This document shows positions 1-64,000 of a stretch of DNA of 64,000 bases, one piece after another (positions within the stretch are counted from its first letter, which is position 1; each line of letters begins with the position of its first letter). The stretch comes from an uncultured Phycisphaeraceae bacterium (GTDB taxonomy: Bacteria > Planctomycetota > Phycisphaerae > Phycisphaerales > UBA1924). The stretch spans positions 212,975 through 276,974 of the forward strand of contig CAYVIJ010000001.1 of the NCBI GenBank assembly GCA_964451515.1, given 5' to 3'. Made by a program: the position numbers and the translations under genes. The notes beneath the pieces are model-generated. The model was not told where the DNA came from. It did no database searches and saw nothing but the letters and a program-made list of their open reading frames with translations.

Positions 1-317
1 TGGGCGTCGGCGCGCACGACATGCCCGCTCCGACGGGGCTTGGAACACATTGGGAGATGTGGTCGTTCGTGCGAGGCGGCGTCCCGCCGATGCGCGCGCT
101 GGAAAGCGCGACGCGGGAAGGGGCTGTCATCATCGGTGTGGAGGATGAGGTGGGGACGTTGGAGCCCGGCAAGCTCGCGGATTTCCTCGTGCTTCGCGCA
201 AATCCTCTGGACGACATTCGCAACACGACGGACATCGAGTACGTCGTCCAGAGCGGCGTCATTCGCTCGGGCGAGACACTCTCGAGAGGCTGGCCGGAAT
301 CCGACCCGAACGAGTAG
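1..317 (+). CDS. C-terminal fragment of an amidohydrolase-family (metal-dependent hydrolase) protein; its 5' end lies upstream of the window
   Basis: The ORF is open to the window edge. Its C-terminal motifs (GAVIIGVEDEVGTLEPGKLADFLVL...NPLDDI) are typical of the amidohydrolase C-terminal beta-sandwich. Confidence 0.5.
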   Translation, partial: GVGAHDMPAPTGLGTHWEMWSFVRGGVPPMRALESATREGAVIIGVEDEVGTLEPGKLADFLVLRANPLDDIRNTTDIEYVVQSGVIRSGETLSRGWPESDPNE

Positions 318-366
318 CGACATCGCACGAGCTTGACCCTGTTGCGCGAGACGAAGGAGAGATCGC

Positions 367-1200
367 ATGCGCCACGAAGTCATCTGGACCAGACGAACGT
401 TCCTGCGGAGCGCCGTCGCAGCCGCGACCATCGCTCCCTTCGGCGCCGCCGCGCTGGCCGCCGGCGCGGATGATGTCCGCTTCAAGGTCGCTATGCAGGG
501 ATACTCGCTGCAACGGCTCCATCTGCGGGCGCTCCTGGAAGCGGCGAGGGAGCTTGGCGTCGGCTCTCTGGAGCTGTACGACCGACAGCTCTCGGTCTTC
601 ATGTCGGATCATGATCGCGCTCGGGCGAAACAAGCGCTCGTCGACTTCGACATCAGTCCGATCGCGACCTACACGGATTCGTTCTCCTCCGATGAGCGGC
701 GAAACCGAGCCATCCTCGATCTCGCCGCCGACATGAAGCTGCGTCATCTCAGTTGCCGCCCCGACGACGCCTCCATGGAGATCCTCGATGGGCTCCTGTC
801 GGAATACGAGGTTGGCGTGGCGGTTCACAACACCAGTCCGCTCCCGGGGCGGTCTCCGGTGACGATCCAGGACGTCGCCACGATTCTCGAGCGGCATGAA
901 CGGCTTGACGCGTGCGTCGACGTCGGCAACTTTGCGCGAGCACGGATCGACCCCGTTGTTCCCATTCGCGAGTTCCGTGGCCGCATCCGCAGCGTGCATC
1001 TCAAGGACATCGACGGCACGGGCCGAGGCGTCGCCCTGGGTGACGGTGTGCTCGATCTTCCCGCGATCATCAACGAGTTGAGACGGGGCGGCTTTGACGG
1101 CATGCTGACCGTCGAGCATCCCAGCCGCTCGTTCGACATCCAGGGGCACATGCGCGAATTGAAGAAGGGCTTCAAGCGGCTTCAAGAATGGCTGGCATGA
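367..1200 (+). CDS. Sugar phosphate isomerase/epimerase (xylose-isomerase-like TIM barrel) with a Tat-type signal peptide
   Basis: The N-terminus RRTFLRSAVAAATIAPFGAAALAAGA is a twin-arginine signal. The body is AP-endonuclease-2/xylose-isomerase-like (HLKD...G.G), and the length is 277 aa. Confidence 0.65.
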   Translation: MRHEVIWTRRTFLRSAVAAATIAPFGAAALAAGADDVRFKVAMQGYSLQRLHLRALLEAARELGVGSLELYDRQLSVFMSDHDRARAKQALVDFDISPIATYTDSFSSDERRNRAILDLAADMKLRHLSCRPDDASMEILDGLLSEYEVGVAVHNTSPLPGRSPVTIQDVATILERHERLDACVDVGNFARARIDPVVPIREFRGRIRSVHLKDIDGTGRGVALGDGVLDLPAIINELRRGGFDGMLTVEHPSRSFDIQGHMRELKKGFKRLQEWLA

Positions 1201-1285
1201 GCTCCTTTGGGAAAGCCTGCCCTCTCAGCGGCCACGCCCCCGGAATGCCTGAAGGCCAACGACCGACAAATGATCAACCAAAAGC

Positions 1286-1374
1286 GGAGAGGGCGGGATT
1301 CGAACCCGCGGTGCCGGTTTCCCGACACGCCGCTTTAGCAAAGCGGTGCCTTCAGCCACTCGGCCACCTCTCCG
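1286..1374 (-). tRNA. tRNA-Ser: tRNA-Ser (anticodon GCT), 89 nt with a long variable arm
   Basis: The reverse complement reads GGAGAGGTGGCCGAGTGGCTGAAGGC...GCGGGTTCGAATCCCGCCCTCTCCG. The anticodon loop is TTGCTAA, the T-loop is TTCGAAT, and the acceptor stem has 7 bp. Confidence 0.85.
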
Positions 1375-1439
1375 GGAAGCCCGAGATTCTCAGGCCGCCT
1401 CCCGCCGGAGTCAACTGAGCGGGATTCCTCCGTCGAAGA

Positions 1440-2240
1440 TCAGCCGCGCCGGCGACGCAGCGCCGCCAAGGCCCCGGCCACGCCCAGGCAGACCACCGAG
1501 CCAGGCGTGGGGATGAACGTGTCGCTGAACGTGAACGTGTCGAAGGCAAAGACGTCGCTGTCGGGTGGACGCGTCAGATTCACCAGATCCACGCGCTGAA
1601 ATGGTGTCTCGGAGACGATGCCCCAGTAGAGAAAGTTCCCCTCGAGGTCGTCTCCCACCTCGGCGCCCGTCAGATCGGTGATGCGGATGGCGTCGGCCCC
1701 GTCCAGTGCGGACAGCGCCGTGTCAAATCGGATCTCGAGCACGTTCTGGACGTCGTTGACGTCGATCCCCGCGAAGCCGAACGCGCGCACGGGGCGATCG
1801 AAGGTGATCGACAGCGCTTCGCTGGGCTCGGCTTCGAGATACCACGATCCCTCCGCGCCGTATCGGCCCTGTCCGGTGGGGGTGTTGAAGGGCCCTTCCG
1901 GAAGTATTGGGCCTGCGGTCCCCTCCGCCTGAAAACGGGCTTCGGCGCCGCTGAAGGTGGCCGAGACGCCGTTCATGCTGGAAAAGAAGGGGCCCGGATC
2001 CTCATCGACCGAGCTGGTCTCAAAGCTCTCGAAGTCCGGATCAGGAACCAGGCTCAGGAACCGATCCCGGGCGTCGTTGGCGTTGACACGATCGGCGGGG
2101 GGGATGGGCGTCGTGTTCGGGTCCGCCGTAGCGTTCAGGTCGCGCCCGAAGAAAATCATGTCCGCGCGCGCATGCGAAGCCAGTCCGGCCGCGAGGAGGG
2201 CGCTGATCAGCAGATGACGCGTTCGCTCTCGAGATTCCAT
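1440..2240 (-). CDS. Secreted protein with an N-terminal signal peptide and a C-terminal PEP-CTERM-like sorting tail
   Basis: The N-terminus LLISALLAAGLASHARA is a signal peptide. The C-terminus is IPTPGSVVCLGVAGALAALRRRRG: a Pro-rich motif, then a hydrophobic helix, then an Arg cluster, at the very C-terminus. Confidence 0.6.
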   Translation of the reverse strand: MESRERTRHLLISALLAAGLASHARADMIFFGRDLNATADPNTTPIPPADRVNANDARDRFLSLVPDPDFESFETSSVDEDPGPFFSSMNGVSATFSGAEARFQAEGTAGPILPEGPFNTPTGQGRYGAEGSWYLEAEPSEALSITFDRPVRAFGFAGIDVNDVQNVLEIRFDTALSALDGADAIRITDLTGAEVGDDLEGNFLYWGIVSETPFQRVDLVNLTRPPDSDVFAFDTFTFSDTFIPTPGSVVCLGVAGALAALRRRRG

Positions 2241-2467
2241 GAGTGCTTTCTGATCTCCGATTCCCTGCGCTTCTGAAACATGCCGCGCGAATCCGGCTCC
2301 GCCACGCGCCCCTTGGGAATGAGCGTCGCCCGGGTCGGCGGAGGCGGCGTGAGCGTCAGCCTTTGTCTCTTTTCACAGGCGCGACGTCCGAGCGCATGAG
2401 AACGCCCCGCGAACGACGCGCGTGCGCTCGCGGGGCGAAGCTCTCTTTCTCCAATCCGGGCGTCGGC

Positions 2468-2809
2468 TCAGTCAGCGCCTTCGTGAGGGTCCTCGTCGGG
2501 ACCGTTCTTGAGCATCTGACGCAGATACCGGTTCTCGCGCCGGGTGGCCTCCAGGTCGAAGACGAGGTACTTGATGCTCAGACGGAGGTAGTCCAGAGAT
2601 TCCTGGAGCTGGCCGACCGTCTGCTTCATCTTCTCGTGTCGCCTCTTGGTCTCCTGGGCAAGGTTCTCCAGGCGTTCGCGTTCTCCCTCGGGCAGTTGAT
2701 CGATCTGACGGATCAGTTCGCCAAGCTTGTTCTGAAACTCCTGCTCGTTCACGGCCGAGTCCTTCCACTGTGCTGCTCTTCGATTGGACCCGCGATGGGG
2801 CACAAACAC
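2468..2809 (-). CDS. Small charged coiled-coil hypothetical protein; the start may instead be the GTG at 2752, which has an AAGGA RBS
   Basis: K/E/R-rich heptad-like sequence (ERERLENLAQETKRRHEKMKQTVGQLQESLDYLRL). The composition is diverse, unlike GC shadow ORFs. Confidence 0.4.
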   Translation of the reverse strand: MFVPHRGSNRRAAQWKDSAVNEQEFQNKLGELIRQIDQLPEGERERLENLAQETKRRHEKMKQTVGQLQESLDYLRLSIKYLVFDLEATRRENRYLRQMLKNGPDEDPHEGAD

Positions 2810-2949
2810 AGAGATACACCGGCTTTCACCTGGTTCGAAGAGAAGATTCGAACGTGGTCCGTCTGTGCGGGCTGGGCGGGGCGATCGGGAGAGCGCGACT
2901 GGGCGCCGGTGGAGCCTCGGGAGGGGAGCGCCGGCGCTCGAACGGATCT

Positions 2950-3567
2950 CTATCGGCTGGCGAGCAGGCGGCGCAGCGCCTCGACGCCCTGCGGGGGAGC
3001 GCTTCGCGCGGCCGTCTGAATCGCGTCCGGGTTCGTCCGGCGGGCCTCGGCGATGAGCGATCGCAGATGGCTCTGGCGAGCCTCGGCGAAGCGTGGGAAA
3101 AACGCCTCGAGCTCCTGGCGGTTGAAGCGGGTCAGCGGATCCGCCAACCCGGACTGCGTAGCCGCCCAGTCGATCAGCGAGGCGCCGCTTGGCTCGAAGC
3201 GGTAGAGGCGCAGCGTTTCTCTCAGGCGATCGCGGACAGGGGCGAAGGGATCGGTCGCGGCGTCCGGCAAGCGGCTGAGCGTCTGCTCAGGGGATTCGGC
3301 CTCCAGCTCATCGAGCCAGGAGGTGGGTGTGTTTGATCTTTGCTCGCTCGAACCCACCGCCGGGTTCGCGGTCTGTTCCGCCTTGCGGAGCTTCGCATAG
3401 AGCGTGGAGAGGGTCTTGACACCCACCCTCTCGAAGCGGATGCGAAGCCGCTGGGCGGCCTGGCCCTCCTGGACAACCGGCTGCGCCTCGAGCACCGTCC
3501 CGACGCCCCATTCGGGGCGATCGGCGTGCATGAGGACTTCCCCCGACCGAAACTCCATTCCGCTCAT
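2950..3567 (-). CDS. Hypothetical protein (possibly DUF3553-like at the N-terminus); the start was trimmed to ATG 3567, which has GGAG upstream
   Basis: The N-terminus after trimming is MSGMEFRSGEVLMHADRPEWGVGTVLEA. The upstream 80 aa of the raw ORF is Arg-rich junk. Confidence 0.4.
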   Translation of the reverse strand: MSGMEFRSGEVLMHADRPEWGVGTVLEAQPVVQEGQAAQRLRIRFERVGVKTLSTLYAKLRKAEQTANPAVGSSEQRSNTPTSWLDELEAESPEQTLSRLPDAATDPFAPVRDRLRETLRLYRFEPSGASLIDWAATQSGLADPLTRFNRQELEAFFPRFAEARQSHLRSLIAEARRTNPDAIQTAARSAPPQGVEALRRLLASR

Positions 3568-3821
3568 GACTGCTCCGACTCCCTGCCACAAGGCCGCCGC
3601 AACCCTCGCGCGACGCCTCCTCCGCTGAGTTGAGATGGCTCCGGCCCCCCCGGGCGCCCGAGCAGCCTCCCCAAGAAGGCTCGAGCTCGTTTGCCGGCGA
3701 ACAGGGGGGATCGTAGACTTTTCCGTTCGCCCGTGGAAGGTCGCCGCGGGACATTCCTCAGCACCGAGGCCATGGCGGGGCGCGAAGCGCCTGGTCGTGT
3801 CCACTTGGAGAGCGCGTTCGC

Positions 3822-4049
3822 ATGATCGAGGCTCTGAAGAGCGAAGAGATCGTGGAGATGGCGGGGGGGCGTTTCCGCCTCTGCGCCCTCATCCAGCGTC
3901 GTCTGGTGGAGTTGATGGAGGGCGCCCGCCCGTTGGTGGAGCGCGAGGGGCGCTCCGATCTCGAGCTCGTGGTCCAAGAAATCCTCCAGGGCAAAATCGC
4001 CCCGGAGGACTTTGAGGCGCATGAAGCCGAGCCTGAGCCGGCGCTCTGA
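3822..4049 (+). CDS. rpoZ: DNA-directed RNA polymerase subunit omega
   Basis: The protein is 75 aa. GGRFRLCALIQRRLVELMEGARPLV resembles the RpoZ core (GNRF.LV..AA.RARQL). It sits immediately upstream of coaC, the classic rpoZ-coaBC arrangement. Confidence 0.6.
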   Translation: MIEALKSEEIVEMAGGRFRLCALIQRRLVELMEGARPLVEREGRSDLELVVQEILQGKIAPEDFEAHEAEPEPAL

Positions 4050-4061
4050 GCTCCCACCTCG

Positions 4062-4682
4062 ATGTCCGCGGCGAACCACCCCAGGATGAGCGGCGACGGC
4101 GAGCCGGGTCCCTTCGCCGGGACGCGAGTGATCGTCGGTGTGAGCGGGGGGATCGCAGCGTATAAGTCGGCCACGCTTGTGAGCCGGCTGGCGCAGGGGG
4201 GCGCGGAGGTCACCGTCCTGATGACCGACGCGGCGACGAAATTCGTCACGCCGCTGACTTTCCAGGCGCTCTCGGCGCGGCCCGTCTACACCTCGCAGTG
4301 GGAACACGTGGAGTCGAAGGATCCGCAGCACATCGCGCTGGCGCGCGGCGCCGATGCGGCAGTGATCGCTCCCTGCACCATGGACGTGATGGCGCGGCTC
4401 GCGACGGGCATGGTCTCCGACGTCGTGACCCTGGTCCTGAGCGCGGTGAACCGCGCTGAAACCCCCGTTCTGCTGGCTCCCTCGATGAATGAGGTGATGT
4501 GGCGCCAACCCTCGACTCAGCGCAACGTCGCGACCCTGCGGGAGGATGGCTTCGAGTTCGTCGGCCCCGCCGCCGGATGGCAGGCGTGCCGGGCGGTGGG
4601 TCCCGGGCGCATGAGCGAGCCGGAGGAGATTCTCGAAGCGCTCGCGGATCTGTTGAAGCGGCGCCGCGCGGCGGCGCCCTAA
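4062..4682 (+). CDS. coaC: Phosphopantothenoylcysteine decarboxylase flavoprotein (stand-alone CoaC domain; no CoaB domain)
   Basis: VIVGVSGGIAAYKSATLVSRL is the flavoprotein FMN-binding motif. PLTFQALS and MNEVMW match the HFCD family. Confidence 0.8.
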   Translation: MSAANHPRMSGDGEPGPFAGTRVIVGVSGGIAAYKSATLVSRLAQGGAEVTVLMTDAATKFVTPLTFQALSARPVYTSQWEHVESKDPQHIALARGADAAVIAPCTMDVMARLATGMVSDVVTLVLSAVNRAETPVLLAPSMNEVMWRQPSTQRNVATLREDGFEFVGPAAGWQACRAVGPGRMSEPEEILEALADLLKRRRAAAP

Positions 4683-5245
4683 TTGAATGAGACCTTCGGC
4701 GCCTCGCGCGCCGCGGGCTCCTCGAGCTCGAAATACTCACGAGGCTGGAAATTGAACGCCGCGGCGGCGAGCGTGGTCGGGAAGGTCTGGCGCGCCGTCT
4801 CGTAGGCGCGGACCGCCTCGTTGTACGCCGCTCGGGTGGACTGGATCTTGTCTTCCGTCCGAGCCAGCTCCTGCTGGAGGCTCAGGAAGTTCTCGTTGGC
4901 GCGGAGCTGCGGATACGACTCCGCCAGCGCGAAGAGGCGCCCGAGCGCGGCGGTGAGCATCCCCTCCGCCTCCGCCTGCTCCTTCGGCCCCGACGCCTGC
5001 ACCGCCCGCGTGCGCGCGGCCGTCACCTCCTCAAGCGTCTCGCGCTCGTGCGAGGCGGCCCCCTTGACCGTCTCCACCAGATTCGGGATCAGATCGTGCC
5101 GGCGCTTCAGCGTCACGTCGATCTGAGACCAGGCGTTCTCGCATGCGACACGCCGGCGCACCAGCGCATTGTACATCCCGACGAAGAGCAGCAGCGATCC
5201 GACGAATACAGCGGCGATCACGACGCCGACGATGAATGAGCTCAT
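4679..5245 (-). CDS. LemA family protein
   Basis: There is an N-terminal TM helix. Then come YNALVRRRVACENAWSQIDVTLKRRHDLIPNLVETVKG...ESYPQLRANENFLSLQQEL, which is diagnostic for LemA. Confidence 0.8.
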   Translation of the reverse strand: MSSFIVGVVIAAVFVGSLLLFVGMYNALVRRRVACENAWSQIDVTLKRRHDLIPNLVETVKGAASHERETLEEVTAARTRAVQASGPKEQAEAEGMLTAALGRLFALAESYPQLRANENFLSLQQELARTEDKIQSTRAAYNEAVRAYETARQTFPTTLAAAAFNFQPREYFELEEPAAREAPKVSFN

Positions 5246-6345
5246 ACGGGGCTCCTTCTCACAAGGACCATCTCTTCGCTAGCATGACCGCTTCGTCCGA
5301 ACTTTGCATGTCTCAATCAACGATCCCGATGACACGAGAGACGCTTCCACCCGCTCCACTCACTTTCCGCGAGCTTGCTGCGGATCTGCTCTGGCCCAAG
5401 CTCCTCGCCGCCACCGCGATGGGCTTCCGACCCGCCTCGATTGGGCTCGCCTTTCTGCTCGTCGTCTCGCTCATGGCGGTGGGGGAGGCGTTCGACGCGA
5501 TCCACGGCGCTCTGGCGGATGTCCAGACGCCCGTCTTCGCAGCCTTGGCGTCCTCGCCCTCGGCGGAGCTCGCAACGCGCGCGATGGCGCTGATCTCGGC
5601 GCATCCCATCGCCTCGACGCTGCTGGGGCTGCTGCTGCTGCCAGTCTGGTGCCTCTTCGGGCTGGCGATGTGTCGCCTGATGGTGACGGACGCGGGCATG
5701 ACCCTCCGCCTCTCGGCGCCGGAAGGGCTCGGCTTCGCCCTGCCCCGCCTCGGCAGCGCGATTGGCGCCTATCTGATCCCGTTGATCTTCGCGGCGGCGC
5801 TGGCGCTGCTGGCGTGGTTGGTGGGCTTGCTGGGCGCTCTTCCCCTTGTGGATGTCGTCGGCGCGCTGCTGCATTCTCTCGTTCTCGCGTTCTCGGCTCT
5901 CATCGTCCTGTTGCTGGTCGCCCTGGCGATCGGGAGCCCGCTGCTGCTGCCCGCGATCGCGGCTGAGTCCGCCGACGCGTTCGACGCCGTCCAGCGCGCC
6001 TACGCCTACGTCCTCGGGCGGACGGGGCGATTTCTGCTGTACGCCCTCGTCGCCGCGGCTCTGCTGGTTGTGACGTCGCTGGCGATTCAATGGATTGGGG
6101 CAACGACGCTTCTGCTGGCGGAGAGGCTCGCGTCCGGACCGTCGGAGTCGTCACCCTCGGCGAGCGTGGCGGAGTCAATCCGCGCGATCTGGACGAGCGC
6201 CTTTCGCGCCCTGATCGGCGCGATCATCGTCAGCGTCTTCTTCTCCCTCTCCTCGACGCTCCTTCTGCTTTGCCGGCGCGTGAACGATGAGCAGGATCTC
6301 TCCGATATCTGGATGCCGACCGACCCCGACGGCGCGCGCCGATGA
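5236..6345 (+). CDS. Multi-pass membrane protein, hypothetical (the start may be internal)
   Basis: There are several long hydrophobic segments. It is divergent from lemA. Confidence 0.4.
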   Translation: MSSYGAPSHKDHLFASMTASSELCMSQSTIPMTRETLPPAPLTFRELAADLLWPKLLAATAMGFRPASIGLAFLLVVSLMAVGEAFDAIHGALADVQTPVFAALASSPSAELATRAMALISAHPIASTLLGLLLLPVWCLFGLAMCRLMVTDAGMTLRLSAPEGLGFALPRLGSAIGAYLIPLIFAAALALLAWLVGLLGALPLVDVVGALLHSLVLAFSALIVLLLVALAIGSPLLLPAIAAESADAFDAVQRAYAYVLGRTGRFLLYALVAAALLVVTSLAIQWIGATTLLLAERLASGPSESSPSASVAESIRAIWTSAFRALIGAIIVSVFFSLSSTLLLLCRRVNDEQDLSDIWMPTDPDGARR

Positions 6346-6626
6346 CGCGCCTTCGGCGCGAGACCGCTGAGCAGATGCGCCTCGCCATCGCGGGGTTTCT
6401 CGCCGAGCAGGGCGTCGCGACGCTCACGCTGCGGCGGACGGACGGCTCCGAGGCGCGCCTCGGCGCGCGCGAGACCGATCTGCCCGGACGCCTGCGCGAA
6501 GTCGAGGTTGGCGAACTCGTTGTCTCCGATCGTTCGCTGCTGATCCGCTTTGAGGGCGCGAGGGCGACGATTCACACCGATGACCCGGCGCTGGCAGAAG
6601 CCGCCCGCGCGCTGCGGTCGGCTTAG
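6342..6626 (+). CDS. Small hypothetical protein
   Basis: Its start (ATGA) overlaps the stop of the upstream gene. There are no recognisable motifs. Confidence 0.3.
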   Translation: MTRLRRETAEQMRLAIAGFLAEQGVATLTLRRTDGSEARLGARETDLPGRLREVEVGELVVSDRSLLIRFEGARATIHTDDPALAEAARALRSA

Positions 6627-9600
6627 ACCCCCGCAAGCGCTTCCGCATCCCGCCGGAAGCGCTTGCGGAGGACGCGCAGCAGCGTTTCGGGCTCGAGATA
6701 CGGCGTCGGTGGGCGGAAGAAGAGCTCCGTGAGCCCGTCCTCGCTCCGCTCCGCGCCCCCCGGACGGATCACCCGCAACGTCCCCGGCGCGCTCTCAAGC
6801 GCCTCCTGCACGGGCGTGGGCTCCTCGCAGCGCAGGATCACGTCCGGCGTCTTCACCACGATCGAGCGCACGCCAAGCGCGCTGGCGTCGATGCGCAGCG
6901 CTGCGAGCGCGAGGAGTCGCTCGGCGGTGGGAGGCGGCTCGCCGTAGGCGTCGGTCAGATCCCGCTCGACCTTCTCGAGCTCCTCCCGCGTCGTCGCCTG
7001 AGCGATGCGTCGATAGGCCTCCATCCGGCGCGTGTCGGATGGGATATACGGCTTGGGGATCGATCCGGTGAGTCCGATTTCGATGGTCGTCTCGCTCGGC
7101 GCGCGATGCTCCTCATGCTTGAGCTCGCGCACGGACCGCTCGAGCAGTCGGCAGTACATGTCGTAGCCGACCGCGGCGATGTGCCCCGATTGCTCCTTGC
7201 CCAACAGATTGCCCGCGCCCCGGATCTCGAGATCCCGCATCGCGATCTTGAAGCCGGCGCCCAGCATGCTGAACTCCTCGATCGCCTTGAGCCGGCGCTT
7301 GGCGGTCTTCGAGACGGTCCGCGTCACGGGAAGGAGCAGGTAGCAGTAAGCGCGATGCTTGTGGCGTCCAACCCGCCCGCGGAGCTGATGCAGGTCGGCG
7401 AGGCCGAAGCGGTCGGCGTCATTGATGATCATGGTGTTGGCGGTGGGGATGTCGATTCCGGACTCGATGATCGTGGTGCAAACCAGAATGTCCGCCTCGC
7501 GCCGCACGAACTTCAGCATCACCTCCTCGAGCTCGCGACCTGACATCTGGCCGTGTCCCACAAGCACGCGCGCATCGGGCGCGAGCTTCCGAACATCCTC
7601 CGCGACGCTCCGAATGTTGTGCACCCGATTATGCACGAAGAAGACCTGCCCATCGCGGTTCAATTCCCGGGCGATGGCTTGGCGCAGCCGCTTCTCGTTG
7701 TAGGGGATGACCTCCGTGACGATTGATCGTCGGTCCAGCGGGGGCGTCGCGAGGGAGCTGATGTCCCGGATGCCCAGCAGCGACATGTGCAGCGTTCGCG
7801 GGATGGGCGTGGCGCTCAGCGTGAGAACGTCGACCGTCGTGCGCAGGGAGAGCAGCGTCTGCTTGTGCTCGACACCGAAGCGCTGCTCCTCATCGACGAT
7901 GACAAGACCGAGATCGGCGAACTTCACGTCCCGCGAGAGCAGGCGATGGGTGCCAATCAGGATGTCCACGCGCCCCTTCGCCGCCTCCTCCAAAAGCAGC
8001 CGCGCCTCCCCGGGCGATTTGAAGCGCGAGATCGATTCGATGCGGAAGGGATAGTCGGCGAAGCGCTCCCGGAACGTGCGCTCGTGCTGCTCGGCCAGCA
8101 CGGTCGTCGGCGCCAGCGCGGCCACCTGCCTGCCGTATTCCGCCGCCTTGAACGCGGCGCGGATGGCGAGCTCCGTCTTGCCGTAGCCGACGTCGCCGCA
8201 GAGGAGCCGGTCCATCGGCCGGCCCTGCTGCATGTCGCGCTTGATCTCGCCGAGAGCGGCGACCTGATCGTCCGTCTCCTCGTACGGAAACTCCGCCTCG
8301 AACTCCTTCTGCCAGGCGGTGTCGGCGGGATAGCGAATCCCCGGCAGATGCTCGCGCGCCGCCTGGATGCGCAGCATCTCCGCCGCGAGATCGCGCACCG
8401 CCTCCTGCACCTGCTCCTTCTGCTTTGCCCAGCGCTTCCCGCCCAGCGTCGAAAGCGGGGGATGGCCGCGGAAGCCACCGACGTACTTCTGCACCTTTTC
8501 GATCTGATCGACGGGCACATGCAGCTTCGCGCTCGCCGCGAACTCGAGCGTCAGAAACTCCTCGGTTCCCGCCTCCTTGTCCCCCTTGCGCCGCTTCATC
8601 CGCTTCAGCCCGGCGAATCGGGCGATGCCGTGATCGGCGTGGACAACGTAATCCCCCTCCTCGAGCTCGAGGAACGTGTCCATCGCGCGCCCGGCGCGCA
8701 GGCGGCGAATGCGCCGGCGCGACTGATAGCGATGCAGCAGCTCGTGATGCGGCGCAAAGGCGATCGGCCGCTCGCCCTCAAGCCAGACAAACCCGTGGTG
8801 AAGGCGTCCGATGACGGCTTCGATTGGATCGGGATCGGCCCGATCGGGCTTGAACTCGCGCACCAGCTCCCCGAAGCGCGCGAGCTCCGCCTCGGAATCA
8901 CACACGACGATCACGCGCCCCGCCTCCGCCTCCTCGAACAGCTCGACGACTGCATCGGAAACGGTTGTTGAGAATCCGCGCAGCGCGCCCACAGGCAACT
9001 CCAGGCGCACGTCGGCGCCCGGCGCGCCCTTGCTGAACTGGTTCACCTCGGCGAAGGCGTGAAACCGCTCCTGGAGCAGCTTCAGGATCGCCGGGGGGCC
9101 GAGCACGGCGTCCCCCATCGCGCGTTCGAAGTAGCCGCGCCCCTGCTCCGTGACCTCCATCGTTTCGTGAAGGATCGCCACCGCGGTCTCGGGCATCAGC
9201 TCGAGCGGGCTCGGGCCGTCGCTGCGCGAGCGAATGGCTTCGGCGTCGGTCGTGACGAGCTCCAGCGACGTAAGCGCGCGGTCGGAGCCCATCGTCTCGA
9301 GATCGATCTCCGCGATCGACTCCAGCTCGTCGCCGAAGAAATCCAGCCGCACGGGCGCGCTGGCGAACTCGCCCTCCCCACGCTCGCCGGGCGTGGGCGC
9401 GAAGAGATCGATGATGCCGCCCCGGACCGCGTAGTCCCCTGGCTCCTCGATGGCGTCGACGCGCTTGTATCCGGCGCCGTCAAGCCAGCGGACGAGCTCC
9501 TCCGGAGCATGCTCCTCCCCTGTGCGCAGCGGCTTGGTCAGCGCGGCGAGGTCCTCGGGCCTCGCCGAGCGCTGCATGAGCGCATGGATCGGGCAGACGA

Positions 9601-9964
9601 GGACGCATGCCTCGCCGACCCCGCCCTCCGCGATGCGACGCAGGAGCGAGAACCGCTCCGCAAGCAGATCGAGGCTGACGCTCGACTCGCCGGGCGAGAG
9701 CTCGAGTGCGCACAGGCGATGCGCCTCGACGCCCAGCCGATCGAGCTCGTCCACAGCGTCGTCCGCTTCGTCCAGGTGGGCGACGACGAGAACGACCGGG
9801 CGGTTGAGAATCCGGGCCGTCGCCCCCGCCAGGAGGGCTGTCGAGGAGCCCTGCGAGCCCTCCGCCGCGACCGAGCGGCCCGCGTCAAGGGCTTCCGCGA
9901 AGGCGCGCACGGAGGCTGACTCAGCGGGGATGTGCAGGAGCGTTTGCGGATCGATCTGGCGCAT
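6623..9964 (-). CDS. mfd: Transcription-repair coupling factor
   Basis: The protein is 1113 aa with UvrB-homology, a DEAD-box helicase core (GDVGYGKTE, DEEQRFGV), a helicase C domain and a TRCF C-terminus. Confidence 0.95.
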   Translation of the reverse strand: MRQIDPQTLLHIPAESASVRAFAEALDAGRSVAAEGSQGSSTALLAGATARILNRPVVLVVAHLDEADDAVDELDRLGVEAHRLCALELSPGESSVSLDLLAERFSLLRRIAEGGVGEACVLVCPIHALMQRSARPEDLAALTKPLRTGEEHAPEELVRWLDGAGYKRVDAIEEPGDYAVRGGIIDLFAPTPGERGEGEFASAPVRLDFFGDELESIAEIDLETMGSDRALTSLELVTTDAEAIRSRSDGPSPLELMPETAVAILHETMEVTEQGRGYFERAMGDAVLGPPAILKLLQERFHAFAEVNQFSKGAPGADVRLELPVGALRGFSTTVSDAVVELFEEAEAGRVIVVCDSEAELARFGELVREFKPDRADPDPIEAVIGRLHHGFVWLEGERPIAFAPHHELLHRYQSRRRIRRLRAGRAMDTFLELEEGDYVVHADHGIARFAGLKRMKRRKGDKEAGTEEFLTLEFAASAKLHVPVDQIEKVQKYVGGFRGHPPLSTLGGKRWAKQKEQVQEAVRDLAAEMLRIQAAREHLPGIRYPADTAWQKEFEAEFPYEETDDQVAALGEIKRDMQQGRPMDRLLCGDVGYGKTELAIRAAFKAAEYGRQVAALAPTTVLAEQHERTFRERFADYPFRIESISRFKSPGEARLLLEEAAKGRVDILIGTHRLLSRDVKFADLGLVIVDEEQRFGVEHKQTLLSLRTTVDVLTLSATPIPRTLHMSLLGIRDISSLATPPLDRRSIVTEVIPYNEKRLRQAIARELNRDGQVFFVHNRVHNIRSVAEDVRKLAPDARVLVGHGQMSGRELEEVMLKFVRREADILVCTTIIESGIDIPTANTMIINDADRFGLADLHQLRGRVGRHKHRAYCYLLLPVTRTVSKTAKRRLKAIEEFSMLGAGFKIAMRDLEIRGAGNLLGKEQSGHIAAVGYDMYCRLLERSVRELKHEEHRAPSETTIEIGLTGSIPKPYIPSDTRRMEAYRRIAQATTREELEKVERDLTDAYGEPPPTAERLLALAALRIDASALGVRSIVVKTPDVILRCEEPTPVQEALESAPGTLRVIRPGGAERSEDGLTELFFRPPTPYLEPETLLRVLRKRFRRDAEALAGV

Positions 9965-10027
9965 GAGCGAACGCCGCGGAGCGTATTTCCGCGGTCATCA
10001 ACGGTTCATCGAGACGACGACTGTAGG

Positions 10028-10456
10028 CTAGGGGCCGGAGCGCTCGTCGCCCGGGAGACGGTCGCGAGGCGATGGGGAAGCGGGCGAAGACGTCCGGTTG
10101 GAGGTGAAGGCGATGCCCTCCAGGCGGGCGACGGTGCGCGGGCCGATGCCGGGCACCCGCTGAAGATCCTCGATGGAGGGGAAGGGGCCCTCGGAAGACC
10201 GGCTTTCCACGATGCGCTGCGCCAGTCTGGGCCCGATGCCGGGCAGCGTCTGGAGCAGGGGCGCCGACGCCGTGTTGATGTCGATACGCTGCTCGAAGGC
10301 GCCTGACGCGGCGCCTGGGACAACCATTGCGGCGGCGGGCGGACGTGTGATCTCTCGGAGCAGTCCTGCGCAGGCGAGGATGAGCAGCAGCGCTGCGGCG
10401 GCGGCGACGCCGCGTCGGGCGGCTCGGTGTTGATTCGTCGTGGGCTCAGACATCAC
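10028..10456 (-). CDS. comEA: ComEA-like helix-hairpin-helix DNA-binding protein
   Basis: There is an N-terminal TM helix. Two HhH motifs follow (INTASAPLLQTLPGIGPRLAQRIV; LQRVPGIGPRTVARL). Confidence 0.75.
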   Translation of the reverse strand: MMSEPTTNQHRAARRGVAAAAALLLILACAGLLREITRPPAAAMVVPGAASGAFEQRIDINTASAPLLQTLPGIGPRLAQRIVESRSSEGPFPSIEDLQRVPGIGPRTVARLEGIAFTSNRTSSPASPSPRDRLPGDERSGP

Positions 10457-10480
10457 GGGCGCCGGGCTGTCGGACGTGGC

Positions 10481-12166
10481 TTATAGCTCATTCCGGGCCA
10501 GCTCCGCGAAGCCCCGCCCCTGTTTGAGATGGTCGTGGATGGCGCGGATGCGCGACAGAGACGCCTTGGCCTTGCCGCTGGCGTCGATCAGTCCGGTGTG
10601 CGTCTCCTCGCCCGCGAGGTCGTAGAGCTCCTGCCAGCAGACGGAGGAGACGAAGGGGTTGGCGAAGGCGACCGAGCAGGCGTGGGCGAGCCAGGAGGCC
10701 TGCGTCGGCTCCGACCACGCCTGCCGCCAGTGCCCGGGATCGAACACGCCCTCCGAGCCCAGCGACTCAGCCTTGGGCGGCTGGCTCGGGGCGGCGAGGG
10801 CGGAGATCGAGATGGGCTTCTCGAACTCCGCGACCCGGTCCAGCAGGTCGGCCATCTGGATCAGGTCGCGCGTGGCGGCGCCGGGCTGCGCCTCGCCCAT
10901 CTCGATGCGAACGCCGATGGCGTCCACCGCGACGCCCGCCTGAAAAAGCAGCTCGAGATAGAGCAGCGGTGAGAGCGACTGCGGGTTCTCGAAGATGTAC
11001 TCGCCGAAGGGCTGAGCGATCTCCACCTGGATGCGGGCGCTGGGCTGGAGCTTGCGGACGAGCAGCGCTGCGAGGCGTGTCAGATCGATGATCTGATCGA
11101 GCTCGAGCGTGAAATTTGCGTTGACGTGGAGCGCCGAGGCGATGGTCCAGCTTGTGACCGTTCGCCGGTAGCGCGTCACCACGCGCTTCAGATGCTCATA
11201 CACCACCTCGCGCAGCGTCTCGTAGTCATTCTCCCAGATATAGAGCCAGTCGGGCGTGGCGCGCGGGCTGAGATCGATGAGCGGGCCGCCGGCGATCGGC
11301 AGCTTCGCCTTACGCACTGCCCATTCGATCCAGCGATCCGTCTTGCCGAAAAAATAGCGCCCCTCCTCGGGCTCGAAGCCCGACCAGCGCATGGGCATGG
11401 TGACGAAGTCGAACGTCTCCGAGACCACGCGCTGCAACGGCTCGGCGAAATGCGTCGGATCGATGACGCACCCCAGACGCGGACGCGCGGAGGCGTCCCC
11501 GGGCGCCATCGCTTCCAGCCGGCGCGCGATCGAGCGCTCGGCGTGCGTCTCCGTCAGCCGCTCCGACGCGCGGAGGGCGGCGGTGATCGCCTCTCTCGCC
11601 AGCCGATCCTGCTCCACGCCGAATTCGCCCTTCGCTGTGGGAGACTGGCAAAGCGCCTCGGTGAACGCCTTCCGCGCCTCCGCAAGCGCCATCAGCGCCG
11701 GATGCTCCGCCGGCAGATCCGTCAGGCCCCACTCCTCCAGCTTCACGAGAAAGAGCATGATCCGCTTCCGCGCCAGCTCCAGCGAGAGCAGATAGGGCGC
11801 CTCGCGATCGGGGAGCAGGCAGGTGTCCAGCACCATCGACCCCCACTCGGGATCCTCCCACAGCAGGGCCAGAGCTGTGGCGCCCCGGGAGCGGCTCTGG
11901 ACTTCGATATGCCCGTCGCTGAAGCCGATTTCGCCTGGAACCACCGCGCTGTCAGGGCCCAGCAGATGTGCTCGACGGAGCGGAAAGCTCCGGGCGGGGC
12001 CACGTCCATCCAGCACAGCGAAGCGAAGCATGCGGTCGGCGATCCTCGGCAGCGGCCCCGCCGGGGCGGGCCTGGGAGCGGGAGCGGGTGTCGGGTCCCA
12101 TTGTGGCCGCTCGCCGTTCTTTGACAAGCCGCGTCGGAGCAGGGATTTGAATCGTGAGCCCGTCAC
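10481..12166 (-). CDS. Hypothetical protein, possibly a TIM-barrel glycoside-hydrolase-like enzyme
   Basis: WENDYETLREVV and VRIEMGE could be clan GH-A-like acid/base and nucleophile strands. No definitive signature was seen. Confidence 0.3.
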   Translation of the reverse strand: MTGSRFKSLLRRGLSKNGERPQWDPTPAPAPRPAPAGPLPRIADRMLRFAVLDGRGPARSFPLRRAHLLGPDSAVVPGEIGFSDGHIEVQSRSRGATALALLWEDPEWGSMVLDTCLLPDREAPYLLSLELARKRIMLFLVKLEEWGLTDLPAEHPALMALAEARKAFTEALCQSPTAKGEFGVEQDRLAREAITAALRASERLTETHAERSIARRLEAMAPGDASARPRLGCVIDPTHFAEPLQRVVSETFDFVTMPMRWSGFEPEEGRYFFGKTDRWIEWAVRKAKLPIAGGPLIDLSPRATPDWLYIWENDYETLREVVYEHLKRVVTRYRRTVTSWTIASALHVNANFTLELDQIIDLTRLAALLVRKLQPSARIQVEIAQPFGEYIFENPQSLSPLLYLELLFQAGVAVDAIGVRIEMGEAQPGAATRDLIQMADLLDRVAEFEKPISISALAAPSQPPKAESLGSEGVFDPGHWRQAWSEPTQASWLAHACSVAFANPFVSSVCWQELYDLAGEETHTGLIDASGKAKASLSRIRAIHDHLKQGRGFAELARNEL

Positions 12167-12231
12167 GCGTTCTCACTCGGGAGTCGGCGCCCCCTCTTGC
12201 AGCCGCCGCCCGGAGGGGCGACCTTGACGTC

Positions 12232-13170
12232 ATGCAGCGCGCCCTTGTTCGCACCGATCTCCCCCTTCCCGAGCGGCGTGAGGGAAAAGTGAGGGACATC
12301 TACTTCCTTGAAGGCGGCTCTTCGAGGGACGGGGCGGAGCGGATCGTCATCATCGCGACGGATCGGATCTCCGCGTTCGACGTCGTGCTCCCGACGCCGA
12401 TCCCGGGTAAAGGCAGGCTCCTGACCGACATTTCTGCGCGCTGGATGCGCTGGATCGAGGGGCAAGGGCTGTGTCGGACGTACTTGGAATCGACCGATCC
12501 CGAAGAGATCCCCCACCTGAGCGCCGAGGATCGAAGGCTGATCGAGGGACGCGTCATGATGGGGCGTCGGTGCGGCGTCGTGCCGATCGAATGCGTGGTG
12601 CGGGGCTATCTCGCGGGCTCGGGGTGGGTCGAGTATCGCGAGCGATCCAGCGTCTGCGGCGTTCCTCTGCCGGAGGGGCTCCTCCAGGGAGATCGGCTCC
12701 CCGAGCCGATCTTCACCCCCGCCACGAAAGCCGAGCAAGGGGCGCACGATGAGAACATCTCCTTCGAGCGCGCCTGCACGATCGCGGGCGAAGCCGTCAT
12801 GGAGCGTCTGCGCGCTCGCTCGCTCGCGATCTACAGGGCCGCGTCGGCGTACGCGTTCGAGCGCGGACTGATCCTCGCCGATACGAAGTTTGAGTTCGGG
12901 TCGCCCCGCGGGGAGGAGGCGGATCCAGAGAGTCTGATCCTGGTGGACGAGGCCCTCACGCCCGATTCCTCGCGCTACTGGCCTGCGGAGGACTGGCGCC
13001 CGGGACGGGACCAGCCCAGCTTCGACAAACAGTTCGTGCGGGAGCACCTGCTGAGGGTCGTCGAGCGGGGCGAATGGGACAAATCGCCGCCTGGCCCGGT
13101 GCTTCCGGAGCCCGTCGTTCGGGCCACACTGGAGCGCTACGAGGAAGCGCGCCGCCGACTCTTCGGATAA
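12232..13170 (+). CDS. purC: Phosphoribosylaminoimidazole-succinocarboxamide synthase (SAICAR synthetase)
   Basis: Motifs EGKVRDIYFLE, ATDRISAFDVVL and LADTKFEFG match SAICAR synthetase. The raw ORF starts at 12154, but the conserved N-terminus begins at MQRALV (12232). Confidence 0.85.
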   Translation: MQRALVRTDLPLPERREGKVRDIYFLEGGSSRDGAERIVIIATDRISAFDVVLPTPIPGKGRLLTDISARWMRWIEGQGLCRTYLESTDPEEIPHLSAEDRRLIEGRVMMGRRCGVVPIECVVRGYLAGSGWVEYRERSSVCGVPLPEGLLQGDRLPEPIFTPATKAEQGAHDENISFERACTIAGEAVMERLRARSLAIYRAASAYAFERGLILADTKFEFGSPRGEEADPESLILVDEALTPDSSRYWPAEDWRPGRDQPSFDKQFVREHLLRVVERGEWDKSPPGPVLPEPVVRATLERYEEARRRLFG

Positions 13171-13258
13171 TCCGCACGGAGGCGTTATTCTGGACGCTCC
13201 AACGCTCCCCGTCCGATGGAGGCGTTCGACGCGGGGCCGTCTTGCCTGGAGGAGGCTG

Positions 13259-13639
13259 ATGAGCCGGGAATCGCTGCCCACGACACGGGAATCCGTCACG
13301 CACAAGTTCAGCGTCGGCGGGCACGAGGGCTATCTCACGATCGGCTTCCACTCCGACGGGCGACCAGGTGAGATCTTCCTGAAAATGGCGAAGGAGGGCT
13401 CCACGCTGTCCGGAATGTGTCAGGCGTTCTGCCGGGCCTTCAGCCTCTCGCTTCAGCACGGCCTGACCGTCGAGGACGCCGTGATCCGTTTCAAGGGCAT
13501 GCGCTTCGAGCCGTTGGGCCCCACCAGCAACTCCGAGATCCCTGAAGCCTCGTCGATTGTCGACTACGTGGCCCGATATCTCGAGAAGAACTGGACCGCC
13601 GCCGCCCGGCGTGAGATGGCGGCCGGCCGCCCCGCCTGA
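13259..13639 (+). CDS. TSCPD-domain protein (stand-alone domain homologous to the class II ribonucleotide reductase C-terminus)
   Basis: HKFSVGGHEGYLTIGFHSDGRPGEIFLKMAKEGSTLSGMCQAF matches the TSCPD signature. Confidence 0.7.
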   Translation: MSRESLPTTRESVTHKFSVGGHEGYLTIGFHSDGRPGEIFLKMAKEGSTLSGMCQAFCRAFSLSLQHGLTVEDAVIRFKGMRFEPLGPTSNSEIPEASSIVDYVARYLEKNWTAAARREMAAGRPA

Positions 13640-13857
13640 CGGGCCGGGACCCGAACTTCCGCCCTAGGGTTGACGTCAGAAAACCAGTGCTCTCCGTCCC
13701 GATCATGCCGCCTGGCGAAGGGATGCGGTTCATGGCTTTCCTCGTTTGCCACCTTCCCCCGTCCTCGCTGACCCGCAGCGACGCTGGAACCGATGCTGTG
13801 CCAAGCGTTTGTGCGTTCGGGCGCCGCTGTGCGCCAACACGAAGCGGGAGAAGGTCC

Positions 13858-16479
13858 ATGCGACGGAACGCTGGCAACCGAATCAGGGTTTTGACAAGTC
13901 GCCTCGCCCGGCCCCTGGCCGTTCTGGCGGCCTGCGTTTTCGTGACTCCTCGCGTCGCCTCGGCGCCACCGGACGCGATGCTCGAGTATCGGGATATCCC
14001 CGAGCCGACACGCGTGGTCGTCGAGATGGAGTCGGATCTGCTCGCGTACGACCTGTGCTGGTCCGACGATGTCGAGTCGGCGCGCGCGGCGCTGGCGCAG
14101 CGAATCATCAAAGAGGCGCCGGCCGCGGGGCTCTTCGTCGTCGAGCTGCCGGAGCTTCCGGAGCGGTGGAGGCCGATCAGTCCACGCTCCATGCGGACCA
14201 TGGATGGCGCCCTCATGGATCGGCGGCGCATCGCCCGCGGGATGCGCACCTACGAGGAAGATCTCGAGGAGGCCCTGGTCGATGTGCTCGGTCGCGTTCA
14301 AGAAGCGCTGCCCGAGGCGATGATCGCAATCGAGGGTTTCGCGCCGCGCCGGAGCCGGACGGGTCCGCTCTATGAGTCGCTCGTGGACTCCTTCGATTAC
14401 ATCTTCGTCGATGAGAACTTCGAGAAGCTCTTCCGCCGGTACGAGCGTCGGCGCGACATGGCTTGGAAGATCGAGCGCGAGTTCGACTGGCTCGAGAGCT
14501 TCGGCTGGGGTGGCGCCAGGCCGCTCGTTCTTCGATACGCCGACAAGTGGGTCTTCGCGGCCTACGAAGAGCTCCCGAGCGATGAGGCGATCACCGCCCG
14601 CAGCGAGGACGAGCTGCTTGACGAGGCGCCGGAGGACTTCGAGGAGCACACCGATCAGTTGGCGACGAACGACCTCCCCAAGCCCGCCGGAATCGAGCCG
14701 CCGGATTTGGAGCCCATCCCGACCGACCATATCGCGGGCCGCGGGGGCGGCTCTCTGGCGCCGGCGCCGACAGGGGCTGAGCCGGCGGCGGCCGCGCCGG
14801 AGAACCCGTACGACCTGAACTCCGACGGCGCCGTCAATCAGGCGGACACGAGCATCGTCCTCGGCTCTTGGGGAACGAACAACCCGCTTGTGGACTTCGA
14901 CGGCAGCGGCGAGGTGGACGCGCATGATCTTGCGCTCATTCTGGGCTCCTACACCACGCCCGCAGAGCCCGAGCCGGACAAGGACCCGCCCGCCGAGACA
15001 GGAACAACGCTTATCGCAGGCGACGGCTTCAGCGGGAGCACGCCGCAGCCCGGTCCTGTCGGCTCGCTGACGCAGGCGGGCTTCGACGCCAAGGCGATCG
15101 CGCGCTGGGATGTCGTGCCCTACCAGACGGTCGACGAGGCGTTCGGCGTCGGCGTGGCGGCGTTTCACATGAACGGGATTGATCGCGTCGAGTTCTCGCT
15201 CGAGGGCGGTCCCTGGATGGCGGTCGAGGACGCCACGCTCAATCCGCGCACGGGCGTCGAGGAATACTGGATCAACTTCGATCCCGCGGAAGTCGAGGAC
15301 GGGCTGGTCGAGATCCGCGCGGTCGTCTATCCGACCACAGGAGAGCCGCGCGTGCTGGCCGGGCCGATCGAAGAGGAATCCCTCATCACGGGCGAACACT
15401 CGATGTTTGTCAACGGCAACGCGGGCGGCTCGCTGCCGGTCGAAATCGTGACGCTTGGGCCATCGGACGATCTCGCGGCGGCGATCGCGAGCACGCCCGA
15501 GGGCGGGGAGATCCACCTGGGGCCGGGCGACTATGACATCGCGGACATGCGGCGGGCGAGGAAGATGAGCCGCTGGCTCACGATTCGCCCGGCGCCGGGC
15601 GTGGCGCGGGAGCAGGTGCGCATTCGTCCTCCCTTCGAGGAGGGCCGCCGCTACATGGTGATCAAGGGCCAGCTCATCCGCTGGAAGGATCTGACCTTCG
15701 ATCTAGCGCGCATTCAGCGCATCGTTCCCCACCCTCCGACGAGCAAGCATCCGGGCGACTCGCACTGGTTCGATGGGTGCTACTGGACCGACACCAACGG
15801 CTGGGATCACACTTATCCCAGGAACATTCCGACGCCTTTCAACGGAAGCGGCGTCTGGTATTCGACGGATTCGGAGTATTTCGACACTCGCTTCGGCCCG
15901 ATGCGCCACCAGCTCGTCCGCGGCGCCGACATCAGGCGGATCAGCGGCGAGGTCTTCGAAGGCTCGCGGGTCGTGATCGACACCGACATCGAGAACGTCG
16001 ACGGCTCAATCCTTGAAAACGCTGTGCACACCGACATCGTTCAGTGGCATGACTCTCGCCGTCGGCGTATTGAGAACCAGATTCTCTACGGCGTCCGCGG
16101 CCAGAGTCTCTTCTCGCAGCACTTCTTCCTGCGGACCGGCGGCGGCGCGACGTACGAGGACATCGCCTTCGTCGACATCATGTTCAAGACGAAGGACGAG
16201 ATCCGCCCCAGCACAGGCCGCCCGCTCCGTGACCATACGCGCAGTCAGCTCTACTGCTTCAACGATCACGTGATCTTCCGCAACGTGCGATCCGACATTC
16301 CGCTGAACCTGCGCACAGCGGACACAGTTGGAAACCCGGACGAGGGCTACGTCGCCAGGAATGTGGTTTTCGAGAACTGCGGGTTCCCCGCCAAGACCCG
16401 GCAGCAACTGGTCGTGGAGGCGCCCGAGGGGATTCTCGCTCACAACGTGTTCGAGTGGACCTGGTGGGAGAATGAGTGA
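13858..16479 (+). CDS. Large secreted protein with dockerin-type Ca-binding repeats and a C-terminal putative beta-helix/carbohydrate-active domain
   Basis: The start was trimmed to ATG 13858, which has a GGGAGAAGG RBS. The signal peptide is MRRNAGNRIRVLTSRLARPLAVLAACVFVTPRVASA. There are two dockerin-like repeats (DLNSDGAVNQADTSIVLGSWG; DFDGSGEVDAHDLALILGSY). Confidence 0.6.
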   Translation: MRRNAGNRIRVLTSRLARPLAVLAACVFVTPRVASAPPDAMLEYRDIPEPTRVVVEMESDLLAYDLCWSDDVESARAALAQRIIKEAPAAGLFVVELPELPERWRPISPRSMRTMDGALMDRRRIARGMRTYEEDLEEALVDVLGRVQEALPEAMIAIEGFAPRRSRTGPLYESLVDSFDYIFVDENFEKLFRRYERRRDMAWKIEREFDWLESFGWGGARPLVLRYADKWVFAAYEELPSDEAITARSEDELLDEAPEDFEEHTDQLATNDLPKPAGIEPPDLEPIPTDHIAGRGGGSLAPAPTGAEPAAAAPENPYDLNSDGAVNQADTSIVLGSWGTNNPLVDFDGSGEVDAHDLALILGSYTTPAEPEPDKDPPAETGTTLIAGDGFSGSTPQPGPVGSLTQAGFDAKAIARWDVVPYQTVDEAFGVGVAAFHMNGIDRVEFSLEGGPWMAVEDATLNPRTGVEEYWINFDPAEVEDGLVEIRAVVYPTTGEPRVLAGPIEEESLITGEHSMFVNGNAGGSLPVEIVTLGPSDDLAAAIASTPEGGEIHLGPGDYDIADMRRARKMSRWLTIRPAPGVAREQVRIRPPFEEGRRYMVIKGQLIRWKDLTFDLARIQRIVPHPPTSKHPGDSHWFDGCYWTDTNGWDHTYPRNIPTPFNGSGVWYSTDSEYFDTRFGPMRHQLVRGADIRRISGEVFEGSRVVIDTDIENVDGSILENAVHTDIVQWHDSRRRRIENQILYGVRGQSLFSQHFFLRTGGGATYEDIAFVDIMFKTKDEIRPSTGRPLRDHTRSQLYCFNDHVIFRNVRSDIPLNLRTADTVGNPDEGYVARNVVFENCGFPAKTRQQLVVEAPEGILAHNVFEWTWWENE

Positions 16480-18119
16480 CGGCCGGACGCGCTGAATCCG
16501 AGAGCGCCGCTTCCTCATCGGCCGACGGGCCGGAGGACGGCCCTCCAAGCGAGCAGAGCGGAGCCCCCGCAACGGCGCCCAATGGCGCCGTTGCTTCTTC
16601 GCGCGCCCGGGATCCCGAGCGCGAGCTCGCCACCGACGATCTGCTCGATGACCTTTCCGGACGATCCGTCCGCGGCGGCGCGGTGACGATCGTCACCCAG
16701 GCGTTGAAGTTCGTCCTGATGCTGGGCTCGACGGCGATCCTGGCCCGCATTCTCACGCCCGCCGACTTCGGCCTCTTCGCCATGGTGGTCGCGATCACCG
16801 GCTTTGTCGCGAAGTTCAAGGACGCGGGCCTCTCGACGGCCACCATTCAGCGCGAATCCGTCACGCACGCGCAGGTCTCGACGCTCTTCTGGATCAACGT
16901 CGGGCTCAGCCTCGCCATTCTCGCCGTGCTCTCGGCGCTGGCGCCGGTCGTCGCCTGGCTCTACGGGGAGCCGCAATTGACGATGGTGACCATCGCGCTC
17001 GCGGGCACGATCGTACTGGGCGGGCTGACGGTGCAGCACCAGGCCATCCTCCGACGGCGCATGCGATTCACAACGCTCGCCTTCATCGAGATCGCGTCGA
17101 TCGTCTCCGGCGTTGGGGCGGCGATCGCGCTCGCCCTGCTTGGCGCGCGCTACTGGGCGCTCGTCGCCCAGACCGCCGCCATCGCGCTGGTCAACTGCGT
17201 CCTTGTATGGGTCTTCTCGCCCTGGCGTCCGGGCCTGCCACGGCGCGATTCGCAGGTGGGCGGCATGGTCCGCTTTGGCGGCGGCATGTCCGTTTTTCAC
17301 CTCATGGACTACGCCGTCCGCAACCTCGACAACGTCCTCATCGGCTGGTGGCTCGGAGCGACTCCGCTGGGCGTCTACTCCAAGGCCTATGGCCTGCTCA
17401 TGATGCCGATTCGCAACTTTAACGCGCCGATCGGCGGCGTGCTGACGCCGGCGCTCAGCCGCCTTCAGAACGATCCGGAACGCTTCCGCGGCTTTTTCAT
17501 TCGTGTGGTCGCCGGCATCTCCTTCGTCACCGTTCCCGTCGTCGCCTTCCTGTTCGCCGACGCGCGCAACGCGATCCTCACCGTACTCGGCGATCAATGG
17601 CTGGACGCCGTGCCCGTCTTTCGATACCTCGCGCCCGCCGCCTTCTTCAGCGCGGTGAACGTCGCGCCGACATGGCTGTGCCTGGCGCTCGGCAACTCCG
17701 GTCGCGCGATGCGGTGGGCGCTGGTGAGTGCGCCGCTGACGCTGCTCGCCGTCGCGATCGCCCTCCCGTGGGGCATCGAAATGGTCGCCCTTGCGTTCAG
17801 CCTGAGCTGGACGCCCGCGTTTCTTGCCTTCGTCGTCTACGCCGCCCATCGCACGCCCGTCCGCACGACCGACATCGCCCTCGCCATGGCGCCCGTCGCC
17901 GGCGCGGCGATCGTAGCCGCGGGCGGAGCGTGGCTCATCTCGCAGTGGAGCTCCGACGCGCTCCCCCCGCCGCTCGCCTTGCTTGTCAACGGCGCCGCGT
18001 TCGCTCCGCTCTATCTGGGCTTGTTCGTCCTTCTTGGCGGTCTGCGCGTGTTGCCGCTCAGGCGTGTCGCTGGACATCTTCTGAAAAGGCGAGGCGAGGC
18101 GGGAGCGCTTCTCGGCTGA
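16476..18119 (+). CDS. wzx: Polysaccharide biosynthesis flippase (Wzx-like, PST/MOP family)
   Basis: The body has about 12 TM segments and PST-family topology. The N-terminus has a 60-aa acidic extension. It is the first gene of the EPS operon. Confidence 0.75.
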   Translation: MTAGRAESESAASSSADGPEDGPPSEQSGAPATAPNGAVASSRARDPERELATDDLLDDLSGRSVRGGAVTIVTQALKFVLMLGSTAILARILTPADFGLFAMVVAITGFVAKFKDAGLSTATIQRESVTHAQVSTLFWINVGLSLAILAVLSALAPVVAWLYGEPQLTMVTIALAGTIVLGGLTVQHQAILRRRMRFTTLAFIEIASIVSGVGAAIALALLGARYWALVAQTAAIALVNCVLVWVFSPWRPGLPRRDSQVGGMVRFGGGMSVFHLMDYAVRNLDNVLIGWWLGATPLGVYSKAYGLLMMPIRNFNAPIGGVLTPALSRLQNDPERFRGFFIRVVAGISFVTVPVVAFLFADARNAILTVLGDQWLDAVPVFRYLAPAAFFSAVNVAPTWLCLALGNSGRAMRWALVSAPLTLLAVAIALPWGIEMVALAFSLSWTPAFLAFVVYAAHRTPVRTTDIALAMAPVAGAAIVAAGGAWLISQWSSDALPPPLALLVNGAAFAPLYLGLFVLLGGLRVLPLRRVAGHLLKRRGEAGALLG

Positions 18120-18575
18120 GCTGCGTGAATGGCATTCGTTCCAGAGAGAGCAGATTCGTTTCGGTCAAGAGCGCAGGCGAGGCTGACGCGGCGCGGGTGG
18201 CGTTCGACACCTCCGCCAAGGCTGCGCGTCACTTCGTATTCCAAGGCGCGAATCGGCGCCGCTTCCGTGCGCCCTGCGCGTTCCCGCGTCCCTTCGCCCG
18301 GTCCGGCGCCCGCGTCTGTGACGTTGGCGTCAATCGCGCCGGGGACGCTCCTTCGCCGGCGCTTCGGCGGTCGGCGCGTCTCGGTCGTGCAGGCGGCAGT
18401 GGGGAAGCGCGTGGCTGGGCGGGTCTCCGCGTGTGCTCTCAGGACTCGCGTTCGCCGACGGATAAGACCCGGCGGACCCGGCGCAGCGGCTTCCGTGCTC
18501 CACCAGAATGAGTCGGCTCATATGCTTTCGCCATTCGGACGATCATGCCGCCGGCGCCCCTTCGTGGAGACCGAG

Positions 18576-19241
18576 ATGAGCACGACTCAGGACCGCTCGA
18601 TGGTTCCGGGCAAAGCCCACTATTCAGCAGAATACATCGACGGCGGACGCATGTTCAGCTTCGCCCACCAGATCGCGACCGTGGCGTCCTTTCAGCCACG
18701 CTCCGTTCTCGAGATTGGGGTCGGGCCGGGGCTCGTGTCCGGGACGCTGCGCACAGTGGGGTTCGAAGTGGTGACAATGGACGTCGAGCCAGAGCTGGAG
18801 CCCGACGTGGTGGGATCGGTCACTGACCTGCCCTTCGAGGATGAGTCACAGGATGTGGCGTTGTGCAGCCAGGTGCTCGAGCATCTGCCGTGGTCGGAGT
18901 GTCCTGTCGCGCTCTCGGAGCTCCATCGGGTGTGTCGGCTCGGGTTGGTGCTCAGTCTTCCCGACATCACGGCGCTGTACGAGATTCGCGTCCGCGCGCC
19001 GATCGTCGGACGGATCGAGAAACAGTTCTCGCGCTCCCTTCGCACGACTGAGGCCTGGCGGCGCGAGCGATGGGAGCAAATGGGCCACTACTGGGAGATC
19101 GGCTATGAAGGGAGTCGACTCGTCGATGTGCGGCGGACGATCGAGAACGTCGGGTTCCGTGTGGATCGAATCTGGCGCGTGAGTGAGTTGCCCTTTCACC
19201 GCTTCTTTCGGCTCGAAAAACGATCCGAGAAAGCGAGCTGA
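18576..19241 (+). CDS. Class I SAM-dependent methyltransferase
   Basis: The start was trimmed to ATG 18576. The GxGxG motif is LEIGVGPGL, followed by an acidic residue and LPFEDESQDVALCSQVLEHL (Methyltransf_11-like). Confidence 0.7.
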   Translation: MSTTQDRSMVPGKAHYSAEYIDGGRMFSFAHQIATVASFQPRSVLEIGVGPGLVSGTLRTVGFEVVTMDVEPELEPDVVGSVTDLPFEDESQDVALCSQVLEHLPWSECPVALSELHRVCRLGLVLSLPDITALYEIRVRAPIVGRIEKQFSRSLRTTEAWRRERWEQMGHYWEIGYEGSRLVDVRRTIENVGFRVDRIWRVSELPFHRFFRLEKRSEKAS

Positions 19242-20203
19242 TGCGTCTGCCGGACTTCTTCATCGCGGGCGAGATGAAATGCGGCTCCACGACGCTCTGG
19301 GACATGCTCGCCTCCGATGGGCGCATCTTCTCGTCCCATGACAAGGAGCTGCACTTCTTCGCGAGCTACACCTATTTCGGCGGCTCGGGCCCCGACGCTC
19401 TGGGTGATCTGGACGCCTACGCCGCGCACTTCGCCGGAGCGAAGCCGGATCAGCTCTGCGGCGAAGCGACGCCGAATTACCTGTTCGATCTCAAAGCGCC
19501 GGAGCGCATCCGTCGTGTCGTCCCCGAGGCGCGCTTGATCATCATTCTGCGCGATCCCGTCGATCGCGCCTGGTCCCACTACTGGCACCAGGTCCGGCGC
19601 GGCTGGGACAAGCTCTCCTTCGAGAAGGCGCTGGAGGCGGAGCCCGGGCGGATCGAGACGGGCGATCTCCAGCAGCGCGACGCCTTCTCTTACCTGGCGC
19701 GGGGGCGGTATATCGAGAGCCTCGAGCGGCTGGAAGCGCAGTTCCCGCGCGAGCGGATTCTCATCCTGACCCTTGAGGAGCTGAAGACCGATCCGCTCCG
19801 CGAATTGGACCGCGTCTCGGTCCACCTCGGGCTGAGCCCGCCCATCGAGGCCCCGGGTCCGCCGCCACACCGCAACAAGGCGGACTTTCCCCGCTTCCCC
19901 GCCCTGGACCGCCTGATCCAGCGAGCCAAGCCGGCCGCTGCCGCCGCGGGGCCGCTGATCGAGGGTCTTGCCGCCGCCGCGGCCAAGGCGACGCGCCCCG
20001 TTCGCCGAAGAAGTGGCAGCGGATTGATGAAGCCCGCGACGCGCGACGCGCTGCGCGACGTCTTCGCCCGCTCCGACGCCGATCTCGCCGATCGGCTCGG
20101 CAGGCCCGTTCCCTGGCGTCGGATGGACGCCAAAGATCCGGAGAGGAGCACGACCGATGATCTCGATCGTTCTGGTGACCTGCAATCGAAGGCATCTGCT
20201 TGA
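19241..20203 (+). CDS. PAPS-dependent sulfotransferase
   Basis: The 5'-PSB motif is FFIAGEMKCGSTTL. The 3'-PB motif is IILRDPVDRAWSHY. Confidence 0.8.
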   Translation: MRLPDFFIAGEMKCGSTTLWDMLASDGRIFSSHDKELHFFASYTYFGGSGPDALGDLDAYAAHFAGAKPDQLCGEATPNYLFDLKAPERIRRVVPEARLIIILRDPVDRAWSHYWHQVRRGWDKLSFEKALEAEPGRIETGDLQQRDAFSYLARGRYIESLERLEAQFPRERILILTLEELKTDPLRELDRVSVHLGLSPPIEAPGPPPHRNKADFPRFPALDRLIQRAKPAAAAAGPLIEGLAAAAAKATRPVRRRSGSGLMKPATRDALRDVFARSDADLADRLGRPVPWRRMDAKDPERSTTDDLDRSGDLQSKASA

Positions 20204-20954
20204 GGCGTGCCTGAAGAACGTGCTCGGACGGCTCTCGGAGGAGACCGGCCAGATCGTCATCTGGAACAACGCCTCCGTCGACGGCACGCGCGAGCTCCTC
20301 GACGCCTTCGACGATCCCCGCGCACAAGTCATTCACAGCGAGGAGAACCTGGGCACGAACGCCTTCGCCCGCGCCTTCAAGCTCGCGCGGGGCGAGCACC
20401 TGATCGAACTCGATGACGACATCATCGACGCCCCGGAGAACTGGGACCGAATCATGCGCGAGGCGTTCGACGCTCTCCCGGGCTTCGGTTTCCTCGCCGC
20501 CGCCTGCGTTGACGACGGCAAGAGCGTCGCGTCTGAGATCATGTATCGCCGCGATGCGCACAAGTACACGCCGCAGACCATCAATGGCGTCAACATTCTC
20601 GACGGACCCACAGGCGGCTGGTGCTCCATCACTTCTCGCGAGGCGTACGAGAAGGCGGGCGGCTTCGTCGAAAACGAGAAATTCATCTTCTGGCAGGAGG
20701 ATGGCGCCTTTGTGAAGGCGCTCGCCGACGCGGGATACCGCTCCGCTGTTCTCGCCGATCTCAAGGTCTTCCATGCCTCCGGCCCCGCGTACTCTTCCCA
20801 CGAGTCCTTCGAGCAGGCGAAGGCCCGCTACTACCGGTGGCGCGACGCCAATCGCAACCGCCGAAAAGCCGTGAAATCCGCGCTGGAGCGCATCCCGGGC
20901 GTGCGGCGCCTGAACCAGAAGCATGGCTGGTGGGTCTCTGCCGCGGAAGCGTGA
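20157..20954 (+). CDS. Glycosyltransferase family 2
   Basis: The N-terminus is ISIVLVTCNRRHLLEACL. LDDD and a DxD region are present. It overlaps the upstream stop. Confidence 0.8.
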   Translation: MISIVLVTCNRRHLLEACLKNVLGRLSEETGQIVIWNNASVDGTRELLDAFDDPRAQVIHSEENLGTNAFARAFKLARGEHLIELDDDIIDAPENWDRIMREAFDALPGFGFLAAACVDDGKSVASEIMYRRDAHKYTPQTINGVNILDGPTGGWCSITSREAYEKAGGFVENEKFIFWQEDGAFVKALADAGYRSAVLADLKVFHASGPAYSSHESFEQAKARYYRWRDANRNRRKAVKSALERIPGVRRLNQKHGWWVSAAEA

Positions 20955-22320
20955 GCCCTTCATCGCGGGGTGGACCGACGTGACTCGACGCGCGCTCATC
21001 ATCGCCTTCTTCTTCCCGCCCGACGGCGGAGGCGGCAGCCAGCGCTGGGCGAAGTTCTGCAAGCGGCTGCCGGCTCTCGGGTGGCAGCCCACGGTGCTCA
21101 CGCGTGCGCAGCCCGCTTCCCGAACCCAGTGGGACCCGGAGGACGAGACCCTCCTCGAGGATGTCGCCGCCGCCCGGATCCACCGCCTGGAGCCCGCGCC
21201 GGCGGCGGCGGAAGTCAATCTAAAGCTCAGCGGCGATGTCGATCCCGCGTGGCTCCGCCAAACGCTGGCGGAGGCCGGGCGTCTGTGCGCCGAAGAGACG
21301 TTCGATGTCATCGTACTCACGGCCCCCCCGTACGATCTTGCGCGTCTGGCGCCGGTTCTTGCGGAGCAGATCAGGATTCCAGTCGTGCTCGATCTCCGGG
21401 ATCCGTGGGCCTTTGATGGCGGCCGCCTCTTCTCGAGCGCCGCCGCCTGGCGGCGCGAGCGCGACGTCATGATCCGCGCTCTGGAGCGATGCGAGGGCGT
21501 CATCTTCAACACACCCGAAGCCCGCGCCGCCATCGAACGCGGGATCGGCGCGCGGGCTCGACGAGCGGTCGTCATCCCCAATGGCTACGACGTCGACGAC
21601 TTCACCGGGCTCGAGCCCGCGCCCCGAAGCGACGACGCATTTCGGATCGCGCATCTGGGAACGCTGCACTCCCGAGCGCTGTATGAGCGCCGCGGACCGG
21701 CGGGATTCGTGCGCAGGATTCGCCGCCACCGTCCCCAGCGAGTCGCCCCGGCCGGACGCACGCTTCGCCCGCTGCTGAAGGCGATCCACGCGCTGCGGCG
21801 CGAGGGCGACCCACTCGGAGAGCGGGTTCGTGTACGGGTCCTCGGGCCGGTCGACGAGGCGACGGAGCGGTGCGTCCGCGATTCGCCCACGCCTGATGCG
21901 GTCGAGCTGATCGGTTATCTGCCCCACGCTGAGGCCCTTCGTGAAGCCGCCTCGGCCGACGCGCTCTTCCTGCCGCTCTACGGACTGCCCGCGGGCGAGC
22001 GCGCGCGGATCGTTCCCGGGAAGACCTATGAGTACCTGGCGCTAGGTCGGCCGATCCTCGCCTGCGTTCCGCCCGGCGACGCTCGGGAGCTGGTCGAGCG
22101 CACAGGGCGTGCGGCCTGCGCCGATCCCTGCGATCCACACGGGATCGCCCAGGCGATCCGAAGACTCCAGACGATGGAGGCGCCGCCGCCGGGGTGGCCT
22201 CCGGAGTGGATAAGCCGCTTCGAGCGGGGGGCGTTGACGCGCGAGCTGTCGGAGTTTCTCACGATGGTCGCCTCGGGTTCGCAAGCGCGTGAACGCAGCG
22301 AGAGGCTGGGGGCGGCATGA
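20923..22320 (+). CDS. GT-B glycosyltransferase (GT4-like); the start may instead be GTG 20980
   Basis: The C-terminal Glycos_transf_1 motif is FLPLYGLPAGERARIVPGKTYEYLALGRPILAC. Confidence 0.7.
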   Translation: MAGGSLPRKREPFIAGWTDVTRRALIIAFFFPPDGGGGSQRWAKFCKRLPALGWQPTVLTRAQPASRTQWDPEDETLLEDVAAARIHRLEPAPAAAEVNLKLSGDVDPAWLRQTLAEAGRLCAEETFDVIVLTAPPYDLARLAPVLAEQIRIPVVLDLRDPWAFDGGRLFSSAAAWRRERDVMIRALERCEGVIFNTPEARAAIERGIGARARRAVVIPNGYDVDDFTGLEPAPRSDDAFRIAHLGTLHSRALYERRGPAGFVRRIRRHRPQRVAPAGRTLRPLLKAIHALRREGDPLGERVRVRVLGPVDEATERCVRDSPTPDAVELIGYLPHAEALREAASADALFLPLYGLPAGERARIVPGKTYEYLALGRPILACVPPGDARELVERTGRAACADPCDPHGIAQAIRRLQTMEAPPPGWPPEWISRFERGALTRELSEFLTMVASGSQARERSERLGAA

Positions 22321-23663
22321 CCCAGGATCAAACGCTGCTTCATCCGCTGGGTCTCGTCTTCTTCGCGATCCTCGCCATCGCGACGCTGCTCGCTCCGCGG
22401 CGCTACGCGCTGCTCCCGATGCTGCTGATGGCGTGCTTTATCTCTCCCGCGCAGAAGCTCGCAATCGGCGGGCTCGACTTCAACATGCTCCGGCTTCTGG
22501 TGATCGTGGGCTGGACCCGCCTGCTGATGCGCCATGAGTTGCGCCCCATTCGCTGGACGGCGATCGACTTGCTTGTGATCAGCGTGCCCGTCGTCAGCGC
22601 GGTCGCCTACATCTCGCTCTGGCAGTCGAGCCAGGCGGCGATCTTCCAGTCAGGACAGCTCTTCGATGCGGTGGGCATGTATTTTCTCTTCCGCCATCTC
22701 CTCGCCTCTCTGGCGGATGTGCGCGCGCTGGCGACCTCGTTCGTCATCGTCAGCGTTCCATTTGCGGCGGTCGTCTCCGTGGAGCTGTTCACCGGACGGA
22801 ACATGTTCAGCGTCTTCGGCGGCGTCCCGGAGATGACGCTCGTTCGCGGCGGGCGGCGGCGCTGCCAGGGCGCGTTCCCGCATGCGATCATGATGGGCTC
22901 GTTCTGGGCGATCGCCCTGCCGCTAATGGCGAGCCTCTGGTGGTGGGACAAGCGGAAACTGGCCATGGTCGGGGTTCTGGCGGGGCTCTTCTGCGTCTTC
23001 GCGAGCGCCTCGAGCACGCCCGCGATGGGCGTGATCTTCGCCGCGTTCGCCGCCGGATTCTTCCCGTTTCGCCATCGCCTTCGGGCGATCCGCTGGGGGT
23101 TCGCCGCGTCGCTGATCCTTCTGCATTTCGTGATGAAAGGGCCGGTGTGGTCGCTGCTCGCCAAGGCGAACCTCTTCAGCGGCTCGACCGGATGGCATCG
23201 CTTCCATCTTCTCGACAAGGGGATCCGCAACGTTTCCGAATGGGCGCTCAACGGCACGCAGTCCACCGCCCACTGGGGCTACGGTCTCAGCGACGTCACG
23301 AATCAATATCTCGCCGTCGGCGTCGAGGGCGGGATCGTCGCCCTCGCTCTGTTCATCGCGCTGCTCGCCTTCTGCTACCGCGCCGCAGGGATGGCGATGA
23401 AGGCGTGGGAGCCGTCGCGTCCCGCGCTCATCACCGCATACTGCCTGGGCGTGATTCTCTTCACGCACACGATGATGTTCTTCGCCGTGTCCTATTTCGG
23501 ACAGATGATTATGCTCTGGACGCTCACCGTGGCTCTCTCCGCCACATTCCAGAATCTCGCGACCCAGAGCGTGGCCGCGCGCGCGCCCCGTCGCCGCCGC
23601 GCGGCGGCAGTGCGCGCGAGGCGAGCCGCCGGATCGCGGGCTCTGCCGGGGGCGACGGCGTGA
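22317..23663 (+). CDS. wzy: O-antigen ligase/Wzy-like polysaccharide polymerase
   Basis: The body has about 11 TM helices. A periplasmic loop carries HWGYGLSDVTNQYLAVGVEGGIVALALF, which is Wzy_C-like. Confidence 0.7.
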   Translation: MTQDQTLLHPLGLVFFAILAIATLLAPRRYALLPMLLMACFISPAQKLAIGGLDFNMLRLLVIVGWTRLLMRHELRPIRWTAIDLLVISVPVVSAVAYISLWQSSQAAIFQSGQLFDAVGMYFLFRHLLASLADVRALATSFVIVSVPFAAVVSVELFTGRNMFSVFGGVPEMTLVRGGRRRCQGAFPHAIMMGSFWAIALPLMASLWWWDKRKLAMVGVLAGLFCVFASASSTPAMGVIFAAFAAGFFPFRHRLRAIRWGFAASLILLHFVMKGPVWSLLAKANLFSGSTGWHRFHLLDKGIRNVSEWALNGTQSTAHWGYGLSDVTNQYLAVGVEGGIVALALFIALLAFCYRAAGMAMKAWEPSRPALITAYCLGVILFTHTMMFFAVSYFGQMIMLWTLTVALSATFQNLATQSVAARAPRRRRAAAVRARRAAGSRALPGATA

Positions 23664-23671
23664 TCGGAGCG

Positions 23672-24526
23672 ATGCGCGTTCGCGTCAAGCAGTGGCGGCG
23701 CGAGGGGCGGCTCCCGTGGCTTGTCGGCGCCTCCGAAAGCCTCTACCGCTTCGGACGCGATCTCCGCGACATCCCAACCAGAGCTTCGCTGCTCAAGCGC
23801 CTGCGGGAATCGCTCCCCGAACGCGCGCCGGAGCGCATCGTCGATCTGGCGTTGAATGGGTTCGACGGGCGCTTCCGCCCCATTCAGATCCGCAGCGAAC
23901 TGCTCGCGCTGGCGCAGCGCATCGAGCGGCTTCGTCCGCGCCGAGCGCTTGAAATCGGAACCGCGCGGGGCGGCTCGCTCTTCGTCCTGTGTCGGCTCGC
24001 CGCGGAGGACGCGCACGTCGTCAGCGTCGATCTGCCGGGCGGCTGGTTCGGAGGCGGCTATCACGCTTGGCGCGCGCCGCTCTACCGCGCCTTTGCGCGT
24101 CCCGGGCAGCGGCTTGACCTCCTGCGGGTGGACTCGCACGCGCCCGAGACGCTCGAGCGTATCCACTCCCTCTTCCTGGGGGCGCCCCTCGATTACCTCC
24201 TCATCGACGGCGACCACACCTACGAGGGCGTGAAGCGCGACTTCGATCTCTACGCGCCGCTCGTCCGCCCAGGCGGCCTCGTCGTGCTGCACGACATCGT
24301 TCCCCAGCCCCATGAGCCATCGTGCCGGGTTCCGGATTTCTGGCGCGAGCTGCGCGAGCGCCCTGGGGCGGAGGAGATCGTGGAGAGCTGGGAGCAAGTG
24401 GGCTGCGGGCTGGGGCTGCTCACGCCTGCGTCGCCCGCCGGGAGGCGCCGCCAGGGCGCAGGCGACGGCGTGCCGCCCGTCCCAGGTCGTACACCAAATC
24501 CCGACCGGCGCGAACCGGGGTCTTGA
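23672..24526 (+). CDS. Class I SAM-dependent O-methyltransferase (Methyltransf_24/TylF-CmcI-like)
   Basis: The start was trimmed to ATG 23672, just after the wzy stop. Motifs are EIGTARGGSLF and LIDGDHTYEGVKRDFDLYAPLVRPGGLVVLHD. Confidence 0.7.
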   Translation: MRVRVKQWRREGRLPWLVGASESLYRFGRDLRDIPTRASLLKRLRESLPERAPERIVDLALNGFDGRFRPIQIRSELLALAQRIERLRPRRALEIGTARGGSLFVLCRLAAEDAHVVSVDLPGGWFGGGYHAWRAPLYRAFARPGQRLDLLRVDSHAPETLERIHSLFLGAPLDYLLIDGDHTYEGVKRDFDLYAPLVRPGGLVVLHDIVPQPHEPSCRVPDFWRELRERPGAEEIVESWEQVGCGLGLLTPASPAGRRRQGAGDGVPPVPGRTPNPDRREPGS

Positions 24527-25319
24527 GGAGCACGTCGTATAGGAAGGGCGCCGCGGATTCGCGCTCCGGAACGACCGACGGATCGATCTCGAAGTGCTCC
24601 AGCGCCGCCCCGGCGCGGAGCCGTCTTCCGCGCACTCGGTTCAGGACATTGGCGCCGTGGATCACCTGCAACCAGCCCGGCGGATCGCCCAGCCCGATCA
24701 CGGGGGCGAACTGTCTGATCTCCATGTGCTGCACCGCCCATGCCGTTTGGATCTCCTCCACTCGATCCGGAGTCGGCTCCACCATCGACACGAAAGCATT
24801 GCTCCGATGCGTCGCGCGATACAGCCGCCCCTGCCGCCACGTGCAGCCGATGTTGAAGTTGACGAAGGCGAGCGTTTCGTTCTTCAGGGCCTGTTGCGCG
24901 CGCTCGACGTATGTGCGCGCCAGCGCGTCGTCATTGTCCAGTCGCGTCGTGATCAGCCGCCTCGACCCGTCGACGAACCGCCAGAGCGGCGGTTTCCACA
25001 CAGCGGGATCAAAACGATCGATGAAGATCGGGTGAACTCGATCGTGCTCCGACAGGGCTTCTGCGCGCGCTCGGTACGGATCGGGAGTGTCGCTGTCGAA
25101 GAAGATCGCCCAGTCGAAGTCGCGAACACTCTGACTCAGGATCGAGGGCAGGCAGAACTGCTCGAAGAGTCCGAAACGGTGCTCCAGCCACTCCGTGTCC
25201 TGCGCCGCCGTCGCCCACGCCGCGTCGACTCGGACGTTGAACCGCGTCAAAATGATGTGACTCGTCTCGCCCATCCGCGGCCTCACTATCGGCGCTCGAT
25301 CCGGCGTTCGTTCAGTCAT
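24420..25319 (-). CDS. Putative glycosyltransferase (rhamnosyltransferase-like, LTRFN motif family), antisense to the operon
   Basis: The N-terminus is SHIILTRFNVRV. The composition is diverse. The family assignment is tentative. Confidence 0.4.
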   Translation of the reverse strand: MTERTPDRAPIVRPRMGETSHIILTRFNVRVDAAWATAAQDTEWLEHRFGLFEQFCLPSILSQSVRDFDWAIFFDSDTPDPYRARAEALSEHDRVHPIFIDRFDPAVWKPPLWRFVDGSRRLITTRLDNDDALARTYVERAQQALKNETLAFVNFNIGCTWRQGRLYRATHRSNAFVSMVEPTPDRVEEIQTAWAVQHMEIRQFAPVIGLGDPPGWLQVIHGANVLNRVRGRRLRAGAALEHFEIDPSVVPERESAAPFLYDVLLKTPVRAGRDLVYDLGRAARRRLRPGGASRRATQA

Positions 25320-25363
25320 CCACCCCGCACGGGAGGACCGATGAAGCCGGGGGAGTCCGCGCC

Positions 25364-26365
25364 GTGAATGTCTCGATCCTCATTATCTCGTTCAACACGC
25401 GGGAGTTGACAACCGCCTGCGTGCGCTCGGTGCTGGAGCATACGAGCGGCGTGGACTTTGAGATCATCGTCGTCGATAACGCCTCCACAGACGGCTCCGC
25501 GGACGCGATCGAGCAGATCGCCCGAGCCGAGGAGCGCCTCGCCGTCATCCGCCTGTCCGAGAACATCGGGTTCGCTCCCGCCAACAACGTCGCCGCCCGC
25601 GCCGCCCGGGGCGATCGCCTGCTGCTTCTCAATCCTGACACGCTGCTTCAATCGGACGCCGTCTCGGCGCTCGTCCGTTTCGCGGACGAGCGCCCCGAAA
25701 ACGGGATCTGGGGCGGCCGCACCCTTTTTGAGGATGGGAGTCTCAATCCAACGTCCTGCTGGGCGCGATCGACGCCCTGGTCCATGTTCAGTCGCGGCGT
25801 GGGTCTGGCCGCGCTCTTCCGCGGCGTCTCCTTTTTCAATCCCGAGCCGATGCCCGGCTGGCGTCGCAACACCGTTCGGGAAGTCGACATCGTGACCGGC
25901 TGCTTCCTTCTCATCGATCGATCGCTCTGGGACCGTCTCGGCGGCTTCGATGAGCGATTCTTCCTCTTCGGCGAAGAAGTGGATCTCTGCGTGCGCGCCC
26001 GCGCGCTGGGAGCGCGTCCGCTCTTCACGCCAAGCGCCGAGATCATCCACTATGGCGGCCGATCCAGCGCCGGATCGGTGGAACAGACGATCCGTCAGTT
26101 CCGCGCCAAGAACCAGCTCTTCCGCAAGCGCTGGCGCCCGGCGGCGGCGTGGTTCGCGGGCGCGATGATCGACGCCTGGGCCTTTCGCCGCATGGCGCTG
26201 GGGCGGTTGATCAAGGCGCTGGGCTTGTCCGACCCCCGCGCGGACGATTGGATCGAGCTCTGGCGGAGTCGTCGCGAGTGGCGGGCGGCTCTTCCGCCGC
26301 CGGAGAGGACGCCGTCGCGGACGGTCGAGTCTCGGACGATGGAGGCGACTCATGTCGAAGCCTGA
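25364..26365 (+). CDS. Glycosyltransferase family 2
   Basis: The N-terminus is VSILIISFNTRELTTACVRSVLEH. VVDNASTDGS and a DxD region are present. Confidence 0.8.
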   Translation: MNVSILIISFNTRELTTACVRSVLEHTSGVDFEIIVVDNASTDGSADAIEQIARAEERLAVIRLSENIGFAPANNVAARAARGDRLLLLNPDTLLQSDAVSALVRFADERPENGIWGGRTLFEDGSLNPTSCWARSTPWSMFSRGVGLAALFRGVSFFNPEPMPGWRRNTVREVDIVTGCFLLIDRSLWDRLGGFDERFFLFGEEVDLCVRARALGARPLFTPSAEIIHYGGRSSAGSVEQTIRQFRAKNQLFRKRWRPAAAWFAGAMIDAWAFRRMALGRLIKALGLSDPRADDWIELWRSRREWRAALPPPERTPSRTVESRTMEATHVEA

Positions 26366-26810
26366 AAAGCCCCGTGTCCTCGCGGTCGCCTCCGGCGGCG
26401 GGCACTTCGTCCAACTCATGCGTCTGCGCGCGGCTTTCGAGGGCTGCGATCTCGCCGTCGTCACCGTCAACGAGTCCTACCAACCCGAGGCGCGCGCTGA
26501 TCGCTTCTACGTCGTCCGCGACGCCACACGCTGGGACAAGCTGGGGCTGCTCGTCATGGCTGCGCAGCTTCTGCGCATCCTCGTCAAGGAGCGTCCGGAC
26601 GTCGTGATCTCGACCGGGGCGGCCCCGGGGTACTTCGCGATCCGCTTCGCCAGGCTTTTCAGGGCCCGCACAATCTGGCTCGACAGCGTCGCCAATGTCG
26701 AGAGAGTCTCACTCTCCGGGGAGCGCATCGCGCGTCACGCGGACCTGACGCTTACGCAGTGGCCCGAGCTCGCCGAGGGCCGCATCCGTTATCTGGGAGC
26801 GACCGTGTGA
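26352..26810 (+). CDS. Alg14-like glycosyltransferase membrane-anchor subunit (PssD-like)
   Basis: LAVASGGGHFVQLMRL and VISTGAAPGY are Alg14 motifs. A GGAGG RBS is upstream. Confidence 0.75.
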   Translation: MSKPEKPRVLAVASGGGHFVQLMRLRAAFEGCDLAVVTVNESYQPEARADRFYVVRDATRWDKLGLLVMAAQLLRILVKERPDVVISTGAAPGYFAIRFARLFRARTIWLDSVANVERVSLSGERIARHADLTLTQWPELAEGRIRYLGATV

Positions 26811-27388
26811 TCTTCGTGACCGTTGGATCGCAGATGCCCTTCGACCGGCTCGTTCGAGCCGTGGACGAGTGGGCCGCGGCGCGGGGGCGGAGCGACGTCT
26901 TCGCCCAGATCGGGCCGACCGACTGGCGGCCCGCCCATATCGCTTGGGAGACGTTCATCGAGCCGGCGGAGTTTAGGCGCAGGATGGAGACCGCCGATGT
27001 GATCGTCGCCCATGCGGGCATGGGATCGATCCTCACCGCCCTCGAGCTTGGAAAGCCCATCCTCGTCATGCCGCGACAAGGCGCCCTGCGCGAAACACGC
27101 AACGACCACCAGCTGGCGACCGCCCTGAAATGGCGCGATCGCATCGCCGTCGCCACGGACGAGCGGGAGCTCGCCGTCCGACTCGACGCCCTCGCCGAGC
27201 TTCGCCCCAGCGAGCGCATCTCCAGCGGCGCCTCTCCCGAGCTTATCGAGGCGATACGGTCCTTCATATTCAAGGCGCGAGCGCGTGAGCCGCTCGCCGA
27301 AGAGCGAGAGAGAGAACCCAGCCAGCAACCTGCGGCGGTCGGCGACAGCGCTCGATCCGCCGCTGCGCTCGGAGAACATTCATCGTGA
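26807..27388 (+). CDS. Alg13-like glycosyltransferase catalytic subunit (PssE-like, Glyco_tran_28_C)
   Basis: The GTG start overlaps the Alg14 stop (GTGA). The N-terminus is IFVTVGSQMPFDRLV, and AHAGMGSILTALELGKPILVMPR follows. Confidence 0.7.
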   Translation: MIFVTVGSQMPFDRLVRAVDEWAAARGRSDVFAQIGPTDWRPAHIAWETFIEPAEFRRRMETADVIVAHAGMGSILTALELGKPILVMPRQGALRETRNDHQLATALKWRDRIAVATDERELAVRLDALAELRPSERISSGASPELIEAIRSFIFKARAREPLAEEREREPSQQPAAVGDSARSAAALGEHSS

Positions 27389-28725
27389 GTCATTACGAGC
27401 GTTTGAAGAGTCGACTCCAGTCGGGAGACGCCAAGGTCGGAATCATCGGCCTCGGCTACGTGGGCCTCCCTCTGGCGCATGCGCTCCATTCAGGCGGGCT
27501 GCCCGTGCTCGGATTCGACATCGATCCCGCCAAGATCGAGGCGCTCGACACCGGGCGCTCCTACCTCCGCCACCTGGGCCCCGAGGTCTTCGCCGATCTC
27601 GCCGAGAGCGATCGCTTCTCGGCAACGACCGACTTCGCCCGGCTCGGCGAGTGCGACGTCGTGATCGTCTGCGTGCCCACGCCGCTCGGAAAGCACCGGG
27701 AGCCGGATCTCTCCTACGTCGTCCGCAGCGGCGAGGACATCGGCCGCACGCTCCGCGAGGGGCAGCTCATCTGCCTCGAGTCGACGACCTACCCCGGCAC
27801 AACGCGCGAGGAGTTCCTGGGCGCCATCCTGAGCACGGCCCCTTCCGGCGAACCGTTCGAGTCGGGCAGGAACATCTTCGTCGCCTTCAGTCCTGAGCGC
27901 GAGGATCCGGGCAACAAGTCGCACTCGACCCGCTCGATTCCCAAGCTTGTCGGCGGGCTCGATCCGGAGTCCACGGATCTCGCCGCAATCATGTACGAGA
28001 AGGGCGTCGCGGAGGTGGTTCGCGTCGAGTCGGCAGAGGTCGCCGAGGCCGCCAAGCTGCTGGAGAACATCTTCCGCGCCGTCAACATCGCGCTCGTCAA
28101 CGAGATGAAGGTCGTCCTCGCGGAGATGGGCGTCGACATCTGGAGTGTCGTCCGCGCCGCCGCGACCAAGCCTTTTGGCTTCATGCCCTTCTGGCCCGGC
28201 CCGGGGCTGGGCGGCCACTGCATCCCGATCGATCCGTTCTATCTGTCGTGGAAGGCGCGGGCGATTGGGCGCGCTACGCACTTCATCGAGCTCGCCGGCG
28301 AAGTGAACACATCCATGCCGCGCTACGTCATCGAGCGCCTGATGCACGCTCTCAACGCGCATGGAAAATCAGTGAAAGGATCGCGCATTCTCGTCATGGG
28401 GCTCGCCTACAAGCCCGACGTCGACGATACGCGGGAGTCCCCCTCCTTCGAGCTCATCGAGATGCTCCGCCAGCGCGGCGCCGAGGTGGACTACTCCGAT
28501 CCCCACATTCCGAAGACGGTTCCTGTCCGAAAGCACGATCTTGGCATGACAAGCGTCGATCTCACGCCCGAGACGATGAGTGGGTACGACGCGGTGCTCA
28601 TCGCCACGAACCACCAGGCTTTCGACTATGAAAGCGTTGCGCGTCACGCCCGTCTTGTCATCGACACGCGCGACGCCATGCGCGAGCACGCCGCCGACAT
28701 GGGATCGCGGCTGGTCAAGGCCTGA
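27385..28725 (+). CDS. UDP-sugar 6-dehydrogenase (UDP-GlcNAc/UDP-ManNAc dehydrogenase-like, TviB/WecC family)
   Basis: The Rossmann motif is VGIIGLGYVGLPLA. The catalytic Cys is in GPGLGGHCIPID. The C-terminal UDP-binding domain is present. Confidence 0.85.
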   Translation: MSHYERLKSRLQSGDAKVGIIGLGYVGLPLAHALHSGGLPVLGFDIDPAKIEALDTGRSYLRHLGPEVFADLAESDRFSATTDFARLGECDVVIVCVPTPLGKHREPDLSYVVRSGEDIGRTLREGQLICLESTTYPGTTREEFLGAILSTAPSGEPFESGRNIFVAFSPEREDPGNKSHSTRSIPKLVGGLDPESTDLAAIMYEKGVAEVVRVESAEVAEAAKLLENIFRAVNIALVNEMKVVLAEMGVDIWSVVRAAATKPFGFMPFWPGPGLGGHCIPIDPFYLSWKARAIGRATHFIELAGEVNTSMPRYVIERLMHALNAHGKSVKGSRILVMGLAYKPDVDDTRESPSFELIEMLRQRGAEVDYSDPHIPKTVPVRKHDLGMTSVDLTPETMSGYDAVLIATNHQAFDYESVARHARLVIDTRDAMREHAADMGSRLVKA

Positions 28726-28742
28726 GTCGGAGAAAGAGCTGC

Positions 28743-29981
28743 ATGAGCGCCATCGCCTCGACCGAGCACAAGCCGACGCCCGCCGTCACGCCCGCGACGC
28801 GCGCCTTCGACGGCGTCATCTGCTTCGGCGGCGAGGACTGGTGGTACCACAACCGGGGCCACTACGACATGCAGATGATGCGCGAGCTCAGCCGGCGCGT
28901 CCCGGTGCTCTACGTCAACTCGATCGGCATGCGCATGCCGCGCGTCGGTGAGGGCGCGATGTTCCTGAAGCGCGTCGTCCGCAAGCTCCGAAGCCTTGCC
29001 CGGGGAGTCGTTCCGGTTCGCGAGAACTTCGCCGTCTACAGCCCCTTCGTCGCGCCGGGGCCGCTCGGCATGGCCATCACCGCGCGCCTCCTCCCCCTCC
29101 AGGTCCGGCGCGCAGCGCGCCGGATGGGCGTCCGCCGTCCGCTCGTCTGGGTGGCGTGTCCGCCCGGCGCGGAGGCTGTCGGCGCGCTCGATCCGGTCGG
29201 CGTCGTCTACCAGCGCACGGATCGCTACGAGCGCTTCAAGGATGTCGACTCCAACCAGATCGCCGGCTACGACCGCGCCCTCAAGGACCGCGCCGACCTC
29301 ACGCTCTTCTGCGCCTCGCTCTTGATGGAGAAAGAGGGCGACGCCTGTCGCCGGGCGCTGTACATTGACCACGGCGTCGATTACGACCGCTTCGCCGACG
29401 CCGGCGCCGCGCCTGTCGATCCGCCGGATATCGCTCATCTTCCCAAGCCGCGCGTCGGCTTCATCGGCGGCATCGATGCGCACACCTTCGATCCCGATCT
29501 CTTCGTGGACGTCGCGTCGCGCCTGCCCGAGATCTCCTTCATTCTCGTCGGCGCCTGCTCGCTGCCGGAGGACTGGTGCTCGCTCGAGAACGTGCATCTC
29601 CTCGGTCGTAAGCCCTACGACGAGGTCGCTTCCTACATGGCGGCGTGCGACGTGCTCATCATGCCCTGGAACGACAGCGAGTGGATCCGCGCGTGCAATC
29701 CTGTCAAGCTCAAGGAGTATCTCGCCGTGGGCCGGCCGGTCGTGACGACGCCCTTTCACGAGCTCCACCGCTATGAGAGCCTCGTGCATATCGCATCCGG
29801 CGCGCAGGAGTTCGCCGACGCCATCCGGTACGCCCTGGATCAATCCGAGGCGCCTGATGCGGGCCGCGCCCGCGTGCGCGCCGAGACGTGGCGCGCCAAG
29901 GGGGAGGCTGTTTTCGACGCGCTGCGGGAGATCGGACTGGAGCCCATGGAGTCAATGGAGTCCCGTGATGCCGACAATTGA
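28743..29981 (+). CDS. Glycosyltransferase family 4 (GT-B)
   Basis: The C-terminal Glycos_transf_1-like region is MPWNDSEWIRACNPVKLKEYLAVGRPVV. Confidence 0.65.
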   Translation: MSAIASTEHKPTPAVTPATRAFDGVICFGGEDWWYHNRGHYDMQMMRELSRRVPVLYVNSIGMRMPRVGEGAMFLKRVVRKLRSLARGVVPVRENFAVYSPFVAPGPLGMAITARLLPLQVRRAARRMGVRRPLVWVACPPGAEAVGALDPVGVVYQRTDRYERFKDVDSNQIAGYDRALKDRADLTLFCASLLMEKEGDACRRALYIDHGVDYDRFADAGAAPVDPPDIAHLPKPRVGFIGGIDAHTFDPDLFVDVASRLPEISFILVGACSLPEDWCSLENVHLLGRKPYDEVASYMAACDVLIMPWNDSEWIRACNPVKLKEYLAVGRPVVTTPFHELHRYESLVHIASGAQEFADAIRYALDQSEAPDAGRARVRAETWRAKGEAVFDALREIGLEPMESMESRDADN

Positions 29982-30474
29982 TGACATCCGCAAGCCCCTC
30001 GTCTGTCAGGACGGGATCTCCGCCGCCTACGAGTTGGCGCGCCAGCGCGCCGAGCCAGTGCTCTCGCCGCAGCGTCATTTCGCGGACGATCGCGGCTGGT
30101 CGCTGATGAACCAGCTCCAGGGCGTGCTGGCGCCGAGCGGACAGGTCAACTTCTCCGTGCAGCATCCCGGCGTGATCAAGGCGTGGCATCGCCACCAGAA
30201 GCAGACTGACTTCTGGATCTGCCTCCTCGGGCACATCAAAGTGGGGGTGTACGCCGACGCCGCCGACTTCGCCTGGATGGCCGTGCTCGGCGAGAAGGCG
30301 CCCGCGGTTCTGGTCATCCCGCCGCCCCTCTGGCACGGCGCCGCGACCGTCGGCGCGGAGCCCGCCGGTCTGCTTTACTACGTCACCGAGCAGTACGACC
30401 CCGCCTCCCCCGATGAGGAGCGCCGGGCGTACGACAGCGTCCCGGGGTTTCCATGGGGCGTTCGGCACGCCTGA
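29968..30474 (+). CDS. RmlC-like cupin (dTDP-sugar 3,5-epimerase or 3,4-ketoisomerase family)
   Basis: The start was trimmed to ATG 29968. The cupin motifs are AWHRHQKQTDFWICLLGHIKVGVYAD. Confidence 0.55.
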   Translation: MPTIDDIRKPLVCQDGISAAYELARQRAEPVLSPQRHFADDRGWSLMNQLQGVLAPSGQVNFSVQHPGVIKAWHRHQKQTDFWICLLGHIKVGVYADAADFAWMAVLGEKAPAVLVIPPPLWHGAATVGAEPAGLLYYVTEQYDPASPDEERRAYDSVPGFPWGVRHA

Positions 30475-30492
30475 GGCAAGGTTCACATCCCG

Positions 30493-31440
30493 ATGATTGC
30501 ATCGGACCACCGCTCCCGTTCGCGCATCGCCGCCGCCATCATCCTTGCGGGAGGACTGCGCCCCTCGCCTCTGGCGCGCGCCGCGGCTCGCTCGGTGCTC
30601 GACCTGCATTTGACCGAGTCGGGAACCGTTCTGGACGCCTGGATCGCCCATGTCGAGGCGCTTTTGCGCGCGCGCCGGGGCGTCATCTCGATTCGCGTCC
30701 TTTGCGATAAATCGGCCCCCGAGCCCAATCAGCCGACCACGCCGGGCGAACGCGCCTCCGTTGAGTTCGAGCGCGAAGCCTCCGCCTATCGCGGGCCCGC
30801 CGGGGCGCTCCGAGACGCCTGCGCACGCTACGACGCCGACGATCAGCTCCTGATTATCGAGGGAGCGCGATGGGCGACGGGGAGCCTTCTGGAGCTCGCC
30901 GACGCCCACAAGCGGCGCGCCGCCGACATCACCGTCGGTTGCGATCAATCCGACCGTCCCACGGGGATCTACCTGCTTCGCGCCGCCGTCCTCCAGGATC
31001 TCGTCCCATCACGGGGCTTCATGGACCTCAAGGAGCAGCTCCTGGCGAGGGCGATGGAGGCGGGGCTGGGGATCTGGGTCCACCGATCTCCCGACGGCTG
31101 TTCGATACCGCTTCGCACACGCTCGCAATTCCTCGAAGCAGCCGCGGCCGCGACGCGCATCGAGCTGGGCGCGGGTGGGGGAGCGTCCGAGAATCCTGGC
31201 CGCCCGGCCTTCCGGGTGATCACTCCGGGCGCTCGTGTCGCGCCGGACTCCGTGATCGCCGACGCCGTTGTGATGCCGGATGCGGAAGTGGGTTCAGGCG
31301 CGGTCGTGGCGAGGTCGATTGTCTGTCCGGGAGCGCGCGTGGCCTCCGGAACCGAGATTGTCGATCAGGTGGTCAGGACGGGCGGCGTAGAATCGGGCGA
31401 CGATTCTTCGGACCCCCGGCGGTGGAAGCACGCGGTATGA
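30493..31440 (+). CDS. Sugar-phosphate nucleotidyltransferase-like protein with a C-terminal left-handed beta-helix; the N-terminal G-x-G-T-R-L motif is degenerate
   Basis: AIILAGGLRPSPL replaces the canonical LAGGxGTRL. Hexapeptide repeats are at the C-terminus. Confidence 0.45.
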   Translation: MIASDHRSRSRIAAAIILAGGLRPSPLARAAARSVLDLHLTESGTVLDAWIAHVEALLRARRGVISIRVLCDKSAPEPNQPTTPGERASVEFEREASAYRGPAGALRDACARYDADDQLLIIEGARWATGSLLELADAHKRRAADITVGCDQSDRPTGIYLLRAAVLQDLVPSRGFMDLKEQLLARAMEAGLGIWVHRSPDGCSIPLRTRSQFLEAAAAATRIELGAGGGASENPGRPAFRVITPGARVAPDSVIADAVVMPDAEVGSGAVVARSIVCPGARVASGTEIVDQVVRTGGVESGDDSSDPRRWKHAV

Positions 31441-32318
31441 ACAGCCGCCGATCGTGGAAGTTCAGCGATGGTCTGCTTCTGGCGGCTCTCACGGGCCTGG
31501 CTGTCGCTGCGACCTATGGCGTCTGGCAGGACATCTTTTCGATCGGTTGGCGCAGCGATGAGCAGTCGCACATCCTGCTGACGCCGATCATCGTGCTCTG
31601 GCTTATCTGGGTTCGACGCGAGCGCCTGCGATATGCGAAACCGTCGTGGTCGATGCTGGGGCCTCTGCTCGTCGGCGTCGGCTGGTTCTTTGCGCTTTGG
31701 GGGTTCCAGGGATGGGGCGCTGACGACAGCCTTCAGCTCTTCTGGCATTTCGGCGCCTTGCTCATCGTCTTCGGCGCCGTCGTGACCGTCATCGGACTCG
31801 ATCTTGTCAGAGCGTTCTTTCCGGCGGCGCTGGCGCTGCTGTTCCTGTTGCCGGTGCCCGGGCGCGTGCGCACGAACGTGTCGATCCCCCTTCAGGAATA
31901 CACGGCGATCGTGACGGAGTGGATGCTCGACATCTTCGGCGTCGCCGTGGTGCGATCCGGCTCCGTGCTGAGCCTCAACGGTCAGGACATCGCCGTCGCG
32001 GAGGCGTGCAACGGGATGCGCATGGTCGCGGCGCTTGGGCTCATCTCCTTCGCTTTCGTCTTCTCGACGCCCATGCGGCACAGCGTCCGCCTCGCCATTC
32101 TGGCGATCTCGCCTCTGATCGCGCTGATCGTCAATGTGATCCGCCTGACGCCGACGGTGCTGCTCTACGGCTACAGCGATCCCGATTTCGCCGACGCGTT
32201 CCATGACTTCAGCGGGTGGGCGATGCTCGGCGTGGCGCTCGGGTTGCTTTGGGGTTTGCTCGCCCTGCTGCGCTGGATCGAAGTCCCGATCACCCCGTAC
32301 GCTGTGTCGGAGGCCTGA
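31437..32318 (+). CDS. xrt: Exosortase (EpsH/Xrt family)
   Basis: The start overlaps the upstream stop (ATGA). There are 8 TM helices. VAEACNGMRMV matches the exosortase Cys motif, and NVIRLT matches the conserved Arg motif. Confidence 0.8.
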   Translation: MNSRRSWKFSDGLLLAALTGLAVAATYGVWQDIFSIGWRSDEQSHILLTPIIVLWLIWVRRERLRYAKPSWSMLGPLLVGVGWFFALWGFQGWGADDSLQLFWHFGALLIVFGAVVTVIGLDLVRAFFPAALALLFLLPVPGRVRTNVSIPLQEYTAIVTEWMLDIFGVAVVRSGSVLSLNGQDIAVAEACNGMRMVAALGLISFAFVFSTPMRHSVRLAILAISPLIALIVNVIRLTPTVLLYGYSDPDFADAFHDFSGWAMLGVALGLLWGLLALLRWIEVPITPYAVSEA

Positions 32319-32320
32319 CG

Positions 32321-33010
32321 ATGGCCAGATTATCCGCGCTCCACGCCATCAACCGCGCCGCGCCCGTGGCCGCCGCCGTTATCCTGACCGCGCTTCTGGC
32401 GGTTGGGGGGATCGACGCGAAGACCCCTGAGGGCGTGCAGGAGTACCACGCCGCGGTCCGGATGGCTGTCGATCGAATTCCCTACCGCATCGGACCATGG
32501 GTGGCCCAGGATGTCGAGACGCCCCCCGCCGCCGTCAAGCTCCTGAAGCCCAACACGCTCATGCAGCGGCGTTATACGGACCCGGCGACGGGTGAGAGCT
32601 TCAACCTGCTGCTCGTTCACTGCGGCGACATGCGGGACATGCAGGGGCATTATCCGCCAATCTGCTATCCAGCTCACGGGTGGACGCACCTTGAATCGCG
32701 AATGACGTACTTCGACGTGGGGGCGGACCGTCTGCCCGCCCGGTCGTATCGGTTTGAACGGGAGGTCCAAGGCTCGCAGCAGAGAATGGCCGTCGTCGGT
32801 TTTTTCATCCTGCCCGACGGCACGCTCGCGGCCGATATCAAGGATCTGAACCGTCGGGCCACGAACCGGTCGCTCTCGGGACTGGGCGCGGCCCAGGTGC
32901 AGCTTGTCGTGGACGAGGCCATGCCCGTGGAGCGCAGGCGGGAGATTCTGGAGCAACTCGGGCGGGCCATCGAGCCGACGATCCGGGTGATCTCGCGGAG
33001 CGAGTCCTGA
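32321..33010 (+). CDS. epsI: Exosortase-associated EpsI family protein
   Basis: It lies immediately downstream of the exosortase. It has a signal anchor and a periplasmic domain (DUF3485-like, HCGDMRDMQGHYPPICYPAHGW). Confidence 0.7.
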   Translation: MARLSALHAINRAAPVAAAVILTALLAVGGIDAKTPEGVQEYHAAVRMAVDRIPYRIGPWVAQDVETPPAAVKLLKPNTLMQRRYTDPATGESFNLLLVHCGDMRDMQGHYPPICYPAHGWTHLESRMTYFDVGADRLPARSYRFEREVQGSQQRMAVVGFFILPDGTLAADIKDLNRRATNRSLSGLGAAQVQLVVDEAMPVERRREILEQLGRAIEPTIRVISRSES

Positions 33011-33044
33011 GGAAGCGAGTCCGGAGATTGGGGAGCAGCGCCGA

Positions 33045-35300
33045 GTGAGTGATCCCACGAGCCGACAGCACGATCCTATTCTCGAGGACGAGGCGTACGG
33101 AGCCCTTCCCGGGGGCGAGCAGCGCCTGGAGAATCCGCTGCTGATGATCCATCGTCGGCTGCGGGGCCGCTATCCGCTGGGCGTGGCGCTGGCGATTCTG
33201 CTCGCGATTCCGGGCGCGTATGTGGGATGGATTCTCAAGCAGCCCGAGTTCATCAGCACGGGCATCATTCGCGTAGCGCCGGCGCTCCAGCCCATCCTCT
33301 ACACCGACAGCCCGGAAAATGACGCGCCGCCGATGTGGGACTCATGGGTCGAGGCGCAGCGCTCGTTTGTCAAGACGCGGCGCGTCCTGAATCGCGCCGT
33401 GGATCATCCCGACATGCGGACCATCAACTGGCCGACCGGGCATGAGGGCGTCGCGGAGCTCGAGAAGGCGCTCACCGTCCGGCGCGGTCGCGGGGAGCAG
33501 CTCATCTACGTCGAGGCGGCGCATGTCGACCCCGACATGGCGAAGACGGCGGTCAACACCGTGCTTGACGCCTATATCGAGATCTACGGTGAGATCAACA
33601 ACATCTCGACGAACGTCACCATCCGTCAGCTCCAGGAGCGTGAGCGCGAGCTCGAGATGACGCTCGCCAGCCTCAAACGCACGGTGCAGGATCTCTCCGA
33701 TGACTACGGCCCCACCATGCTCCGGCAGATCCACGCGTCGCGCGTCGCGGAGCTTGGCGACGTGGAGCGTCTGGTCGCGCAGCTCGAGGAGGCTGTGAAG
33801 GAGGCCCGCGTCGCGATGGAGGGACAGCCCTCGGGCCCGCTGGACCGCTCCGCGCTGATCGAGCGACTGGTCGCGCAGGACGAGCAGCTCGCGGAGCTGA
33901 CAGAGCGCGAGGAGACGATCCTGGCGCGCATCGAAGCGATGAGCGGGCAGTACGGACCGAAGCATCGCGCGATGAAGTCAATGAACGATGAGTTGGAGCT
34001 GGTTCGCATACAGATCCGCAACCGTGTTGATGAGCTTTCGGACCAGGTGAATCAACTCCCCGCGGACGCCAACCTTCCGCTCCGTGAGCAGTTCACGCTT
34101 GACGAACTCGAGCGGCGGCTGGTACGCGAGCGGCGCCGCCTCGAATCGCTCGAGGAGGAATCGGCCCGACTCGGCTCCAAGCTCGCGCAGATCGATTCGC
34201 TCCAGAGTGAGATCCGCCTGATCCAGGAGAAGCTCACCGCCACGAAGATCCGTCTCGATCAGATCCGTGTGGAGAGCGCTCAGGGCAGCACGGAGCGCGT
34301 CACCGTGCCGCAGCGCGGCGAGCGCCCCGTCACCCCGCAGGATCGCCGTCCCGTCCTCGCCGCCGCCGGTGGCTTCGGCGGGTTCATGGCCGGCTTCGGG
34401 CTGGTCTTTCTGCTCGGGTTCTTCGATCCGTCGTATCGCTACATCGACGACATCGAGCGCGACACGCTCGGCGCTTCCCTTCTCGGCACGCTCCCCGACC
34501 TGGGAAGCCGCTCCCCCGAGCACGACGAGCTCGCCGCGCTCAGCGTGCATCATCTGCGCAACATGCTGCACCTCAAGCTCGCCAAGAACAACGGCGACGC
34601 CCGCGTCTTCACCATCACCAGCGCCGCCGCCGGCGATGGCAAGACCAGCCTGGCCCTGGCCCTGGCTATGTCTTACGCCGTCTCGGGTCGGCGGACGCTG
34701 CTCATCGACGCCGACCTCGTCGGCCGCGGCGTCACACGCGAGCTCGAGATGCGCCGCGCGCCGGGCCTGCGCGAGGCGATGCGACAGATCGACCCGGCGG
34801 CGCAGATCCACGACACGAGCATCGAGCGACTCGTTGTCATGCCAGTTGGTCAGGGCGAGGACTTCGATGCGCGGCATCTCTCCCACGAGTCTGTCCACGC
34901 GCTGCTGCGAACGCTGCGCGGTCGGTACGATGCGATCATCATCGACACGGGCCCGCTCCTCGGCAGCCTCGAGGCGAATCTCGCCTGCTCCAACTCCGAC
35001 GGCGTCATCCTCGCCGTCTCGCGCGGGCAGAGCCATCGGCTGGTGGAGGCGTGCATCGAGCGTCTGAACCGAATGGGCGCCTCGTGCGCGGGCCTCGTCT
35101 TCAACCGCGCCGCGGTCGACGACTTTGAGAACAGCGTCAGCGCGACGTCGCTCTTCTCCCAGTCGGTGCGCACATCGCCCTCCGACGACGATCGCGCGGA
35201 GGATGCTGGCCGTCCGATCCGCGTCGCGGGCGGAGCGCTGGGACGCGCCGTGGTCGGGCTGGGCGAAACCGACGAGGAGCCGCAACGAGTCGCATCGTGA
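33045..35300 (+). CDS. wzc: Polysaccharide chain-length determinant fused to a P-loop ATPase/BY-kinase-like domain (Wzc/EpsG-like)
   Basis: It starts with GTG. It has two TM helices flanking a long coiled-coil. Walker A is SAAAGDGKTS, Walker B is LLIDAD, and A' is IIIDTGP. Confidence 0.85.
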   Translation: MSDPTSRQHDPILEDEAYGALPGGEQRLENPLLMIHRRLRGRYPLGVALAILLAIPGAYVGWILKQPEFISTGIIRVAPALQPILYTDSPENDAPPMWDSWVEAQRSFVKTRRVLNRAVDHPDMRTINWPTGHEGVAELEKALTVRRGRGEQLIYVEAAHVDPDMAKTAVNTVLDAYIEIYGEINNISTNVTIRQLQERERELEMTLASLKRTVQDLSDDYGPTMLRQIHASRVAELGDVERLVAQLEEAVKEARVAMEGQPSGPLDRSALIERLVAQDEQLAELTEREETILARIEAMSGQYGPKHRAMKSMNDELELVRIQIRNRVDELSDQVNQLPADANLPLREQFTLDELERRLVRERRRLESLEEESARLGSKLAQIDSLQSEIRLIQEKLTATKIRLDQIRVESAQGSTERVTVPQRGERPVTPQDRRPVLAAAGGFGGFMAGFGLVFLLGFFDPSYRYIDDIERDTLGASLLGTLPDLGSRSPEHDELAALSVHHLRNMLHLKLAKNNGDARVFTITSAAAGDGKTSLALALAMSYAVSGRRTLLIDADLVGRGVTRELEMRRAPGLREAMRQIDPAAQIHDTSIERLVVMPVGQGEDFDARHLSHESVHALLRTLRGRYDAIIIDTGPLLGSLEANLACSNSDGVILAVSRGQSHRLVEACIERLNRMGASCAGLVFNRAAVDDFENSVSATSLFSQSVRTSPSDDDRAEDAGRPIRVAGGALGRAVVGLGETDEEPQRVAS

Positions 35301-35303
35301 GCC

Positions 35304-36758
35304 GTGAGCAGATCAGCCGTGCAACAAGAACGCGCTCAGCCTCGGATCTCGCGGGCCGCGGACGCCGAACGCCTTTGGGGCCTCGACATTCGCGATCTGC
35401 ATGATCGCCGATGGGCGACGCGGGGCGTGCAGGTCGTCCGCCCGCAGGGCGCGCCCCCGGACCCCAAAGGCCCTGACCTCTTTCTGCTCGTGGATCGCCA
35501 CGACCTGCTCGACTTCTCCATCGAGCCGCATGTCAAACGATTGAACTGGCTGCGCTCGGGCTTGATGCGGCTCCGCGTCTCCGATGCGCGCAGCCGATAC
35601 GAAGAGCGCGTGCTCGCCGACGACGAGGGCCGCTTCCAGGGCTTCCGGCGCGTCTACGACTCGCGCCTGGGCGGCGTGCGCCGAACCGCCATCACTGGCA
35701 GTCGCCGCCTCGCCGAGCGATGGCGGCAGACCGACGGTGGCTTCGCCTCCTGGCGCGCCCTCGCCGGCGGACGCCGAGGCGACAGCCAGGCCCCACGCTC
35801 CGCCTCCGGGGTGGCGAAGGGCGTCGTCTTCTCGGCGGCTTCCGACGTCGCCTCCGCCCGTTTTCTGGAGCATCTTCAGCGCACCTGGTCGGCGCCGTCG
35901 GCCGCGATCGACGGCGTCTACGCCTTTCGTCCCGGCGTGCTGCTGCACGAATCGGTGGCGCTGCCCGAGCGCGTCCGTCTTGTCGGGCCCGTCTGGATCG
36001 GCGCCGGCGCCCGTCTGCAACCCGGGCAGGTGCTCATCGGGCCGCGCATGCTGCCGGACGACGAGCACGCCGCCCCTGAGCAGCGCCCCGTCGACTGGGG
36101 CTCCTTGAGTCAGCCCGGATGGCGCCTGGCGCCGCGCTCTCGCGGCTGGCGCTTCCGCTCGACGAAACGCCTCTTCGACATCGTCTTCAGCGCGAGCGTC
36201 CTGGTCGGCACGCTTCCGCTCTATCCCTTCGTGATCATGGCCATCTTCATGGAGGACGGCTGGCCGCCCTTCTTTGCGCACCGCCGCCAGACGATCCGGG
36301 GGCGCGAGTTTCCCTGCCTGAAGTTCCGCACCATGTTCAAGAACGCGGAGCAGATGAAGGCGGAGATTGCGGCGCGCAACCAGGCGGACGGTCCTCAGTT
36401 CTTCATTGACGACGACCCCCGCATCCTGCGCTGTGGCAAGCTCCTCCGTCGGTTCCAGATCGATGAGTTGCCGCAGTTCTGGAATGTGCTGCTGGGCCAC
36501 ATGAGCGTCGTGGGGCCGCGTCCCAGCCCGGATAAGGAGAATCAGTTCTGTCCCTCCTGGCGCGAGGGGCGTCTGAGCGTCCGTCCGGGCGTGACCGGAT
36601 TGTGGCAGGTGCGACGCACCAGGCAGCCCGAGACCGACTTTCAGGAGTGGATCCGATACGATCTGGAATACGTCCAGCATGAGAGCTGGCGGCTCGATCT
36701 CTGGGTCATCCTGAAGACGATCGAGAAAGTCTTCCGTGGTGAGGATCCCTCGACATGA
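35304..36758 (+). CDS. Polyprenyl-phosphate sugar-phosphate transferase (bacterial sugar transferase, WbaP/PglC-like catalytic domain) with a roughly 290-aa N-terminal extension
   Basis: The C-terminal 200 aa carry KFRTM, DELPQFWNVLLGHMSVVGPRP, PGVTGLWQ and a single re-entrant helix. Confidence 0.8.
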   Translation: MSRSAVQQERAQPRISRAADAERLWGLDIRDLHDRRWATRGVQVVRPQGAPPDPKGPDLFLLVDRHDLLDFSIEPHVKRLNWLRSGLMRLRVSDARSRYEERVLADDEGRFQGFRRVYDSRLGGVRRTAITGSRRLAERWRQTDGGFASWRALAGGRRGDSQAPRSASGVAKGVVFSAASDVASARFLEHLQRTWSAPSAAIDGVYAFRPGVLLHESVALPERVRLVGPVWIGAGARLQPGQVLIGPRMLPDDEHAAPEQRPVDWGSLSQPGWRLAPRSRGWRFRSTKRLFDIVFSASVLVGTLPLYPFVIMAIFMEDGWPPFFAHRRQTIRGREFPCLKFRTMFKNAEQMKAEIAARNQADGPQFFIDDDPRILRCGKLLRRFQIDELPQFWNVLLGHMSVVGPRPSPDKENQFCPSWREGRLSVRPGVTGLWQVRRTRQPETDFQEWIRYDLEYVQHESWRLDLWVILKTIEKVFRGEDPST

Positions 36759-39700
36759 CCAATCGCGCCAAAAAGCGCCTGACGCTCCTCCTCGTCGTCT
36801 TTGCGGCGCTTGGGCTTCTCGTCGCCGGCGGCGCCGTGATCCGCGCTGTCCAGCAGCAGCGCATCACCGAGCGCGCGCTCGAGCGCGGCCTCGCGGCGCT
36901 TGAATCGGGGGATGACCGCGGGGTCGTCCGTCATCTCGGCGTCTACCTGAACCGGGCGGAGAACGCGGGAGAGGAGGTCGATCCCGAGCTTTGGATCAAT
37001 TGGACGGACGCCCGCTGGGCGGTCAAGGACGACGAGGGCCAGCACATCGCCCAGGCCATCGTCGGGGCGCGCCGGGCGCGCGATCTGCTGCCCAGCGACC
37101 CCCGCCCCTACGAGCAGCTCATCGAGATCTACAGCCGCATCGGGCAATACACCGAGCTGGCGGACGCCGCTGACCGGCTTCTTGAGATCGATCCCGACAA
37201 CTTCCGGGCTCGCGCCGCGAAGATCGCCAGCGCCCGCGCCACCGGCGATCTCGACGCCGCCATCGAGGAAGCGCGCCTGCTCGTCGACGCCCACCCCGAC
37301 AGCGTTGAGGCTCACCAGCTTCTGCTTTTTCTGCTCGATGAGGCGGGGCGTCCTCCGGAAGAGCTAGTGGGGATCATGGAGGCCGCCGCTGAGGCGCATC
37401 CGGACAACCCGGACTTCGAGCTGCTGCGCGCGCGGACGCATGTGCTCCTCGACGATCGCGATGCCGCCCGGCGCTCCGCCGAGCGTGCCCTCGCGATGAT
37501 CGAGGAGGCTCCTGACGCCGACATCGGGGTCCTCCTCCGCGTGCTCGATTACCTGGGCATGGACGAGGAGGCGCGACGCTTGCTGGAGACGCGCGTTGAG
37601 CTTGCGGAGCCAGGCGATCCGATCTTCGTGGTCGCCGCCGAGCGAGCGTGGAAGGCTGGCGAGACCGATGAGGCGCGCGCGATCCTGGACGCCGGCGCTC
37701 CGACGCTCGATGACGCTCCCTCCGCAATGCTGGGCTGGATCGCACTTTTGAACGCCGGCGCCGATGGCGACGCCGAGCGCTTCGAGGCCGCCCGGGCTCG
37801 CCTAGACGAGGTGGCGACAGCCGAGTCGGCGGATTGGCTCGCCCTCGTCGATGCGCGCGAGGCGCTCGAGGACGCCCGTCCCTCCGACGCCCGTGAGATC
37901 GTTGGCGAGCGCGCGCCAGCGGGCGGTCCCGAGACGCGCCCGCTGATGCAATACGCCCTCGCTCGCGCCGCAAAGACGCTGGGGGAGAGGCGTCGCGCTA
38001 TTGAACTGCTCGAGCCGCTTGCGGCGCGCGAGCCGCGCTGGGTCATCCTCGCCGTCGATCTCGCCGAGTTGTTGCTCGGGGAGGATCGCCTGACGCAAGC
38101 CTTTGGCTACGCCATCCGGGCCTATCGGGCGGCGCCGCGCCCGGGCGTGGTCATCCCGACGCTCGCGGAAGTCGCGGCGCGCCTTCTCGAGTCCGGACGC
38201 GCAACGCCCGCGCAACGGGACCTGGCGATCGAGGTTCTGACAGAAGCGGCGGAGAAGCTCTCCGATTCCGGCGAAGCGCTGGCGCTCGCCGCCCGCGGCC
38301 TCGCGGCCACCGGGCGGTACAACGAGGCGCGCGCTCTCACGCAGCGGATCGCCGAGCAGCGGCGACAGATTACCGCGGACTCGTACGCCCGTCTCGCGGA
38401 GTTGTCGCGCCGGCGCCAGTGGGGGCTTGAGTCAGCGCTCACGGAGGCCGTCCGGGCCGCCTCGCCCGAGGATCCCGCGACGCTCTACGCCCTCGCGATC
38501 GAGGCAGCCAATGCGGGACGCCCAGAGGATGGCGAGCGCCTGCTCGACGACGCCCTCGGGCGCGCCGGCGAGAGCGCCTCGCTCGAGCTGGCGATCCGTC
38601 GCGCGCTCTATCTGGACGCAATCGGCGATCCGGAGGCGCGGGAGACGCTGCTCCAACTCGCGACCCAGAACGAGCGCTCGGTTCCCGCGCAACTCGCCGT
38701 CCTTGAAGCTTCCTCGACTTGGGTGGATGAGCCGGGCATCGCCGCCGCCATTGAGCGCCTGCGGGCCTTGACTGGCGATGAGGGCGTCGCGTGGAAGCTG
38801 CATGAGGCTCGCCGCCTGCTCACGTTCGAGCCCTCGGAGGAGAACGCGGCGCGCGTCGAACTCCTCCTCGCCGAGATCATCAACAACGATCGGCGGTCTG
38901 CGGAGGCCCGGCGCATCGCCGCCGCCGCCCGTCTGGAGCTTGGCGATGTCGAGACGGCGACGCGCTACCTCCGCGAGGCGGTCGCCGCGCGCCCGGGCGA
39001 TGCTCGCCTGCAACTCGAGCTCGTGAATCTCCTGCGTGAAGCGGGCGATACGGAGGCCGTCATACGCCAGCTCCGTGAGTTCGCCGCCATCGGTGATCTT
39101 TCGCGCGATCTTCGGCAGGTGCGCGGACGGCTGCTTATGGACTACGGGCTCTGGGATCCGGCGCTCGAGGATCTCTCCGCCGTCGCCGAGGATGGCGACT
39201 GGCGCGCCTCGCTCGATCTCGCGAGACTGCACGCTCGCCGGGGAGAGACAGCTCGCGCGCGCGCCATCTACAACAGTCTGCTCACGGAGCCTGATCCCGA
39301 CCCGGCGGCGCTGGAAGCCGCCGCGAACTTCTTTGGGGGTCTGGGCGAGGTTGATCGGGGACAGGCGATCCTGATGCGCCTTCCGGAGGAAGGTGATCCC
39401 CCCAGAGTTCGGCGCATCGCCTCGTACCTGGCGCGATATGGCCTCTCATCCGAGGCGGAGCGCCTCTTCCGACGCCATGCGGAGGAGGACGGGACGCCCG
39501 AGGCGTGGAACGCGCTGGCGCGGTTCCTTGTCCGTCAGGGCGCGATCGAGGACGCACGCTCGGCGTTGGAGCAAGGCTTGGCGCTGGCGCCGGAGGATCA
39601 CGATCTGATCGCGACGGAGAACGTGATCCGCCTGCGCATGGGGCTGCCCGTCGATCCCGACGCCCTCGCGGACGCCATGGCGGTGGGGGGGGTGGATCCG

Positions 39701-40942
39701 GACGATCCCGCCGCCATCGCGTTGCGGAAGGCGATCGCCTCCCTCTCCGAAGCGCCGGACGATCGCTCGGCCTACATCGAGGCTCTGCGCGAGGTGACGG
39801 AGACGTACCCCTCCTTTTATCCCGCGTGGGATCTGCTGGTGAAAGCTCTTCGGTCGGTCGCAAAGCTCGATGAGGCGATCTCCGTCGCGCAGCGGGCGGC
39901 CGCCGCTCTGCCCACCGATCCGCGCCCCGCGCGTCTGCATGCGGAGGCCTTGATCGCCTCAGGCGACGCCCAGCGCGCGATCGTGGCCGCTCGGAGCTGG
40001 CGCGATCGCTCGCGGGACAACCCGCTCGAAGCGGATGTGGCGATCGCCTCGCTGGAGCTGTCGCTCAATGAGCCCGAGCAGGCTCTCGAGCAGCTCCAGC
40101 CGCACCGCGAGCGGATCGTCTCCCAGGGAGACGCCCATCCCGATCGACTGGCGCTGCTGGCCACGGCTCTCGCTCGCGCCGGGCAGGCGGAGAGGGCGCA
40201 CGAGCTGCTCTGGCCTCGAGCGCAGCAGGATCCCCGATGGGCGGAGCGCTATTTCAACGTCGCGCTCTCGCAGCGCGACACGCCCTCCACCTTCGTGCGC
40301 TGGCTGTCACGCATCGAGCCTGCGATTGTCTCGACGCCGATGGGCCGGCTTCGGATCGGGCAGGCGTGGTACGAGTTCGGCCTCATTCACGAATCCGCCG
40401 AGGCGCATCGCCGAGCCATGGACATTCTGGAGCCCTCGCTGGACGATGAGCAGATGGCGCCGGTCGCCGCCAAGCTCATCGCCGGCTCCGCCGAGCAGAT
40501 CGGCGAGCATGTGGTCGCGGAGAGGCACTATCGCCTTGCGATCCAGCTCGATCCGGACGACCCGGCGGTGATGAACAATCTCGCCTATCTCATCCTGCGA
40601 ACGAATGGCTCCGGCGAGGAGGCTTTGTCGCTCGCCGAGCGGGCGGTGGAGGCCGCGCCGGATGTGCCCGTCTTTGTCGACACCCGCGCCTCAGCGCTGC
40701 TCGCACTGGGACGGCTGGAGGAGGCCCGTGAGGAGTTTCGGCGCGGGCTCGAGCTCGATCCGGGAGATGTCGACCTTCTCCTCGGGCTGGCGGAGACGGA
40801 GCTGCGCCTCGGCGCCGTCGAGGCCGCTACGGTCGCGCTGGAGCGGGCGGCGGCGCGGGGTCCGAGAAACGCGGCGCAGCGCGAAGAGCTCGCCGATCTC
40901 GGGAGCCGGCTTGAGAAGGCTCGCGCACGGTCCGACGAATGA
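36755..40942 (+). CDS. Very large TPR-repeat protein (PEP-CTERM-system PrsT-like scaffold), 1395 aa
   Basis: The start overlaps the upstream stop (ATGA). It has an N-terminal signal anchor. Dozens of 34-residue A/L/R-rich TPR-like repeats run its whole length. Confidence 0.8.
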   Translation: MTNRAKKRLTLLLVVFAALGLLVAGGAVIRAVQQQRITERALERGLAALESGDDRGVVRHLGVYLNRAENAGEEVDPELWINWTDARWAVKDDEGQHIAQAIVGARRARDLLPSDPRPYEQLIEIYSRIGQYTELADAADRLLEIDPDNFRARAAKIASARATGDLDAAIEEARLLVDAHPDSVEAHQLLLFLLDEAGRPPEELVGIMEAAAEAHPDNPDFELLRARTHVLLDDRDAARRSAERALAMIEEAPDADIGVLLRVLDYLGMDEEARRLLETRVELAEPGDPIFVVAAERAWKAGETDEARAILDAGAPTLDDAPSAMLGWIALLNAGADGDAERFEAARARLDEVATAESADWLALVDAREALEDARPSDAREIVGERAPAGGPETRPLMQYALARAAKTLGERRRAIELLEPLAAREPRWVILAVDLAELLLGEDRLTQAFGYAIRAYRAAPRPGVVIPTLAEVAARLLESGRATPAQRDLAIEVLTEAAEKLSDSGEALALAARGLAATGRYNEARALTQRIAEQRRQITADSYARLAELSRRRQWGLESALTEAVRAASPEDPATLYALAIEAANAGRPEDGERLLDDALGRAGESASLELAIRRALYLDAIGDPEARETLLQLATQNERSVPAQLAVLEASSTWVDEPGIAAAIERLRALTGDEGVAWKLHEARRLLTFEPSEENAARVELLLAEIINNDRRSAEARRIAAAARLELGDVETATRYLREAVAARPGDARLQLELVNLLREAGDTEAVIRQLREFAAIGDLSRDLRQVRGRLLMDYGLWDPALEDLSAVAEDGDWRASLDLARLHARRGETARARAIYNSLLTEPDPDPAALEAAANFFGGLGEVDRGQAILMRLPEEGDPPRVRRIASYLARYGLSSEAERLFRRHAEEDGTPEAWNALARFLVRQGAIEDARSALEQGLALAPEDHDLIATENVIRLRMGLPVDPDALADAMAVGGVDPDDPAAIALRKAIASLSEAPDDRSAYIEALREVTETYPSFYPAWDLLVKALRSVAKLDEAISVAQRAAAALPTDPRPARLHAEALIASGDAQRAIVAARSWRDRSRDNPLEADVAIASLELSLNEPEQALEQLQPHRERIVSQGDAHPDRLALLATALARAGQAERAHELLWPRAQQDPRWAERYFNVALSQRDTPSTFVRWLSRIEPAIVSTPMGRLRIGQAWYEFGLIHESAEAHRRAMDILEPSLDDEQMAPVAAKLIAGSAEQIGEHVVAERHYRLAIQLDPDDPAVMNNLAYLILRTNGSGEEALSLAERAVEAAPDVPVFVDTRASALLALGRLEEAREEFRRGLELDPGDVDLLLGLAETELRLGAVEAATVALERAAARGPRNAAQREELADLGSRLEKARARSDE

Positions 40943-40996
40943 ATGCGATGCGCGCTCGCGGCGCTCGCGCCTGAACCGCAGACCGGAGGTCCGATC

Positions 40997-41776
40997 ATGA
41001 AGGGCGTCATTCTCGCAGGCGGCATGGGCACGCGGCTCAACCCGCTCACGCTCGTCACCAATAAGCACCTGCTCCCCGTCTACGACCGTCCCATGATCAT
41101 GTATCCCATTCAGACGCTGCTGAATGCGGGCGTCCGCGAGATACTCATCGTCACGGGAGGCGAGCACGCGGGCGACTTCCTCAAGCTTCTCGGCAACGGC
41201 AAGAGTCTGGGGATCCGCGAGCTGCACTACACCTACCAGGAGGGCAACGGGGGCATCGCCGACGCCCTCAAGCTCGCCGAGGACTTCGCCGACGGCGGAA
41301 AACTCATCGTCATGCTGGGCGACAACATCATCGAGCGCAACATCAACAAGGCGGTCGGCGATTTCTTCTGCCAGCCCTCCGGCGCCAAGATCATGCTCAA
41401 GGAAGTCGATGATCCGGAGCGCTTCGGCGTCGCGGTCGTGGAGGAGGGACGCGTGGCGCAGATCCTCGAAAAGCCCGAGAATCCGCCGAGCAACTTGGCC
41501 GTCACGGGCGTCTACATGTACGACAACGATGTCTTCGACATCGCCTCAACGCTCGAGCCCTCGGCCCGCGGCGAGCTCGAGATTACGGACGTCAACAACG
41601 CCTACATCGAGCGCGGCGACTTGACCTACGACGTCCTGGAAGGCTGGTGGACCGACGCAGGCACCTTCGAGAGCCTGCATCGCGCGGCGACCCGTGTCGC
41701 CCAGGGCGGCGCCAACCATGTCGCGGCGGGCGAGCCCGGGGCCGAGAGCCCCAAGGCCGCCAGCGCCGCCGGCTGA
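40997..41776 (+). CDS. rmlA: Glucose-1-phosphate nucleotidyltransferase (RmlA-like, short form)
   Basis: The start was trimmed to ATG 40997, which has a GGAGG RBS. The N-terminus is MKGVILAGGMGTRLNPLT, and GDNII follows. Confidence 0.8.
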   Translation: MKGVILAGGMGTRLNPLTLVTNKHLLPVYDRPMIMYPIQTLLNAGVREILIVTGGEHAGDFLKLLGNGKSLGIRELHYTYQEGNGGIADALKLAEDFADGGKLIVMLGDNIIERNINKAVGDFFCQPSGAKIMLKEVDDPERFGVAVVEEGRVAQILEKPENPPSNLAVTGVYMYDNDVFDIASTLEPSARGELEITDVNNAYIERGDLTYDVLEGWWTDAGTFESLHRAATRVAQGGANHVAAGEPGAESPKAASAAG

Positions 41777-41936
41777 CGCCCCGGACTGTCCGAAAACTCG
41801 ATTCTTTCGTGATTTCCATTCTCTCGCTGGACGCTCCGCCGGTGCGGTGTACCTGTGAGTGTGTAGCCACTTCGAACGCGGTTGAAGCGGCGCACGGACG
41901 ATCCGCAGAAGAAAAGAACACCGGGAGAGTCAAGAG

Positions 41937-42689
41937 ATGAAGAATGGAACACTGTTCATTGCGGGCGTCGCCGCCGCAGCCTGCACCGCTGGCGCCGCCC
42001 AGGCCGCCATCGCCGTAGTCGATGGGCTCGGAGGTCCGCTCGGACTTCAGTCCGGGTCGATGCCGAGTCTATTCGGCGCGTCGTCGCCGAGCTTCACCAA
42101 CACCGCCCTCGCCTCTATTCACACCGAGCTCAACGCCGACGGCGTCGCCACCGACGGCAAGGTCACGGGCATGCTTGTCGAGACGGGCGACGCCGGCCTC
42201 GCGTGGGTCGTGCTGATCGACGACGAAACGGCGCCGGGTGGTTTCAAGACGCTGGATTCCAGCATCGCCTTCGGAACGCAGGCGTCCTCCGACAAGGTCG
42301 AGTTCATCAACGACTCCGGCGACAACACGCCCGTCCAGGACCCCGGAACCGGCTTCAAGAGCGTCAACGGCGGCTTCGAGTGGGATTCCAATTCCAAGGG
42401 CGATGCCTTCGGTTGGGCGAACCTCGAAACCGGCGACTTCATGACCTTCTCCTTCCAGCGCATCTTCGACGACCTGCCGACGTTCCCAGGTCTTGACAGC
42501 GAGGACACATTCCAGTTCGTCACATGGGGCGACGGCGCCTGGGAGCTGGCTGACGGCTTTGGCGAGTTCACCCCCAACAACCAGTTCTCTTACAGCGTCA
42601 CCATCGCCGTGCCGCTGCCGACCGGAGCGGGTCTCGGGCTTGCGGGCCTCGCGGGCTTCGCCGTCATCCGCCGCCGGCGCACGCTCTGA
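41937..42689 (+). CDS. Secreted PEP-CTERM-like anchored protein
   Basis: It has a signal peptide. The C-terminal tail is VPLPTGAGLGLAGLAGFAVIRRRRTL. A GGGAGAG RBS is upstream. Confidence 0.65.
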   Translation: MKNGTLFIAGVAAAACTAGAAQAAIAVVDGLGGPLGLQSGSMPSLFGASSPSFTNTALASIHTELNADGVATDGKVTGMLVETGDAGLAWVVLIDDETAPGGFKTLDSSIAFGTQASSDKVEFINDSGDNTPVQDPGTGFKSVNGGFEWDSNSKGDAFGWANLETGDFMTFSFQRIFDDLPTFPGLDSEDTFQFVTWGDGAWELADGFGEFTPNNQFSYSVTIAVPLPTGAGLGLAGLAGFAVIRRRRTL

Positions 42690-42717
42690 GACGAATGCCC
42701 ACCTGATGGAGCGCCAC

Positions 42718-42746
42718 AAGGGCGGGCCCAATTGGGCCCGCCCTTT
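42718..42746 (+). terminator. Perfect 10-bp palindromic hairpin between convergent genes; likely a bidirectional terminator
   Basis: The hairpin is gggcgggccc-aatt-gggcccgccc, followed by tttctca. Confidence 0.5.
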
Positions 42747-42765
42747 CTCATGCGCGGCCCTCGCC

Positions 42766-43767
42766 TCAATCGCACACCAAGGGCGCGAGGCGCTCCAGGC
42801 GCTCCAGCGACGCCGCCATGTACGCGGGGTGGCCCTCGCGCTCGAGATACGCCGGCACGCACGCCGCCAGCAGGACGCGTCGGATGTTCGCCAGCTCGCT
42901 GGCCTCCTCACCGTTGTCAAGCCCAGCGTCCTTGCGCGCTTTGGCGAGCAGCTTCATCGGCTTGGCCCCCTCCAGAATGTGCTCGCGCCCCCAGAAGATC
43001 CTTTCGAGGTAGACCGCGTCCTCCACCCAGTGCCCGGGATGCACGTTCGCCAGATCGATCAGCACGCACATCGGATCGCCCCACACCGAGCCCGCGGCGC
43101 GGCGCATCGCGTTGCCCGGGTGCAGATCGCCGTGGCTCCAGTCCGTGATGGGGCGTGATTCCCACCGATCGACGAGTCGATCGAGCGACCGTTGCACTTT
43201 CTTCAGCGCGTTGTTCCAGCGCTGCTCGTCCGGCACGCCGTTGGTCTTGACGTTCTCGCGCGCCTTGGCGACGAGCTGCTCCCACGCCGGCTCCTCGAGC
43301 GCGCCCTGCGGCGTCCACAGCTCGCGCGAGCGCGCGTAGAACCCTGCGGCGGCGACCGCCAGGTCCCGGAAGAGCTTCTTGCCCGACTCCCGTGAGAGCG
43401 GCTGGCCGTCGATCTTCTCGATCACCAGCCACGCCAGGTCGTACGCCCCGAGCGTGTCGCCCGCGGCGCCGATTCGGGGCGTCGGCGCATCGATCGTCCC
43501 CAGCCCTGTCGTGAAGCGGTGCTCCATCGGGCCCACCGGCGCCTTGACGACGACCTCGCGCTCGCCTTCGCCCTCCGCGTCGCGCAGGAGCGCATAGCCC
43601 GTCGCGGCCCCGCCGCGCTGCCAGTCCGCCTGGAACCACCGAATCTTCCCCAGCCGCCCTCCACACGCCTCGACGAGGGCCGGCTCCAACTGCCGCGCCA
43701 GATCGACCGTCGAGACGCCGCCGCCCGAATCGCTCCGATCCTCCATAGACGGATTGTACAGGCTCAC
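42766..43767 (-). CDS. Phosphotransferase enzyme family protein (APH/choline-kinase-like)
   Basis: The Brenner motif is HGDLHPGNAM. A DLANV/D motif follows. Confidence 0.7.
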   Translation of the reverse strand: MSLYNPSMEDRSDSGGGVSTVDLARQLEPALVEACGGRLGKIRWFQADWQRGGAATGYALLRDAEGEGEREVVVKAPVGPMEHRFTTGLGTIDAPTPRIGAAGDTLGAYDLAWLVIEKIDGQPLSRESGKKLFRDLAVAAAGFYARSRELWTPQGALEEPAWEQLVAKARENVKTNGVPDEQRWNNALKKVQRSLDRLVDRWESRPITDWSHGDLHPGNAMRRAAGSVWGDPMCVLIDLANVHPGHWVEDAVYLERIFWGREHILEGAKPMKLLAKARKDAGLDNGEEASELANIRRVLLAACVPAYLEREGHPAYMAASLERLERLAPLVCD

Positions 43768-45221
43768 GTCTTCGCTCCGCCGACGAGCCGTTCCCCTTCG
43801 CCTGTGAAATCAAACGAATCGAGCGTCTCGAGCAGGATCGAAAGTACCCGATCCAGCGTCCCCTCATCCATCCCCGGCGCCGGCGTCAGAATGACGACAT
43901 CCCCGAGCGGGCGGATCATCAATCCGCGCCGACGCGCCTCGAAGCACACCGCCGCACCCATCCGCGACCGCTCGTCGAAAGCCGTCCATGGATCGCGCGC
44001 CCGGACGAGCTCGATTCCGACCATCACGCCTCGTTGGCGCACGTCGCCCACATGCGGGTGCTCCGCGAGCCCCTCCCGCAGGACGCGGGCGATCCGCTCG
44101 CCATGGCGGCGCGCGCGGTTTGTCGTCTGCTCGCGATCGATCAGTTCGAGCGACGCCAGCGCCGCAGCGCACGCCAGCGGATTCCCGGTGTACGTGTGTC
44201 CGTGATAGAGCGTGCGATGCTCGTGTGGCTCGCCCTCGAAGCTCGCGGCGATCTTTTCCGTGCAAAGCGTCGCCGCCAGCGGCAGATACCCGCCCGACAA
44301 ACCCTTCGCGAGACACAGGATGTCCGGCTGGACATCCTCCGTGTTGGACGCCATGAGCTCTCCCGTCCGCCCCAGCCCCACCGCCACCTCGTCCGCGATC
44401 AGCAGCAGTCCGCGCGCGCGCACACGCTTCGCCGCCTCACGCAGGTACCCCTCCGGCTGCTCGATCATCCCCGCAGCGCCTTGCATCAGCGGCTCGATCG
44501 CGACCGCCGCGCAACGATCCCCTACCTCATCGAGCACGCGATCGAGATCCGCAAGCGCCTGATCACGCACACGCTCCCGCCGGCCCGCGTCCCACGAGGG
44601 CCACTCCGCGCCCGGCGCTGTCGGGCGATCCATCCGCGCGACATCCGGCGCCGCCGCCCACGCGCAGCGGAAGGTCATCCGCTTGAAAGGGCGGTGGAAC
44701 GCCTCCAGAAATCCGACGCTCATCGCCCCGACTGTGTCGCCGTGATAGGCGCCGCGCAGACCGACGATCGTGTCGCGCTGCCCCTCGCCCCGATGAAAGT
44801 GATGCCCTACGGCCATCTTGAAGGCGACCTCGACGGCCGTCGCCCCGGCGTCGGAGTAGAACACCTTCTCCAGCCTCGGCGTCAGCCCGCGCCGGTTCGT
44901 CATCTCGACGAGCCGCGCCGCCAGCTCGATCGACGGGACGTTCGCGAGCCCCAGCAGCGTGGAATGCGCGACCCGCTCGAGCTGGGCGCGCACGGCCTCG
45001 TCGATCTCGCGCCGGCGGTGCCCGTGGACGTTGCACCAGAGCGACGAGAAGCCGTCGATGTACCGATTCCCCTCCGTGTCGATGAGCTCGAAGCCCTCCG
45101 CACGCTCGATGATCGTCGGCGTGCGCTCCCGCCAGACCCGGGCCTGTGTGAATGGATGCCAGACGTGCGCGAAATCCAGCGCCGCCAGCTCACGAGTCCT
45201 TGGCGAGACGGAATCATCCAT
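43764..45221 (-). CDS. bioA: Class III aminotransferase, adenosylmethionine-8-amino-7-oxononanoate transaminase-like
   Basis: The N-terminus is DFAHVWHPFTQ. LIADEVAVGLGRTGEL is present. The raw ORF start at 45278 is probably an over-extension. Confidence 0.65.
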   Translation of the reverse strand: MDDSVSPRTRELAALDFAHVWHPFTQARVWRERTPTIIERAEGFELIDTEGNRYIDGFSSLWCNVHGHRRREIDEAVRAQLERVAHSTLLGLANVPSIELAARLVEMTNRRGLTPRLEKVFYSDAGATAVEVAFKMAVGHHFHRGEGQRDTIVGLRGAYHGDTVGAMSVGFLEAFHRPFKRMTFRCAWAAAPDVARMDRPTAPGAEWPSWDAGRRERVRDQALADLDRVLDEVGDRCAAVAIEPLMQGAAGMIEQPEGYLREAAKRVRARGLLLIADEVAVGLGRTGELMASNTEDVQPDILCLAKGLSGGYLPLAATLCTEKIAASFEGEPHEHRTLYHGHTYTGNPLACAAALASLELIDREQTTNRARRHGERIARVLREGLAEHPHVGDVRQRGVMVGIELVRARDPWTAFDERSRMGAAVCFEARRRGLMIRPLGDVVILTPAPGMDEGTLDRVLSILLETLDSFDFTGEGERLVGGAKT

Positions 45222-45276
45222 GACGCCCCTGATGGTACCTCCGCGCCCGCGCCGGTCATCCTCTACGCTGCCGAAC

Positions 45277-46182
45277 ATGCGCCGCCGGGCCCCGCTGCTG
45301 ATCGACGCCGCCGTCGGGACCGCCCTCGAGCGGCTGGGCGTCGACGTCTCTCCGCCGCTCTGGTCCGCCAGAGCCCTGCTCGAGGGGCCGGAGATTCTCC
45401 GCCGGATTCACGAGAGCCATCTCCGGGCCGGCGCTGATGCGCTCACCGCCGCCACTTTCCGCCTGCATCGGCGAGCCCTCGCCCGAGCCGGGATGGAGCA
45501 TCACGCCTTCGACCTGATCCGCCGGGCCGTCGACCTCGCGGGCGAAGCGACGGAGAAGATCCAGCCGGATGCGCTCATCATGGGCTCCGTCGGACCGCTT
45601 GAGGATTGCTATCGCCCCCAGGACGCCCCGCCCGCGGAGGAGGCGGAGCAGGAGCACGCCGAGCGCATCGACCTGCTGGTGCGCGCAGGCGTTGACATCG
45701 TTCTGTTCGAGACCATGAACAATGTCTCGGAGGCCCTCGCCGCCGCCCGCGCGGCCCATGCAGCGGCGGGGGGGCGATGGATTCTCTCCTGCGTCTGTCG
45801 CGCCGGGGCGCCCGGCGTCCTGCTTTCCGGAGAGCCGATCGCCGATTTGCTCGAGGCGATGCCCGTCCGCCCGCTCGCTGTCGGCGTCAACTGCGTGGCC
45901 GCTCCCGACATGCAGGCTCATTTACAGATCATGCACGATCAGCGACCCGACCTCCCGCTCATCGCCTATGCGAACACCGCTCGCTTGACGACGGACGGAG
46001 CATGGGAATCTACGGAGGCGACATCGCCCGACTGGTACGCGGATTGCGCCTCGACTTGGCTTGACTTTCCCATCGCTTTCCTTGGGGGCTGCTGCGGAAC
46101 GACGCCGGCGCATGTCGCCGCGCTTCGCCGCCTGCTTGATGATCACGCGGTTTCTGCGCATGGCGTGTCTCGGAATCCTTGA
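45277..46182 (+). CDS. mmuM: Homocysteine S-methyltransferase
   Basis: The start was trimmed to ATG 45277. ILFETMNN and the Zn-ligand GGCCGTTP near the C-terminus are present. Confidence 0.75.
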   Translation: MRRRAPLLIDAAVGTALERLGVDVSPPLWSARALLEGPEILRRIHESHLRAGADALTAATFRLHRRALARAGMEHHAFDLIRRAVDLAGEATEKIQPDALIMGSVGPLEDCYRPQDAPPAEEAEQEHAERIDLLVRAGVDIVLFETMNNVSEALAAARAAHAAAGGRWILSCVCRAGAPGVLLSGEPIADLLEAMPVRPLAVGVNCVAAPDMQAHLQIMHDQRPDLPLIAYANTARLTTDGAWESTEATSPDWYADCASTWLDFPIAFLGGCCGTTPAHVAALRRLLDDHAVSAHGVSRNP

Positions 46183-46281
46183 GATTCGACACGCCAGCGC
46201 GCCAACGCGCCTGCCTCATCCCGAATACGATAACGCCGCCCGCCGGATTCTCGCAGGCGAGCGACAAAGGAGACCTCACTC

Positions 46282-47949
46282 ATGTCCGCCATCATGATTC
46301 TGCTGGGCGCCGTGCTCGCCGTCGTGATCCTCGCCGCGATTCCGAAGGTCCCGAACACGGCGCTTCGGGCCGGCATCGTCCTTGCGGCGCTGCTGGTCTT
46401 CGCGGCGTTTTTCACATTGGGCTCGATCGTCTACGTCGGCCCGCAGGAAGTCGGGATCGTCAAGAAGAACGCTATGGGCCCCCGCCTTCCGGAGAACAAG
46501 ATCCTCGCGACAGAGGGCGAGAAGGGCGTGCAGGCGGAGATCCTGCCTCCCGGCTGGAACTTCTGGATGTGGCCTGTCATCTATGACGTGGACCTCGTGC
46601 TCATCACCGAGATTCCGCAGGGCCAGGTTGGCCTGCTCACCGCCGTCGATGGACGTCCTCTCCCGGAGACGGACTATTTCGCTCCGGAGTGGGCGGTCGG
46701 CAACTATCCCGATGCGGAAAAAGTCGCCGACAACGACGAGGTTCTTTTCCAGCGCATGCAGGAGGCGGCTTTTTTCCTGAATAATGGCGGATACAAGGGC
46801 CCTCAGACGTCGGTCCTCCGTCCCGGCGCCTACCGCATCAACACGCGCCTCTTCAAAGTCAACCAGGTTCCCGTGACCAACGTCGAAAAGGCGACAGTCG
46901 GAGTCGTCAAGTCGAACGTGGGGCAGCGCCCGAGCGAGTCCGTGCGCGACAACCTCGTCGAGCGCGGCCAGCGCGGCATCTGGCGCGAGCCGCTGCTCCC
47001 GGACACCTATCCGATCAATCTCGAAGCGTACGAGATCACGATCATCTCAACCGAGGAGCGCACCGTGCGCTACACCAAGGCCGCTGAATCGAGCCGGGGC
47101 GGCGACAGCGACGAGCGCGAGATCACCGTCCGCTCTTCGGATGGCTTCACATTCCCCGTGGACGTGCGCATCGAGTATCAGATCGAGCCGCAGAAAGCGC
47201 CGATCGTCGTCGCCGAGTTTCGCGATGACGGCGCTCGACTGACCGATCGGCTGAACTCCGTCGTCCGCTCCGTGTTCCGGAACAACGCCGAGGGCGTGAA
47301 GGCGCTGGACTATGTCAAGCAGCGATCGCAGCAGGAGTCCCAGTCTCTTGCGATGATCACGGAGCAGATGGCGTCCTTCGGCGTGACGGTCACGGGCGTG
47401 CGCATCGGAGATGTCGGCGACGAGGAGTCCCTCGGAGATCTCCTGAAGACGCAGACCGATCGCGAAATCGCCCTCCAAGAGCAGCTCACCTTCCAGGAGC
47501 AGCAGCGCGCCGCCGAGCAGCGCAAGGCGCTGACGCGCACCCAGCAGGAGGCGGAGGAGGAGCGCCGTCTCGCCACCGCGCAGTACGAAGTCCAGATCGC
47601 CAACGAGCAGAAGCAGCAGCAGATCATCCAGGCCGAAGCGCAGGCCGAGTCCATCCGCATCGAGGCCGACGCCCAGGCGAAGGCCTTCCAGCTCATCGCC
47701 CAGCAGATCGGCCAGGGCAACGCCGCCCTCATCGAGCTGCTCAAGATCGTCGGCGAGCGGGGGGTTCAGATCACGCCGCGCGTGATGGTCGTCGGCGACT
47801 CCTCGAGCGCCTCCGGCGAGACCACCGCCCTCATCGGCACCATGCTCGACACGATGATCGATCGCCAGGATCGCGATGCGTCCGGGCCGCCTCGGACGGA
47901 GGCGACGTCGCCGCGCCAGCCGCGCGGCGCCTCGCCCGACAACCGCTGA
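46282..47949 (+). CDS. SPFH/band-7 flotillin-like protein
   Basis: It has an N-terminal TM helix, an SPFH domain, and a long Q/E/A-rich coiled-coil (flotillin repeats). Confidence 0.8.
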   Translation: MSAIMILLGAVLAVVILAAIPKVPNTALRAGIVLAALLVFAAFFTLGSIVYVGPQEVGIVKKNAMGPRLPENKILATEGEKGVQAEILPPGWNFWMWPVIYDVDLVLITEIPQGQVGLLTAVDGRPLPETDYFAPEWAVGNYPDAEKVADNDEVLFQRMQEAAFFLNNGGYKGPQTSVLRPGAYRINTRLFKVNQVPVTNVEKATVGVVKSNVGQRPSESVRDNLVERGQRGIWREPLLPDTYPINLEAYEITIISTEERTVRYTKAAESSRGGDSDEREITVRSSDGFTFPVDVRIEYQIEPQKAPIVVAEFRDDGARLTDRLNSVVRSVFRNNAEGVKALDYVKQRSQQESQSLAMITEQMASFGVTVTGVRIGDVGDEESLGDLLKTQTDREIALQEQLTFQEQQRAAEQRKALTRTQQEAEEERRLATAQYEVQIANEQKQQQIIQAEAQAESIRIEADAQAKAFQLIAQQIGQGNAALIELLKIVGERGVQITPRVMVVGDSSSASGETTALIGTMLDTMIDRQDRDASGPPRTEATSPRQPRGASPDNR

Positions 47950-47955
47950 GAGAGG

Positions 47956-48909
47956 TCAGGACGACTCGCGCGTGCGGATTGCCTCGATCAGCGCGCCCAT
48001 GTGCTCGCGGATCCCCTCGTCTCCTCGATCAAGGCCGACGCCCAGGATGTCGCGCGTCGCCTCCTTGCTGAACATGTTCTTTGCAGGAGGGCCCATATCC
48101 GGCTCCACCAGGGAGGCGTCGAGCCCCAGGATGGACGCCGCGTGCTCCGCGAAGCGGGTCCGCTTCGCGTAGCAGTCCGCCAGGTTGAAGGCCCGCCCGC
48201 CGGCGTCGTCGCGCTCGACCGCTCGCACGATCGCCACTGCCACGTCATCGACATGCACCCACTTTCCGCCGCCCGGGAACTCCTCCTTCGTCACCCGCTT
48301 CCCGCTCAGCAGCCGCCTGGCCTGCTCGAAGCCATGAGTCTTCTCCAGCCGCACGGGCTCGACGCCGTAGACGCCGGCGGGCCGCACCGCGACGGTGTGC
48401 ATGCCCTCGCTGAAGTGGGCCCACCACAGGTGAGGCTCGACGGCGGCCTTGTACGCCCCGTACAGCGTGGCGGGACGAAGCGGATGATCCTCATCCACAA
48501 TACCCTCCCACTTCAGGGAAATATCGTGATGCGTCGCGACGCTGGAGACGAAAACGAACCGATCAACGCCCGAACGCCGGCAGAAGTCGAGCAGCTCGAT
48601 CGAGCCCAGCAGGTTCTGGCGGAGATGCCGATCCACGGGGCCCTCCCGCAGGGCGGCCCAGTCGACGGAGTTATGGACCAACGCCTGCGCATCTTCGACA
48701 AGATCCGCCCAGATTGCGGGATCAGCCTGGTCTCCGAACACGAATCTGTCCACGTACGGAGCGATGTGCTCCCGAGCGGAGGTGTGCCGGACCAGGGCTG
48801 TGACGGAATGGCCATCCTCGCCGAGCGCTCGGGCGACCGACGCGCCAATGAACCCTGACGCTCCCGTGAGTGCGACGCGCATGCCGCATCCTACACCGGA
48901 CACCGCCAC
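47956..48909 (-). CDS. NAD-dependent epimerase/dehydratase (SDR family)
   Basis: The N-terminus is VALTGASGFIGASVARAL. A YxxxK motif (YGAYKAA) is present. Confidence 0.8.
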   Translation of the reverse strand: MAVSGVGCGMRVALTGASGFIGASVARALGEDGHSVTALVRHTSAREHIAPYVDRFVFGDQADPAIWADLVEDAQALVHNSVDWAALREGPVDRHLRQNLLGSIELLDFCRRSGVDRFVFVSSVATHHDISLKWEGIVDEDHPLRPATLYGAYKAAVEPHLWWAHFSEGMHTVAVRPAGVYGVEPVRLEKTHGFEQARRLLSGKRVTKEEFPGGGKWVHVDDVAVAIVRAVERDDAGGRAFNLADCYAKRTRFAEHAASILGLDASLVEPDMGPPAKNMFSKEATRDILGVGLDRGDEGIREHMGALIEAIRTRESS

Positions 48910-48988
48910 AGACCGCGAGTCGTTGACACCCTCCGGGGGCAGGTCTAGCCTGCCTGTTCAGGCCGCCGAGGAGTCCAACCCCCGGTCT

Positions 48989-50353
48989 ATGACCAGCGAC
49001 CAGAACCAATCCGGCTCCGGCGAGCCAGAGAAGCTCAAGATGCCGGACGATCCCTCCGCTTCTTCCTCCGCGGGAGATTCCAAGGGCGGGTCCAAGTCAG
49101 GCTCGAAGTCTTCCAGCTCCAGCTTCGACACGGTGCTCGGGCGACTTGTCGTCGAGCAGGGGCTCGCCACGCGCGAGGAAGTGCAGAAGGCTCTTGGCGA
49201 TTCCACAGCGGGCGAGGAGGAGCCAGCCGGGAAGGGCTCGCTGGGCGAGCAGCTCATCCGCGATCAGTTCATCACGAGTTCGCAGCTTGATCGGCTCAGG
49301 GGGATGGTCGAGGCCGAGCGCTCGGGCCAGCAGATACCGGGGTTTCGAATCCTGGGCAAGCTCGGCGCCGGCGCCATGGCCACCGTCTTCAAGGCCAAGC
49401 AGATCTCGCTCGACCGTCTGGTCGCGATCAAGGTCCTGCCGCGGAAGTTCTCCTCCAACCCCGAGTTCATCTCGCGGTTCTATGCGGAGGGCCGCGCCGC
49501 AGCCCAGCTCAACCATCCCAACATCGTGCAGGCGTATGACGTCGGCAAGGCCGGGGAGTATCACTACTTCGTGATGGAGTATGTGGCGGGGTCGACGGTC
49601 TTCGATCAGATCGCCCGCCACAAGCGGTATCCCGAGAAGGATGCGATCGACATCGCCATCCAGGTCGCCGAAGCGCTGCTGCACGCGCACGAGCGAGGTC
49701 TGATCCACCGCGACGTCAAGCCCAAGAACATCATGATCACCCGCGAGGGCGTCGTGAAGCTCGCCGACATGGGCCTCGCCCGCGCCATGTCCGACAAGGA
49801 GGCCGCGGAGGCCGAAGCCGGCAAGGCCTACGGAACGCCCTACTACATCAGCCCCGAGCAGATCCGCGGCGCCAAGAAGCTCACGCCCGCCGCCGACATC
49901 TATTCGCTCGGGGCCACGCTCTACCACATGGTCACGGGCTCCGTCCCCTTCGAGGGCAAGAATCCCTCCGATGTGATGCACAAGCACCTGAAGGCCGAGC
50001 TCGTGGCCCCGGACCACGTCAATCCAAAGCTGAGCGCCGAGATCAGTCAGATCATCGAGATGATGATGGCAAAGGATCCCAAGGCGCGCTACCAGTCCTG
50101 CAAGGACCTGCTCACCGACCTCCGCGCCGCCAAGGCGGGCGAGCCGCTTGTCTTCGCCCGCTCCGACTTCGAGGCGGCCGAGCTGGCGACGCTCGCCGCC
50201 CAGTCGGCGAAAACGGCCTCGGCCGAGATCCCCGTCGACAAGACGCAGGAGCCCTCGCCCTGGTCGCATCCCCTGGCCCAAGTCCTCGTCGTGGTCGTGA
50301 TCGTCAGCGTTGTCGTCAACCTGATCCTCGTCGCCCTGCTCACGATGGCCTGA
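48989..50353 (+). CDS. Serine/threonine protein kinase with a C-terminal TM anchor
   Basis: The glycine loop is GKLGAGAMATVFKA. VAIKVL, HRDVKPKNIMI, DMGLA and SPE are present. The start was trimmed to ATG 48989. Confidence 0.85.
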   Translation: MTSDQNQSGSGEPEKLKMPDDPSASSSAGDSKGGSKSGSKSSSSSFDTVLGRLVVEQGLATREEVQKALGDSTAGEEEPAGKGSLGEQLIRDQFITSSQLDRLRGMVEAERSGQQIPGFRILGKLGAGAMATVFKAKQISLDRLVAIKVLPRKFSSNPEFISRFYAEGRAAAQLNHPNIVQAYDVGKAGEYHYFVMEYVAGSTVFDQIARHKRYPEKDAIDIAIQVAEALLHAHERGLIHRDVKPKNIMITREGVVKLADMGLARAMSDKEAAEAEAGKAYGTPYYISPEQIRGAKKLTPAADIYSLGATLYHMVTGSVPFEGKNPSDVMHKHLKAELVAPDHVNPKLSAEISQIIEMMMAKDPKARYQSCKDLLTDLRAAKAGEPLVFARSDFEAAELATLAAQSAKTASAEIPVDKTQEPSPWSHPLAQVLVVVVIVSVVVNLILVALLTMA

Positions 50354-50377
50354 GACGCCCCACCCTGGCGCCCCTCC

Positions 50378-50839
50378 TCACAGCGCCTCCACCACCATCT
50401 CCACCTCGACCGGCGTGTTCAGCGGAAGCGACACGGAGCCCACCGCCGCGCGCGTATGCCGTCCGGCCTCGCCGAAGATCTCCTGGAGCAGCTCGCTCGC
50501 CCCGTTGGCGACCTTGGGCTGATCCCCGAAGCCCGGCGCGCAGGCGACGAAGCAGCCCACTCGCACCACCCGGGAGATCCGATCCAGATCCTCGATCTCC
50601 AGCTGAACCGCCGCCAGCGCGTTCAGAACGCACTGGCGGGCGCACGCCTGGGCCTGCTCCAGGCTGACCTCCTCGCCCACGACGCCCTCCGCGATCAGCT
50701 TTCCCGCAAAGAAGGGAAGCTGACCGCTGACGAAGACGAGGTTGCCCGTCCGAACCGTCGGCACATACGAAGCCACCGGCTTGGCCGCTTCAGGCAGTGT
50801 CAGCCCCAATTCCGCGAGCCGCTCGATGATCTTGCCCAT
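50378..50839 (-). CDS. ridA: RidA/YjgF family protein
   Basis: The protein is 153 aa. The C-terminal RAAVGSVSLPLNTPVEVEMV signature is present. Confidence 0.85.
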   Translation of the reverse strand: MGKIIERLAELGLTLPEAAKPVASYVPTVRTGNLVFVSGQLPFFAGKLIAEGVVGEEVSLEQAQACARQCVLNALAAVQLEIEDLDRISRVVRVGCFVACAPGFGDQPKVANGASELLQEIFGEAGRHTRAAVGSVSLPLNTPVEVEMVVEAL

Positions 50840-51349
50840 TTTTCCAGATCTCCCGAACAGAATCCGTCCCGAACGTCGGGATTCCCGCTCACCATAATCG
50901 CTCGGGCCCTGGAACCGCTCCCCTTGACATGCGAACCTTCTTGGGCAAGCATTCCGCTATCCGCGATATGCGGAGGTGAGGGGCCTTGAGGCCACCCATT
51001 CCGGCCCGATTCCTGCCTGAAGTTGGATCGGCCACCCGCACTCATGGACCCGGCGTGCGTTCCGCCGCTGAGTTGATTCGAACGGTCCGAGTCCCTCACC
51101 GACAACCTGAACCGTCAGCCGCTCAGCCGAGTGCGCGTCGCCCAGCCTGTCGCAGGGCGCCGCTTCCACTGCGGGACGTCCGCGGCGCCGACGGGAGTTG
51201 ATGAACTGTCGCCCGCGCCGAGAGCGCCGGGCGCGTCTGGTGAGACGTACAGGAACACCGTTCGAATTCAGAGCCAACGGGCCCTCCGTTCCGCATCGCG
51301 GACGTCCGGATCGGAGCTGGTCGTCGAAGGCTCGACAGGAGCACATGAC

Positions 51350-52444
51350 ATGAAGCGCAGAAATACGCGCGGATTCACGCTCATTGAGCTGCTGGTGGTC
51401 ATCTCGATCATCGCGCTGCTCATCGGCATTCTCCTTCCTGCGCTGGGCCGCGCTCGCCGCAACGCCCAGGCCCTGAAGGACGGCACCCAGCTCAAGCAGA
51501 TCCACCTGGGTCTGGCGAGCTGGGCAGCCAGCGAGAATGGCAATTATCCACGGCCCTCCCGCGTCGACAACGACAACTTCACCGAGGGGCCGGATAATCC
51601 GGACGAGACCGAGGACGCGTGGAAGAAGAATCGCACCGCCGCGATGTTCTCGATCCTGATTTTCAACGGCAACATCGTCCAGGACATCTGCGTCAGCCCC
51701 GCGGAGCCCAACGGCCAGATCACGACCGATGACAACTTCCGCTTCTCCTTCACACAGGACGATGAGGGTGGGGGCTCGTTGCGGGCGGCAGGAGATGGAC
51801 CGGACGGTGCGCTTAATGAGCCGAGCCGCGCGCTCTGGGATCCGGGGTTCCGCTCGGTTCCGGGTCGGGAAATTACGGGTCAGTTTTATGACCAGGACAC
51901 TCCCGATTTCGACGGCAACTCGTCCTACGCGCACAACCCGCTCAGCGGGCGTCGGCTTGGGTTTTGGAGGGACACGTTCGATTCGAACACGCCGATCATG
52001 GCCAATCGCGGCCCGCTCTACTCGGACACTGACGGAGGCCCGGGGAGCAACTTCCTCGACACGCCGGATGACGAGCTCTGGCGGCTGGCGACCGGTGCGA
52101 ACTCCCTGTTCGGCGAGGGCTCGGACGCGCTGCGTTTCGCCGGCTCGGTGCGCGACTGGGCGGGCAACGTCGTCTACAACGATGGCCACGTCGCTCTCGA
52201 GAACATGCCCGATCCGACCAACGTGACCTTTCAGGATCCTACGCAAACTCCGCGAGTGACGCGTCGCGACAACATCTTCGTCGATGAGACCAACGAAAAC
52301 ACCAACGATGATCCAGCGCTGCGCGACAACATCTTCATGCGAGTCTGGTCGAACGGCATCGACGACACGGATGCTCTCGAACCGCAGACGCTGACCGAGT
52401 TCATGTGGCTCGATGGCTTCCAAGATGTCGGTGAGGTTCAGTGA
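51350..52444 (+). CDS. Prepilin-type N-terminal cleavage/methylation domain protein with a DUF1559 (H-X9-DG) domain
   Basis: The start was trimmed to ATG 51350, which has an AGGAG RBS. The N-terminus is RGFTLIELLVVISIIALLIGILLPAL. NDGHVALENM is near the C-terminus. Confidence 0.85.
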   Translation: MKRRNTRGFTLIELLVVISIIALLIGILLPALGRARRNAQALKDGTQLKQIHLGLASWAASENGNYPRPSRVDNDNFTEGPDNPDETEDAWKKNRTAAMFSILIFNGNIVQDICVSPAEPNGQITTDDNFRFSFTQDDEGGGSLRAAGDGPDGALNEPSRALWDPGFRSVPGREITGQFYDQDTPDFDGNSSYAHNPLSGRRLGFWRDTFDSNTPIMANRGPLYSDTDGGPGSNFLDTPDDELWRLATGANSLFGEGSDALRFAGSVRDWAGNVVYNDGHVALENMPDPTNVTFQDPTQTPRVTRRDNIFVDETNENTNDDPALRDNIFMRVWSNGIDDTDALEPQTLTEFMWLDGFQDVGEVQ

Positions 52445-52505
52445 CGTTCAATCCGGGGCCAAGCCGCGCGTGAGCGTCGGCTGAGCCTTGCTTGAGCAAA
52501 CAATC

Positions 52506-52540
52506 GACCGAGGTCGGGCGCGCCCGGCCTCGGTTTTTTC
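52506..52540 (+). terminator. Rho-independent terminator for the DUF1559 gene
   Basis: The GC-rich hairpin is ccgaggtcgggcgcgcccggcctcgg, followed by tttttt. Confidence 0.6.
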
Positions 52541-52566
52541 ATGCGCTATCCCCACGCCGAGCGCAT

Positions 52567-52592
52567 GCAAAAACCGCCGGAGTTCCGGCGGT
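52567..52592 (-). terminator. Rho-independent terminator downstream of tRNA-Gln
   Basis: On the minus strand the hairpin is CCGCCGGA-ACT-CCGGCGG, followed by TTTTTG. Confidence 0.5.
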
Positions 52593-52611
52593 TCAGGGCA
52601 GGGGAGCCAAG

Positions 52612-52682
52612 CTGGGGATCAAGGATTCGAACCTTGACTAACTGAACCAGAATCAGCCGTGCTACCGTTACACCAATCCCCA
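52612..52682 (-). tRNA. tRNA-Gln: tRNA-Gln (anticodon CTG)
   Basis: The reverse complement is TGGGGATTGGTGTAACGGTAGCACGGCTGATTCTGGTTCAGTTAGTCAAGGTTCGAATCCTTGATCCCCAG. The anticodon loop is TTCTGGT, the T-loop is TTCGAAT, and there is a U1-A72 pair. Confidence 0.8.
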
Positions 52683-52763
52683 GGCGATTTGGCGATCCTA
52701 CCCCTCGATCGGCGGGTCGGCAAGAGGCGCTTGAGCGCGTCTGCTCGCCACTCGGGATAAGCC

Positions 52764-53948
52764 TCAGGAGCCCGTCAGCTCGCGCTCCCACCGCCGCGCC
52801 GGCGCGGAGACGCTCGACGCCGTCTCGCTCGCCGCGATGATCTGCTCGAGCATCTCGAGATCGCGCTCCAGCTCCAGCGGGTGGCCTTGCCAGCGCACGA
52901 TGCCGTCCGGGCTCATCACCATCAGGTGCGGAATCCCGCGGACGCGGAACCAGCTCTCCATCCGCTGATCCGGATCCGTGGCGACGGTGTAGCGCATCTC
53001 CAGAGGCGTTCCCCCGTTCTCCTGCATGAAGCGCTCGACGGTCAGCGGCGGCTCGTCCGAGAGCCCGATGATCGCCACATCCTCCGCGTACTTCTCCGCC
53101 ATCTCGTTGAGCTTGGGGATCGACGCCCGGCAGGGCCCGCACCACGTCGCCCAGAAGTCGACGAGGACGACCTTGCCCTCGATCGAGGGCTTGCCCGAGA
53201 GCCAGCGGATCGACTGCCACGACTGATCCGGGACGCGGTCCCCCTGCTTGTCCAGGGCGCTGAGCCGTCCCGTGTTCTGCTCCGGGAAGGGGATGACCGT
53301 CGCCTCGATCTCCCGCTCGTACGCCGGGTGCGTCGCCGCCGTCGCAGAGGGATCGTGCGGCTCGTCCACCAGCGCCGAGATCGCCTCCCGCAGCCCTCTC
53401 GGGGTGAGCCCGGCGTAGCGGACCGCGCCGTTGCGATCGACGACGATGTTCGTGGCCCGCTTGTAGAAGCCCAGGTCATCGCACATCGCCCCGCTGGAAT
53501 CGATGGCGATGGGGATGTCCATCGGCTTGCGCTCGAGGAACGCATGGGCCTTCTCCGCGCCCTGCGGCGTGTGGAGCCCGATGACGACCACATCCTCCCC
53601 GAAATCCTCCATCAGTTCGCTGACACGGTCCATCCACATCCGTCCGATCGTGGCCCGGGAGGTCCACGACTGGAGGACGACGATCCGGCCCCGGAGGCCC
53701 TCCCAATCGAGCGGTTCGCTGTCCACCCAGTGCAGGTCGTCGCGGAAGGCGGGCGGGGCGTGCCCCGTCAGCTCGCTGAACCACGTCCGATCCACGGTGG
53801 AGAGGCGGCGATCCAGCCAGTCCGGCTTCGCCTCCGCCGGCGCCTCCGCCATCGCAGCGCTCGCCGCCAGTCCGAAGACCGCCGCCGAGATCGCAAGAAT
53901 CGCAGTGCGTCTCATAAACATCCGTTCGACCCTCTCTGCTGAAGTCAC
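52764..53948 (-). CDS. Secreted tandem thioredoxin-fold (TlpA/redoxin-like) protein
   Basis: It has a signal peptide. The second domain carries WATWCGPCRASIP (CxxC). The first domain has the same fold, but WTSRATIG lacks the CxxC. Confidence 0.75.
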   Translation of the reverse strand: MTSAERVERMFMRRTAILAISAAVFGLAASAAMAEAPAEAKPDWLDRRLSTVDRTWFSELTGHAPPAFRDDLHWVDSEPLDWEGLRGRIVVLQSWTSRATIGRMWMDRVSELMEDFGEDVVVIGLHTPQGAEKAHAFLERKPMDIPIAIDSSGAMCDDLGFYKRATNIVVDRNGAVRYAGLTPRGLREAISALVDEPHDPSATAATHPAYEREIEATVIPFPEQNTGRLSALDKQGDRVPDQSWQSIRWLSGKPSIEGKVVLVDFWATWCGPCRASIPKLNEMAEKYAEDVAIIGLSDEPPLTVERFMQENGGTPLEMRYTVATDPDQRMESWFRVRGIPHLMVMSPDGIVRWQGHPLELERDLEMLEQIIAASETASSVSAPARRWERELTGS

Positions 53949-54103
53949 GCTCGTTCCAGGGCCCGGCGGTCTCTCGCCGGGGGCGGCTCATCCGCCGCTC
54001 GGTCCCGCTAAGGGTATAACCGCCGCGGCCGCCGGTTCGTTCGCATCCCGTTTCGTTTTTGGGCCATCCGGGGCGGAATCGGCTGTCCGACGTCCAACGG
54101 GGC

Positions 54104-54709
54104 TCACCACAGCCAGCCGGATTTCTTCTTGGGCGGGCTCCCGCCTGTGCGTTCGACCGCAGCCACGGCGGTGGGGACGTCCCGGCAGATCGGAAAGAGC
54201 CGATCGAGGCGGGTGAGCTTGAAGAGATAGGAGACGGACTGGGCGGCATTGACCAGCGCCATTCGCCCGCCCTGCTTTTGGAGGATCGTCAGCAGCTCGA
54301 CCATCGCTCCGACGCAGGAGGAGTCCATGAAGCTGACGTTCTGAAGATCGAAGACGAAGTGCTTGGTCTCGCTGGTCTCAACGATCTCAAGCAGTTGCGA
54401 GACGAGCTCTGTCGCCTCGCCGCCCGAGAGATCGGTGACGGTGACCGTCACCACGACCGTCGTGCCGAGCCGCTCGAGCGTCGCCAGTTGCGGCGGCTGC
54501 GGCGGATGCTCGACATCCGGCAGAATCTCCCGCTCGAGCTCCGGGTCGATAATCCTGGACCGCTCCGCGGGTCGTGGACTCGCGGACGGAAAGCTGTCGC
54601 GGGGCGTCGGCCCGCCTGGTTCGTGCGTTCGTTCCATAGTGAGCGCCTCCCCGTCGCTCCCGGGCCGCGACGCTCCAACCTGCCGCCTCGACCATTGCCT
54701 CGAGACCAT
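54104..54709 (-). CDS. STAS-domain anti-sigma-factor antagonist (SpoIIAA-like) with a disordered N-terminal extension
   Basis: The C-terminal domain is FVFDLQNVSFMDSSCVGAMVELLTILQKQGGRMALV. Confidence 0.7.
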   Translation of the reverse strand: MVSRQWSRRQVGASRPGSDGEALTMERTHEPGGPTPRDSFPSASPRPAERSRIIDPELEREILPDVEHPPQPPQLATLERLGTTVVVTVTVTDLSGGEATELVSQLLEIVETSETKHFVFDLQNVSFMDSSCVGAMVELLTILQKQGGRMALVNAAQSVSYLFKLTRLDRLFPICRDVPTAVAAVERTGGSPPKKKSGWLW

Positions 54710-54786
54710 CGTCCCGATCCTCGCGCGACTGCACGCGCCGGCTGGCTCGGCGCGTCAAAGCCTGACGTCTCTGCCGGACGTGCCGA

Positions 54787-55080
54787 TCACCACGCCGTGC
54801 GGCGCAGCGACGCCTCGGGGCCGCCCTCGCGGGGGCGCTTGGGCTGCGCCTTGAGGCGCTCGGGCGCGGCGCCCGCAGCGCCGTTGCTGGGCGGGGCGTC
54901 CGGGCGACTCTCATCGAGCGGCTCGGTCTTTGGCGCGGGGCGCGCCGAGGGCTCGCCGTTGCGCTCGGGCGGCTCCGTCTCGCCCTGCAAGCGCTTCTCC
55001 CTCGCCTGCTCGATGGAGCGGTCCAGCTTCTTGAGAATGTCCTTCACCTGTGTGAACGTCTGTCGTGAAGTCGTCATCAT
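54787..55080 (-). CDS. Small hypothetical protein (about 98 aa); the start was trimmed
   Basis: After trimming, the N-terminus is MMTTSRQTFTQVKDILKKLDRSIEQAREKRL, with GGGAG upstream. The raw ORF N-terminus is Arg-rich junk. Confidence 0.25.
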   Translation of the reverse strand: MMTTSRQTFTQVKDILKKLDRSIEQAREKRLQGETEPPERNGEPSARPAPKTEPLDESRPDAPPSNGAAGAAPERLKAQPKRPREGGPEASLRRTAW

Positions 55081-55271
55081 TGGGCTCCCCATGCGGCTGT
55101 CGCTATCGGCCCAATCCCGCTGGACATTCGCCGCCCGATCACGAACGCCGCGATTCCGGACCCTTCCGTTCCGTCTGTGCCGACTGGGGGGAAACCCCGC
55201 ACGCGCCGCCCGCTTCCGCGCCTGCGCGCCGCTACAGTCATCACCCGTCCGGACCTTGCCTGGAGAGACCG

Positions 55272-56438
55272 ATGCCGACGACCGCGCGCGCCGAAACCCT
55301 CGCCATCTCTGGCGGCCAGCCCGTCTCACCCGATCCCATTCCCGTCGTCGCCGTTCGCCTCGCCGATGAGGACGTTGACGCCGCGATCGCGGCCCTGCGC
55401 TCGGGGATGCTCGCCCAGGGGAAGAACGTCCTCGCGCTCGAGGAAGCCTTTGCGGAGCAGACTGGCGCCAGGCACGCCATCGCCTGCGCCAACGGCACGT
55501 GCGCGCTCCAGCTCGCCTACGAGCCACTGATCCAGCCGGGCGACGACGTCCTCGTCTGCGCCTGGGGCTATATCGCCACCGCCTCGATGATCGTCGCCCG
55601 CGGCGCCAATCCCGTCTTCGTCGACGCCGATCCGACCCACTTCACGATCGATCTGGAGAACGCCGCCCGCCGCGTCACCGACAAGACGACCGCCATCGCC
55701 GCCACCCATCTCTACGGCTCGCCCGCCGACCTCGAGGCCGTCCAGCGCTTCGCCTCCGAGCATGGCCTCAAGGTCATCTACGACGCCGCGCAGGCGCACC
55801 TCGCCACGCACGCCGGCAAGGGCCTCGGCGCCTTCGGCGACGCCGCCACCTATTCCTTCTATCCCACCAAGAACATGACCACCGGCGAGGGAGGAATGGT
55901 CACGACCAACGATGACGATCTCGCCCAGCGGCTCCGCCTCCTCCGCTCCCACGGCGAGACGCAGAAGTATCTGCACGAGATCGTTGGCTACAACTATCGC
56001 ATGACCGACGTCGAGGCCGCCATCGGCCTCTCCCAGCTCGAGCGCCTGCCCGAGCTCACCGAGCGCCGCCGAAGCAACGCCGCCGCGCTCGACGCCGTGC
56101 TCGCGGAGATTGAAGGAATCGCCTCGCCCCAGACGCCCACCAGCGAGGATCGCCACGTCTATCACCTCTACGCCGCGAAGCTCGACCAGGAGCAGTTCTC
56201 CTGCACGCGCGACGAGTTCTGCGACGCGCTCCGCGCCGAAGGCGTGCACACGGCGATCCACTATCCGCGCCCGCTGTCGCGCCAGCCTCTCTTCGAGAGC
56301 GCCGCGGTCGACTCCCCCGTCGCCGACTCACTCGCGGCGTCGCTCTTCTGCCTCCCCGTCCATCCATTTCTCGAGGAGCGGCAGCTTCACCTGATCGGCG
56401 CCGCGCTGCGGAAGGTCGCGAGCGCGTACCGGCGATGA
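55272..56438 (+). CDS. DegT/DnrJ/EryC1/StrS-family PLP-dependent sugar aminotransferase
   Basis: The start was trimmed to ATG 55272, which has a GGAGAG RBS. The catalytic Lys motif SFYPTKNMTTGEGG is present. Confidence 0.85.
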   Translation: MPTTARAETLAISGGQPVSPDPIPVVAVRLADEDVDAAIAALRSGMLAQGKNVLALEEAFAEQTGARHAIACANGTCALQLAYEPLIQPGDDVLVCAWGYIATASMIVARGANPVFVDADPTHFTIDLENAARRVTDKTTAIAATHLYGSPADLEAVQRFASEHGLKVIYDAAQAHLATHAGKGLGAFGDAATYSFYPTKNMTTGEGGMVTTNDDDLAQRLRLLRSHGETQKYLHEIVGYNYRMTDVEAAIGLSQLERLPELTERRRSNAAALDAVLAEIEGIASPQTPTSEDRHVYHLYAAKLDQEQFSCTRDEFCDALRAEGVHTAIHYPRPLSRQPLFESAAVDSPVADSLAASLFCLPVHPFLEERQLHLIGAALRKVASAYRR

Positions 56439-56469
56439 TTTCTGGTGGGACGGCTCTCCGAGCCGTCTC

Positions 56470-57459
56470 CTACGGCAGTTCGATCTCCAGCAGCGTCGCC
56501 TGTTCGCTCACCTTCAACTCGATTGTCTTCGCCGAACCCGGAACCAGCGCCGTCGTCCCCGAGCGCAAATCCGCGTCTTCGAGCCGGGCCGAGCCCTTGA
56601 CGCACATCACCGCCACGGGCCCTCCGCCCGTCTTGATCGTCCCGCTCTCGCCTGCCCCCAGATTCCGCTGGTGTACGGTGAAATACTCCGTGCGCACGAG
56701 TTCGCCCCGCCCGCTCCCCTCGAATCGCATCGGCGCCGCGTCCGCCTCGTCCTCGTGCTCGAAGTCGATGCACTCGAGCGCCTGCTGCACATGCAGTTCT
56801 CGCCCCGTCCGTCCCCAGTCGAAGACGCGGAACGTCGTGTCGCTCGGTGTCTGCACTTCCGCGACCAGCACGCCCGCGCCGAGCGCATGCGCGACGCCGC
56901 TCGGCAGGCTGTGAAAATCTCCCGCGCGCGCCGGAACCTGGATCAGATCCTTCTCGACCGATCCCTCCTGGATGTGCCGCGCGAACGTTTCCGCCGTCAC
57001 GCCGCTCCGCAGGCCCTTGTAGATGACCGCGCCGGGTTCCGCCTCGACCACCCACCAGCACTCCGTCTTGAGATGGCTCTCCGGATGCGCCGCCGCGTAC
57101 GCCGGACTCGGATGCGCCTGCACCGAAAGATGCTCCGCCGCGTCGAGATACTTCAGGAGGAGGGGGAATCCGCCGGTCGGCGTGGTCCGGGCGTCGCCAA
57201 GGAGATCACGCCCCATCTTTGCGATCGCTTCGCGCAGGGTCATGCCGGCGCAAGGCCCCGACTCGATGACGCTCCGCGCCGCGCCGCCGCCGCCTCCCGA
57301 CGCGCTTGTCGCGTCCAGATCCGCCAGCTCCCATGATTCGCCGATCCTCTTGGCTTCCGGGAGCGCCTTGCCGAACCGCTCGAGCCGACGCCCCCCCCAG
57401 ACCTTCTCGTAGAGCATCGGTCGCAGGATCATCGGCTCGCGGCTCACCTCGTCCATCAC
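56470..57459 (-). CDS. manA: Mannose-6-phosphate isomerase, type I
   Basis: The N-terminus is YEKVWGG...GESWEL. LSVQAHP is the Zn-ligand motif. Confidence 0.85.
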   Translation of the reverse strand: MMDEVSREPMILRPMLYEKVWGGRRLERFGKALPEAKRIGESWELADLDATSASGGGGGAARSVIESGPCAGMTLREAIAKMGRDLLGDARTTPTGGFPLLLKYLDAAEHLSVQAHPSPAYAAAHPESHLKTECWWVVEAEPGAVIYKGLRSGVTAETFARHIQEGSVEKDLIQVPARAGDFHSLPSGVAHALGAGVLVAEVQTPSDTTFRVFDWGRTGRELHVQQALECIDFEHEDEADAAPMRFEGSGRGELVRTEYFTVHQRNLGAGESGTIKTGGGPVAVMCVKGSARLEDADLRSGTTALVPGSAKTIELKVSEQATLLEIELP

Positions 57460-58697
57460 GCGCCCTCTCCCTCGAGCTCACGATCGGGCGCCTCGCCCGA
57501 CTGGGAAGCCGTCTTCCTCTTCTTCCGCGCCGCCTTGCGGACGACGCGCCGCAAATCCGCGACATCCATCTCGTCCACCCGCAGCATTGTCGACCCGCGC
57601 GGGCCCTTCTCATGCGGACCATACAGCGCCGAGCACAGCAGGCCGATCCGCTCCTGCTGGGGGTCCGTGAGCCGGCATGGGCCAAGCGATGACGCGATCG
57701 CGCGCACGCGCTCCACCACGTCCTCGATCGCTCGCTCATCCGTCTCACCCGCCAGATCCGCGACGCTGAACGCGTCGCCTTGTGCAAAAAGCGTGATCCG
57801 AGCCCAGCCGCCTCGCTCCGCCGGACCGACCGCGATCACCGCCAGCGACGCCAGGTCTCCGCACCAGGCGCACCCCTTCGATGCGAGCGCCTTCGCCCGC
57901 TCCAGACGGTCCTTCAGCATCGCCGCCTCCTCGAACTCCCGCGACTCCGAGGCCCGCTGCATCTCCTCCGCCAGTGCTTCCAGACTTCGCGTCGCCGGCG
58001 CCGCCGCGAACGCCGCCGCCGCGGCAATCCGAGCGCGGTACGTCTCCATCGCCTCGCTGCCGTCGCATGGCGCCGGGCACTTGCCCATCTCCTTGTACGC
58101 GCACGCCAGCCCATTCGGCGCCTGCACGAGGATGTGGTGATACCGGCACAGGTCGAAGAGGTCGTCCAGCGTCTCCGCCGCCCTCTGGGCCGCATGCTTG
58201 TCGCGGAAGGGGCCGATCAGCCGCCCCCGATCTGGCGGGGCGGCGGCGCCCTTGGTCGCCAGCCAGCCTGGGAGAGCCACCTTCGTCCAGCGGGGGAATC
58301 GCTCCTCCGGATCCACATGCAGGAACCAGCCCTGCCATTGCCGGCACGCCTCGCGGTGCGTCGCCTCCGCGAGATCCCGCGCCGTCTCGAGAAAGAGCAG
58401 ATCCCGCTCGAAGTCCGAACCCGCGGTCGCCCAGCGCACGCGCCCCACCACGGCTCGCAGATCCGCGCGGCGCGTCCGATCCTCCGACTGCTCCGTTGGC
58501 GTCAGCCGCCGCCGGATCGCATCGCGCACACTCGCCGTCGAGACGATCTGCACGACCTCGCCATCGTTTGTTTCGAGACAGACCACGCCCGCGCGCGCCG
58601 GCGCCAATTCCAACGACCATTCGGATGAATCGATCTCGTGGGGCGCCGACAGCCTCGACCGCAGGGCGGGCCAGCCGATCGCGCCGCCGCTTCGCAT
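57456..58697 (-). CDS. UvrC-like protein carrying only the N-terminal modules (GIY-YIG-like, Cys-rich, UVR domain) and lacking the C-terminal endonuclease/HhH region
   Basis: GPFRDKHAAQRAAETLDDLFDLCRY and CAYKEMGKCPAPCDG match the UvrC Cys-rich region. EEAAMLKDRLERAKAL is the UVR motif. The start was trimmed to ATG 58697. Confidence 0.5.
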   Translation of the reverse strand: MRSGGAIGWPALRSRLSAPHEIDSSEWSLELAPARAGVVCLETNDGEVVQIVSTASVRDAIRRRLTPTEQSEDRTRRADLRAVVGRVRWATAGSDFERDLLFLETARDLAEATHREACRQWQGWFLHVDPEERFPRWTKVALPGWLATKGAAAPPDRGRLIGPFRDKHAAQRAAETLDDLFDLCRYHHILVQAPNGLACAYKEMGKCPAPCDGSEAMETYRARIAAAAAFAAAPATRSLEALAEEMQRASESREFEEAAMLKDRLERAKALASKGCAWCGDLASLAVIAVGPAERGGWARITLFAQGDAFSVADLAGETDERAIEDVVERVRAIASSLGPCRLTDPQQERIGLLCSALYGPHEKGPRGSTMLRVDEMDVADLRRVVRKAARKKRKTASQSGEAPDRELEGEGA

Positions 58698-58752
58698 CAC
58701 GCCCGCCCGCGCGCGTCCGTCTCGCTCGTCCTGCCCGGCGCTGGACCGCCGC

Positions 58753-59286
58753 TCAAAGGACCATCCCCGTGATGCGGCTCTCGAAGACGAGCTTGCCGTC
58801 CACGACGCCCTGGACGTCGCTGATGAACCGCCGCGGGCGATACTTGACCGCCTGCGCCAGAAACAGGAGGTCGTCACCGGGACGGACCTGTCCCCGGAAG
58901 ACCGTGTCATCGATGCGCGTGAAACCGACGATGCAGGGCTCGCCGCGCCGGGCGTAGAAGAGGTAGCTCGCGAGCTGCGCCCCCCCTTCAACCATGAGCA
59001 CGCCTGGCATCATCGGTCGCCCGGGGAAATGCCCCTGGACCCAGAACTCGTCCTCCCGCACATGCTTGACCCCGACGGCCCGCTGGAAGGTCTTCTGATG
59101 CCAGATCACGCGATCCAGCATCACGATGTCTCCCCGATGCGGATTCCACTTCTCCAGATCGGCGCGCGACAAGGCCGTCTGGGTCAGGTCGATTCCGTCC
59201 AGATCAAAAAGGAGGGTGTTGGGGCGGCGCTGCGGGGAGCGCCCCCCCCCTCCCTCGACCATGAGTGCTGATTCGGCTTTGGTCAT
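58753..59286 (-). CDS. fabZ: FabZ/FabA-like hotdog-fold 3-hydroxyacyl-ACP dehydratase
   Basis: The N-terminus is WNPHRGDIVMLDRV. HFPGRPMMPGVLMVEGGAQL is the catalytic His motif. Confidence 0.7.
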   Translation of the reverse strand: MTKAESALMVEGGGGRSPQRRPNTLLFDLDGIDLTQTALSRADLEKWNPHRGDIVMLDRVIWHQKTFQRAVGVKHVREDEFWVQGHFPGRPMMPGVLMVEGGAQLASYLFYARRGEPCIVGFTRIDDTVFRGQVRPGDDLLFLAQAVKYRPRRFISDVQGVVDGKLVFESRITGMVL

Positions 59287-59459
59287 TCTTCGGTGTCGCG
59301 CTGCTCAAGCACCTTCTGACGCACGGCCTGGGCGGTGTTTTTCACCTCCTGCATGACTTTCCGCACGCGCGTCCCAGCGGCCTTGTTCCCGCCCTCCGCC
59401 TTCATCATGTCCTCTTCGATGTCCTTTAGGAGCTGCTTCAGGTGCTCGAATTCTTCCAC
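59283..59459 (-). CDS. hctA: Hc1-like histone H1-like nucleoid protein (58 aa). It is absent from the ORF track because it is under 60 aa
   Basis: It starts with GTG, and GGAGAG lies 7 nt upstream. The sequence EEFEHLKQLLKDIEEDMMKAEGGNKAAGTRVRKVMQEVKNTAQAVRQKVLEQRDTEE matches the chlamydial Hc1 N-terminal domain (LLKAEKGNKAAAQRVR...KTAK..RK). Confidence 0.5.
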   Translation of the reverse strand: MEEFEHLKQLLKDIEEDMMKAEGGNKAAGTRVRKVMQEVKNTAQAVRQKVLEQRDTEE

Positions 59460-59497
59460 GGGTGCTCTCCACGTTGGCGCATGGTTGATTCATTCGA

Positions 59498-59524
59498 CCC
59501 GAGGGCGGTGGCCCCTCCCTCGGG
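59498..59524 (-). terminator. Stem-loop downstream of the GGDEF gene (8-bp perfect stem, no U-tract)
   Basis: The hairpin is cccgaggg-(11 nt)-ccctcggg. Confidence 0.25.
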
Positions 59525-59585
59525 CAAGCGGCCACTATCTTCCCGAAATCCCCGCTGTTGGCAAGCCCAGCGGCTTACCCACCCC

Positions 59586-60947
59586 TCATTGGCCCTCCTC
59601 CGAGTCTGATTCCTCGCTCACTCGCCCGCATCGCCGCTCCGCGCCCGGGCCCAGCGTGATCACGTTTTTCCCCTGCCTTTTTGAAGTCATAGCGAGCTGA
59701 TCCGCACGCTCCAGCAGCTCCTCCGCCGTCGCGCCATCCCACGGAAAAGTCGTCATGCCACCCGAGATCGTGAGCGTCGATCCCGCCTCGACACCCAATT
59801 TTGGGAAGCGACGGTCGCAAATCGCCTGCTGGAACCGCCACGCGATGGTTCCGATCGACACCGGATGGCGGCTGCCCTCCTGCCGCGGACCGCGCGGCTC
59901 GTTGAACACCACCACGAACTCATCGCCCCCGAGCCGGCAGACCCGATCCGTGGGGCGGACGAGCGACGTGAGCAGCCGCACGGTCTCCTGGAGGATCTCA
60001 TCCCCCGCCGCGTGCCCGAAGGCGTCGTTGTACTGCTTGAACTCGTCGATGTCGAAGAGCAGGACCGTCAGATCATGGCGGGCCGCGCGGGCGTGCTCGA
60101 TCGCCGCTGGCAAGAACCGCTCGAGATACCGTCGGTTCCAGGCGCCGGTGAGGGGATCCGTGAACGCCGCGCGCCGGAGTTGACGCTGCTGAGCGCCTAC
60201 CGCAGCCCAGAGCGCCAGCCGCGTCGCAGCCTCCTCCAACTCGCCGCCGCCGATCCGCTCCCCGACCAGATGTCCGAAGACCACGCCATTTCGCTCGACC
60301 GCCGCGCCTCCCTCTCCCGCCTCGACCAGTCGCAGCCCAGGATCGCCATACGCCTCGCGCAACGTGCGAAGACCGACATCGACCACGTCGCCCCCGCTCA
60401 GGATCTCCTCCAGCCCGGCTCGTTCATCGATCGACGGGCGCGGCGTGCGATCCGAGTCCAGCGGAGGTGAAGGCGCATGTGTCTCGAGCGTGTTGCTCCC
60501 GGGTTCGCCGGGAGGCGCCTCCTCCGCTGCGTCCCCGGACGGCGCCGGAACATCGTCATGGATGAGACCGCTTCCCAGCGTGCGCTCCACGGCCCGCCGG
60601 AGCATCACATGGTCGGCGTCGGCGGCGATGAGCCCGTCATACGGGCCTCGATCGTGATGTTCGTCCCCAACCCCAAGGACGATGATCTCCTCGCCCAGGC
60701 TCTTGACGCCCGCCACGAAGGACGCCGACTCCTCCTCGCTCAGGGCGCCCGGGGCCACGACCACCACCGTGCGGGAGGGCGATTCGTCATCGATGGGCGA
60801 CGCCGCCTCTCCGATGGCGTCCAGCGCCGTCCGACTTCGCACCAGTTCGATCCCGGCGTCGCGCCGCAGCGCGCGCTCCAGATCGCTCGTTCCCGCCAGA
60901 ACAACGCGGAGATCCGCCGGCCGGTCCATCGCCTCGAGCCGGCTCAT
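59586..60947 (-). CDS. Diguanylate cyclase (GGDEF domain) with an N-terminal degenerate receiver-like domain
   Basis: The GGDEF motif is RLGGDEFVVVF. RYLE and DIDEFKQYND are upstream of it. Confidence 0.85.
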   Translation of the reverse strand: MSRLEAMDRPADLRVVLAGTSDLERALRRDAGIELVRSRTALDAIGEAASPIDDESPSRTVVVVAPGALSEEESASFVAGVKSLGEEIIVLGVGDEHHDRGPYDGLIAADADHVMLRRAVERTLGSGLIHDDVPAPSGDAAEEAPPGEPGSNTLETHAPSPPLDSDRTPRPSIDERAGLEEILSGGDVVDVGLRTLREAYGDPGLRLVEAGEGGAAVERNGVVFGHLVGERIGGGELEEAATRLALWAAVGAQQRQLRRAAFTDPLTGAWNRRYLERFLPAAIEHARAARHDLTVLLFDIDEFKQYNDAFGHAAGDEILQETVRLLTSLVRPTDRVCRLGGDEFVVVFNEPRGPRQEGSRHPVSIGTIAWRFQQAICDRRFPKLGVEAGSTLTISGGMTTFPWDGATAEELLERADQLAMTSKRQGKNVITLGPGAERRCGRVSEESDSEEGQ

Positions 60948-61528
60948 GGTCGGCCCCCATCCTCATCCTCAGGCAACGGGCCATCGGAGAGGAGCATCTC
61001 CAGCTCCTCGTCCGTCAGCAGCTCCCGGGCGCTCCGCGCCGCCTCCTCCTCCGCACCCTCCTCATCCGGGAGCGTCTCGGCGATCTCCGACGCCCCGGCG
61101 GGCGACAGATCGGCGCCGGCCAGGCGGAGTGGCGGCGTGTCGACGCGGCCTCCGAAGCCCATGCGACCGCCCGTTGGATCCATGCCGTTGGTGGTCGTCA
61201 CCTCCCCTCGATCAAGCACATACCCGCGCAGTTTCGGTTCCGAGTCGGCGTCGTAGCGCCAGCGGTTGACCTCGGGAGCGAAGCGCTCGACCGCCCGCAT
61301 GAGCTCCGCGGAGCGGTGGACCCGCTCGGGCTCGACCACCAGCAGGGTGACGATGCCCGATTCCTCCCGCGAAGCCCGCAGGACGTCCGCCATGGCCTGG
61401 AAAGGATCGCGAACCTCGCTTGCGGCCACCCCTCGACGCGCCAGCGACGCTGAGAGCGCCGACGGAACCCCCTCAGGCGCCAGCACGACGCACCGCACTT
61501 CGCCTCCGCTCTGCCCGGATTCCGACAT
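60944..61528 (-). CDS. Hypothetical protein with a receiver-like fold, paralogous to the diguanylate-cyclase N-terminus
   Basis: The architecture VRCVVLAP...TLLVVEPE is similar to the adjacent gene's N-terminus. It has an acidic C-terminal tail. Confidence 0.35.
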   Translation of the reverse strand: MSESGQSGGEVRCVVLAPEGVPSALSASLARRGVAASEVRDPFQAMADVLRASREESGIVTLLVVEPERVHRSAELMRAVERFAPEVNRWRYDADSEPKLRGYVLDRGEVTTTNGMDPTGGRMGFGGRVDTPPLRLAGADLSPAGASEIAETLPDEEGAEEEAARSARELLTDEELEMLLSDGPLPEDEDGGRP

Positions 61529-61628
61529 GTTCGAAGTCTATCACGCCGAAGGACGGTTCCCGAGTGGAAAACGCCTCTGCGTCCGAGAACGGGCCCACTT
61601 TTCCCTGCTGCGGACACCGCCGTTGTGC

Positions 61629-62756
61629 TCAGCCGCGCACCAGCGCCTCCGCGATCCGATCCGCCCCATCCGCAGATCCAAGTCCCCGCAATGCGCGCGC
61701 CATGCGCCCACGCTCGTTCGGATCAGACAGAATCCGCTCCAGCGCCCCATCCAGCGTCTCGGCGTTTGTCAGGGGGTCGACAGCGTCCCGCAGCACGACC
61801 GCGCCGCCCGCCTCCTCCAGCACGCCCGCATTGCGCCGCTGATGCTCGTCCTTGTGGAAGGGGTAGGGGAGGAAGACTGTCGGCGTCGCATTCGCCCACG
61901 CCTCCGCCACACTCCCCGCTCCCGCCCGGCTCACGACCGCGTCCGCCGCGCCCCACGCCGCTCCGACGTGCTCAACGAACTCCACGATGCGCGCATGGAC
62001 GCCGGCCTTCTCGTACACCTCCGCCAGATCATCCGCCTCCGCGAAGCCGCCGCCCGTCTGATGCAGAATCTGCATGCCGCGCATCCACCCGGGCTCTCTT
62101 CGAGCGAGCTCAAGCATTCCGAGGTTCACCGTGCGCGCGCCCTGGCTCCCCCCCAGGACGACGAGCGTCCGCCCTTCCGCCTCAAGCTCGAGCTGCTTCC
62201 GACACGCTGCGGCGTCGCCCGGAGCGAAGGCGGCGCTCCGCACGACGGGCCGGATCAACTCCCAGCCCGTCCGCTCGCGATCGAGCCGGGCAGCCGTGAA
62301 GACGCGCTCCGCATGGCGCGCCGCCCAGCGATTCGCCAGCCCCGGCGCCGCGTCGAGGTTGACGAGCGTCACCGGCGCGCCCTCGACCCGCGCCGCCTGC
62401 ACGACCGGCGCGCTGACGTACCCACCGACGGCGCAGATGCGCACGTCGAAGTCCGTGCGCAGTTCACGGATCAGCGCGCGCGCCTCGCGTACGCACTTTC
62501 CCCAGTTGCGCGCAAGCCTGAGGAGCCCGAGCGGCCGCAGCGAGAAGGGTCGCGCGGGGATGGGCCGAAAGTCGATCTTGTCGGCGCCCCCGCTCGCCTG
62601 CTCGAGAATCCGCCGATCGATTTCCTTTTCGGAGCAGACGACGATCGTCCGCGCGTCGGCGCGCGCCGCCAGCACGCGCTCCCGGATCGCCAGTGCCGGG
62701 AAGACGTGTCCGCCCGACCCACCCCCCGCGAAGATGATGGCGAGTCCGTTCGACAC
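61629..62756 (-). CDS. murG: Undecaprenyldiphospho-muramoylpentapeptide beta-N-acetylglucosaminyltransferase
   Basis: The N-terminus is IIFAGGGSGGHVFPALAI. The GT28 C-terminal domain is present. The likely start is GTG 62756. The raw 664-aa ORF is over-extended into ftsW. Confidence 0.85.
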   Translation of the reverse strand: MSNGLAIIFAGGGSGGHVFPALAIRERVLAARADARTIVVCSEKEIDRRILEQASGGADKIDFRPIPARPFSLRPLGLLRLARNWGKCVREARALIRELRTDFDVRICAVGGYVSAPVVQAARVEGAPVTLVNLDAAPGLANRWAARHAERVFTAARLDRERTGWELIRPVVRSAAFAPGDAAACRKQLELEAEGRTLVVLGGSQGARTVNLGMLELARREPGWMRGMQILHQTGGGFAEADDLAEVYEKAGVHARIVEFVEHVGAAWGAADAVVSRAGAGSVAEAWANATPTVFLPYPFHKDEHQRRNAGVLEEAGGAVVLRDAVDPLTNAETLDGALERILSDPNERGRMARALRGLGSADGADRIAEALVRG

Positions 62757-62782
62757 GGGTGGGGTTCTACACGATCGGAGGG

Positions 62783-64000
62783 TCAGCCGATGGTCGCCAT
62801 GCCGCTCGCGCGACCACGCGCGACGCGCGTCTCCACCAGCGGCGCTTCCTCCCGCCCCGCATCTTCGTCGCAGGCAGGCGCCTCGATCCGGATATCCCGC
62901 TCCGCCGCCATCAGCAGACCCAGCGTCGCGGCCGTGAGCAGCCAGCCGGTGCCGCCGGCGCTGAGCAGTGGGAGGGCGATGCCCTTCGTCGGGCCCAGCC
63001 CGGTTACGACCATCAGGTTGAGGACTGCCTGGAGGCCCAGCGTCGCGAGGATGCCCAGGCCTGCAAGCTGCACGACTCGCGACGGATGCCGCCGCGCGAT
63101 GCCCCAGCCGCTGATGAGAATGCCCGTATAGAGCGAGACGACCACGAGCGCGCCGACGATCCCCAACTCCTCGCAGATCACGGCGAAAAGGAAGTCGCTG
63201 CCGTCCGCGGGCAGATACCCAAACTTCTGGAGTCCGAAGCCGAGCCCGCGACCGAAGACGCGTCCATTCGCCACGGCCGTGAGCGACTGGATCATGTGGT
63301 ATCCCGCGCCGCTGGGGTCGGCGAAGGGATCGAGGAACGTCGCGAGGCGCTGCATGCGGTAGGGGCGGGCCAGCACAGCGGCCGTCACCGCCAGCAGACC
63401 CACCGGCGCCAGCGCGGCGAAGTGCCACACGCGCGCTCCCCCGGCGATGAGCACCAGCGAGCATGCGGCCGCGATCAGCACGGCCGTCCCAAGATCCTCC
63501 AGCGCGATCACCGCCGCCACCGCGCCCACGGCGCACAGGGCCGGGGCCAGCCCGCGCCAGAAGAACCGCAGCGCCGTCGGGCGCGCCGCGGCGTAGAGCG
63601 CGATGACGAGGACCATGCCCCATTTTGCGACTTCGCTGGGCTGAAAGCTGAGCAGGTCGGGCAGCGGCGCCGGCGCGCCGATCCAGCGCTTGGCGCCGTT
63701 GATCTCCCGACCGACGCTCGGAACATACACCAGCGCACAGAGGGCGACGAGCAGGGCGGTGGGCCAGATGAGCCCAAGCCGCTCGCCCAGGCAGGTCCCG
63801 AAGCGGCGGGCCGGGTCTAGCGCCGTCAGCCGTCCGAGGGGGGCGCGGGAGACGAGGAGCATCAGCCCGATGGCGATTCCGGCGTAGAAGGCGTGCTTGC
63901 TGGTCACGATCGACCAGAACGTGACGCCCCCCGCCTCGCCCCCCGCCTCTCCGACGCTGAACCCCGCCGAATTGACCATGAGCACGCCCAGCAGCAGCAG
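62783..64000 (-). CDS. ftsW: SEDS-family cell division protein FtsW (the N-terminus extends beyond the window)
   Basis: It is a multi-TM protein with SEDS motifs (GAKRWI, SEVAKW, LPADGSDF). It lies upstream of murG, as in the dcw cluster. Confidence 0.8.
   Translation of the reverse strand: MLLLGVLMVNSAGFSVGEAGGEAGGVTFWSIVTSKHAFYAGIAIGLMLLVSRAPLGRLTALDPARRFGTCLGERLGLIWPTALLVALCALVYVPSVGREINGAKRWIGAPAPLPDLLSFQPSEVAKWGMVLVIALYAAARPTALRFFWRGLAPALCAVGAVAAVIALEDLGTAVLIAAACSLVLIAGGARVWHFAALAPVGLLAVTAAVLARPYRMQRLATFLDPFADPSGAGYHMIQSLTAVANGRVFGRGLGFGLQKFGYLPADGSDFLFAVICEELGIVGALVVVSLYTGILISGWGIARRHPSRVVQLAGLGILATLGLQAVLNLMVVTGLGPTKGIALPLLSAGGTGWLLTAATLGLLMAAERDIRIEAPACDEDAGREEAPLVETRVARGRASGMATIG

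Follow-up and report, generated by a model that had tools for sequence, protein, structure and literature searches.

The window, as the whole 64-kb stretch of DNA analyzed here (67.4% GC) is called, carries on its minus strand a small gene, hc1, surrounded by genes of the same orientation. Upstream of it are found, in this order, ftsW, murG, a gene for a 194-aa hypothetical protein, and a GGDEF gene, from which hc1 is separated by a spacer of 126 nt. On the other side, the stop codon of hc1 overlaps the start codon of a FabA/FabZ-like gene in an ATGA tetranucleotide, an arrangement that had been pointed out in an earlier note on this DNA and that is confirmed in the sequence. After a gap of 55 nt this gene is followed by a UvrC-like gene and by a gene for a phosphomannose isomerase-like protein (PMI), which shares 1 nt with the stop codon of the UvrC-like gene; next comes an aminotransferase gene in convergent orientation. 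The coordinates of these features, and of the putative control elements in front of hc1, are collected in Table 1.

Table 1. Features of the hc1 locus (positions in the window)
Feature	Position	Strand	Remarks
hc1-like CDS	59283..59459	-	58 aa, GTG start, TGA stop; stand-alone Hc1 (PF07432)
Shine-Dalgarno-like GGAGAG	59465..59470	-	5 nt before the hc1 GTG; 7 nt from the GGAG core
GC-rich inverted repeat CCCGAGGG-N11-CCCTCGGG	59498..59524	-	between promoter-like element and RBS; putative 5'-leader hairpin
Promoter-like element	59534..59564	-	TTGCCA 59564-59559, 17-nt spacer, AAGATA 59541-59536
Promoter-like element, alternative second half	59539-59534	-	GATAGT, after a 19-nt spacer
ATGA stop/start overlap, hc1/FabA-like	59283..59286	-	TGA 59285-59283, ATG 59286-59284
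FabA/FabZ-like hot-dog dehydratase	58753..59286	-	177 aa; PF07977, 83.5 bits (cutoff 23)
UvrC-like (UVR motif and UvrC_M)	57456..58697	-	413 aa; third in string; only in a subset of related loci
Type I phosphomannose isomerase-like (PMI)	56470..57456	-	last of the same-strand string; then the convergent aminotransferase gene

The open reading frame of hc1 is present as the earlier note had described it, and its translation from the GTG codon (MEEFEHLKQLLKDIEEDMMKAEGGNKAAGTRVRKVMQEVKNTAQAVRQKVLEQRDTEE) is exactly the one quoted there. As had also been supposed, the gene was missing from the list of open reading frames because that list begins at 60 aa and this frame has 58 codons. The product matches the Pfam family Hc1 (PF07432) over profile positions 1–56 of 57 with 78.6 bits (gathering threshold 23.5; E = 3.2e-22), so that the HMM search recommended in the note gave a clear positive result. 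In a comparison of 84 orthologous loci with the window sequence, substitutions fall 1017, 685, and 2447 times on the first, second, and third codon positions. Read in frame, 1421 of the codon differences are synonymous and 1491 non-synonymous; with the frame shifted, the two corresponding ratios are 218:2697 and 162:2725. In 81 of 84 loci, the 20 nt that precede the homologous start contain an SD-like motif (GGAG, GAGG, or AGGA); in the window, the distance of 7 nt given by the note for the GGAGAG ribosome-binding site is acceptable when counted from the GGAG core. Spurious open reading frames are plentiful in high-GC DNA, and the strand opposite to hc1 does carry overlapping frames of 54–121 aa. 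Nonetheless, that hc1 is a chance frame of a 67% GC genome, with no gene at this place, deserves practically no credit, such an origin being excluded by the substitution pattern (a synonymous excess in frame, a bias towards third positions), by the conservation of start and SD-like motif, by the Pfam match, and by hundreds of orthologues. Judged by these signatures, hc1 is a genuine conserved coding gene. It is probably well expressed, since the strong SD-like motif suggests efficient translation and, by extension, an abundant Hc1 protein.

Public collections (NCBI and Logan) already contain a protein identical to the 58-aa product (P0001), and gene callers already predict it along with its neighbours. 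The gene is therefore unannotated, as the note had called it, with respect to the list of open reading frames but not in public data. A word-index search returned 331 homologues, the best 120 of which are nearly all 57–64 aa long and all carry a precomputed PF07432 assignment; several of the short ones are labelled "histone H1" by NCBI, for instance RMD60044.1 (Planctomycetota) and MCR9216267.1/XHC25921.1 (Phycisphaerales bacterium ac7). A profile search of 1.84 billion cluster representatives gave 1726 matches at E ≤ 0.001, 394 of them at E ≤ 1e-10. The best 150 of the 1726 are essentially domain-only, and Lys/Ala-rich tails were found neither among them nor among the close relatives. Longer relatives that have the domain at their N-terminus were considered as HctA-like tailed forms and rejected: their extensions are not Lys/Ala-rich and resemble read-through or miscalled sequence; further long entries have over-called N-termini. 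Since the homologues and the best-scoring representatives are nearly all domain-only, the tail-less form is the standard architecture of this subfamily. The "minimal N-domain-only version" that the note had seen in the window does lack a Lys/Ala-rich tail, but there is nothing special in this, the tail-less form being the usual one both in the 331 homologues and in the best 150 of the 1726 representatives. The hc1 gene of the window is an ordinary member of a known, already annotated family, and its identification as such matters little, given that the gene is already predicted and named publicly and that the Pfam model covers the protein fully.

The GTDB species representatives contain at least 512 hc1 loci, the best 80 of which all belong to Planctomycetota, mostly to Phycisphaerae and Phycisphaerales, Tepidisphaeraceae, and Sedimentisphaerales. 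The window itself evidently derives from a planctomycete of Phycisphaerales type. The family is, however, not restricted to the PVC group, of which the note had held it to be characteristic: it is also carried by Bacteroidota and by phage contigs. Megaplasmids of Cytophagales (Bacteroidota) have RefSeq "histone H1" genes of 56–61 aa in Fulvitalea, Aureibacter, and Chondrinema, and two Persicobacter plasmids have unannotated Hc1 matches. A 462-kb uncultured phage encodes one Hc1 protein, and IMG/VR holds 185 viral contigs with relatives; in the best 80 of these the proteins are 35–66% identical and all tail-less, on contigs of 27–59% GC. A published jumbo-phage lineage, the moraphages, encodes PF07432 as well (PMC12619734), and this study is the only one found to name the family. 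No paper on tail-less Hc1 proteins was found, and no characterized member is apparent in the literature; an Asgard preprint was discarded as a lead, "HC1" being there the name of a strain. In PHROGs and PADLOC, the Hc1 protein had no match, and neither the hc1/FabZ-like pair nor the UvrC-like gene matched a defence system.

What is conserved around hc1 is its downstream neighbour. In the best 80 of the at least 512 GTDB loci, leaving out three without downstream DNA, a FabA-like gene lies directly downstream and on the same strand in 76 of the 77 informative Planctomycetota loci, the exception (L056) being divergent. The pair persists with identities of the FabA-like protein down to 32%, amid gene surroundings that are otherwise not constant. 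In the reciprocal direction, three FabA-like orthologues, each on a contig longer than 1 Mb, were taken as starting points, and in all three cases an Hc1 gene was found 5–31 nt upstream; the genes after the pair are unrelated there, and convergent in two of the three. The same small gene upstream of fabZ, which the note had proposed to look for in related genomes, is present in these Planctomycetota loci. The note had also placed hc1 at the head of an hc1-fabZ-uvrC-like-manA string, and this is the order in the window; broadly, however, it is the hc1/FabZ-like pair and not the four-gene string that forms the conserved unit. No FabZ-like partner was found beside the Cytophagales homologues, and none on the 80 viral contigs examined (the best 80 of 185).

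The spacing within the pair is less constant than the pair itself. The ATGA overlap is common to the window and to the lineage of L004, L088, and L089, in which the first codons differ synonymously, and the overlapping ATG is supported as the true start of the FabA-like gene because distant orthologues begin with MTQ-AES.. or MTQ-IET.., like the MTKAES of the window partner. Of 76 loci, 8 have a gap of zero or less, 19 one of 1–50 nt, 36 one of 51–150 nt, and 13 a longer one; the median is about 88 nt, usual values being 40–140 nt and the maximum 477 nt, and several lineages show overlaps of -4 or -20 nt. Owing to this variation, any coupling would be a local lineage feature. The translational coupling suggested by the note may operate in the lineage of the window, with translation of the dehydratase depending on that of hc1, but the idea does not extend to the family as a whole. 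Co-transcription of the two genes is plausible family-wide.

Upstream of hc1, the TTGCCA-N17-AAGATA block stands out as conserved in spacers that have diverged elsewhere, for which reason hc1 seems to have its own promoter. Ten of 88 loci have the motif TTGCC-N16-21-AGATA in front of hc1, and in 6182 stretches of 200 nt from the same loci there were 10 matches, possibly all of them those hc1 sites. Many other loci have TTGnCA-N17-TAGACT 30–90 nt upstream of the gene. A simple scan for sigma-70 promoters and terminators gave none at its threshold. As for the inverted repeat in the presumed leader, the hairpin is present in both the MFE and the centroid structures; for the leader as a whole, the z-score (-1.27) is not significant. 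Hairpins of different sequence are found at the same place in L088, L004, L090, and L002. Rfam had no match in positions 58600–60000.

The partner gene encodes a protein with a conserved N-terminal extension of roughly 45 aa. The catalytic His86 (GHFP) and Glu100 are retained and invariant in the orthologue alignment. The protein stays below the cutoffs of the FabZ equivalogs NF000582 (91.7 vs 113) and TIGR01750 (87 vs 155), as do all of the 13 orthologues tested, with 91.7 vs 113 as the best value, and its relatives bear generic names such as "beta-hydroxyacyl-ACP dehydratase" or "hypothetical protein." When the 64-kb window alone was searched with E. coli FabZ as the probe, this gene was the sole match, at 35% identity.

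The AlphaFold2 model of the hc1 product (34-sequence alignment; pLDDT 94.1) is an antiparallel two-helix hairpin, composed of a helix at residues 2–22, a GGN turn at 23–25, and a second helix at 26–56, so that the C-terminus lies 2–3 residues beyond the end of the domain. No signal peptide is present. Charge is unevenly distributed along the chain: residues 1–22 (helix 1) carry -5.4, residues 23–50 +5.8, and the last eight -3.2, which gives the window protein a net charge of -2.4 and a pI of 5.4; the family median pI is 8.0. Invariant in 34 sequences are D17, K20, A21, G23-R31, R33, M36, Q37, A43, Q44, R47, L51, and R54, the turn and the beginning of helix 2 thus forming an invariant G-G-N-K-A-A-G-T-R-x-R (G23 G24 N25 K26 A27 A28 G29 T30 R31, R33). 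On a helical wheel, R33, M36, Q37, A43, Q44, R47, L51, and R54 fall, along with the almost invariant K40, into a single sector of 60–180 degrees, and from residue 33 on this sector adjoins the hairpin core. The conserved surface of the model would be mixed hydrophobic and basic, as expected of an intermolecular interface. A PDB sequence search returned nothing relevant (best E = 1.6), and Foldseek against the PDB returned generic helical hairpins only, none at E ≤ 0.001 (best E = 1.5). The non-significant neighbours in the latter search include uL29/eL-type ribosomal hairpins, with Skp at rank 46. A likeness of the segment N-x-AA-x-TR-x-RK to the basic region of bZIP proteins was considered and dropped because the spacing does not match.

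Regarding function, the reading to which we give slightly more belief than doubt is that the product of hc1 is a small, probably abundant, self-associating hairpin that binds nucleic acid through its basic/polar ridge, and that it is associated with the nucleoid or with RNA without being a polycationic compactor. The hairpin would self-associate through the conserved face of helix 2, and the target of the ridge would be a conserved macromolecule, nucleic acid being the most probable candidate. Self-association fits what has been reported for chlamydial Hc1 (HctA), in which the N-terminus is a potential dimerization site and the DNA-binding domain is C-terminal (Pedersen 1996, as cited in PMC3469542). 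In Planctomycetota, hc1 would be transcribed from its own promoter-like element, probably together with the FabZ-like gene that follows on the same strand; the ATGA overlap may, in the lineage of the window, additionally couple synthesis of the dehydratase to that of Hc1. That the phage and Bacteroidota homologues stand alone, with no FabZ-like neighbour, speaks for a general role that does not depend on FabZ. Several observations speak against the nucleic-acid reading: the pI of the window protein, and even the family median, are weak for a general DNA binder; the sole experimental domain mapping, in chlamydial Hc1, puts nucleic-acid binding in the tail and not in the domain considered here; the fold search returned generic hairpins only and nothing at E ≤ 0.001; and a nucleoid role does not explain the near-universal FabZ-like adjacency in Planctomycetota.

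This adjacency is the starting point of a different explanation, unlikely in our opinion, according to which the hairpin is a dedicated partner of the adjacent dehydratase (a small subunit, a regulator, or an assembly factor) and has no chromatin role in planctomycetes. The bicistronic arrangement, with its occasional stop/start overlaps (-4 or -20 nt in several lineages), would ensure matched synthesis of the two proteins, and both the persistence of the same-strand pair through sequence divergence and neighbour exchange and the three reciprocal look-ups are in its favour. The dehydratases form a distinct, sub-threshold FabZ-like subfamily whose conserved N-terminal extension could be a docking site, and the net-acidic charge of Hc1, as well as its mixed hydrophobic/polar conserved face, would suit a protein interface. 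Nonetheless, Cytophagales proteins with the same invariant motif are encoded alone among unrelated genes, as are those of all 80 viral contigs examined; the chlamydial domain carries a fused DNA-binding tail; a spacer commonly of 40–140 nt, and at most of 477 nt, separates the two genes; and at L056 the pair is divergent. A further step would be that in Planctomycetota the hairpin was recruited as an obligate partner of this dehydratase, whether as a subunit with a regulatory or structural task or as a connection of the state of the nucleoid or of transcription with lipid synthesis. We consider this quite improbable, although it would account for the lasting adjacency of the two genes in Phycisphaerae, and in MAGs that bear the labels of other Planctomycetota orders, amid neighbours that all change and, if true, would give the tail-less Hc1 domain its first function, unrelated to chromatin. 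In any case, the near-invariant hc1/FabZ-like pair is a testable lead to the function of both the Hc1 domain and the FabZ paralogue.

It is likewise rather doubtful that Hc1 is a small protein associated with RNA or ribosomes rather than with DNA, and that it modulates translation or the stability of mRNAs, for instance in response to stress or growth phase. The title of Pedersen 1994, a paper cited in PMC12619734, has chlamydial Hc1 interacting with both RNA and DNA and acting as a repressor of translation in vitro. Moreover, basic helical hairpins are a common RNA-binding element, the uL29/eL-type hairpins are among the structural neighbours, and the SD-like motif suggests efficient translation and hence abundance. 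However, those structural matches are not significant, RNA binding by Hc1 has not been mapped to the N-terminal domain, and none of the loci examined has a ribosomal or translation gene linked to hc1.

Coming back to the favoured nucleoid- or RNA-associated hairpin, its closest known system is chlamydial HctA, a protein class whose traits are DNA compaction and late developmental expression. The two have in common a homologous N-terminal domain of about 55 residues with the GNKAA..R.R motif, and they differ in size (58 aa vs a model of 121 positions), in the net-acidic charge of the window protein, in the lack of the Lys/Ala-rich C-terminal tail, and in the FabZ-like partner that forms the context of the window gene, which is not known to be tied to a developmental cycle. 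The window protein reaches 33.5 bits with the NCBIfam HctA equivalog NF051889, against a cutoff of 100, and only its residues 5–34 align, with model positions 8–37 of 121. By sequence, it is homologous to the N-terminal region of HctA and yet is no HctA. That it is a chlamydia-like histone analogue condensing the nucleoid, as this homology, the public name "histone H1," and the framing of the earlier note would have it, is very unlikely: no Lys/Ala-rich tail exists in the window protein or its close relatives, and the part absent here is precisely the one in which the HctA DNA-binding domain is located (again as cited in PMC3469542). For the same reason, the lack of this tail in a net-acidic protein, HctA-like polycationic compaction is disfavoured.

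The likeness of HctA to eukaryotic H1 lies in its C-terminal tail (PMC3177640). With linker histone H1 the window protein shares only an inherited name: it lacks the winged-helix globular domain and the Lys-rich tail, is predicted to be a two-helix hairpin, and gave no linker-histone family in a Pfam scan at E ≤ 1. Since the H1-like, DNA-binding tail is absent and no linker-histone match exists, "histone H1" is a transitive misnomer for the tail-less Hc1 proteins, a widespread family of small proteins (1726 cluster representatives, cellular and viral). The earlier note's "Hc1-like histone H1 homologue" is accordingly right about the N-terminal homology to HctA and wrong about H1. A different system that comes to mind is skp (hlpA, "histone-like protein A"), a small helical gene upstream of lpxD-fabZ in Proteobacteria, whose product is a secreted periplasmic chaperone of about 140–160 aa. 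A relationship was rejected, the fold core being different and Hc1 having neither a signal peptide nor sequence similarity to Skp.

Counterparts of the window protein are found among the short proteins of RefSeq and GenBank named "histone H1" (for instance WP_338394740.1 from Fulvitalea, WP_309940808.1 from Aureibacter, and WP_284688453.1 from Chondrinema), which are single-domain proteins of 56–61 aa with the same motif; the window protein is 66–74% identical to those of planctomycetes and 46–51% to those of Cytophagales. The Bacteroidota genes lie alone among unrelated neighbours, whereas those of planctomycetes form a pair with the FabZ-like gene. The phage PF07432 proteins, from moraphages, IMG/VR contigs, and the phage sequence LR756500.1, likewise consist of an Hc1 domain on its own, are of equal length, and are related to the window protein at the identities given above, but they are encoded on low-GC viral contigs and without the FabZ-like partner that accompanies hc1 in Planctomycetota.

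Immediately 5' of hc1, the stand-alone, tail-less Hc1 gene of the window, a hypothetical ORF of 194 aa is joined to the start of a GGDEF gene by an ATGA overlap (59586-61528, minus strand). This pair is repeated directly before hc1 in many Phycisphaerales loci.

A GC-rich inverted repeat precedes hc1, and hairpins that differ in sequence occupy the same position in four other loci (L088, L004, L090 and L002). The repeat could be either a leader stem-loop of hc1 or a terminator of the GGDEF gene. Promoter-like motifs are found upstream of hc1 in the metagenome-assembled genomes of Phycisphaerae, in which the -10-like hexamer TAGACT recurs 17 nt past TTGnCA; the whole element (TTGnCA-N17-TAGACT) lies 30-90 nt from hc1 in many loci (e.g., L007, L008, L020, L028, L033, L034, and L050). 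The recurrent hexamer may represent a local promoter consensus of this group.

Features of the window and of other loci with Hc1-like ORFs
Feature	Coordinates	Strand	Remarks
Hypothetical ORF, 194 aa	60944-61528	-	
GGDEF diguanylate-cyclase gene	59586-60947	-	pair with hypothetical ORF before hc1: L002, L004, L017, L025, L035, L041, L044-L046, L055, L091, L092
Inverted repeat CCCGAGGG-N11-CCCTCGGG	59498-59524	-	between promoter-like element and hc1 ribosome-binding site
UvrC-like protein, 413 aa	57456-58697	-	UVR motif and UvrC_M region only
L056	3309-4174		FabA-like and PMI genes 5' of hc1, in divergent orientation on the other strand
L085 (Fulvitalea pFA1)	3001-3991		Cytophagales 'histone H1' gene convergent with acyl-ACP thioesterase domain gene
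Uncultured phage, 462 kb (LR756500.1)	253598-253768		Hc1-like ORF

The UvrC-like gene, placed between the FabZ-like and phosphomannose isomerase-like (PMI) genes, is an insertion in only some related loci. The top NCBIfam match of its product is PRK07883 ('DEDD exonuclease domain-containing protein'), which aligns by its C-terminal half and scores far under the cutoff.

Only at L056 is the FabA-like gene on the opposite strand, the sole exception to the same-strand pair. The thioesterase gene on plasmid pFA1 places another fatty-acid enzyme beside a 'histone H1' gene. This adjacency is probably a coincidence, because the two other Cytophagales loci have no lipid gene nearby.

Like the 462-kb uncultured phage, 185 viral contigs of IMG/VR encode stand-alone Hc1-like ORFs. 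Among the best 80 of these (L094-L173), none has a FabZ-like neighbour; their Hc1-like ORFs lack the tail and show 35-66% identity, at 27-59% GC.
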